Assembly: GCA_024679065.1 (NCBI GenBank)
Contig: JAGIQG010000043.1
Location: 1,426,001 to 1,490,000 of the forward strand
Origin: Sphyrna mokarran
Lineage: Eukaryota
DNA length: 64,000 nt
Direction: 5' to 3'
The notes under the pieces: generated by a model
Seen by the model: only the letters and a program-made list of their open reading frames with translations
Databases searched by the model: none
What the model was told of the DNA's origin: nothing
Part shown: positions 1 through 64,000 of the stretch, piece after piece
Layout: the number at the start of each line of letters is the position of its first letter
Position numbering within the stretch: the stretch's first letter is position 1
Position numbers and translations under genes: made by a program

Positions 1-593
1 CAGGATCTAAAGGGATCAAGGATACGTGAGCAGGGTGAATTAGCATACTGATATTGATGGTCACAGCGAATGGTGGTGTAGCTCAAGGAATCAAATGGTC
101 TCATCCTGCCAATAATGTTTGCTTCTATCAAACATATTCATTGATATAACTGTTAATTTTACAATATCTGCAAGTGCTATTGATCAAGAATCAATCAACG
201 GATAGCTGGTGATTTCCTCATCCTTTCCAAGGAATGATGGATATTTTCTCCCAATGTTCAATTATCCGATGACATCCACGACTTAATTGGTATCAGTTAT
301 TCATTTGACGGATGTGATCTTAGTTGGTATGAATGTTGTTTCTCGACTATTTCGAATTTCCCTTGTGAAATTGGTATTGTGCTATCTCCTTGAACGAGGA
401 CAACGGGAGCTGGAGGTGTGGTGTCTTAGCAAAGCTTCGTTGACCAGCTTGGGAAGACATTTCGGAGAATTATTGAGAGTTTGGAGGCATATTGTAGTCA
501 GACAGTAGACAAGCAACGAATTTCAAAACAGAATAGGTGCAAGAGGAGGTTATTCGGCCCATAGAGCCAGTTACAGATGGAGTAACAGTTAGA

Positions 594-757
594 GCAGTTG
601 TAGATGCGCCAAGTTTGGTGGCGTTTAAGAGGTTAGTTGATAAGTATATGGAAGAGAAGGGAATGGTTTAGTTTGGAGGGGCATTGCTTTTTATATTGGT
701 CGGCGCAACATCGAAGGCCGAAGGGCCTGTTCTGTGCTGTAATGTTCTATGTTCTAT
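594..757 (+). mobile_element. CR1/HER1-like LINE subfamily A, 3' tip
   Basis: Encodes ...DKYMEEKGMV*, with a 3'UTR matching the other A copies and a (TTCTATG)n tail. Confidence 0.85.
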
Positions 758-965
758 TTAACAGCCAGCTATGCCTGTTGTTGAATTGAAATTAATGCCC
801 CATAGACATACACCCTGCTGCAGAATTAGTAAGAACTAAATCAAGTATATTCACATGATGCTGGACTTCAGCCTTCAGCACTTTTGTAAATTGAGCCTGT
901 GAATGTTGAACAATTCTACAATGCTTCTCGGGTTGGGACATTTCAGAAAACGTCTGTGGGGAAGA

Positions 966-1085
966 AGAGAGAGAGATAAATAGAGATAGATAGGCAGATA
1001 GATAGATAGATAGACAGACAGATAGACAGACAGACAGGCAGATAGACAGACAGACAGATAGATAGATGGATAGATAAAAGACAGA
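966..1085. repeat. (GA)n/(TAGA)n/(CAGA)n compound microsatellite abutting the gap
   Basis: Seen directly in the sequence. Confidence 0.95.
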
Positions 1086-1243
1086 NNNNNNNNNNNNNNN
1101 NNNNNNNNNNNNNNNNNNNNNNNNNNNNNNNNNNNNNNNNNNNNNNNNNNNNNNNNNNNNNNNNNNNNNNNNNNNNNNNNNNNNNNNNNNNNNNNNNNNN
1201 NNNNNNNNNNNNNNNNNNNNNNNNNNNNNNNNNNNNNNNNNNN
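1086..1243. other. Assembly gap (N run)
   Basis: Run of 158 N. Confidence 1.
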
Positions 1244-1813
1244 NTAGACACAGAGGCAGAGACTCAGGTTGAGACAGAGAATACCGTCTCCCACCAGCGT
1301 TGGCAGGAAGTAAGAAACGAAGCTAAAACTTGGAATGTTTTTCTATAACTCTCTGTCCCTAGCTACATGACAGAAAATGTCAACCACCTCCAATCAATCT
1401 CCATCCAGCAATCCAGGAGATATTGAAACCACATAATTATGCATCAGTTCAAATTAAAATCAACAATTGTTCCACAATCCTGCTGCAGACAACACGATGC
1501 TGAGAAATTGCCAGGAACTGCAAAGACATCTTGCTGAAAAAAAATACAACTAAAATATGTTTCGTAAAGACACAGTATCATCTGAGGATGGGCAATAACG
1601 TTGGCTTAGGCAGCCATGCCAAAAATTATAAATGAAATAAATTGAGACAAATAATCATGTAATCCCTCTTAATGTCAGAGCCGAGGGACAGTGAGGTAAA
1701 TAGTGAGAATAGCATTAACGAGGGCAATACGATTGGACAGCTGTTTCATTCTGAAAAGGAATAAGAATGATTGTATCAAATAATTTATGTCTCATATACT
1801 GTTTATTCTCCAG

Positions 1814-2113
1814 CTGGCTTACCCAAACCTTCCTTGATTCTGGATCCACATTCCGGAATCTTTCTACCAGGAGAAGATTATTCACTCATCTGCCACTTCC
1901 CCCTCACGCGCTGCAATGTGGAATTGTACAAAGATTTCAAGGTCAGAGTCTTGTCCTTGAATGATGCCAACTACACGGCCATCTTCAGGTTTAGTGCGAT
2001 TTCTTCTTCAAAAGGCCACAACACCTACACCTGCAAATATCAAAAATTCTACGAGAACAATATGACCTGGTCTTACTCACCGATCAGTGAACCGGTACTG
2101 TTCAGCGTGATGG
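1814..2113 (+). CDS. LRC-like receptor: C2-type Ig domain exon A
   Basis: Acceptor ttattctccag, donor ATGG|GTAAGG, 300 nt, phase 1-1. GLPKPSL..SLIC..ELYK..YTCKY..WSYSPISEPVLFSV matches the LILR/KIR/CHIR-type pattern (LPKP start, LYK instead of the C-strand Trp, SxxSxPV end). Confidence 0.88.
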
Positions 2114-2453
2114 GTAAGGCAAATTTACAGATAATCTGATTGCCAAAGCAACATTAAGAATTACTCCATGTAACCTCACAAAAGGCCATTCATCACTTTA
2201 TTCCTGTGTTGACCTCAAAGAACAAAACAGCACAGGAAATCGGCCCTTCAGCCCGATAAGCCCGCGCCGCCACATCGATGTTTCCACTTCTACCCATGAT
2301 CCTTGTCTATGTTTATAGATCTATGCATTGAAACCAAATTTGAGACAATTTAGGGAGAATTTGTTCTGCCACTCAGTGACAGTACTCTCCAATTAAGCTG
2401 AGGCATCAGACTCGTCATTCCTCTTGTCATTTTTTTTTCTATTTTTGCATACT

Positions 2454-3216
2454 CATAGAACATAGAACATAGAACAATACAGCACAGAACAGGCCCTTCG
2501 GCCTTCGATGTTGTGCCGACCAAAATAAAAGCAATGCCCCTCCAAACTAAACCATTCCCTTCTCTTCCATATACTTATCAACTAACCTCTTAAACGCCAA
2601 CAAACTTGGCGCATCTACAACAGCTGCAGGCAGGGCATTCCACTCCCTAATCACTCTTTGAGTAAAGAACCTACCTCTGATATCCGTCCTATAACTCATA
2701 CCCCTTTAATTTAAAGTTGTGTCCCCTCGTGCTAGCTTTTTCCATCCTAGGAAAAAGGCTATCACTGTCCACCCTATCCAAACCTCTAATTATCTTATAT
2801 GTTTCAATAAGATCCCCCCTTAGCCGCCTCCTTTCTAACGAAAACAACCTCAAATCCTTCAACCTCTCTTCATAGGACCTGCCCTCCATACCAGGCAACA
2901 TCCTAGTAAACCTCCTCTGTACCCTCTCCAATGCCTCCACATCTTTCTTATAATGTGGCGACCAGAACTGCACACAATACTACAAGTGCGGCCGCACTAG
3001 AGTTTTGTACAGCTGCAACATGATGCTGCGGCTCCTAAATTCAATCCCCCTACCAATAAAAGCTAAGACTCCATAAGCCCTCTTAACAACTTTATCCACT
3101 TGACTGCCTACTTTCAGGGATCTATTGACACATACACCAAGATCCTTCTGTTCCTCAACACTATTAAGAGCCCTACCATTAGCCCTATACTCTACACATT
3201 TATTGTTCCTGCCAAA
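2454..3216 (-). mobile_element. CR1 LINE subfamily A, 5'-truncated
   Basis: ORF2 C-terminus (VRPHL..QFWSPHYKKD..ERRRLRGDLIE) and a (CATAGAA)n tail. Confidence 0.9.
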
Positions 3217-5521
3217 ATATCCACTCTTTGACAATATTCCTATTGGATTTGCTTCCAGCATCATTTCAGACGAGGTGTTCCAACTGGCAATGCAAGCTGT
3301 GTTAAGAAGCAATGTTTCCAAATGAATCACCCATCTTATTTAATCAGCGTGAACCATAGAACCATTGAAAATTACAGCTCAGAAACAGGCGTCGTGGCCC
3401 TTCTTGTCTGTGCCGAACCATTTTTTGCCAAGTCCCACTGACGTGCACTTGAACCGGACCCTTCACACTCCTCTCATCCATGAACCCGTTCACGTTTTTC
3501 TGAAATGTTAAAAGTGACCCCGCATTTACTATTTATCCGACAGCTCATTCCACAGTCCCACCACTCTCTGCGTGAAGAAGCACCCCCTCCCCCAATATTC
3601 CCTTTAAACTTTTCTCCTTTCACTCAGTGGAAAAAGCCTGTTTGCATTCACTCTATCTATGCGCATCAAAACCTTATACACTTCTATCAAATCTCCCCTC
3701 ATTCTTCTACGCTCCAGGGAATAAAGTCCCAACCTATTCATTCTCTCTGTAACTCAGCTTCTCAACTCACAGTAACATCCTTGTGAACCTTCTCTGCACA
3801 CTTCCAATCTTATTAACATCCTTCCTGTAACTAGGTGACCAAAACTGTACACAATACTCTAAATTCAGCCTCACCAGTGCCTTCTATAACCGTACCATAA
3901 CACTCCAACTTTTAGAGTCGATGCTCCGATTTATAAAGGCCAATGTACCAAAAGCATTCTTTATGACGCTACCAACCTGTGAGTTCATTTTTAGAGAATT
4001 CTGTACCTATCCCTTTGTTCAACTGCACTCTTCAGAGTCCTACCATTTAGCCCCTGTATGTTCTACTTTGGTTTGCCCTATCAAAATGCAGTATCTGCGT
4101 TACCCTACGTACCCGTCTGTTTCCTGGCAATCGTATCACTTGTAGTGGAGCCCTCATTGCCGCCATTTTGAAAGGCTTGATTTAATGGGGTGACACCGTG
4201 ACACAGTGTCAGGGCCCCATTTTCTGTTCTCGATTAGGCACTGCCTGAGCGGAATCAGCACGCTCTCCCCGTTTTTCGCTTGTGCTTTCTCTGAGTTCTC
4301 TTGTTTGCATGTACAGTCCGAGAGATGTGCTGGTTAGATCCATTGGTCATGTTAAATATTCTCTCAAAGTAGCCAAATAGATACTACAGTGTGAGGATTA
4401 TGGGATTTTCACAAGAACTTTATTGCAGTGTTCATGTAAGTCTACTTGCCATAATAACTACTTTTTAGTTAACTTGATCCCTTCCCCACTTTTAGATGGA
4501 TTCTAAGTAGGGAAACGCTATCATTTTTCATATCTCAGTTCACTGTGACCGGGGAGCAAGACAGACAGAGAGAAAACATACTTATAAAGCAGGGGTATAT
4601 CTGTCAGCATAGGTGTAACAGGCAGTGCAATTTGCAAACCCACTATCAAAATTTGTATGGAATAGCTAATACTTTTGACAAGATGTCAACATTTTTTGTG
4701 ATCACTATTGAAGAGAAACTCAAACTGATATGTCATATAAACACATTGGCTACAGTAGTAGGATAGAGACTAGGAATACTACGGTAAGCAACTCACTCCT
4801 GAATCCACAAACACTATCGTTATCTACGAGACACAACTCAGGAATATGATGGAATACCACCCATTTGCCTGGATGGGTGCAGCTCCAACAACACTCAAGA
4901 AACATCCAGATAATAACAGACTGCTTGATTGACACCACATTCAGAAACATCCACATCTCCATCACTGAAGCACAGTAGTAGCTGTGTGCGCTATCTAAAG
5001 ATGCAATGCAGTAATTCAACAAAGATCCTTAGACAGCGCCTTCCAGCCATACAACAACTTTCATCAAGAAAAGCAAGGGACAGCTGATACTTTGGAACAC
5101 AAACAGGTGTAAGTCCCCCTCCAAGAACTAATCATCCTAACGTCGAAAGCTACAGCTCTTCCTTCGCAGTTGCAGTATAAATATCCTGGAATTACGTCCT
5201 TAAGGATGTAAGGAATTAAGACTGCAAATTTTAAGAAGGCAGTTCACTACGATCTTCTCAAGGGCAACTAAGAATGGAAAATAAACGATGCCCATGAATG
5301 CAAAATAACATTAGCTCATGGTCGTTGCACAGAAGGTGAACGATTGCAATTTCCAGAGAGTTTAGCCTTGCAATGCCGGCAGAGCTCTGAGCTCAATTCA
5401 AGGCAGGTCAATTTCAGATCAGGATTGCCTACTTATGCTTCAGGTCATGGTCCTCCCCTATCAAACCTTCCTCATGCTCACATAAGTGACTCATCTGTCC
5501 CTTGTGTTCTATCTGTTACGA

Positions 5522-5814
5522 ATGAACTTCCCATGTCCGCTCTCTCAACAGTGTTAGCCTCCAGTGTGCAAACAGTGGGGGAGCGATTTCACATTAACTG
5601 CACTACCAGTTACCCGAGTTACATATCCTGTTTGTACAAGAAGTGGACGTGCTATTGATACCTACAAAGTCTCAGACCCCTGAGGACCGTCATCTTCACC
5701 ATTCAAGAGCTCGTCCAATGGATGGTGGAGCCTACCGCTGCAGTGTTATGAAAGAGGTGTTAGGGAAAGAATGTGTGTTGCCCTATAGTAACTTCGTGAA
5801 GTTCAATGTCACCA
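5522..5814 (+). pseudogene. Decayed duplicate of Ig exon B (pseudo-exon)
   Basis: ELPMSALSTV..VGERFHINCTTSYPS / AIDTYKVSD / RTVIFTIQEL / DGGAYRC..SNFVKFNVT aligns with exon 12580-12876. It needs about three frameshifts, the acceptor AG is lost (ttacga) and the donor is weakened (GTGAAT). Confidence 0.85.
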
Positions 5815-7694
5815 GTGAATGATATGTCATTTCATTAATCATTGCCCCATTATTCTCGACGGAGTCCAAACTCTCGAGAAGGCATTCTCCACCCTTAAAC
5901 TATTGGTCAAATTTGGACCGTACTTTAACGGTCTTTGTTTTCACCCTGGAGTCATTAACCATTGCGTTTATATATGGGAAATAGGAATCAGGAGTAAGAA
6001 TAGGTCCATTGTTCTCTCAAACGGACACCAACATTGAATGAGAATCTTACTGATTAGTTTGTAAGTTCAACTCTACGGTGGCACAGTGCTCAGTACTTGG
6101 TCCAGTATTAGGGATGGGCCAATGTCTTCGTGGAGTCTGCACGCTGTCCCCCGGATGTTCCAGTTTCCCTTCAAAAAATAGGTGCTAGTACGGTGCATTT
6201 GCTAAATTCTCTTTCAGTGTACCTGAACAGGTGCTAGAGCATGGCGACTGTAGGATTTTCACAGTAATTTTATTCCAGTGCTAATGGAAGTCTACATGTG
6301 ATTCTAATGCTTAAACGTTAAACATAGACCCCTGATTCCCGTTTTCGCCTCTGAATTTTTCACCTCTTTTTCAGAAATGCAACTAGCTCTGCATTGAACA
6401 CGTTAAAAGATTAAATATTTTACTGTACCCTAATTACCGTAAGCACTGCATTTTGAGGAAGAGAGGTATAAAAATTAATAACTCTCTTGAAAGAATGAGT
6501 GTGATGACTCCCATGACTTGCATGCAGAATTGCTAATTAACCTCCCTGTCGGAATCCATACACTTAACTTCCCTGGGATTGGTAACTAACCAACCAGGTG
6601 AAGCTCGTATTCCGAGCTCTGTTTAAAGCAAGAGTTTAGAGGGTCAATTATTGCACCGTCATGGTTGGGATCAGTTGTGTTCACCACGGGATCGTGTAGG
6701 TTTTTTAGGCTTAACGTATCTTGTGCAATAAAAAAAAACACTTTTCGCTAAAGGACGACTCCTGGAGTTAATAAACATCAGCAACAAAAAAAACTTTCTT
6801 TGTCTACAAATGCCCACAGTTTATTTATAATATTCGCCTCCTAGTTCTGCATTTTCCCAGAAGTGGGATCAACCTTTCGACATATACTGAGTCACAAATT
6901 TACAAGATCTAACAGCTATGAATAGTCACGTTTTGGCACATCGTGTGCAATGTTACATCTGTACTTATGCCCTTTAGATCTTATCTCAGTTATGTGAACC
7001 GTTTCAAAGTTTTTTTTTTGAATAGTTATATGCTATACCGGGGTTCAATTCCCGGCTTGAGTCATTACCTGTGTGGTGTTGGCACTATTTCCCCGTGTCT
7101 GTGTGGGTTACCTCCGTATATTCCGGTTGCTTTCCAGGTGTGAAAGATGTGCAGGTTAGGCGTGCTGACCATGTTGAAATGCTCCCTCAGTTTACGAGGA
7201 CAGGTGCTGAATTATGGCGGAATAGATGATTTTCACATTATCTTCATTGTACTGTTAATGTAAGCCTACTTGTAGCACGAATAAAGCAACCTTAAATGTA
7301 CATCATGTGATCGTTCACTACTGTCTTTTGGGAATGAAATCTGTCGTCATTACAAGGACTTCCCTACATATCAGTCCAGTCAACAGAAATGTGACAGACC
7401 CTGAACTTCCCTCAGGCAACTAAGATGGACAATGATTGCTGGCCAGCCTGTGACGTCTATGTCCCATGAACGATGATTAAAAACAATCAGCGGTGAATAA
7501 TTATGTCTACAACGTTGACCAGCAAAGAAATCGCCAGGAGTGCTTCCCGCTCTTGTACTCTCGGCACATTTGCCTCTGAGCAAATACGCATGCCTGGGAA
7601 GAAATGACACAATGCAAGTCTGATTTCAAGTGTTTTGTGTGTGATTCGATGAGTAGACTGAACCTATATTCTCTGGAATTCGAAACCAGGAGAG

Positions 7695-8298
7695 ATTTCA
7701 TTAATCGAGGGATTGAGTTTGGGAGTCGGGAAGTAATACTACAAATTTATAAGACCCTTGTCAGACCCCACTTGGAGTACTGTGCGCAGTTCTGGTCGCC
7801 TCACTACAGGAAGGATATGGAAGCTATTGACGGGGTGCAGAGGTGATTTACAAGGATGTTGTCTGGATTGGGAGGCATGTCTTATGTAAATAGATTGGGA
7901 GAGCTAGGTCTCTTCTCACTGGAGAAAGGAAGGTTGAGAGGCGACCTGATAGAGATTTATAAAATGTTGAGAGGAATAGATAGGATAGATTCTCGGAGGC
8001 TATTTCTCAGGACTGAAATGGTCGCTACGAGAGGACTCAGGTTTAAGGTGCTGGGGAGCAAGTACAGAAGAGATGTTAGGGGTACACTTTTCACTCAGAG
8101 AGTGATGAGTGAGTGGAATCGGCTGCCGTCGGAGGTGGTAGAGGCGAACCCGCTAAGGTCTTTTTAAAAGACTTCTGGGTCAGTACATGAGATTTCGTGG
8201 GATTTGGAGTTATAGATAGTTTAATAGCCTGGTAGGTATAGATATGATCGGCGCAACGTGTGGGCCGAAGGGCTGTAGTGTTCTATGTTCTATGTTCT
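7695..8298 (+). mobile_element. CR1 LINE subfamily C, 5'-truncated
   Basis: RGIEFGSREVILQIYKTLVRPHLEYC.. with an in-frame stop, a distinct 3'UTR and a (TTCTATG)n tail. Confidence 0.85.
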
Positions 8299-9228
8299 AT
8301 TTGGTAATTTCACGCAGGTAATTCAGTGTATTCGTTGTTGATAGTGATCGATGCAGTGAGGCATTTTGCTTCCTTGTCCTCTTTACCTGGGCGATGAGTA
8401 CCCAGCAAAGGGCAGTAGGTGCAAGAGTTCCCAGTCTCAGATTAACTGGACAGTCATTTCGTACTGAGACAAATAGTGTCGATATTCCTCACACCTGCCA
8501 CCTTATTGTTCTGTGCACACTCCCTAGGTAAATTGTCCTTTGCTTCCTGTTTTTAATGATACATTTTAGTAAGAGTTCTCTGTTGCGTATTATTTTCCTT
8601 ATTTATTCATGGGAGATGTATTTCGCTGGCTCACCAAGATTTATTGTCCATCCCCAGCTGTCTTTCAACTGAATGGCTTGCAAAGCAAATTCAGAGGGTA
8701 GTTCAGAGTTAACAATATTGCTGTGGCTTTGGCATCACATGTTGGCCAAATCAGATAAAGAAGGCAGATTTTGTTCCCATAAGGCCATTAGCAAACCAGA
8801 TGTGCTTTTTCAACAACCAACAATGTTCATTCGCAGACTCTTAATTCTAGATATACGTTCATGGAATTCAAATTCCACTATCTGCCGCGTCAGGATTTGA
8901 CCTTGGGCCCCAGAATATTAGTTGAGTTAACGTAGAACATAGAAGACTACAGCACAAACAGGCCATTCGGCCCTCAAGTTGTGCCGATCATATCCAGGCC
9001 ATAGAATTATCTGTAATTCCCAATCACATTAAATCCCATGTATTCATTCAGAAGCCTTAAAAAAAACAGCGAGTTCCCCTCTATTACCACCGATGGCAGC
9101 TGATTCCACTCACTCATCACTCTCTGAGTGAAAACCTTACTCTTAACATTTCCTCTGTACTTGCTCCAAAGCAGCTTAAATCTGTGTCCTCTCGTGGCAA
9201 ACATTTCAACCCTGGGAAATAGCCTCTA

Positions 9229-11577
9229 TAGGCCAACTAGAGGTGAGGCTACATTGGATTTGGTGCTGGGCAATGAGCCAGACCAGGTGTTAGGCTTGGA
9301 AGTTGGTGAACATTTTGGTGATAGTGACCACAATTCGGTTACGTTCACCTTAGTGATGGATAGGTATAGGCATGAAGCTGGGGGCAGTAGTTATAGCTGG
9401 GGGAAGGGTAATTATGAGGCCATCAGGAGAGAATTAGGGTGCATAGATTGGACTAGGAAGCTACAGGGACTGGGAACATCTGGAATGTGGAGCTTATTTA
9501 AGGAGCAGCTGCTGCGGGTCCTTGATAAGTATGTCCCTGTCAGGCAAGGAGGAAATGGTCGAGTAAGAGAACCTTGGTGTACGAAAAAAGTTGATTGGCT
9601 GGTTAAAAGGAAAAAGGAGGCTTATGTCAGGATGAGGCTTGAAGGCTCGGTTAGTGCAATGGATAGCTATAGATTAGCCAGGAGGGAGCGAAAGAGTGAG
9701 TTGAGGAGAGCTAAGAGGGAACACGAGAAGACTTTGGCTGATAGGATTAAGGAGAATCCTAAAGCTTTCTTTAGATATGTTAAGAATAGAAGATTGGTTA
9801 GGGCAAGATTAGGGCCAGTCATAGACAGCAGTGGGAAGTTGTGCGTGGAGCCTGAGGAGATTGGCGAGGTACTGAATAAATATTTCTCTTCGGTATTCAC
9901 GCAGGGTGATGTAAATGTAGTTATGGAGAACACTGAGGTACAGGGTAGCAAACTGGAAGGTATCGAAGTAAATAGGGAGGATGTGCTAGATATTCTCGAG
10001 GGTTTGAAGTTGGATAAGTCCCCTGGGCCGGACGGGATTTACCCTAGGATTCTCTGGGAGGCAAGAGAGGAGATTGCAGAGCCTCTGGCTCTGATCTTCA
10101 GGTCGTCGTTGGGTACGGGTGTGGTTCCGGAGGACTGGAGGATAGCGAATGTGGTCCCATTGTTCAAGAAGGGGAAGAGAGACCTTCCAGGGAATTATAG
10201 GCCAGTGAGTCTTACTTCTGTTGTGGACAAAGTATTGGAGAGAATTATTAGGGATAGGATTTATAGTTATTTCGAGAGAAATGAATTGATTGGGGATAGT
10301 CAGCATGGTTTTGTGAAGGGTAGGTCGTGCCTTACTAACCTCATTGAGTTTTTTGAAAAAGTGACTAAGGAGGTGGATGGGGTAAGGCGGTTGATGTGGT
10401 ATATATGGACTTTAGTAAGGCGTTTGATAAAGTGGCCCATGGAAGACTTCTGCAGAAAATGCAGATATATGGGATAGAAGGTGATTTAGCTAATTGGGTT
10501 AGGAATTGGCTAGCAGATAGAAGACAGAGGGTGGTGGTTGATGGGAGATATTCATCTTGGAGTTCGGTGACAAGTGGTGTACCTCAGGGGTCTGTTTTGG
10601 GGCCCCTGCTGTTTTGTAATTTTTATAAATGATCTGGATGAGGGTATTGAAGGATGGATTAGTAAATTTGCAGATGACACTAAAGTCGGTGGAGTGGTAC
10701 ATAGTGAAGAGGGGTGTTATAGTTTGCAGAGGGACTTGGACAAGTTGCAGAGCTGGGCCGAGAGGTGGCAAATGGAGTTTAAATGTGGAAAAGTGTGAGG
10801 TAATGCACTATGGCAGAAATAATAAATGTGTAGAGTATAGGGCAAATTGTAGGATTCTTAGTAGTCTAGATGAACAGAGGGATCTTGGTGTGTATGTGCA
10901 TAGATCCCTGAAAGTAGGCAGTCAGGTCGAGAAGGTTGTTAGGAAGGCATATGGAGTCTTGGCTTTTATTGGTAGAGGGATTGAATTTCGGAGCCCCAAC
11001 GTCATGTTGCAACTGTACAAAACTCTAGTGCGGCCGCACTTGGATTATTGTGTGCAGTTCTGGTCCCCACATTATAAGAAAGATGTGGAGGCATTGGAGA
11101 GGGTACAGAGGAGGTTTACCAGGATGTTGCCTGGTATGGAGGGCAGGTCTTATGAGAAGAGGCTGAGGGATTTGAGGTTGTTTTCGTTAGAAAGAAGGCG
11201 GCTAAGAGGAGACCTTATTGAAACATATAAGATTATTAGAGGTTTAGATAGGGTGGACAGTGATAGCCTTTTTCCTAGGATGGAGAAAGCTAGCACGAGG
11301 GGGCAGAGCTTTAAATTCAGGGGTGATTGTTATAGGACGGATATCAGAGGCAGGTTCTTTACCCAAAGGGTGGTTCGCGAGTGGAATGCCCTTCTTGCAG
11401 CAGTTGTAGATGCGCCAAGTTTGGTGGCGTTTAAGAGGTTAGTTGATAAGTATATGGAAGAGAAGGGAATGGTTTAGTTTGGAGGGGCATTGCTTTTTAT
11501 ATTGGTCGGCGCAACATCGAAGGCCAAAGGGCCTGTTCTGTGCTGTAATGTTCTATGTTCTATGTTCTATGTTCTAT
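9229..11577 (+). mobile_element. CR1 LINE subfamily A, longest copy (end of endonuclease region plus RT), frameshifted; nested in a - strand subfamily C copy (~8930-9228 and ~11578-11815)
   Basis: ORF2 motifs TLDLVL, SDH, KSPGPDG, NYRPVSLT, DFSKAFD, GVPQGSVLGP and FADD. The host element resumes on both sides. Confidence 0.95.
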
Positions 11578-12579
11578 CTATTCCTTTCAACATTTTATAA
11601 ACCTCTCTCAGGTCGCCTCTCAAGCTTCGTCTCTCCCGGGAGAAGAGACCTCTCTCCTTCAACCTATCTTCATAAGGCATACCTCCCAATCCATTCAACA
11701 TCCTTGTAAATTTCCCCTGCACCCTCTCAATAGCTTCCACATCTTTCCTGTAGTAAGGTGACCAGAACTGTGCACAGTAATCCAAGTGGGATCTAACAAG
11801 GCTCTTATAAAGTTTCTGATGAATATTTGAGTGAGAATGCTATTTGGCCAGTGTCTCCCCATTCCAGTGGCTAATACTAATGCCTCACAACGCTATCGAC
11901 CCAGTCTCAATTCTCGGTCTAGACGATAGTTTGTGCGGAGTGAGAACGTTTTCCCCGTGTCTGCATGGGTCCCATTTGCTCTTCCATGGTCCAAAAGATG
12001 TGCTAGTCACGTGTATTGGCGATCCTAAATTCGTCCTCACTGCACCGGAACGGGTGCCAGAGTGTTGCCAATCAAGATGTTCACCGTCACTTTACTTCAC
12101 TGTTAATGTGGGTCATGCGAGCGCTCTTGGATTTTGCTTCGAGAGTTGGCTAGTGCTTCACGTCCTTAGTGTACGCTTAAACTGGGCCAGCTGATGGGCA
12201 ACATGACAGCTCAGAGACTATTAGTTTGCTGTGCAGAGACATGGGTTTGGGCCAGTGTTTGTGGGAGTTTGCACATTCTCCACGTGCTTGCATGGCTTTC
12301 CTCCCATACCCCAAAAAGGTGATTGGTGTTAACAAATTGTCCCTAATTAAGGCGTCCCTCAATCTGGCTATAATTTTCTAAATTTGTCCCCCTCTATTGT
12401 GAAGTCCAATAGTTGTAGACAAAGGTCATAAGTAGAAGAGGGCACTCACTGAATGTTAAATGGCGGCGCGGGATAATAGGGTCGAAGAGCCTGTTTCCTG
12501 TGTTGTGTTGTTCTTTGTTCTTTGTAAGCCTATTTCTGCCACTAATAAATAACTTATTGGTGTGTTCCACTCATTCCAG

Positions 12580-12876
12580 ATGAGCTGCCAAAACCCACCA
12601 TCTCTATCGTGCCAGCGTCTGGTGTGTTGTCAGTGGGGGAGAAAGTCTACATTAACTGTACCAGCAACTACCCAAGCGACGTTGCCCACTTATATCAGGA
12701 TCAAGGGCCTGCCATCTACACCCGTAACATGTCAGACACTGAGAGGACAGTCATATTTACTATCAAAGAGCTGGCACCAAATGATGGAGGAGCCTTCAGT
12801 TGCACCTTTTTGAAAACTGTAAAAGGGAAGAAATATGAGTCGCCCCATAGTAACATTGTGACCTTCAACGTCACCG
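12580..12876 (+). CDS. LRC-like receptor: C2-type Ig domain exon B
   Basis: Acceptor cactcattccag, donor ACCG|GTGAGT, 297 nt, phase 1-1. Translation ELPKPTISIVP..VYINC..HLYQ..DGGAFSC..ESPHSNIVTFNVT. Confidence 0.9.
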
Positions 12877-13823
12877 GTGAGTGAGATATCTTTGAATGTC
12901 AAAATCAAGCATTTGGAGATCGTATATCTACTTGAATACTGTTTGCTACACTGTTATATATCTGGCCCTTCCATCCAGATATTTATTTTTCCACCCTCAT
13001 ATCATGAATGTGAAGAAGCTGCTCAGAGTTTAGGAGTACTAAGGACAATAACAGTTGAGTAATGAGTACAGTTGAATACTCCCCACTTGCCTGGATGGCT
13101 ACAGCTCCAACAACACTCAAGAAGCTCGAAACCATCCAGTAGAAAATATTCAGTTTGATATGCACCACACCCACAAACAGCCACTCCCTCCACCAGTGAA
13201 GTGCAGTAGAAGCAGTGTGTACCAGCGACAGGATGCACTGCAGCAATTCACCAAAGTTCCTTCGACACACCCTTGAAACCCACGACCACTTCCATACAGA
13301 AGGGCAGGGACAGTAGATACATAGAAAAATCATAGAAATCCTACAGTGCAGAAAGAGGCCATTCAGTCCATCGAGTGTTCCACCCAGGCAATAATCTCAC
13401 ATATGCTCCTTCCTCTAATCTATGCACCGCGAAACATTGGGGCACAACTTAGCATGGCAAATGTACAGAACTCACACATCGTTGGATTGTGGGAGGATAC
13501 CTGACCACCTGGAAGAAACCCACACAAAGGAAGAATGTGCAAACTTCTTACAGGCAGTGACCCAAGCTGCGAATTGAGCTCGTTTCCCTGGAGGCAGTAG
13601 TGTTATCCACCGTGGTATCCAAACATATACGTGAACAACACCACCTGCAAGTTTCCTTCCAAGCCACTCAACATGCTGACACGGAAACATATTACTCTTC
13701 CTTCACAGCAGCTGAGTCAAAAGTCTGGAATTCTGATCCCCAGTAGAATTGTGAATCAATCTGCAGCACGGGGATTGCAGCATTCCAAGAAGGTAGCTCA
13801 CCACCACGTTCACAAGAGCAGGT

Positions 13824-14484
13824 TAGAACATAGAACATAGAACAATACAGCACAGAACAGGCCCTTCGGCCTTCGATGTTGTGCCGACCAAAATAAAAAG
13901 CAATGCCCCTCCAAACTAAACCCTTCCTTTCTCTTCCATATACTTATCAATTAACCTCTTAAACGCCACCAAACTTGGCGCATCTACAACAGCTGCAGGC
14001 AGGGCATTCCACTCCCTAATCTCTCTTTGAGTAAAGAACCTACCTCTGATATCCGTCCTATAACTCATACCCCTTAATTTAAAGCTGTGTCCCCTCGTGC
14101 TAGCTTTCTCCATCCTAGGAAAAAGGCTATCCTGTCCACCCTATCTAAACCTCTAATCATCTTATCTGTTTCGATTAGGTCCCCTCTTAGCCGCCTCCTT
14201 TCTAACGAAAACAACCTCAAATCCCTCAGCCTCTCTTCATAAGACCTGCCCTCCAGACCAGGCAACATCCTGGTAAACCTCCTCTGTACCCTCTCCAATG
14301 CCTCCACATCTTTCTTATAATGCGGGGACCAGAACTGCACACAATACTCCAGTGCGGCCGCACTAGAGTTTTGTACAGTTGCAACATGACGTTGCGGCTC
14401 CAAAATTCAATCCCCCTACCAATAAAAGCTAAGACTCCATATGCCTTCTTAACAACTTTATCCACTTGACTGCCTACTTTCAGG
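13824..14484 (-). mobile_element. CR1 LINE subfamily A, 5'-truncated
   Basis: ORF2 C-terminus and a (CATAGAA)n tail. Confidence 0.9.
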
Positions 14485-15322
14485 TTGTGAGGAGCAGCCC
14501 GTTCTGGCCTGCTGGCAATGTCCATAGTTCACGAATGATAAATGTGAGGTGATGAATTTTGTTAGATTGAACCAGGGCCTGACTTACTCAGTTAATAGTA
14601 CGACGTTGGGAAGAGTTACAGAACAAAACAAGCTAAGGGTACTTGTTCATAGCGCCTTGAAGTGAAGTCACAGTTGGACAGAGTAGCGAAGAAGGCATTC
14701 AGCATGCTTGGATTAGATAGGCCAGACAGTGTGAGCCTTTCTCCTCGGATGGTGATGGCTAACACGAGGAAACATAGCTTTAAATTGTGGGGTGATAAAT
14801 ATAGGACAGATGTCAGAGGTAGGTTCTTTACTCAGAGGGTAGTAAGGGCGTGGACTTGCCAAGTTAAAGGGCATTCAAATGGTCATTGAATAGGCATATG
14901 GATAATATTGGAATAGTTTAGGTTCTCGGGTCATTAGATTGGTTCCACTCGTTGGCGCAACATCGAGGGTTGAAGAGCCTGTACTGCGTGGTAATGTTCT
15001 ATGATCTATAGTCAGAACACTGAATACAGGAGTTGGAACGTCTTGTTGAAATTATGCAAGACATTGGTAATGCCACACTTGGTATTTGTGTATAGTGCTG
15101 GTCATCAATATAGAAATGATATTATTAAACTCGAAAGAGCACAGATTTACTAGGATGCTCCCTGGAATTGATGGTTTTTCTTATAAGGAGAGTCTGGGTA
15201 AACTGGGACTTGTTTTCTCCGGAGCGTAGAAAGCTGAGGAGTGATGTCATGAAGGTCCATAAAGTAACGAAGGCATAGATCAGCTGGATAGTCAATATTT
15301 TTTTCGTAAATGTAGGGAAATC

Positions 15323-16340
15323 ATTTGGAATACTGTGTCCAGTTCTGGTCGCCTTAATACCGGAAGGACGTGGAGACTCTGGAGAGAGTGCAAAGGAGGT
15401 TTATCCGGATGCTGCCTGGTATGGAAGGTCTGAGTTACGAAGAGATTAGGCAAATTAGGACTGTTTTCTTTAGAAAGACGTAGACTTAGAGGAGATCTGA
15501 TAGAGGTGTACAAGATTATGAAGGGGATAGATAAACAGGGTTAAGCTTTTTCCTAGGATGGACTCAAATAGCACGAGGAGTCACGGGCTTAGTGTGAGGG
15601 GGTAAGGTATAATTAGGGTGCTAGAGGGAGTTTTTTCACAGAGGGTGGTGGGGATATGGAATGCGCTGCCAAGTAAAGTGGTGGAGGCAGGTACTCTGGA
15701 GTTATTTAAGAAATACTTGGATGGGCACATGAACAGAATGGGAATGGAGGGGTATAGAAAATTGATTTAAACTAGGGATCATGAGCCTTTGGAGTCCCTG
15801 GGAAGTGTGTAAATAGATGATATTGATGTACTTGTTTTTATCCTACAGGTGCTTTGGTCCACCTTGTTGTCTAATGAGGGGCACACACGCGATGGGTCGT
15901 GAGACGACTGCTCTTGGATCTTTTTCGAGAGTAATCTAGTGCTTCACCACGTTATTGTACGCTTGACCTGGACCATTTGATGGGCAACACGAGAGCTCAG
16001 TGACCATCGCTGTGCTGTGCAGACACGACAGCTCAGTGACCATCGCTGTGCTGTGCAGACACATGGATTTGGGCCTGTGTCTGGGGGAGTTTGCGCATTC
16101 TCCCCGTGCTTGCGTGGGTTTTCTCCGGGCGCTCCGGTTTCCTCCCACGTCCCAAAGATGTGCTCTTAGGCTAATTGGCAAAACAAATTCTCCCGAAATT
16201 GTCTCAAATTTGGTTTTTAATCCATAAATCTAAAAATATAGACAGGGATCATGGGTAGAGGTGGGAACATCGGGGTGGCGGCGCGGGCTCGTTGGGCCGA
16301 AGGGCCTGTTTCTCGTGCTGTTTTGTTCTTTGTTCTTTGA
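15323..16340 (+). mobile_element. CR1 LINE subfamily B with long 3'UTR containing a V-SINE-like core
   Basis: ORF2 end ..GMEGYRKLI* (TAA 15768-15770), a ~570-bp UTR and a (GTTCTTT)n tail. Confidence 0.85.
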
Positions 16341-17426
16341 AATCTAATATTAGAGGGAATAGTTTTAAGGCGAGAGGGAAGCGATACAAAACTATCCAAA
16401 GAGGCACCTGTTTCACAAAGAGGATGGTGCTATCTGGAACAAGCTACCAATGACAGTAGTAGAAGCGGGTACTATATTGTTTAAAGACATTAGACATTTA
16501 CATGGATAAGGTGGATAAAGAGGGATACGCGCCAAGTTCAGGCAGTTGGGACTAGCTTCGGGTTGAAAAAGAAAGGGTGGTATGGATAAATTGGACCAAA
16601 GTGCCTGTTTCCATGCCTAAACATCTATATTTCTATGAACGAATAAATATAATCAATTGATAGTGTTAGCCTAAGTCCCCAGGCTAATATCTCAGTTTCA
16701 AAAACAGTGATTCTCACATAAGATTGGAATGGACATCACTTCCTGTGCTTCAAGGCCTGCTGTGTTTTCCTACCATAGTTTGTTTCTTTTTTTTTGTTAT
16801 GTTTTTATGTTGCCATTTCTGCATTACTCCTCTTCAGAATTTGAATTATCACAAGTTTCCCATGTTAGAACATAGAACATAGAACAATACAGCGCAGAAC
16901 AGGTCCTTCGGCCTTCGATGTTGCGCCGACCAATTAAGAAAAAGCAATGACCCTCTAACCTAAACCATTCTTTACATAAACTTTACAAAATGGGCCTTTT
17001 GTATTTCAGCATCAATGGCCAAAAGCAGGATTTGACCCAAAGTGGGGTAAAGGAGGCAATTAAACCTCATGATCCTATTTTCCAGGCAGAACATCGAAGG
17101 CTGAAGGGCCTGTTCGGCGCTGTATTGTTCTATGTTCTATGTTCTGATGATTCTCATATGGCCCGACCAACTCACAGAACCAGGGGTAATACATATGTAC
17201 CATCTCTCTTTAATATTTTTGCACCAGTATTAGTGATTCTTTTTTTATGCCACCAGGAATTGAACAGTTTTATCATATCGTATTCGAATGGATTATATCA
17301 TCAGTTCTTACGTTGACTGGCGTACATAAGACTTAAACGTCATAACAATGTGTATGATTCACAACTGCCTGCTCCACCTTTCCTATCACTCTGAACATAC
17401 CACTCAGTTGAAGAGCAAGTGGGGTT

Positions 17427-18584
17427 ATAGAACATAGAACATAGAACATTACAGCACAGAACAGGCCCTTCAGCCTTCGATGTTGCGCCGACCAATATAA
17501 AAAGCAATGCCCCTCCAAACTGAACCATTCCCTTCTCTTCCATATACTTATCAACTAACCTCTTAAACGCCACCAAACTTGGCGCATCTACAACTGCTGC
17601 AGGCAGGGCATTCCACTCCCGAACCACCCTTTGGGTAAAGAACCTACCTCTGATATCCGTCCTATAACTCATACCCCTTAATTTAAAGCTGTGTCCCCTC
17701 GTGCTAGCTTGCTCCATCCTAGGAAAAAGGCTATCACTGTCCACCCTATCTAAACCTCTAATCATCTTATATGTTTCGAGTAGGTCCCCTCTTAGCCGCC
17801 TCCTTTCTAACGAAAACAACCTCAAATCCCTCAGCCTCTCTTCATAAGACCTGCCCTCCATACCAGGCAACATCCTGGTAAACCTCCTCTGTACCCTCTC
17901 CAATGCCTCCACATCTTTCTTATAATGTGGGGACCAGAACTGCACACAATACTCCAAGTGCGGCCGCACTAGAGTTTTGTACAGTTGCAACATGATGTTG
18001 CGGCTCCTAAATTCAATCCCCCTACCAATAAAAGCTAAGACTCCATATGCCTTCTTAACAACTTTATCGACTTGACTGCCTACTTTCAGGGATCTATTGA
18101 CACATACACCAAGATCCTTCTGTTCATCAACACTATTAAGAGTCCTACCATTAGCCCTATACTCTACACATTTATTGTTCCTGCCAAAGTGCATTACCTC
18201 ACACTTTCCACATTAAACTCCATTTGCCACCTCTCGGCCCAGCTCTGCAACTTGTCCAAGTCCCTCTGCAAACTATAACACCCCTCTTCACTATCTACCA
18301 CTCCACCGACTTTAGTGTCATCTGCAAATTTACTAATCCACCCTTCAATACCCTCATCCAGATCATTTATAAAAATTACAAACAGCAGGGGCCCCAAAAC
18401 AGATCCCTGAAGTACACCACTTGTCACCGAACTCCACGATGAATATCTCCCATCAGCCACCACCCTCTGTCTTCTTTCTGCTAGCCAATTCCTAACCCAA
18501 TTAGCTAAATCACCCTCTATCCCATACATCTGCATTTTCTGCAGAAGTCTTCCATGGGCCACCTTATCAAACGCCTTACTAAAG
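17427..18584 (-). mobile_element. CR1 LINE subfamily A, 5'-truncated RT
   Basis: KAFDK, QGSVLGP, FADD and the ORF2 C-terminus, plus a tail. Confidence 0.92.
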
Positions 18585-20356
18585 TAAGGTTAGACAATAA
18601 ATACTGGTTGGCCAGCGACTTGTATGTCCCATGAATGAACAAGTAATCCATACCCAGTACACCCCTCGTTCTAGACTATCTAGCAGGGTGTGGTTGGTTA
18701 CAGACGTTAGCTAACCTGGAGGCGTTGAATCCTCAGAACCTACACGACCAATACAACTAAACGATTAATCTTTGGATAATAAGGGCTAATCAGCCGATTT
18801 CACATGGCTAATCAGCCGAAAGTACACATCATTGGGTGCTAATGATAATTTAGCATGGCTAATGTATGTAACCCGCACATTTTTGGACTATAGAAGGAGG
18901 GATAAAACCCACACAGACACGTGGAGAACGTGCAGTCACCCAAGCCAGGAATCACACCACGGTCCTTGGAGCTGTGAGGCATTGTGCAGCTGTGCCACAC
19001 TTTGTGTGGATATGAGGCAAAACCATACGTTTCACTATATGTCAGTACATATAACATAACAAATCAAAATGTTGCGTGACGTAGTTACATAATATTGCAG
19101 CATAGTGAACCCAACGAGATAATCAACAGTCTGGGAGAGTTTTAAATCCCGATAATAATCCTACATAATACAAATTGACAGAATATGCAGGGGTTTAAAA
19201 CAGTGTCACCTATTCCACTGCTTAATAGTGGCTCCTGTATGTTCTCATAATATCTGAAATGAAATGTCTGAAGGCAGCAGGGAAGAAGAGTCGACTCTCA
19301 GACGTTTGTACCTTTCTTCCAAAAGAAGGAGTTGGATGGGGTTGCAGGAGGGGCAGCACGGTGACTTTCCCTGGTGCCTCACAAGGCCAGGGGTAGAGTT
19401 CAATTCCTAGTGCAGAGTTGTCACTTTTTTCCCCATAATCGTGTGAGTTTCCTCCAGGTGCACTGGTGTGTTCCCACATTCCAAAAGACGAGATTGTTGG
19501 GTGTACAAGCCATACTAAATTCTCCCTCAACGTACTCGAACAGGAGTCAGTTGGACTGTGTCGACAAAGAGATTTCCACACTTCAAAGTAGTGCTTATAT
19601 AAGCCGATTAATAAAATAACTTTAAACTTGGAAGAAAACATTTCTGGGGTGCCTGATATCCTTGATTATGCTGGATCCTTTTCTGAGGCAGCAGGAAGTA
19701 TATTTGGACTGGGCTACGTTCACAACCCTTTGTTTTTTTTGGGGCCATTTACAGAGCAGATATCATACTAAGCTGTGGTACATTTAGAAAGGGTGTTTAC
19801 ATGGTGGATCTGTAAAAATTGATTGAAGTCATCAATGACATGCTGAGTTTTCCTAGCCAACTGAGAAAGTAGAGGCAATTCATCCTGAACAATCGCATTG
19901 ATTCTCTCCATGGAGTCCAAGATTATGGAGTAATTGGGCCACATTCTACTATACTGTTGGACACAGGAAGTGCAGTCGCGAGACATGGCCTATGGATAGG
20001 TCCGGTGACCTTGGACGGGATTTTCTGGTTTTGCAGTGAGCGCAGCTGGGTAAAGTCATTCCTAAAGTTCATGCATCAAATGTCTTTAGTGTACAGATCT
20101 TTCGACACAAAAGACGAGTTTAGCCCCTAAGCCACCTAACCTGCACGACACAGATTTGGGGAGAACGTACAAACTCCACACAGTCATCCAAAGCAGGAAG
20201 TGAACACAGATCCCAGGTGCTTTCAGGCTGTAGTGCTAACCGTTCATAACAGAACTAGAGGACACCGCCTCAAAATACAGGGGAGGGGGCGGCCGTTTAG
20301 AACGGAGTTAAGGAGGAACTTCTTCACTCAAATCTCTGGAATTCTCTGCCCATTGA

Positions 20357-21346
20357 AGTGGTGTACCTCAGGGGTCTGTTTTGGGGCCCCTGCTGTTTGT
20401 AATTTTTATAAATGATCTGGATGAGGGTATTGAAGGATGGATTAGTAAATTTGCAGATGACACTAAAGTCGGCGGAGTGGTAGATAGTGAACAGGGGTGT
20501 TATAGTTTGCAGAGGGACTTGGACAAGTTGCAGAGCCGGGCCGAGAGGTGGCAAATGAAGTTTAATGTGGAAAAGTGTGAGGTAATGCACTATGGCAGAA
20601 ATAATAAATGTGTAGAGTATAGGGCAAATGGTAGGATTCTTAGTAGTCTAGATGAACAGAGGGATCTTGGTGTGTATGCGCATAGATCCCTGAAAGTAGG
20701 CAGTCAGGTCGAGAAGATTGTTAGGAAGGCATATGGAGTCTTGGCTTTTATTGGTAGAGGGATTGAATTTCGGAGCCGCAACGTCATGTTGCAACTGTAC
20801 AAAACTCTAGTGCGGCCGCACTTGGAGGATTGTGTGCAGTTCTGGTCCCCACATTATAAGAAAGATGTGGAGGCATTGGAGAGGGTACAGAGGAGGTTTA
20901 CCAGGATGTTGCCTGGTATGGAGGGCAGGTTTATGAGGAGAGGCTGAGGGATTTGAGGTTGTTTTCGTTAGAAAGGAGGAGGCTAAGTGGGGACCTGATC
21001 GAAACATATAAGATGATTAGAGGTTTAGATAGGGTGGACAGTGATAGCCTTTTTCCTAGGATGGAAAAAGCTAGCACGAGGGGACACAGCTTTAAATTAA
21101 GGGGTGATAGTTATAGGACGGATATCAGAGGCAGGTTCTTACCCAAAGGGTGGTTCGGGAGTGGAATGCCCTGCCTGCAGCAGTTGTAGATGCGCCAAGT
21201 TTGGTGGCGTTAAGAGGTTAGTTGATAAGTATATGGAAGAGAAGGGAATGGTTTAGTTTGGAGGGGCATTGCTTTTTATATTGGTCGGCGCAACATCGAA
21301 GGCCGAAGGGCCTGTTCTGTGCTGTAATGTTCTATGTTCTATGTTC
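20357..21346 (+). mobile_element. CR1 LINE subfamily A, 5'-truncated
   Basis: GVPQGSVLGP..FADD..EKGMV* with frameshifts, plus a tail. Confidence 0.92.
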
Positions 21347-24300
21347 TGTGGTGGAGGCTGCCTTGTTGAATGTATTTAAGTCACTGGTAGATAGATTTCT
21401 GATAGACAAGGGAATTAAGGGTTATGGGGAGAAAGCAGGAAATCAGAAGTGATGCACTTCAGATCAACCATGATCTTATTGGATGGTGGGGCAGGCTCGA
21501 AGGACTAGATAGCCTACATCTATTACTATTTCTTATGTTCTTACATCCTTATTCTAATACAAGGCTGCCCCAGCGTGATTTAATTATTCATTTTAAATCC
21601 TTGCATACTTAAAAGAAGAGCACTGTAGATGTTGCAAATTAGAAATTAAAATGCCGAAATATGTCAAACGACAGACAAAAAGTGGCAATGTTTAACACAT
21701 GTATGTATGAACCTTCCTGAGAATTGAGCAGAGAGAGAAATATAATGGATAGTACACAGTGTTAAATTCGGATGGAACATGTGGAGGGGCTTAGCTGGTA
21801 GGTTGGAAAAGGGAATGATTTGACAAAAATACGTCATGGGCACAGAAAAAGTGAGTACTATATTTCAAAGACTAAAGAAGGTGGTAGCAATGATATAAAG
21901 GTAACATAGCACAACGAGTGAAAAGCACATTAAGTTAGTATGGCCACAACTGGAGTTTGTGTGTAGTTTTAGTGTCATTATGTGAGGAAGGATGTTTATG
22001 TTATGGAAAAAGTACTATTCCCCATGGGGCTCTATCCCCATACTCCCAAGTATTTGTCTTGCCAATCTTCCTGACACTAAAGGGCAATTTCCCTTGGCCA
22101 ATCCACCTGACCCGCATATTCCTGGACTGTGGGTGGAAACAGGAGCAGGTAGAGAAAACTCACACAACCACAGCTAAGCCCCACACATTGACCTGGTACC
22201 AGAATTGAACACAGACCTCTGGTACTGTGAGCTATCGCATCACTCACAAGAGGCAAAAAAAGGGCCGAGACGACGGTAAATTTCTTCACTCAGAGAGTGG
22301 TGAATGTGTGGAGTTGATTGTCACAGAAATAAATTCAGGGCAACACGCTATTGCTCCAAGAAGAAATTAGATATATCTTGGGGCTGAAGGGATCAGGGAA
22401 TAAAAGGGGTGAGGAGGGCGGATTCGGAGATTGAATTTGATAATCGGCCATGATCATAATGAAAAAGCTCAGAAGGCTCGAAGATCCGAATGACCCACTC
22501 CTGTTTCCAGTTTCTACCTTTCTAAGTGGCCGATGGTGCTGTGGCGGAGGCAGAGTGTTGGGGCAACAATAAATTCCGGAAAATGGCTTAAAATAGATGT
22601 TCAAGATGGAGGGCAGAATTCAAAATCTGATGTTGTTGAACTTTGTGTTGAACGTTGAAGGATTTAACGTGTCTAATCAGAAGATGTGGTGCTGCTCTTT
22701 CAGTTTGCTTTGGGCTGTACCGCAAGGTGGCAGCAGACCGTTGTCGGGCGTGTGGGAAGGAGAGCAAGATGCTGAATTAAGACGACAAGCAATAGGAAGT
22801 TCGGGTCCTACTGGCGGGCGGACTGAGCAAAAGTGTCCCTTAGAGCGATCATCCAGTCAGTGATTAGTCTCCTTCATGTAGAGGATTTGATTTGAATTGA
22901 TTTGATTTATTATTGTCGCATGTACTGCGCACAAGGCATATCGACCATGGAGAAAGAAAGGAGATTTTGTGGAATGTAATGTTACAGTCATAGTAAGGGT
23001 GTAAAGAAAAATCGTTTCAATATAAGGTATTCAAAAATCTGATGGCAAAAGTGAAGAAACTGCCTTTGAGTCACTTGGTGCAGGACTCTGACCTATGTGT
23101 CTTTTTTTTCCAACTGGGAGAAGGCGAAAGAGAATATGTCCGGTGTGTGTTGGGTCCGTGATTATGCTGGCCGTTTTTCCGAGGCAGAGCGAAGTGCAAA
23201 CAGAGCCAATGATGAGAGGTTGGTTTACATGAGGGAACTGGACTTCCTTCACCATCCTTTGTACGTTCTTGCGGTTTGTAACAGAGCAGGAGCCATAGCA
23301 AGCTGTGATACAATCAGAGAGAATGCTTTCGATGGTGAATCACTATACATTTGCGACAGTCGTAGCGGCTATGCCAAATTTCCTTTGTCTTTTAAGGAAC
23401 TAAAGACACAGAATAGACAAAATTCATAGGAGCACAGGTCAAATGTTGCTTCACCAGAAATACGTTTCTAGTATGAATCGGATTCAGAATGGAAGGGAGC
23501 GAAATGTGTGGAAGTTGTATCTCTTTGATTCCATGGGAAGGTACAGAATGCAGGAGAGAACGAATTGGGGATGATGGAGAAGTGGGCCAGATCATCATGG
23601 AGACAACCCTCCCTCCAGATTGCTGACAAGGGGACTGAGAGGGAGATGCTTTTGATGGTAGTGTCATGGCAGAAATGATGGAGGAAGTTACTTTCAAAGT
23701 CAGAACTAGCGGGGTGATCAGTGTGAACAATGTTATTGAACTGGAAAGGCTGCAAAAAAGATTCATAAGGACCTTACCTGGACTGGAAGTTTTGAATTAA
23801 ATGAAAAAGCTAGTTAGGCTGGGACCTCTTTCGCTGGAGGATGAGGGGTGACTTTATCAAGATTTATAAAATCATGAGAGGCATAGATCACATGAACAGA
23901 CAAGGTATTTTCCCCAAGAGTAAGAAAAATACAAAACTAGAGGGCACAGGTTCAAAGTAAGAGAGGAATATTTCAAAAGGGCCTGAGATCTGACTTCTTC
24001 ACAAAAGGGTGGTACACATATGGAATGAGAGGTAGTAGAAGTGGTTTGTATGACAACATTTAAAGACGTTTGACTATAGACATGGATAGATTAATTATTA
24101 CTTTCACAAGTAAACTTACATTAGCAATAAAGTTACTGTGAAAATCCCCTCGTTGCCACACTCATTTGCCTATTTAGGTATACTGAGGGATAATTTAGAA
24201 TGGCCAATCAACACAACCAGCACGTTTTTTTTTTCTGTGGGAGAGAATCATAGCACTTAGAGGAAACCCACAGAGACAGGGGGAGAACTTGCAGATTCAA

Positions 24301-24630
24301 CACAGTGAGGCAAGCCAGGAATTGTTTCCGAGTCCCTGGTGTTATGAGGCAGCAGTGTTAGTCAATGTGCCACTATGCACATGGAGATATATGGACCTAA
24401 CCAGGCAAATGGAATTAATTCTTTTTCTGGTTGACATGATCGAGTTTACTGAAGGACCTATTTCCATGAGGTACGCGTTCACGATGCTAGCAGAATCGAC
24501 TGAAAAACAAAATATATCTCACATGTATCTACCTTCTAGATTTTTTTTTTCTTCTCGATCATCAATATCTGATTCAATTGCTGCTCCAACGTTCTGTAGA
24601 CTTCTAATGTCTTTGACTGTTTAATTTCAG

Positions 24631-24930
24631 AGGTGCTCCCACGTGCATCGATTTCCGTGGAACCACATACTGGTGTGGTGACTAAAGGGAAGCCCATACG
24701 ACTTACCTGTACAGGTGCCATTCTGCCTTCGGGTGGTCGCTTTTACTTCTACCGTGACGGTGAAAAGAAAGGAACTCTTGATGTATCTGGCGCAGTCCAT
24801 GCGGCGTCCTTCATCGTCAATGACATGGTGTTTGCTGGGTCATGGAATTACACCTGCGGTTATGCGCGAATTGTAAAGCACATCGCCTATCACTCACCCC
24901 GCAGCACTGCGGTGTATGTGACTGTGACAG
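24631..24930 (+). CDS. LRC-like receptor: C2-type Ig domain exon C
   Basis: Acceptor gtttaatttcag, donor ACAG|GTCAGT, 300 nt, phase 1-1. Translation VLPRASISVEP..IRLTC..FYFYRDG..NYTCGY..HSPRSTAVYVTVT. Confidence 0.9.
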
Positions 24931-26224
24931 GTCAGTGACATTTAATCACGATCTGAGGCATCACCCAAGAACACAGTGTCAGTTAACACATTAACAGCAT
25001 GGAAAAGAGGGCCATTCAGTCCCAGTTATCAGAGATGGTCCATTACGCCACATCACACTCCCGCCAAATTCCAACAATCTTGATCCATTTTGTTTCTAGA
25101 AAGTTAACTTCTCTCGCGTCTGGCGTGTACACAAATATGAGGTTACGTGCATTGTAAATTGGGAACGCAAAAGATCTTGGGAGTCCGAGTTTAGGATTCT
25201 CTTAAAGTTGACTTGCAGGTTTTTAATCATAGAATCCTACAGTGGCCATTCGACTAATTAAGCCTGCATCATTCAGAGTCCCAACCAGGCTCTATCTCTA
25301 TAACTTCATGCCTTCACCTAAGGGCACACTTAGTACAGCCAATCCATCCAATCCACACATCTTTACACTATCGGAGGAAAACTGAGCACCCAGAGGAAAT
25401 CCATACAGACATGGAGAGAACGTGGAAACTCCAGACAGACAGTGATCCAACCCAATAATTGAACCTGAGTCCCTGGCGTCGTGATGCAGTAGTGCAAACC
25501 ACTGCACTATCCCATACTCACCCCGTCCCCACCGCCAAGATTGAGTTGGTTGCTAGGATTGCAAATGAAATATTAACAATAATTTTGAGAGGACAAGGGT
25601 ACAAAAGAAGTGATGCACTTTTGAGGCTTTGTAAGGTTGTGGTCAGGCAAGATTTGGAAAATTGCGAGCAATTTTGGACCCCATACCAGAGATAGATTAT
25701 GCTTGCTTTTGGAGACGGTCCAGAAGTGGTTCACGAGAATGGTCGCGGGAAGAAAAGCTTGTTAGATGAGGGGTGTCTGAGAGTCTGGAAAGGGTCCTGA
25801 GGGAAAGGATTTATGACCATTTGGAACGATGCAGCTTAATCCGGGATAGTCAACACTGTTTCATGAGAGGTAAGTCTTGTTTCACAAATTTGATTGAGTA
25901 TTTGAGGAGGTAACTACGTGTGTAGACGAAGGTGGGCCGCTGATGTCGTGTAGGTGGGTTTTAGTAAGATATTTGATAAGGTTTCCGATGGTAGACTCAT
26001 GAGGAAAGTAAGGAGGTATGGGATAGAAGGAAATTTGGCCCATTGGATAAGTAACTGGATGCCTCATGGCAGACAGAGGGTGGTGGTCCAGGGAAAGTTT
26101 TCAGGCTGGTGGCCAGTTACCAGTTGTGTACCACACCAATCAGTGCTAGGTCCTCTGCTATTTGTGATTTTTATCAATGACTTGGAAGAGGGGAGCTCAG
26201 TAAATGTATAATCATGGAGTAGAA

Positions 26225-26557
26225 GAGAATCCTTACAGCTCAGAAAAAGGCCTATCGACGCATCAAGTCTGCGCCGACCACAATCCCACCGACCCTACCC
26301 CCATATTCCTAAATATTGACCCACACATCCCTCTAACCTACGCATCTCAGGACACTAAGGGTTAAATTAGCATGGCCAATCAACCTAACGGGCACACCTT
26401 TGGACATTCGGAGGAAACGGAAGCATCCAGAGAAAACCCATGCAGACACGAGGAAAATGTGCAAATTCCACACAGACAGTGACCCAAGCCAGGAATCCAA
26501 CATATATCTTTGGAGCTGTGAAGCACAAGTTCTAACCACTGTAGTACTGTGCCACCA
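26225..26557 (-). mobile_element. HE1-like SINE
   Basis: Reverse complement of the same tRNA-head, core and tail structure. Confidence 0.8.
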
Positions 26558-28184
26558 ATACTTAGCACATCCTGTGATTGTCACTACGTTTCCAGGACAC
26601 CCTCGGCAAGGGCCACATCATCACTGCATCTAGTCTGTCTGTTCATGCTGGAGTAGATACATTTCAGTTTAATCCACATAAAGTCCTTTGAACTGCGGCG
26701 AATGGCGACCATTCAAGCCAACCTCTCCTTATACATCAACAGGGTACACAGACTGTGGAGAATGCACTGAATGAGTAGACTAAGGCTAAGATAAATAAAA
26801 CACATAGAGAGTGTACAAAAAAAATGACAGGAAAGATGGTCCAGGTTTTTTTTGCTTTAACTCAGAGAGTATGACAAGCAAGATGGATGATTTTAAATCT
26901 TGGATTACTATGGAACTATGAAATGGTGATTACGGATATTTGAATGAAAGAGGGGCAGCACTAGAATTTCAGCATTCCAAGGTTTAGATGCATCAGTTGC
27001 GAAAGAGTGGTAAAAAAAAAAGTGGTGGCATGTTGCTGTACTACTTAGGGGAAGTGTCACAGCTTTGCAGAAGGAGGACATCTTGGAAAGATCATGCAGT
27101 GCGGATATATGAGTAGAATTCAGGGAATCGTGGGATCATACTGTTGGCGATAAACTACAGACCTCCCAAAAAAAAACAGCGTGAAGTGGAGGAACTGAAA
27201 TATTAGCAGGTTGTGGGAAGAAATGAAAACAACAGGTTGTTTTCATGAGCAAATTTAATTTCCTGATCATAGATCTTTTAGTGCCAGGAGCTTAGATAGG
27301 ACAGAGTTTGTCCAAAGTTTGTCCTGGGGCATTATTTAGATAATCCAATTGGAAGGGAATAACTTAGACTTAACACTGGGAAACGAGCTCAGACAGTTCA
27401 CTGATGTCTCACTGGGGCACCATTTTGGGAACAGTGATCATAATTTTATCAGTTTTAAGATCCTGTGCAAAATGTACAGAAGGATAGAAATTGTCCTACT
27501 TTGCAACTACTAAACTGGGGAAGAACTACATATGGTAATAGGTAGGCTCGGGAAGGTAGACTGGGGGCGGCTGTTTGAGGGTAAATCCACATCCGATATG
27601 TGAGAGTCTTTCAAAAGTCAGTTATTATTAATTTAGGGTATATTGTTCCTCTGAAAGTGAAGGGTAAGTTGGCAAAATTCTGAAACCCTAGGCGACAAGA
27701 AAGATTGTGAACTCAGTGGAAAAGAAGAAGGGGGCATACATAAATTTCAGGGTAATATTCTTGAGGAATACCAAAATAACAGGAAAGAGATTAAGCAGGA
27801 ACTTGAGAGGGCAAAAGCAGGCCATCAATCATCCTTGGCAGGCAGGGTTAAGGAGAACCCCAAAGCTTTTAATGTTTATATAAGGAAGAAGATAATAACT
27901 CAGGTAAGGGAATATACACTCAGGGAGACTGGAAGGAAATTGTGCATGGAACAAGATAAAGATGGCGATGTTCTTCACGAATACTTTGCATCAGTATTCA
28001 CAAAGGAGAAGGATGTGAGTGCAGAAATGAAAATGTTGACAACATACAACACGTTGATGTAGAAAGAGAGGGGCAATAAAGATTTTGAGAAATAAAACAT
28101 TAAGATGGACAAGTCCTCGGGGTAAGATAGAATCTCCGCAAGAATACTGAAAGAGGTAAGGGAATAAATTGAACAAAGGACAAA

Positions 28185-41492: not shown

Positions 41493-41530
41493 GATGACTG
41501 TGTGTGTGTGTGTGTGTGTTGCTTACTGCA
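40895..41530 (-). repeat. TG-rich cryptic repeat, inverted relative of 39690-40200, with an internal ~200-bp duplication
   Basis: ~41115-41260 resembles ~41310-41460. Confidence 0.9.
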
Positions 41531-42751
41531 CACTGGTAAGAGAGAGATGGAGAATTATTTTGGAGTTTCGACTGTGTGAGGCTGGTAAAAGTCTCGAAGC
41601 CTTTCTTCTTGCAGCAGGAATAATTTTCTTTTGATTAAAGTTGTGCAACTCCACCATACACGGATAGCTCGCAGTCATTATAAAAGATGGTTATTGTTAG
41701 TTTTGAGTTCCTATCTGGGAACTGATTGAAGAGTTCTGAATATGGAACAATATTGTGAGGCATTGACGTCTACAATAGGATCTTTAGTGGAAAATTTGCT
41801 CACTTATCAGGAAGCACTCACTATACGTGAACGTTGTGAAACAGTTCTCATTGGAAATATTATCAGGAAGCTGCATTTGACGAATATTTCAAACAGCAAC
41901 AGGTAAATTTCGTGCAATTTTCATCCTCTAATCGCATTTGGAATGGAAGAAGATAAAGTTTGCTGTCCTAGGTAATTCATCTACTGGACACTGTCAATGT
42001 TTAATCCCGCACTATGCAGCTACACAAATGAATCCGGTTTCGCAGCTCTTCAATTGTAATCCTCTTTTGAGACAATATGCGAATTGGAATTGATAATTAT
42101 TTATGAGGCATGTTCTAAACCCCAACACAGCGAGATTTCCAGGGAAAATTTCCCTTTCAGAAACGTCTGTGGCATCTGATGGACCCTTCCAAAATTTTAC
42201 CAAAGACACAGATGCTAAGTGATACCAGAAAAATAACTGTGAATATCCAGAAGATGTAGGTTTGCTGTGGCCCTGGAGTCACATGAAGACCAGCTAAGAA
42301 TGGCAGATTCCCTTCACAAAAGAATGTTAAAGAATGATATGTCTTTTTTTTTCCAGAAATGGTTTCATGGTCATCAATAGATTTTTACTTCCTGGTGGCA
42401 CATTGGTTCGCACTGCTGCCTCACAGCACCAGGGATTCGGTTTTGATTCCTGTGTCTGTGTGGAAATAGTGCATTCTCCCCATGTCTTTGCGGGTTTCCT
42501 CCGGGCGCTCCAGTTTCCTCCCACGTTTCTAAGGTATGCAGGTTAAGTGCACTGGCAATGCAAAGCTCTTCTTCAGTGTACCCGAACAGGTGCTGGAGTG
42601 TGATGACTAGAAGAATTCAGAATAACTTAATTGCAGTGCTAATGTCAGACTCCCTGTGACGAGTGAATAAATAACTTTACATTTGGAATTTTTTCTTGAA
42701 TTCAAACTCCACCACCTGCCGTGGCGGGTCCCTGGAATATTAGTTGGTCTT

Positions 42752-43200
42752 AGAACGTAGAACACTAGAACATAGAGCACTACAACAAAACAGGCCCTTC
42801 GGCCTACAAGTTGTGCCGATCATATATCAGTACCTACCAGGCCATAGACCTATCTGTAACTCCCAATCCCATTAAATCTCACGTACTCATCCAGAAGTCT
42901 CTTAAAAGACCCCAGCGAGTTCGCCTCTACCACCACTGAAGGCAACCGATTCCATTCACTCATCACCCTCTGAGTGAAATTACCTCTATATCTCCTCTGT
43001 GCTTCCCCGCCCCCACCCAACCCCCCCCCCCCCGCCCCCCACCAGCCAGCACCTTAAACCTGTGTCCTCTCATAGCGACCGTTTCAGTCCTGGGAAATAG
43101 CCTCCGAGAATCCACTCTATCTATCCCTCTCAACATCTCATAAAGGCCTGGCTTCCTCAACCTATCTTCATAAGGCATGTCCCCCAATCCAGACAAATCC
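42752..43200 (-). mobile_element. CR1 LINE subfamily C 3' fragment
   Basis: RGIDRVDSRRLFPR..RGHRFKVL, plus a tail. Confidence 0.8.
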
Positions 43201-43333
43201 TTTAAATCTCAAATCTAATGGATGAATTGTCTAGTGATTATATCGCAAGACTCACTCTTCCAAAAAGTTACATTACGATTCTGTACATCTACAAAGGTAC
43301 TGATAATATGACATAGAGCCAGGCATAGTGATG

Positions 43334-43351
43334 CACGTGTACGCACGCGCG

Positions 43352-43393
<42 letters not shown>

Positions 43394-43430
43394 CATACAA
43401 ATACACATACACACACACACTCACACACAG
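43334..43430. repeat. (GC)n(AC)n alternating purine-pyrimidine tract
   Basis: Seen directly in the sequence. Confidence 0.9.
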
Positions 43431-46400
43431 TCCGCCCCTCGAGATCACATAGTCTGCGACATATTTAGGAACTAAGGATCCTTAAGCAACACGAACAGCA
43501 CTTCATGAGGTTTCTGATTTCAATTGGGCATCGCGTGAACTCACCAGAAGGCAGATTTAAAAATGTACCAAATGGATGGCGCTTCTGGCCATGCTGCACT
43601 CCCCCTCATCCGAACATAGGCTTCGACTATGGCCTTATTCTGGGAGAAGGATTGAGTTTTGGGAATGTCTGAGATACAGTGTGAAATGATGCAGTTGCTT
43701 CAAATTCCATCCAGGAGAGAAGTAAAAGACAGTCTGGTGATGGATGTCTCACTTGTTGTAGACTTGTGTCAGGTCTTCCTCCATGGGAGTAGTTGTTCTA
43801 TTTTATAATGATCTCCAAAAGTGCTGTGGCGCACCAAATTATGTGCACTGATTTGTACAACATTATGTGGGAATGAAATAGCGTGGACAAGTTAAAATTA
43901 TTTTCCTTGGCGGACAATTCTCAAACCGGGAATCAAGATTTAGTTTAACTGGCAGTAAGTATAGAGGAGACATAAATAAGTTTTTTCACATAAAGGGTGG
44001 TGGGGTATCTTGAATTCGCTGGCCCAGTTGATGGTGGAGACAGAGGCCCTAATTGCTTTTGAAACGTAACTGGATCACAAGTTAGGGTCACAGGTTTAAG
44101 GTAAAGGGCGAGGTTTAACTCAGATACCAGAAGGTTGTATTTTACACAGAGGGTGTTGGAGACTTGGAATGCTCTGCCAAGCAGGGCGGTGGAGACGGAT
44201 ACGCTGGGATCATTTAAGACTTATTGGGATAGTCTCATGAGAAGACTGGGAATAGATGGATGCACAAGAATATTCTAGTTGGACCAATGAGCAGCGCAGG
44301 CTTGGAGGGCCGAAGGACCTGTTTCCTGTGCTGTATTGTTCTTTGTTCTTTGGATCAGTACTTTAAATACTGTAAGCTACATGTAGGAAAGTTGGTTGCA
44401 TCAGGAAAGTGGGATTAGAATGGGCACCTTTGTTTCCTCGGGCTAGTATTGAAAGGATGGGGCGAATATCCGCCTTCTGTTTAACATACCTATGATTCTA
44501 AAAGGATATTGAACGTACTGTGATCTAGATCTGGTAGGTGCTGGGAGGATATTCCCGATGGCGCATGAGTCCCGAACCAAGCGTCACAATCTGAGGATTC
44601 AAGGTGGACTATTTAGGATGCAAGTGAGGAGATATTTCTTCACCTAGAGTGGGGTGAACCTGTGAATTCATTACTACTGGGACTGATGCCAAATATTGAA
44701 TGTATACAAGAGCTGGCTGGTTGTATCACTTGTGGCGAATGGGATCAAAGGGAAAAAGCAGGATTAAGCTATTGAGCTGAATGATGAGCCATGATCGCAA
44801 TGAATGACCGCCTCTTTCTTCTCTCTTCTATGCTTCTATGACACGTGCCCGAATTGCCTGCCCGAATTGACCTGATCAATCATATTCGGACATACCATAA
44901 CCAGCCTCAAAATCACTAATGGTCCTCATTGGACCTCATTGATGATGTTGGACGAAAAACAACATGTTTCTATTAACTCGAATTCAGGAGCTTTCTAATT
45001 TTAAACGGTACTGATTCTTGCCTGACAACAAGTTCGACAACATTTTGGACCTCTCTTCACTGAATTGCAGTGTAACGTGGTGGGGATATTTCATTGAAAT
45101 TAGAGGAACAGACAGTCTCAACAACGTCTCTCGCATGATCAGCCTATTTAATTTCCCATTAACCAAACGGTCCAGTTCCTTTACATTCCCTTATCGATTC
45201 CCCAGCCCCAGTTGTACAATAATATCAGTGGTAGTTCCTGCTGATAGAAACTTGTGATACAGCGCCCCACTGGTGGTCAAAGTCGATATAATATTCCAGT
45301 CAGGAGGTTCTTAGAACATAGAACACTACAGCACGAACAGGCCCTTCGGTCCACAAGTTGCACCGATCATATCCATACCTACCAGGCCATAGAACTATCT
45401 ATAACTCCCAATCCCATTAATACATCCGCACATCAGTTCGGAGGTCAGATTTTTGTTTGTCATGTTTGCCATAGGGGCGTGGATGAGTTGCAGATATATG
45501 AATTGAATGGCCACCTTCTGCACTGCAGGGATTCTATGGTTCTATGAAAAGAAGATTGATTGAAATTGAAACAAATGCGTCATTTCCAGCCTGTCAACGG
45601 TGTAACTTCTTGCGTGCCAAGGGCATTAATAATCCAACCTCAACTTCTTAAAGTTTACTTATTAGCAGAGCACTCGGGGGAAAACCCATGCAGTCACGGG
45701 CGGAGAACGTGCAGTCTCCGCACCGACAGTGGTACACGGCTGGGAATCTAACCGGGGTTCGAGGAGCTGCGAGGGAGCAGTGAGGACCACAGCTCACAGT
45801 CTCGAAGCAGTGTGGGATGTGATCGGGTGGGTAAATGGAGGCTGTTGTGTTTGCAAATCCTTCGAAATCTGCCACCAATTTCCACTAGAAACCAATCTTG
45901 CCGAATTGTTATCTTGCACGTTTGTAGATACTACACAGTATGATCTGAGTACGCCGGTAGTGAATGGATTAATAACGGTGGCGCAGTGGTTAACTCTGCT
46001 GTCTCTCAGCACCAGACACTGAGTTTGATTCCTGGCTTGGGTCTCTGTCTATCTGTAGACTGTATGTTCGTGTGGGTTTCCTTCCGTGATCTGGTATCCT
46101 CCCACAGACTGAAACACAGAGTGTTTGATTAGGTGCGTTATCATGCACAATTCATGCTTAGTACTCCTGAACAGGCACTGGAGTGTGGCGACTAGGGGAC
46201 TTTCGCCATAAATTAGTGGCGGTGTTAATTGCATTATTTTTGCAGTAACTTAATTGCACGCCGGCTTAAAGGAAACTAGTAAATACACTTTAAATATACT
46301 TTCTGCAGAGACTACATAAGGTGTTTGAATATAGCGCACTGGAAATTCTGTCTCAGCGTTTCCTGTTTACCGTGCAGGAGCCTACCCACATCTCAGGCCG

Positions 46401-47409
46401 CAAAAAGAAGCATGTCTCTGCTCTGTGCTAAACAATAATGAAAAACAATGCACATCAAAAATGTTTCAAACTAAGGAGCAAAGACAATGTTGTTGAAATA
46501 ACAATATTACTGCCTGTTGCATTCCCCTGCGCAATGGGGCTATCGCTCTAATTCGGATTATGTTTACATCAGCCTGAACATATTCTGTTATCAAAAATAG
46601 CGTAGCAGATTGAAGGAAGGTAGAACAAGAAATTGATGTCTAAAAAATTGTGCCATCCGATATTTGTCTCCCTGTCTACCTCTTTATTTTGTAACCATTC
46701 CTCTCAAACAGCGACACATCAGCATCTCGCCACTGATTATACTTAATGTGGAGATGCCGGCGTTGGACTGGAGTAAACACAGTAAGAAGTCTCACAACAC
46801 CAGGTTTAAATCCAACCAGTTTATTTGGTAGTAATTTCACAAGCTTTCAGAAATGGTGTTCCTTCGTCAGGTGTGTGCAATGTTCTGATCAGGAAAAAGG
46901 CACACAGTTTACAGAATAGTGATTGGAATTCTCATACTAATGTGAATACTAATCGGTACTCTGTGAACTTTATGTGTGTTGTGAGGCTTCTTACTGTACT
47001 GATTATACTTCCCAGGAATCTCCTCACATCCCCACTTCATCTCAAACTCACCACCATATCAGTGTATTCCTTTTGCCTTCATTGGTTTATCCAGCTATTC
47101 CAATGCATGCTTAACTGCTGATCGTGAGTGCTAAAGCACTCACTGTTGGAGTTACTCCCACATTCTCCCCACTCGCTGAGTGAACACATTCCTCATGAAA
47201 TCTCAGCTGGCTTTATTGGAGACTATTAATGGTCCCTTTTTCTCTCTCAACAACTGATTCCTTCAGAGATTGCAATCTATTTATAAGCTCGTAGAATCTC
47301 TAAACTGCAGCAGGAGGCTGTAGGCCCACCGCCACCGAGACAGCGCCAACAGCCGAAAAGAACAACTAAAGCAGACCTTTAAACATCCACATGTTAACCT
47401 CGCTAAAAC

Positions 47410-47800
47410 CCTTACTTTACACATTATTGGACACTTTGGGGCTATTTAGCATGGGCAATCCCCTCTAACTTATTCATCATTGGACACTAGGTGGGTATTG
47501 AGCACAGCCAATTCACCTAACCTTCACATTTGTGGACGCTAAGGGACAATTTAGCATGATCAGTCAACCCAAAATTGCATCTTTGAATAGTAAACGGGGC
47601 AACTTGTCAGGCCAATTTTATCTAACCTTCACATCTTGGGACACTAAGGGGAAATTCAGTATAGCATGTTCACCCAACTTGCACATTTTGGACACGAAGG
47701 GGCAATTCAGTATTGGCCATCCATTTAACCTGCACATCTTTGGTCACTAAAGCGAATTCACATGGCCAATACACCTAACACGAATATTTTTGGAGATTGC
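47410..47800 (-). repeat. Tandem ~50-bp expansion inside an HE1-like SINE
   Basis: Repeated unit GGACACTAAGGGGCAATTTAGCATGGCCAATCCACCTAACCTGCACATCTTT. Confidence 0.8.
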
Positions 47801-47959
47801 GGAAGGAAACCGGGACAGCTGGAGAAAACACATCCAATCACAGATTGAAACACAAACTGCACACAATCACCGGCTGGATTCAAAACCAGCTCTCTGGCGT
47901 TGGTAGGCAGCAGTATTAACTACAGTGTCATCGCCTTTAGACATTTTTTTTCGCTGGAG

Positions 47960-48570
47960 AACTGGAATTCTTGTCCAGGAATATTACAGAGAAGCTGGAA
48001 GTCTTAAAGCTCTTCAAGGTAGATAGATCTGAAGGACCTAATGAGGTACATCCCAGGACGTTGTGGGAAGCTCGGAAGGAAATCGCGAATCCCCTAGCCG
48101 AGATATTTGAATCATCAATAGTCATGAATGAGGCATCTGAAGATTGGAGAGTGGCAAATGTTGTGACTTTGTTTAAGAAGAGCTGTAGGAAAAAAAGAAA
48201 ACTACAGGCCAGCGAGTCTCTCTTCTGTGATGGGTAAATTGTTGGGAGCTATTTTGAGACGGAGGATCTAGTTGCATTTAGATTAATGAGGAACAGCCAG
48301 CTTGGTTATGTGAGTGGAAAGTGATGTCTCACAAATTTAATTGAGTTTTTTGAAGGGGTAACCAAGAAGTTAGATGAGAACAGTGCAGTTCATGTTATCT
48401 ACCTGGACGTTAGCAAGGCCTTTGACAAGATACCACATGGTAGGCTGTTACAAAAGGTTAAATATAATGGAATCCAGAGTGAGTTTTCTAAATGGATACA
48501 AAATTGGTTTCTTGACAGAAGCCAGAGAGTGGCTATGGAGTGTTGTTTTTCAAACTGGAGCCTGGGATCA
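47960..48570 (+). mobile_element. Degenerate CR1 RT fragment
   Basis: PRTLWEARKEIA, EDWRVANVV and SKAFDK remnants. Confidence 0.75.
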
Positions 48571-49082
48571 GAGATGTATCGCAGGCATCAGTAACAGCAA
48601 ATAAAAGCTCGGGATATGATCACCTCTGCAGATTTCATATTCATGTACCCGTAATTCCCAGCTAATTCTTAAATTGCCTAGTCACTTCTTAACCTCACTT
48701 CCAACGCAGATTCACTCTACAATATCCTTGTTAGTCAGCTGAATGGACCACCCTAAACACATTTGGATTGATCCTTTAAAGAAACTTTAATTATACAGCT
48801 TACGTTGCTTTTCAAACTCTGTTTTAGTATATCCCATTATGCTTTGCTCACATAATGTATAAAATGCAGCATGGAACTAAAGACGTCGATGGAGGAAATT
48901 AGAAACCTGAAAAAGGCTCAAGTTGAACCACAAGCGTTATTTAATTGTAGAATAGTTGTCATTAGGAAAATTAAAATAGTGACACCACTGTAAAACTTGA
49001 GCCATAAATCTGTCTGAAGCTGGACATATACATATATATATATATGTGGTATATGTTCAGAACTTCTCTCTTTCCGCTCCAG

Positions 49083-49127
49083 TTAGAGTGTTGGATCCGC
49101 GTTAAAGGCCAGGCGAGCATAAAGCGT
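49083..49127 (-). CDS. VJ-C1 receptor exon 6: terminal cytoplasmic exon TLYARLAFNADPTL* (ITIM/ITSM-like)
   Basis: Acceptor tactttttatccacag, phase 0 matching exon 5. Encodes a TxYxxL motif then TAA. ATTAAA poly(A)-type hexamers lie downstream on the - strand (48940-48945, 48786-48791). Confidence 0.78.
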   Translation of the reverse strand, partial: TLYARLAFNADPTL

Positions 49128-49599
49128 CTGTGGATAAAAAGTAAGTTATTAATGCAATCCACACCAATATGGACGATAGATAAGGCCATTGATCCCATGT
49201 ACTCCAGAAAAAAAAAGACATTCAAGTCTGCACCGACTCCCTGACAGACAATCAGCCATGCTGTATTGTCCTTTAGAGTCTCAAGACGCGTAGGCTGGAG
49301 AGTTAACGCATGGGATTACGAGAATAGGTTCTCGATACAATGTCAGTGCAGAGTTGATGATCTGAATGCAGAGATTGCATGCGTCATGTGTCACTATCTA
49401 ACAATATGTAGGTTAGATGGATTAAGCATGACACAATGTCATGTAGAGTCCAAAGATCGGGGGTTTGGTCATGCTAAATCACCTCTTAGTATCCAAAGAT
49501 ATGTAATTTAGGTTGATGGACCATGCTAAATTCCTCTTAACATCCAAGGATCTTTAAGCCCTTGCACCTCGCTGTACTTGTGATCCCACGTTTGTTTGT

Positions 49600-50175
49600 T
49601 ATAGCTAACCCATCTAACCTATGCATTTTTGCACACTAAAGGGTAATTTGACAGGGCTCATCCATCTTACATACACATCTTTGCATATTAAGGAGAAATT
49701 TAGCAAGGCTAATCCATCTAATCTACAGATATATGCACTCCAAGCGCAATTTAGTGCGGCTAATTGACAACATTTACTAAGTTTTCGACATTCAACAGTA
49801 ATTTAACATGGCCATTGCTCCCATCTTTGGATACTATGGGAGAATTTGTAATTGAAAATCCATCTACTGCACACGTGTTTGTACACCAAAGGGCTAAACT
49901 ATTTAAGCTAAACGTCTGTGGGCTCCAAGTGGCAATTTAGAATGTCTAGTCCACCTAATTTACAAAGTTTGAACAATAGAGTCAATTTAAGACGGCTAAG
50001 CCATCTAACCTACACATAAATTGGACTCTAATAGGTCATTTAGCATGGTCAATCCACGTAACATGCACATCTTTTGACATTAAGACATAATTTAGACGCG
50101 AATCCCCACATCCATTGACACAAAGGGAAATTTTGACATGACAAATCCAGTTAATCTACATACCTTTGGACTGCG
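49600..50175 (-). repeat. Tandem ~50-bp SINE-derived array in the last intron of the VJ-C1 gene
   Basis: Same unit as 47410-47800, about 11 degenerate copies. Confidence 0.75.
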
Positions 50176-52157
50176 ACTTATGACACATCCAATTTCGACA
50201 TTCGACGCACTGAGTCTGCGCTACCTTTCCGAAAGAGCATTATGCTGAGATCCTATCCTTGTAAAGCCACATGTGAAATTCTCTAATCCCCCTAATCTGC
50301 ACATTTTGAGATGCTAACGGGAACTTTAGCATGGCTGATCCACCTAACATACAAATTTCTGTACTGTGACGGAAAACCAGAAAACTCAGATGAAACTCAT
50401 GTAGGCGCAGGGGGAACGAGGAAATCACATTACTAGTCATCTAAGGCCAACATTGAACGCGTTCCTTGGAGCATTGAGGCGGTAGTGCTAACCACTGTGC
50501 CACCGTCCTCCAAACTTAATCATGGCTAAAGGCACAATATCGCACATACCCTCTTTGTTCCTTCAAACCTTAATTCATTCCTTAAGAAAAACTATTCACA
50601 TCAGTTCCAATTGATCATTACTGTATATGTTTTTTTTTGTTGGAGATTTTTCCAGAATTCCATTCTTCTTAGTATAAAGAAGTGCTTCCTCAGTCACCTC
50701 TGAGAAAGGTTTTTATTTTCATGCTCTGCTTCCTTGTCTGCGATTTCCCCACTGGAAGAGAGCACACAGCTTTTCTCTCCCTGTCCTATCGAATTGTGTA
50801 ACCATCAAAAGCGTCATAATGTGTTGACTGTTAAAACTTCTAATCGAGAAGTTGCACAAACCTAGTTTGTACGATGTTGTAGTGAGAATTATGCAAAGCT
50901 TTCTCGACAAATATTTTCAACCAGCTCTGAAGAGGACTTTTACATATGGACTGGTCCAAAGAAAATAAAAGCGCCAGATAGAATATAACTCTGAAAATTG
51001 TCAGGTGATGCACTTTGGAAGCAGTAATTTAACAAGGAAATGCTCGATGAACGGGATAACAGTAGGAACAAAAGACTTGTTAGTTCACCGACTGGCACGG
51101 TGGCCCAGTGTTTAGCACTGCTGCCTCACAGTACCAGAGATTCGTGTTCAATTCCTGGCTTGGGTCGCTTTCTGTGCAGAGCTTGTGCGTTCTCCCCGTG
51201 TAGGTTTCCTCCAGGTGTTCCAGTTTCCTCCCATGGCACAAAGATAGATTAGGTGCACTGACAATGCTAAATTGTGCCTTGATGTTCTGGGGTGCGTAGG
51301 TTACCATAGAAATCATAGAATCATAGAACCTACAGTGCAGAAAGAGGCCATTTGGTCCATCGAGTCTGCAGCGACTATAATCCCACCAATTCCTTAGCTC
51401 CATACCCCTACATATTTATCGACTAATCCCTCTAACCTACATATATCAGAACATGAAGGGGCAATAGAGGATTAGCGGGTAAATGTGTAGGTTACGGGCT
51501 GAGTTGGGATTGATGACGCTGCAGACTCGATGGGCCCAATGGCCCCAATCTGCATTGTAGGCTTCTAAGATCTCTGAAGTCTGAAGGGTATATTAGTAAA
51601 GTGGTGAAAAAGGCATATGGGGCATATATCATTTTTTTTTAAGTCGAGTCTCAGATTACAAAAACTGCGAGGTCATGTTGGAGCTCTATGCAACTTTGGT
51701 AAGTTCACTGTTAGAGTACCGTGTGCAGTTTCGATTGCCACGTTATAGGCGGGATGCGATTGCAGTGGAGGGGGTGCAAAGGAGATTCACTCGGATGCTG
51801 CCGAGGATGGAAACATTAAGTAATGAAGAATAGTTGGGTTGGCTTGTGTTGTTTTCATTGGAGCAGAGAAGACTAAGGGTGACCTGATTGATGTGTACGG
51901 GATTATGAGGGACATGAATAAAATACATTATTATTGAACAGCTTTCCCCTTAGTTGAAAGGTCAGTCACAAAGCGGCATATGTGTGATTCTATTATTCTA
52001 TAAGACTCGACTTATTTTTCGTCCCTTTACAGATGTTGCTAGATCTGCTGATATTTTCATCATTTCCTCTTCGTATCATAAATTACAAATCTTGGATTAA
52101 TGTTTTCTGAAAAAAAAACATCCGTTTGTAACGGCAGTAATAACTCCATTCATTTAC

Positions 52158-52216
52158 CTCTTCGTGCTCTTTGTCTTCTCTGCAATCCGTCACTTCCTTG
52201 CCACTGCTCGCCGTGC
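52158..52216 (-). CDS. VJ-C1 receptor exon 5: cytoplasmic (GTASSGKEVTDCREDKEHEE)
   Basis: Acceptor cctttttctaacag, donor GAG|GTAAAT, 59 nt, phase 1-0, open frame, 134 bp downstream of the TM exon. Confidence 0.8.
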
Positions 52217-52350
52217 CTGTTAGAAAAAGGAATTTAAGTTGAGTCTAGATGACTATACTTCACCCTAACCTGCTCAAGACGTCCATAAAAACGTCCACAA
52301 TGGATGAATGGAGAGCACGAAAAGTCAAAGCATCCCCCGATTACCGTTAC

Positions 52351-52470
52351 CTCTCTGCCGGTTGCTGAAGCCTCTTCTCCCGACCACAAGGCCCAATCCC
52401 AGGAGGAGAATTGCCACGAGTGACAAAGTCCCGGAAAACAGGAAAGTGCAGTTGGTCAGGTGCAAAGAAT
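52351..52470 (-). CDS. VJ-C1 receptor exon 4: short stalk plus transmembrane segment (DSLHLTNCTFLFSGTLSLVAILLLGLGLVVGRRGFSNRQR)
   Basis: Acceptor ttttttctatttgcag, donor AGAG|GTAACG, 120 nt, phase 1-1. It encodes a ~22-aa hydrophobic run followed by a basic stop-transfer RR. Not present in the ORF track in this frame. Confidence 0.88.
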
Positions 52471-52984
52471 CTGCAAATAGAAAAAATAAATTTCAGTTCA
52501 AATAAAGAATTGTGGAAATGTTTAGACAATCGAAGAATGTTTTTCAACGATCCCTGTCTAATTTCATCCGAGAATAGAAAGAGGTTTTGTCTATATTTCC
52601 ATGGGACATGCTGACTGGTCAGAATATATTGCCCCTCCCTAGTGGTCGTTGAAGGGCAGCTGAGTAACCATGTTACTCTGGATCTCGAGTCACATGTAGA
52701 CCAGGCCAGGTAAGAATGGCTAATTTCATTCCCTAAGGAAATTAGTGAACCAGATGGACTTGTTCAAAAAATTCTCTATTGTTTCGTGGTCATCAATCGA
52801 TTCGTCTTTCCACATACTTCCTGTTGAATACCATAGCGTTATTCGAATTGGGTACACAGGATATTAGTTGAGTTTCTGGATTAATGGACTATCTTGGATT
52901 AATAACTGGATGAATTCAATTAGGCCATAGGCTTTCACTATTTCACTACAATTTAATAGAGCAGGATCTTATATGGCACACTTT

Positions 52985-54830
52985 TTCAACAGGACACAGA
53001 AGATAGGCGAAAGAGGGAGAGAAAGAGAGATGGAGAGAGACTTGACAGATATCTCATAGGGAGCCTCTAGAATAGGAGTGAAATGACTATATAGATTGCA
53101 AAGGGAGAGCTCCATAGATGAAACAGAAAACTTGTGGAACTTCGGTGAAACACCACACAGATACACACATGAACAGGTCTCAAACAGAATCGTTCAGAAT
53201 CGGAATGAAAAACAGAAACAAATGAGAATGATATAATCCCGAAAAAATAATGTAGAAAAAGATTAAACTGAGACAGAGCTACAGGAAAGTGGAGAGACAG
53301 AGATGGAAATTTCGGTGGAGCACAATATAACTGAGACAGGAAAACAAGAGAGAAAGTTCACTGGCACAATCAATAGAAGGAGGCAGAGAGAAAGACAGCG
53401 AGAGAGAAAGCGACGAAGGGACAGAAAAAAAGAGATAAATGCAGAGAGTGTGATGGAAACACTGAGAGAGAAAAGGTAACTTCTCCTGCATTAGGAGACA
53501 TTTGCATGGATAGCGAGAAAGAGAAAGAAGAACAGAGAATGAGGCAAAGAGAAAGAGAGAGAGATAGAGGGAGAGAAACAGTTCCGACAGAGAACCTTTA
53601 AATAAGCAGAGAAGTAGAGAGACGGATTGACAGAAGGAGATATTCATAAACACAACTGAACTTTGATATAACTCTCTTTACAGAGACACAATTAGAACTA
53701 TAGACAGAGGAAACAAACAAAGAAGAATAAAGAACAAAACAGCACAGGAAACAGGCCCTTCGGCCCAACGACCCCGTGCCGCCACCCCGATGTTCCCACC
53801 TCTACCCGCGATCCCTGTCCATGTTTACAGATCTATGGATTAAAAAACAAATTTGAGACAATTTAGGGGGAATTTCATTTCCCAATTAGCCGAAGAGGAC
53901 ATCTTTGGGATGTGGGAGGAAACCGGAACACCCGGACAAAACCCATGCAAGCACGGGGAGAATACGCAAACTCCCACAGAGACAGGCCCAAATCCACGTA
54001 TCTGCACAGCACAGCGATAGTCACTGAGCTGTCGTGTTGCCCATCAAATGATCCAGGTCAAGCGTACACTAACGACGTGAAGCACTAGAACACTCTCGAA
54101 AAAAAAATCCAAGAGCAGCCCTCTCACAACCCATCGCGTGCATGCCCCTTGTTAGACGACAAGGTGGACCAAAACACCTGTAGGATTAAAACAAGTACAT
54201 CAATATCATCATCTATTTACACACTTCCCAGGGACTCCCAAGGCTCGTGATCCCTATTTTAGATCAGTTTTCTATACCCCTCCATTCCCATTGTGCTCAT
54301 GTGTCCATCTAAGTATTTCTTAAATAACTCCAGATTGTTCAACTCGGATTGGAATAGAGAGAGAGTGGAAGAATGCCATCGTGTGAAACAGACATGGTAA
54401 GGGAGAAAAAAAGACAGAGTAATCGATTTACATGAAGAGACACAGGTCAATATTTAAATGTGGAACCATCTAATTAGGACAGAGAAGGACAGGCAGTGAT
54501 AGAGCCATTACTATAAGAATCAAAAGAGAGACCGAGGGAGAGATGGAACGAGAGACAGAGAGAGAGAGAGAGAGAGAAAGGAAGAATGTCTCTCTCTTTC
54601 TGCCGAGACCTCATTGTCGCGATGTCACGCTCTGACTGTTTGACGTACTGATAGAGAAAAAAAAAAGTTTTTTTTTCTGCGCTGGAGCATAATTGCATGG
54701 TTTAAGAGAGCAGGAGACAAGGGGTAGGTGGGTCTTCAGTTGCACAGAAAGAAACAGGTAGGGAGAAAGAGAACATATTTCGCATCAAAGTATTAACTGA
54801 GAGGAAGAGAAGTAGACATGTGAAGGGATA
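52985..54830. repeat. Purine-rich (GA/AGAG) low-complexity intronic tract, split by the B element
   Basis: Strong strand asymmetry, with (GA)n near 54550-54578. Confidence 0.75.
53722..54333 (-). mobile_element. CR1 subfamily B 3'UTR copy inside the GA-rich intron 3 of the VJ-C1 gene
   Basis: Near-identical to 31502-32260 without the inner insert. Confidence 0.85.
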
Positions 54831-55332
54831 AATGCCTGACTAAAGCATATTACTATAAAATCTCCCAGTAATGTAATGTCACGTTTCAACATCACGCATT
54901 GCCCCTAAATTCCAACTATGTCAATATTGTCTAGTCAAACAGAAGAACATAGGCAATAAACGCAGCAGAAGACCATACGTCCCTGCATGTCTCTTCGCTA
55001 TGTAATAACATCATGGTTCATATTTTACAGAGCTTCATTTTCCCGCCTGCAACCTCAATCCATTAATCCACCATTGCCTACAACGCTGTCTCACTGACAG
55101 AACTTCTACAACTCTCAAAGATACAGAAGAGAAGAGGTATATTTTCAAAAAGGGAAACACTTCTTGGACTGGTGTGTGATAGACTGATGGTGAATTGGAA
55201 TTATAGAATCATAGAAACCTTATTGTGCAGAAGAAGGCAGTTTGGCCCAGTGACTATGCACTGACAACAATGCTAACCAATCCCGATCATACAATATCCC
55301 TGGGTGATTACAATGTTAATCCCTCTGACATG

Positions 55333-55558
55333 GATGTGGAGATGCCGTCGTTGGACTACGCTAAACACAGTAAGAGTTCTCACCATCCCAAGTTAATGCC
55401 CAACAGGTTAAAGTCCAATAGTTCAACAGGACATCTCTGTGATCAGAACTCTCCACTCACCTGACAAAGCATCAGAGCTCTGAAAGTAGTGGCTATTGCT
55501 ACCAAATAAACCTGTTGGACTTTAACCTGGTGTTGTGAGACTTTTTATTGTGTACCCC
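55333..55558. mobile_element. Short element with inverted arms (Penelope-like terminus or MITE-like); related copy at ~46747-47000
   Basis: CAGGTTAAAGTCCAA at ~55404 and its reverse complement TTGGACTTTAACCTG at ~55515. The shared head is ATGTGGAGATGCCG.CGTTGGACT. Confidence 0.55.
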
Positions 55559-55803
55559 TCTGACACTCAAGGGCAATTCAACATGGCCAATCCACCTACC
55601 CGTACATCTTTGGGCACTAATGGACAATGTAGCATGGTCAACCCAACTAATCTTCAGACTATGTGAACAAACTAGATCACCCCGAGGAAATCCATGCAGA
55701 CATGGGGAGAATTTGCAGACTCCACACAATGACCCGAGGCTAGAATTGAACCTGGGTCTCTGGTCCTGTGAACCAGCAGAGCTAACCATTATGCCACCAT
55801 GCA

Positions 55804-57503
55804 TGAACAAATATTTCTCTTCGGTATTCACGCAGGGAGATGTAAATTTAGTTGTGGAGAACACTGGGATACAGGGTTGCAAACTGGAAAGTATTGAAGT
55901 AGATAAGGAGGATGTGCTAGATATTCTTGAGGGTTTGAAGTTAGTTAAGTCCCCTGGGCCGGACGGGATTTACCCTAGGATTCTCTGGGAGGCGAGAGAG
56001 GAGATTGCAGAGCTCTGGCTCTGATCTTCAGGTCGTCGTTGGTTACGGGTATAGTGCCGGAAGACTGGAGGATAGCGAATGTGGTCCCATTGTTCAAGAA
56101 GGGGAAGAGAGATTTTCCGGGGAATTATAGGCCGGTGAGTCTTACTTCTGTTGTGGGCAAAGTATTGGAGAGAATTATTAGGGATAGGATTTATAGTTAT
56201 TTAGAGAGAAATGAATTGATTGGGGATAGTCAGCATGGTTTTGTGAAGGGTAGGTCGTGCCTTACTAACCTCATTGAGTTTTTTGAAAAAAGTGACCAAA
56301 GAGGTGGATGGGGGTAAGGCAGTTGATGTGGTATATATGGACTTTAGTAAGGCGTTCGATAAGGTGGCCCATGGAAGGCTTCTGCAGAAAATGCAGATGT
56401 ATGGGATTGAGGGTGATTTAGCTAATTGGATTAGGAATTGGCTAGCAGATAGAAGACAGAGGGTGGTGGTTGATGGGAGATATTCATCGTGGAGTTCGGT
56501 GACAAGTGGTGTACCTCAGGGGTCTGTTTTGGGGCCCCTGCTGTTTGTAATTTTTTATAAATGATCTGGATGAGGGTATTGAAGGATGGATTAGTAAATT
56601 TGCAGATGACACTAAAGTCGGTGGAGTGGTAGATAGTGAAGAGGGGTGTTATAGTTTGCAGAGAGACTTGGACAAGTTGCAGAGCTGGGCCGGGAGGTGG
56701 CAAATGGAGTTTAATGTGGAAAAGTGTGAGGTAATTCACTTTGGCAGGAATAACAAATGTGTAGAGTATAGGGCTAATGTTAGGACTCTTAATAGTGTTG
56801 ATGAACAGAGGGATCTTGGTGTATGTGTGCATAGATCCCTGAAAGTTGGCAATCAAGTCGATAAGGTTGTTAAGAAGGCATATGGAGTCTTAGCTTTTAT
56901 TGGTAGGGGGATTGAATTTCGGAGCCCCAACGTCATGTTGCAACTGTACAAAATTCTAGTGCGGCCGCACTTGGAGTATTGTGTACAGTTCAGGTCCTCG
57001 CATTATAAGAAAGATGTGGAGGCATTGGAGAGGGTACAGAGGAGGTTTACCAGGATGTTGCCTGGTATGGAAGGCAGGTCTTATGAAGAGATGCTGAGGG
57101 ATTTGAGGTTGTTTTCGTTAGAAAGAAGGCGGCTAAGAGGAGACCTTATTGAAACATATAAGATGATTAGAAGTTTAGATAGGGTGGACAGTGATAGCCT
57201 TTTTCCTAGGATGGAGAAAGCTAGGACGAGGGGACATAGCTTTAAATTAAGGGGTGGTGGTTTTAGGACAGATGTCAGAGGTAGGTTCTATACCCAGAGG
57301 GTGATAAGGGTATGGAATGCCTTGCCTGCGTCAGTTGTAGATGCGCCAAGTTTGGTGGCGTTTGAGAGATTAGTAAATAAGTTTATGGATGAAAAGGGAA
57401 TGGTTTAGGTTAGAGGGTCACTGCTTGTCCCTAATTGGTCGGCGCAACATCGAAGGCCGAAGGGCCTGTTCTACGCTGTAATGTTCTATGTTCTATATTC
57501 TAT
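55804..57503 (+). mobile_element. CR1 LINE subfamily A-related copy, antisense in intron 3 of the VJ-C1 gene
   Basis: KSPGPDG, NYRPVSLT, DFSKAFDK, FADD and ..DEKGMV*, with frameshifts and a tail. Confidence 0.93.
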
Positions 57504-57624
57504 GCTGTCAATTTCCACACAGCCAAAATGGGAAATAAGGACACTTGTAACTTATAAGGGCCATTCTTGGTAAGGCCTCAGCAAACACTAAATAGATGCA
57601 TGAGCGATCATTGTGAATCTCTAC

Positions 57625-57930
57625 CTCCTTGAGATGAGACGCTTTCACTCAGAAGATGATCACCGGAGTTGAATTGAACGGTGCAAGTACAGCGAGCCCC
57701 GCTGCTCCAGGTTTCCGCCGAGATGCTGATGTAACTCCTGATGGTGTACGTCCCGTCCGGTTCTACTGTCCCGAAATCTGTCTGACAATCGGTATCCGAC
57801 TTGGCAACGTTCCAGCGGACAGAAAAGGAATCGGGAGACACAGCTCTGACCAAACACAACAATGGAATCCTTTCCATGGCGGGAATCTCATCCAAATGCG
57901 GAGTGAGGAGGAAGATGATGGGAGGACCCG
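57625..57930 (-). CDS. VJ-C1 receptor exon 3: C1-set Ig constant domain
   Basis: Acceptor gatttag, donor GGAG|GTAGAG, 306 nt, phase 1-1. The translation GPPIIFLLTP..LLCLV..VRW..EPDGTYTIRSYISI..ETWSSG..CTCTV matches C1-set motifs of Ig/TCR/MHC (PxVxxLxP, LxCLV, DGTY, xWxxG). Confidence 0.92.
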
Positions 57931-58108
57931 CTAAATCGAGTGAATAAAACGGAGAACCAATTAACTAAAGGTTTTTCATCGTAACTTTATTTCATTATTC
58001 ATGGAGGCAATTTGTGACATTCATGGAAACAGTTTAAACTCGAGCAATTGGAGAAGGAAACGTTTTTACGTGGTATTCATATGTAATTTTAATGAAAAAC
58101 AAATGCAC

Positions 58109-58447
58109 CTGTGATCACTAACTTGGATCCGTTTCCGAATATCAATGCTGTCATGACGTCATTGCGCATTGCACAGTAGTACATTCCAGAATCGTTTCTC
58201 TGGGCATCCGCAATGATCAGTGAATAATTGTCCTCTTTCTCAGAAATCTCACTGGAAAACCTCCCCTTCGCTGGGAGGTGCTTGCTGGTGGTGTAAACCA
58301 GACTCATGTCACTGAGCCCTGTCTTTCTGTACCACGATACGAAACCAGTCCCTAAGACTGAGATGTGACAGGTGAGTGTGACACGACTCCCCACTGGGAG
58401 TGTCTGAACCGGCGGAGACTGGGACATGATGGACTGAGACACTGAAG
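58109..58447 (-). CDS. VJ-C1 receptor exon 2: V-set Ig domain with germline-contiguous J-like segment
   Basis: Acceptor ctctctttcccag, donor ACAG|GTGCAT, 339 nt, phase 1-1. V hallmarks are VTLTC, VSWYR, GRFS and SLII..DSGMYYC, followed by the J motif FGNGSKLVIT in the same exon. Confidence 0.93.
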
Positions 58448-59399
58448 CTGGGAAAGAGAGAGAAAACGCTTGTCAGGTTATAGAGCATTCCCCCATTCAA
58501 CAAAGATATATCCATGTTTTTTTTTCTTTCTCAAAAACTGGGGCTGTACAATTATAACGGCGTTGTTTGTGACATTGACTGCGCCATTTTCAAGCTCACA
58601 TTCTAAAAGCGGAATCCGACTCCATACTCCCGTAAATCTGTTTGAAACACTCGGGTGAACATAAGAACATAAGAAATAGGAGCAGGAGTAGGCCAGCTAG
58701 CCTTTCGAACCTGCCTCGCCATTCAATAAGATCATGGCTGATCTAAAGTGGATCAGTTCCACTTTCCCGCTTTCTCCCCATAACCTTTATTTCCCTTGTT
58801 TATCAGAAATCTAAATGTCCGTGACGTAGCCTCTACCACTTCAATGGGCAAGTTATTATTATTTCACATTTCTTATTATTTATTCATGGTGAGCGTTTAT
58901 TGCCTATCCCTGGTTACTCTTGAGATTCAACTACATTGCTATAGTTGTTGTAAAATCACCTGTGGGGCAGAGTTCATTGCCTAAAATTCATTATTGATTT
59001 TTTTTTTCTCTGACAATGGAGAATGGTATCATCAGTAAATACTTAATTCCAGATATTTGTGAATATAACAATTTAAAGAACTTGTACAAAACAACATTTT
59101 TCAATGAATATTTCCTCTTATCAATGCTTTGTCTTTTTTTTCTTCCCCGTTAACTTTGGGTGCTTAACTTTTATCCATATTTGATGACTTGACCTAACAT
59201 TCTAATTTACAAAAAGCCCTCCTGTCTCCAAATGCCCACGCTGTTAATGGAGATCTTCACATTTTTATCGTCGGACAGATGACATTGAAACTGGACCCTT
59301 AGTACAATGTTGGCTTTGGGTGAGTGTTGGCGTGGAGTTTGCATGTTTCCCCGTGTCTGTGTGGGTTTCCTCCATTATGGTCTGGTTTTACCCACACTC

Positions 59400-59850
59400 C
59401 AAAATGTACGGGTTCGATTGATTAGACACCTTAAATTGCCATTTTGTGTCTCAAAATGTGTAGGCTAGATAGATTGGCCATGCTAACTTATCGCCCCTTA
59501 TCGTTCAAAGATACATGATTAGATGGATTGGCCATTCTAAACTGCCTCGTTGTGTCCAAAGATGTGTAGGTTTGGTGGATTGGCCATGTTAAATTGCCTC
59601 TTAGTGACTCATATGTATGGAGTAAGTGAATTGACCATGCTAAATTGCCCTCAGTGTCCGAGGACGTACATACATTTAGCGGGTTAGTAACGCTAAATTG
59701 GTTCCTAGTGTCCAAAGATGTGCACGCTGACTGGATTAGTCATTTTGCATTGTACTTAGCGTCTAATGATGTGTAGGTGAGCTGGATTGGCCAGGCTAAA
59801 TTGTCCTTTAGATCCAGAGACTTGTAGGTTCGGGAGATTGACAATGTTAA
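59400..59850 (+). repeat. Tandem ~50-bp expansion inside an HE1-like SINE (intron 1)
   Basis: Repeated unit TCCAAAGATGTGTAGGTTAG..GATTGGCCATGCTAAATTGCC. Confidence 0.8.
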
Positions 59851-60289
59851 ATTATTTAAATCTCTTAGCGTTGGCGAGCTTATCAGGGTAAATGTATTGA
59901 GCTTTGGGATAGACCGGTTGTCAATGCAAGCTAGTTGGGCGGATGGTCTCTTTATAATCTGTAGGCACCCTATGATTTTAAATCAGCCTATCTCAACTTC
60001 ATTAATCAATATTGATTGACACACAACATTAACCACGATGTTGTCTATATTTGCTTCTTTTTTTCAAGATGAAACTTTGTGCTGAATTACACGTTATTTC
60101 ACTGCACAACACAATTGGAGACTATTCCACCCCTCGTGCTTCTGCTGGACCTTTGACAGAATTACCAAATTAAATCCCTCCTCTTTCTTCTTGTTTCCCC
60201 AAATTCCTTGCAATTTTTGCCCGCTTCAGGTATTTATCCAAATCTCCCTTTTCAATGGTCTTACTGAATATCCTTCCATTTCGCAATAT

Positions 60290-60800
60290 AGAATCATAGA
60301 ATCTTATAAACCCTATCGTACAGAAAGAGGGCATTCGGGCCATCGAGTCTGCAACGACCACAATCCCAACCAGGCCCTTTCCCGACATATTTTACACCTA
60401 ATCCCTCTAACCTACGCATCTCAGGAAACTAAGAGGCAATTTTAGCATGTCCAATCAACTTAACCGACACATCTTTAAACTGTACGGATTCGATAGGCTC
60501 TTGTGGATTTAATAGGCTCTTTTTGGTGACTTCAGGGTGAGTACATGGGACTTAGTAAGATTGAGGGTTGTAGGTGTGCCTATTAGGTAGAGATATGTCC
60601 GGCGCAACTTGTGGGCCTAAGGGCCAGTTTGTGCTGAAGCTTTTCTATGTTCTATGAAACTGGAGCACCCGGTGGAAACCCAGACAGAGATGAGGAGAAT
60701 GTGGAAACTCCACACAGACAGTGAACAGAGCAGGGAATTGAAACTGGGTCCCTGGAGCTGTGAAGCAGCGGTGCTAACCACACTGCTACCGTGCCGCCCA
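60290..60800 (-). mobile_element. HE1-like SINE interrupted by a CR1 subfamily C 3' tip (~60485-60657), in intron 1 of the VJ-C1 gene
   Basis: The head GGGCGGCACGGTAGC lies at 60800 on the - strand, and the SINE halves flank the insert. Confidence 0.8.
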
Positions 60801-60965
60801 AATAATGTGTATTAAATCACTCTTCGGTCTCCCAATATGTTATTTGTGCCAATGTTCTTCAATCTGCGACTCGCTACTTACTCACCCTCAGAGGAAGTAG
60901 TATTCCCTTATTTATTCTACCGAAATGCATATCCATTCAATCTAAATTTATCAAGGAGATCTCAC

Positions 60966-61008
60966 CCTGGAGGAGAAGGAACAACGCACAAATGTCAAGG
61001 AAGCCCAT
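60966..61008 (-). CDS. VJ-C1 receptor exon 1: signal peptide MGFLDICALFLLLQ (phase-1 end)
   Basis: On the - strand, ACAATGG (good Kozak context) is followed by a 14-codon hydrophobic leader and the donor CAGG|GTGAGA. It joins in frame to the V exon, giving ...LLLQ-ASVSQSIMSQSP. Confidence 0.85.
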
Positions 61009-61084
61009 TGTAGTTGATCCAGGCAGTGGGTCTCCGAATCCCAAATATGGATCTCGCTGACCAATTTTATTGTCCTCTCTAACT

Positions 61085-61230
61085 GAAGCAGTTGTGAAAT
61101 ATGCAGAGTGAATGTTCTGTGTTTATTAATAAGCACACTATTGGCGTTAGAAAATAGAACTGAGGTAGAACGTTCTCTGCGGTTTTCCTGTTTACTAGAG
61201 TTTGGCACGCCATCAGCATGTATGCAAAAG
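61085..61230 (-). promoter_or_regulatory. Putative proximal promoter of the VJ-C1 gene: RUNX site plus FOX:ETS composite, E-box and AT-rich box
   Basis: TGCGGT (61178-61183) abuts TTCCTGTTTAC (61185-61195; reverse complement GTAAACAGGAA). There is a CAGTTG E-box near 61090 and a TTATTAATAA box near 61123. All are in non-repetitive DNA within ~190 bp upstream of the ATG. Confidence 0.4.
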
Positions 61231-64000
61231 GCCATCCATATCTACCCATATCGGTGAAACCAGACTGGGAGTACAGAGTGTGGGACTTCCAAAGCCAAAG
61301 GAAATGTTGTTCTAAATGCTTCGCAATACTTTATACCTGAACTGATGTCTTCTCACTATTAATGAGTATTGAATAGGCTGGAGCTCTTCTCTCTGAAATG
61401 AATGAAGATTGAGGAGTGACAGGAAGGAGGCGCTTACAATTGACAAATTGCTGAAATGATAGACGTAGGATTTCAAATGAATTGGTCACCAGTTTAAGAT
61501 TTTTTAAAAATATTCACCCGTGGGACATGGGCGTCACGGCTGGCCAGCATTTATTGCTATCCGTAGTTAGCCTTGAGAACGTGGAGGTGAGCCGCCTTCT
61601 TGAATCGATGCCGTCTATGTGCTGTGCGTTGACCCACAATGCCATCAGGGAGGGAATTCCAGAATTGTTTTTTACTCAGCGACTGCTGATGATGATATAT
61701 TTCTAAACCAGGATGGTGAGTGGCTTGGAGGCGAACTTGCAGGTGGTTGTATTCCCCATGTGTCTGCTTCCCCTTGTCTAGATGAAAGTAGTCATGGGTT
61801 TGGAAAGTACTTCGTTTGGATCTTTTGGAAATTGCTATCATGCATCTTATAGATAGCACACACTGTTGTTACTGAGCGCTGGTAGTGGATATTAGAACAT
61901 AAGACATAGGAGCAGGAGTAGGCCATCTAGCTCCCTGAGCCTGCCCCGCCATTCAATAAGATCATGGCTGATCTATTTCCGTTATTGATCATAACTCTAT
62001 CTACCCGTGCCTTAAACATATTCAACGAGGTAACTTCCACCACTTCAATGGGTGAGAATTCCAGAGATTCAGTACCCTCTGAGAGAAGTTCCTCCTCAAC
62101 TCTAAATTGACCCCCCTCCCCCTTTATTTTGAGACTGTGCTCTCTAGTTCAGGTTTCTTTCTAAGTGAAACGAATCTCTCTACCTCAACCCTATCTAGCC
62201 CGATAATTATCTTACGTGTCTCTTTAAAATCACCCCCTCAGCCAACTAAATTCTAAGGAGTACAGGCCCAGTCTCCTCAATCTCTGAACGTTTGTCGTTG
62301 TGATACTTATCAAGCTGTCTGCTTAGACTTGGGTGATGTCAAGCTTCGTGAGTGTTGTTGGAGCTGCGCTCATTCAGGCTAGAGAGGAATAATTCATTGC
62401 ATTCCTGACGTGTGCCTTGTAGTCACTAATAAATGCAATAGGGAATTCAGATGATTGGGAAAAATGTGATTCAATACGATTTGTATTGAATAAAGTCAAA
62501 AAAGCTCTGTAGGAACGATGGGAACCTAGAGGTTCATTGAAGGCAGCATACCGAGAGAGTAGTTGAAAAAGCATTTTGTATCATAGCTTTTTTTTTATTA
62601 ACAGATCCAGGGATCTGTAGGTTAGAGGGATTAGTGGGTACAATATGTAGGGATGTGGGGCAGGGCCTGAGTCGGATTGTGTTCAGTGCAGACTCGAAGA
62701 GCCTCTTTCTGCATTGTAATGTCCTACGATGATTTAATTTATGCTTATTTGAAGCATGCGGTTGCGTATTTTAATGCACGACTTTCCTTCACATAATGGA
62801 AATTCAAACGTAGAGAATAGAACTGATAATTTTAATTGCCAGAGAGGTGAGTGGCTCCACGCCAGTAATTGATCCATCTTGTCATCTTGCATCACAGGAT
62901 TAAAAAGTGTGGCTGGGAATCCTCGTGTTACCACGGACAGAATGGTCCGAATGACGTAATTTGGTGCTGTGATTTTTCTCTGGTTCGATGACTGAAGGTC
63001 TAATGTTTAGTTTTTCTTTTCATTTATTTTCCCCAGTTTCAGTGTAATGCGAAGGCAGGAAAAACGCTGCATGAAGAACGATCTTTGCCTGAACAGCTTA
63101 CAACAGCAGTATGCGAAATTCACTTTTTCCTTCTTAAGGATGAGGTAACAGAACACTTAGAAAATGTCAGCAGAATGAGACAAAGTCAACACATATTCAT
63201 GAAAAGGAAATTGCATTTGGCAAATGTAAAGCAGGGAGAGATCAATTTGATAGGTTTGGACAACAGGCCCCCAAATAGAGAGTGAGAAATTGAGGAACAC
63301 ATGTGTAAGGAGGCAAAAGATAGCTGCAACAAAATAAAAACAGGGTGGTAATAATTGAGGACTTTAACTGAGACAGCCATAGCAATTGGATGGAGAGCAA
63401 TTTGTTGAGTGTGGAGGAATTTCTCATTCACTATGTGGATGGCCCGATTAGAGAGGGAGCAACACTTGACGTCCTCTTGGGAAGTAGGGAAGGGCAGACA
63501 ACAAAAGTGTTAACGAGGGATCACTTTGAGATCAGTGACGTATTTACTATCAGCTCCTTACACTTGTACTTAATGCCTCCATTAACATATGATACAAAAT
63601 GCTTTTTCAACTACTCTCTCAACATGCTACCTTCAATGAATCTGTAGGTTCCTATTGTTCCTACAAAGTTTTTTGACGTTATTTTTTGCTGAATATCCAT
63701 ATTCGTCCTGCCAAAGATCATTGCCTCACATTTCTCTGCATTGATCGCCACATGCCACGTCGCTGCCCACTCCACTTCAGGAAGAAAGTCTACAGTACAA
63801 GAGATTTGTGAACAAAATGAGAGTGTGTGGGACTTCATGGAATGTACTGCCACTGATTGAGGGCTGGTTACCGGACCGAAAATAGAACTTAAGGACAAAT
63901 GTGTCAATGTCAGGCTGGCAGGCTTTGAAGAGTGTTTTTTGATAAGGATCAACAATGGGACCACAGCCTTTCATAATCCTTATCGGCAATCTGGACTTTG

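What the first reader, a model, noticed from the sequence alone, without database searches (positions are those of the whole stretch)
49083..52470. TCR-like ectodomain coupled to an uncharged TM and a TxYxxL (ITSM/ITIM-like) tail
Seen: the TM FLFSGTLSLVAILLLGLGLVVG has no Lys, Arg or Asp and contains a GxGxxxG pattern. A Cys sits just before the membrane (TNC), and the ~43-aa tail ends EHEE-TLYARL. Known: TCR chains have basic TM residues for CD3 and tiny tails. TxYxx(V/I) is the SAP/SHP-2-binding ITSM of SLAM receptors and PD-1, and (I/V/L/S)xYxxL is the ITIM. Inference: this is a disulfide-linked dimer that signals autonomously, probably as an inhibitor, like an NK-type receptor built from antigen-receptor domains.
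Basis: partly seen in the sequence, partly recalled or inferred. Interest (0 to 1): 0.75.

Follow-up and report, generated by a model that had tools for sequence, protein, structure and literature searches.

The report
Shark non-rearranging TCR-shaped inhibitory receptor
This intact six-exon shark gene spells a T-cell-receptor-shaped surface protein whose variable part is already joined in the germline and whose tail tyrosine motif is kept in relatives from rays to turtles and alligators, so it is likely an immune 'off-switch' receptor of an old, little-studied family (probably the one called PRARP in chickens).

Summary
The three flagged exons (TM 52470-52351, tail 52216-52158 and 49127-49083, minus strand) end a 303-aa leader-VJ-C1-TM-tail gene reaching 61008; V and J are one exon with no RSS nearby. 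It aligns gap-free at 65% to a Mustelus RefSeq model. The TM is uncharged. The stalk Cys is in 30 of 30 and the Tyr in 29 of 30 chosen full-length relatives; GxGxxxG is in 0 of 30, and the tail runs 8 residues past the motif. The family spans sharks, rays, lungfish, reptiles and birds, with more distant teleost relatives. It is multicopy, most variable in the CDR loops, and includes a few Arg-TM, Tyr-less forms. A second subfamily (B) appears on the same contigs in two sharks and a turtle and has Pro where this type has Leu/Met at the V-V interface, which suggests heterodimers. LILR/KIR-type exons lie 24 kb away. Best reading: a disulfide-linked, SHP-recruiting inhibitory receptor, probably the shark PRARP/VJC1 orthologue (papers not held, membership untested). 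Expression, dimer, ligand and SH2 binding are not shown.

The parts
60966..61008 (-). Leader exon (split leader, phase-1 donor GTGAGA)
   Evidence: Top hydrophobic ATG...GT candidate; tblastn hit to the N-terminus of P0007, E 0.007
58109..58447 (-). Single germline-joined V-J exon (Cys41, Trp53, Cys106, FGNG J motif)
   Evidence: Pfam V-set E 1e-15; best PDB matches Ig light-chain and TCR V domains; no RSS-like site in or near the gene
57625..57930 (-). C1-set domain exon
   Evidence: Pfam C1-set E 6.9e-09; 74% identical to the Mustelus orthologue's C1
52351..52470 (-). Stalk with Cys237, uncharged TM, basic stop-transfer residues
   Evidence: Cys in 30 of 30 aligned relatives
52158..52216 (-). 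First cytoplasmic exon (59 nt, phase 1-0); skipping it would shift the last exon out of the Tyr frame
   Evidence: orthologue isoforms of that shape P0005, P0019, P0030
49083..49127 (-). Last coding exon: T-L-Y-A-R-L-A-F motif, 6 more residues, TAA; AATAAA/ATTAAA sites follow at 48945 and 48791
   Evidence: motif in 22 of 23 elasmobranch type-A models
24632..24933 (+). Neighbouring LRC-type Ig exon (separate gene, 24 kb from the stop codon)
   Evidence: All 7 PDB matches are LILRB1/LILRB2, best E 5.4e-06
12581..12876 (+). Neighbouring LRC-type Ig exon
   Evidence: Best PDB matches PIR-B E 1.3e-08, LILRA2, LILRB4, OSCAR; Atlas look-alikes A1BG, IGSF1, KIR3DX1, LILRA6
1815..2116 (+). Neighbouring LRC-type Ig exon
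   Evidence: Best PDB matches CHIR-AB1 E 4.3e-06, OSCAR, KIR3DL1

Best explanation
The window holds an intact shark gene for a leader-VJ-C1-TM-tail protein with a germline-joined V-J exon, an uncharged TM and one conserved T-x-Y-A-x-L motif, which likely works as a disulfide-linked inhibitory leukocyte receptor and is probably the shark orthologue of the PRARP/VJC1 genes. Shown: gene anatomy, conservation of the stalk Cys and the Tyr motif, multicopy relatives with variable CDR loops. Inferred: two chains pair through V-V and C1-C1 faces and the stalk Cys, as a homodimer or with a linked type-B chain; the V domains bind a cell-surface or pathogen ligand; a Src-family kinase phosphorylates the Tyr; the dimer's two phosphotyrosines engage the tandem SH2 domains of SHP-2/SHP-1 and damp activating signals; isoforms that skip the middle tail exon or the TM, and Arg-TM paralogues, would tune or reverse the output.
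For: Six exons with GT-AG sites and matching phases, 303 aa, gap-free at 65% to XP_078095901.1. Cys237 30 of 30, Tyr 29 of 30, Thr at -2 25 of 30, Leu/Val at +3 29 of 30 in alignment A4 (rows chosen by me among full-length hits). Among the 89 further hits, 66 have a TM; of these 64 have a Cys at the stalk/TM start, 56 a Tyr motif, 48 Thr at -2, none Lys/Arg in the TM core; many turtle and both TM-plus-motif Alligator sinensis rows read TEYAAV, a canonical ITSM. Motif entropy 0.2 bits against 1.0-1.5 in the CDRs over 11 shark sequences. Type A (sharks, rays, lungfish, turtles, alligator, lizards, crane) is one branch at 97/92. Phe at pY+5, present here, helps SHP-2 binding, and SHP-2 can bridge two single motifs on two chains (PMC12151841, passages). 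LILR/KIR-type exons lie 24 kb away. Recalled, not read: chicken PRARP1/2 are VJ-joined, carry an ITIM/ITSM and form disulfide-linked homo- or heterodimers.
Against: No transcript was seen for this locus. One motif per chain, matching neither consensus strictly. Leu at pY-1, unlike PD-1's Glu, is the feature that lets CD150 bind SAP (PMC12151841 section 21), so the motif could switch to activation. A glycan sequon overlaps the stalk Cys in this copy. No hit is named PRARP or VJC1 and the defining papers are not held, so orthology is not tested; PRARP is cited as lying in the MHC (PMC10751288), whereas the neighbours here are LRC-type.
Confidence: 0.62

Rival explanations
1. The protein is one chain of an obligate A/B heterodimer, a germline-encoded TCR-like receptor: many A and B paralogues would combine to give a repertoire, and the partner (Tyr tail or Arg TM) would set the sign of the signal, so this chain would not signal alone.
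For: Type A and type B models share a contig length in Heterodontus (22,062,530), Cetorhinus (7,994,003) and Chelydra (3,188,970). At V-domain Trp+9, type A has Leu/Met in 28 of 30 and Pro in 0 of 30; type B has Pro in 8 of 12, as do the light-chain rows checked; this mirrors the recalled VH-Leu45/VL-Pro44 asymmetry. Type B rows with a TM also carry a stalk Cys. P0066 (type B) has a TM Arg and no Tyr.
Against: No type-B exon lies in this 64-kb window. Type B is only 77/91 in the tree. Linkage rests on equal contig lengths, not coordinates. Rays have type B with Leu at Trp+9.
Confidence: 0.3
2. The motif is a SLAM-type switch: it would bind SAP/EAT-2 and co-activate in lymphocytes that have the adaptor, and inhibit through SHP-2 only in cells that lack it.
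For: Thr at -2 and a hydrophobic residue at -1 (Leu 14, Ile 4, Met 1, Val 1 of 30) resemble CD150 T-I-Y-x-x-V/I, whose SAP binding needs the hydrophobic -1 residue (PMC12151841).
Against: Leu at +3 departs from the ITSM consensus; reptile orthologues have Glu or Asp at -1 like PD-1; only one motif.
Confidence: 0.15
3. The tail is a YxxL endocytosis signal and the protein is an uptake, adhesion or decoy receptor rather than a phosphatase recruiter.
For: YARL fits the recalled YxxPhi sorting consensus; orthologue models include Tyr-less and TM-less isoforms (P0005, P0028, P0030, P0032); the related non-rearranging UrIg genes are not lymphocyte receptors (PMC12227049).
Against: Thr at -2 and Ala at +1 (29 of 30) are conserved from sharks to reptiles, which YxxPhi does not need; multicopy CDR variability and Arg-TM relatives fit paired immune receptors.
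Confidence: 0.1
4. It is a pseudogene or a fixed germline-joined copy of an Ig light chain or TCR chain with no separate function.
For: Sharks have germline-joined light-chain clusters (PMC12227049); best solved-structure matches are light chains; a tree forcing shark type A with the 5 Ig/TCR rows is not rejected (p-AU 0.0875).
Against: Intact frame with five introns; TM and signalling tail that light chains lack; no TM basic residue; orthologues with the same layout from rays to alligators; the 50 family rows separate from the 5 Ig/TCR rows at 92/85.
Confidence: 0.04

Closest known systems
PRARP1/PRARP2 (Fu et al. 2019) and Xenopus VJC1 genes (Ohta et al. 2019); neither paper held, content recalled; PRARP seen only as citations in PMC10751288 and PMC11599192
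   Same: Single-exon VJ, C1, TM, one ITIM/ITSM-type motif, stalk Cys, two linked subfamilies, range over birds, reptiles and bony fish (range here).
   Different: As recalled, cartilaginous fish were not in the reported range; here multicopy in sharks, next to LRC-type exons rather than shown MHC markers, with Arg-TM relatives.
TCR alpha/beta/gamma/delta chains
   Same: Split leader, VJ, C1, stalk Cys, TM; FGxG J motif.
   Different: V and J fused, no RSS, no TM Lys/Arg, 43-aa tail with its own Tyr motif.
UrIg and UrIg2 (PMC12227049, parts 1-4 of 8 read)
   Same: Elasmobranch, non-rearranging single-exon VJ, split leader, C1 domains, disulfide-linked dimer.
   Different: UrIg is secreted VJ-C1x3, UrIg2 has nine or more C1 domains; both liver/gill; this gene has one C1, a Tyr-motif tail and many paralogues.
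NITRs of ray-finned fish (bioRxiv 10.1101/2021.06.11.448072, passages)
   Same: Single-exon V-J, clustered multigene family, predicted NK-type receptors.
   Different: NITR's second domain is an I domain with six Cys and a J-like end; here it is a C1-set domain with four Cys and no J motif.
SIRP family (features recalled)
   Same: VJ-type V plus C1 domains, paired inhibitory and activating forms; SIRP clusters appear among Atlas look-alikes at 0.94-0.96.
   Different: One C1, not two; one Tyr motif, not four; stalk Cys; nearest Atlas clusters (0.98) are V-C1 proteins of about 290 aa.

Membership tests
PRARP/VJC1 (features recalled) | V and J in one exon, no RSS | tested here: met
   Exon 58447-58109; the 4 RSS-like sites of the window all lie at 41.2-41.4 kb
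PRARP/VJC1 (features recalled) | V-C1-TM layout with one cytoplasmic ITIM/ITSM-type motif | tested here: met
PRARP/VJC1 (features recalled) | Orthologues in birds, reptiles and bony fish; two subfamilies | tested here: met
   Crane, alligator, turtles, lizards, lungfish on one branch with shark type A at 97/92; type B in sharks, ray and turtle at 77/91; teleost rows on a separate branch
PRARP/VJC1 (features recalled) | Groups with the named chicken PRARP1/2 or Xenopus VJC1 sequences | not testable with these tools
   No hit bears these names; papers not held
PRARP/VJC1 (features recalled) | Location in the MHC or an MHC-paralogous region | tested here: inconclusive
   No genome held; neighbours in the window are LRC-type Ig exons
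PRARP/VJC1 (features recalled) | Disulfide-linked homo- or heterodimer | not testable with these tools
T-cell receptor chain | Separate V and J segments with RSS | tested here: not met
T-cell receptor chain | Basic TM residue(s) for CD3 and a very short tail | tested here: not met
   No K/R in the TM; 43-aa tail
NITR | Membrane-proximal I domain with six conserved Cys and J-like end | tested here: not met
   Second domain is Pfam C1-set with Cys 153, 176, 208, 210 and no J motif
UrIg/UrIg2 | Three or more C1 domains | tested here: not met
   One C1 exon between V and TM; orthologues of 303 aa
SIRP (features recalled) | V-C1-C1 ectodomain and two ITIM/ITSM pairs | tested here: not met
   One C1 and one Tyr in the tail; no SIRP row was in the tree
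ITIM consensus (S/I/V/L)xYxx(I/V/L) | Hydrophobic or Ser at -2 | tested here: not met
   Thr at -2; two elasmobranch relatives have S-V-Y-A-x-L
ITSM consensus TxYxx(V/I) | Thr at -2 and Val/Ile at +3 | tested here: not met
   Thr present, Leu at +3; turtle and alligator orthologues with TEYAAV meet it fully

The most novel reading that the evidence does not exclude
Sharks keep a germline-encoded, TCR-shaped heterodimer system: dozens of type A (VH/V-beta-like, Leu/Met at the interface) and type B (VL/V-alpha-like, Pro) VJ-C1 chains pair combinatorially, signal through their own Tyr tails or an Arg-TM partner, sit inside the leukocyte receptor complex, and are the closest living sister of the two-chain receptor that the RAG transposon split, linking KIR/LILR-type innate receptors to the origin of the TCR.
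Probability: 0.15. Interest if true: 0.88.

Novelty: new member of a known kind. Interest (0 to 1): 0.52.

Why it matters
Non-rearranging VJ-C1 genes are the sought relatives of the gene that RAG invaded. The published shark candidates, UrIg and UrIg2, are multi-C1 and not lymphocyte-type. This family has exactly the TCR chain layout, occurs in sharks as many CDR-variable copies that databases label as Ig chains, has two complementary subfamilies, and lies next to LILR/KIR-type exons. If it pairs and inhibits as inferred, it gives sharks a missing NK/myeloid paired-receptor family and a testable model of a pre-RAG two-chain receptor.

Tried and rejected
No genome is held for the window, so synteny beyond 64 kb and copy number in this species were not measured. 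No RNA holder was listed; this is no evidence on expression. The complex predictor was not available, so there is no verdict on pairing. The first V-only tree lost 20 of 67 rows to a pattern filter and was unresolved at depth; it only places the window's V with Mustelus, Cetorhinus and Scyliorhinus sequences at 100/99. An AU test did not reject shark type A grouping with the Ig/TCR rows (p 0.0875). The AlphaFold model of orthologue P0011 (mean pLDDT 72.9) and Foldseek gave only Ig light chains, as any V-C1 would. GxGxxxG as a dimer motif was rejected (0 of 30). NITR, UrIg, SIRP and TCR membership were rejected on anatomy. Ten literature searches listed no paper describing this family in sharks; several were swamped by unrelated words, and Ohta 2019, Fu 2019, Flajnik 2023 and Dornburg and Yoder 2022 are not held, so it may be in print there or in supplements, none of which I opened. 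Look-ups of earlier findings by place and by sequence gave nothing.

Full report
Setting. The window is shark-like DNA rich in LINE reverse-transcriptase fragments and microsatellites; the nearest named proteins are from Mustelus, Cetorhinus, Carcharodon and Scyliorhinus. No whole genome is held.

Observation. They belong to three exons, 52470-52351, 52216-52158 and 49127-49083, with AG/GT ends and matching phases. The TM has no charged residue and the tail is 43 aa. The tail continues 8 residues past TLYARL. The TM exon is the only TM-exon candidate among 712 pyrimidine-rich acceptors of the window; a Tyr motif follows 12 of these 712, so the motif needed outside support.

The whole gene. Upstream lie a C1 exon (57930-57625; Pfam C1-set E 6.9e-09), one exon holding V and J together (58447-58109; V-set E 1e-15, FGNG) and a split-leader exon (61008-60966). 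Spliced, they give 303 aa that align without a gap to Mustelus XP_078095901.1 at 197 of 303; tblastn with that protein and its paralogue finds all six exons in order and no second copy in the window. The 4 RSS-like sites of the window lie at 41.2-41.4 kb, none in the gene. Solved-structure matches are Ig and TCR domains; a model of the orthologue folds as V plus C1 plus TM helix and matches light chains. No transcript was seen.

Relatives. Searches returned database models labelled as Ig or TCR chains from Mustelus (3), Cetorhinus, Heterodontus (8 distinct type-A models on a 22.06-Mb contig), two Scyliorhinus species, Carcharodon, Rhincodon, Pristiophorus, Pristis, Hypanus and Leucoraja, then lungfish, many turtles, alligators, lizards, two birds and, more distantly, teleosts. 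The only mammalian row among the 116 hits is a horse protein that I read as a TCR gamma chain. In a 30-row alignment of full-length type-A proteins, which I chose and which leaves out Tyr-less isoforms and TM-less fragments, the stalk Cys is in 30 rows, the Tyr in 29, Thr at -2 in 25, Leu or Val at +3 in 29, and GxGxxxG in none. In the unselected 89 new hits, 66 have a TM, 64 of these a Cys at the stalk or TM start, 56 a Tyr motif and 48 Thr at -2; 23 have no TM. Of 23 elasmobranch models taken one per locus, 22 carry Y-A-x-L. Over 11 shark sequences, variability is highest in CDR1 and CDR2 (1.48 and 1.46 bits), lower in frameworks and C1 (0.4-0.8) and lowest in the motif (0.2).

Tree. On V+C1 of 55 rows (the window itself represented by its orthologue P0011), shark type A (100/99) joins lungfish, reptile and bird rows at 97/92; a second subfamily, type B, is one branch at only 77/91; the 50 family rows stand apart from 5 Ig/TCR rows at 92/85. 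The outgroup is thin, its labels are partly my reading, it lacks SIRP, NITR and UrIg, and forcing shark type A with the Ig/TCR rows is not rejected (p-AU 0.0875). So the family is old, but its place relative to rearranging receptors is open.

Pairing. Types A and B share contig lengths in Heterodontus, Cetorhinus and Chelydra, which I read as linkage. Nine residues after the V-domain Trp, type A has Leu or Met in 28 of 30 rows (Met in the window) and never Pro, type B has Pro in 8 of 12. From recall, this is the position where VL and V-alpha have Pro and VH and V-beta have Leu. That suggests A/B heterodimers but does not show them; no complex could be modelled.

Signalling. PMC12151841 (passages and section 21 read) gives ITIM as (S/I/V/L)xYxx(I/V/L) and ITSM as TxYxx(V/I). 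TLYARL is a hybrid; turtle and alligator orthologues have the canonical TEYAAV and two elasmobranchs S-V-Y-A-x-L. The same paper notes that Phe at +5 aids SHP-2 binding (present here, and in 14 of 30 rows), that SHP-2 can bridge one motif on each of two chains, and that a hydrophobic -1 residue allows SAP binding (Leu here). I therefore infer SHP recruitment by a dimer, with a SAP switch as a rival. Skipping the 59-nt tail exon would read the last exon in a Tyr-less frame, and orthologue models of that shape exist (P0005, P0019, P0030), as do TM-less ones (P0028, P0032); whether reads support them I could not see. Relatives with an Arg near the TM start and no Tyr tail include P0061 and P0155 (lungfish), P0066 (Heterodontus type B) and P0019: candidates for activating forms, few and unverified.

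Neighbourhood. Three intact plus-strand Ig exons (1815-2116, 12581-12876, 24632-24933) match CHIR, OSCAR, KIR, PIR-B and LILR best, the Atlas gives A1BG, IGSF1, KIR3DX1 and LILRA6 for one of them, and a frameshifted copy lies at about 5524-5816. The gene thus sits beside LRC-type receptors. E-values are modest (1e-8 to 5e-6) and no flanking marker was seen.

What is known. The anatomy fails TCR, NITR (bioRxiv 10.1101/2021.06.11.448072, passages), UrIg/UrIg2 (PMC12227049, parts 1-4 of 8) and SIRP (recalled). It matches what I recall of chicken PRARP1/2 and Xenopus VJC1 genes, and the species range fits; I saw PRARP only as citations in PMC10751288 (passages and section 13) and PMC11599192 (passages). 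I put the family name at about 70%. Ten searches listed no description in sharks, but the key papers and all supplements were out of view. Earlier AI notes on this genome describe the same cluster; I used them as leads only.

Verdict. It is a new member of a probably known kind, one of many copies. Interest 0.52, higher if A/B pairing and the LRC location hold.

Noticed in passing
window 1815-2116, 12581-12876, 24632-24933 (+): Three intact LILR/KIR/CHIR-type Ig exons; no TM exon for them passed my scan of the window, so the gene or genes may be secreted, like A1BG, or incomplete.
   Followed up: partly
window 5524-5816 (+): Frameshifted copy of the 12581 exon, 68% identical at DNA level over 263 bases.
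   Followed up: partly
window 52456-52445 (-): N-C-T sequon overlaps the stalk Cys; a Cetorhinus paralogue (P0003) has N-C-S at the same place, most relatives do not.
   Followed up: no
proteins P0066, P0084, P0092, P0158, P0263: Type-B V domains often carry an extra Cys pair in the C'-D region.
   Followed up: partly
proteins P0034-P0036, P0042 and other long hits: Many multi-domain proteins of 600-2500 aa with repeated V/C1 matches to this family's profile; they may be fused gene models of tandem clusters.
   Followed up: no
proteins P0260 (crane) and P0275 (rail): Bird members of type A; the crane model has no Tyr motif in its predicted tail.
   Followed up: no
window 9128-11477, 17340-18589, 55979-57408 and others: Numerous LINE reverse-transcriptase fragments, including some inside the gene's introns; family not checked.
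   Followed up: no
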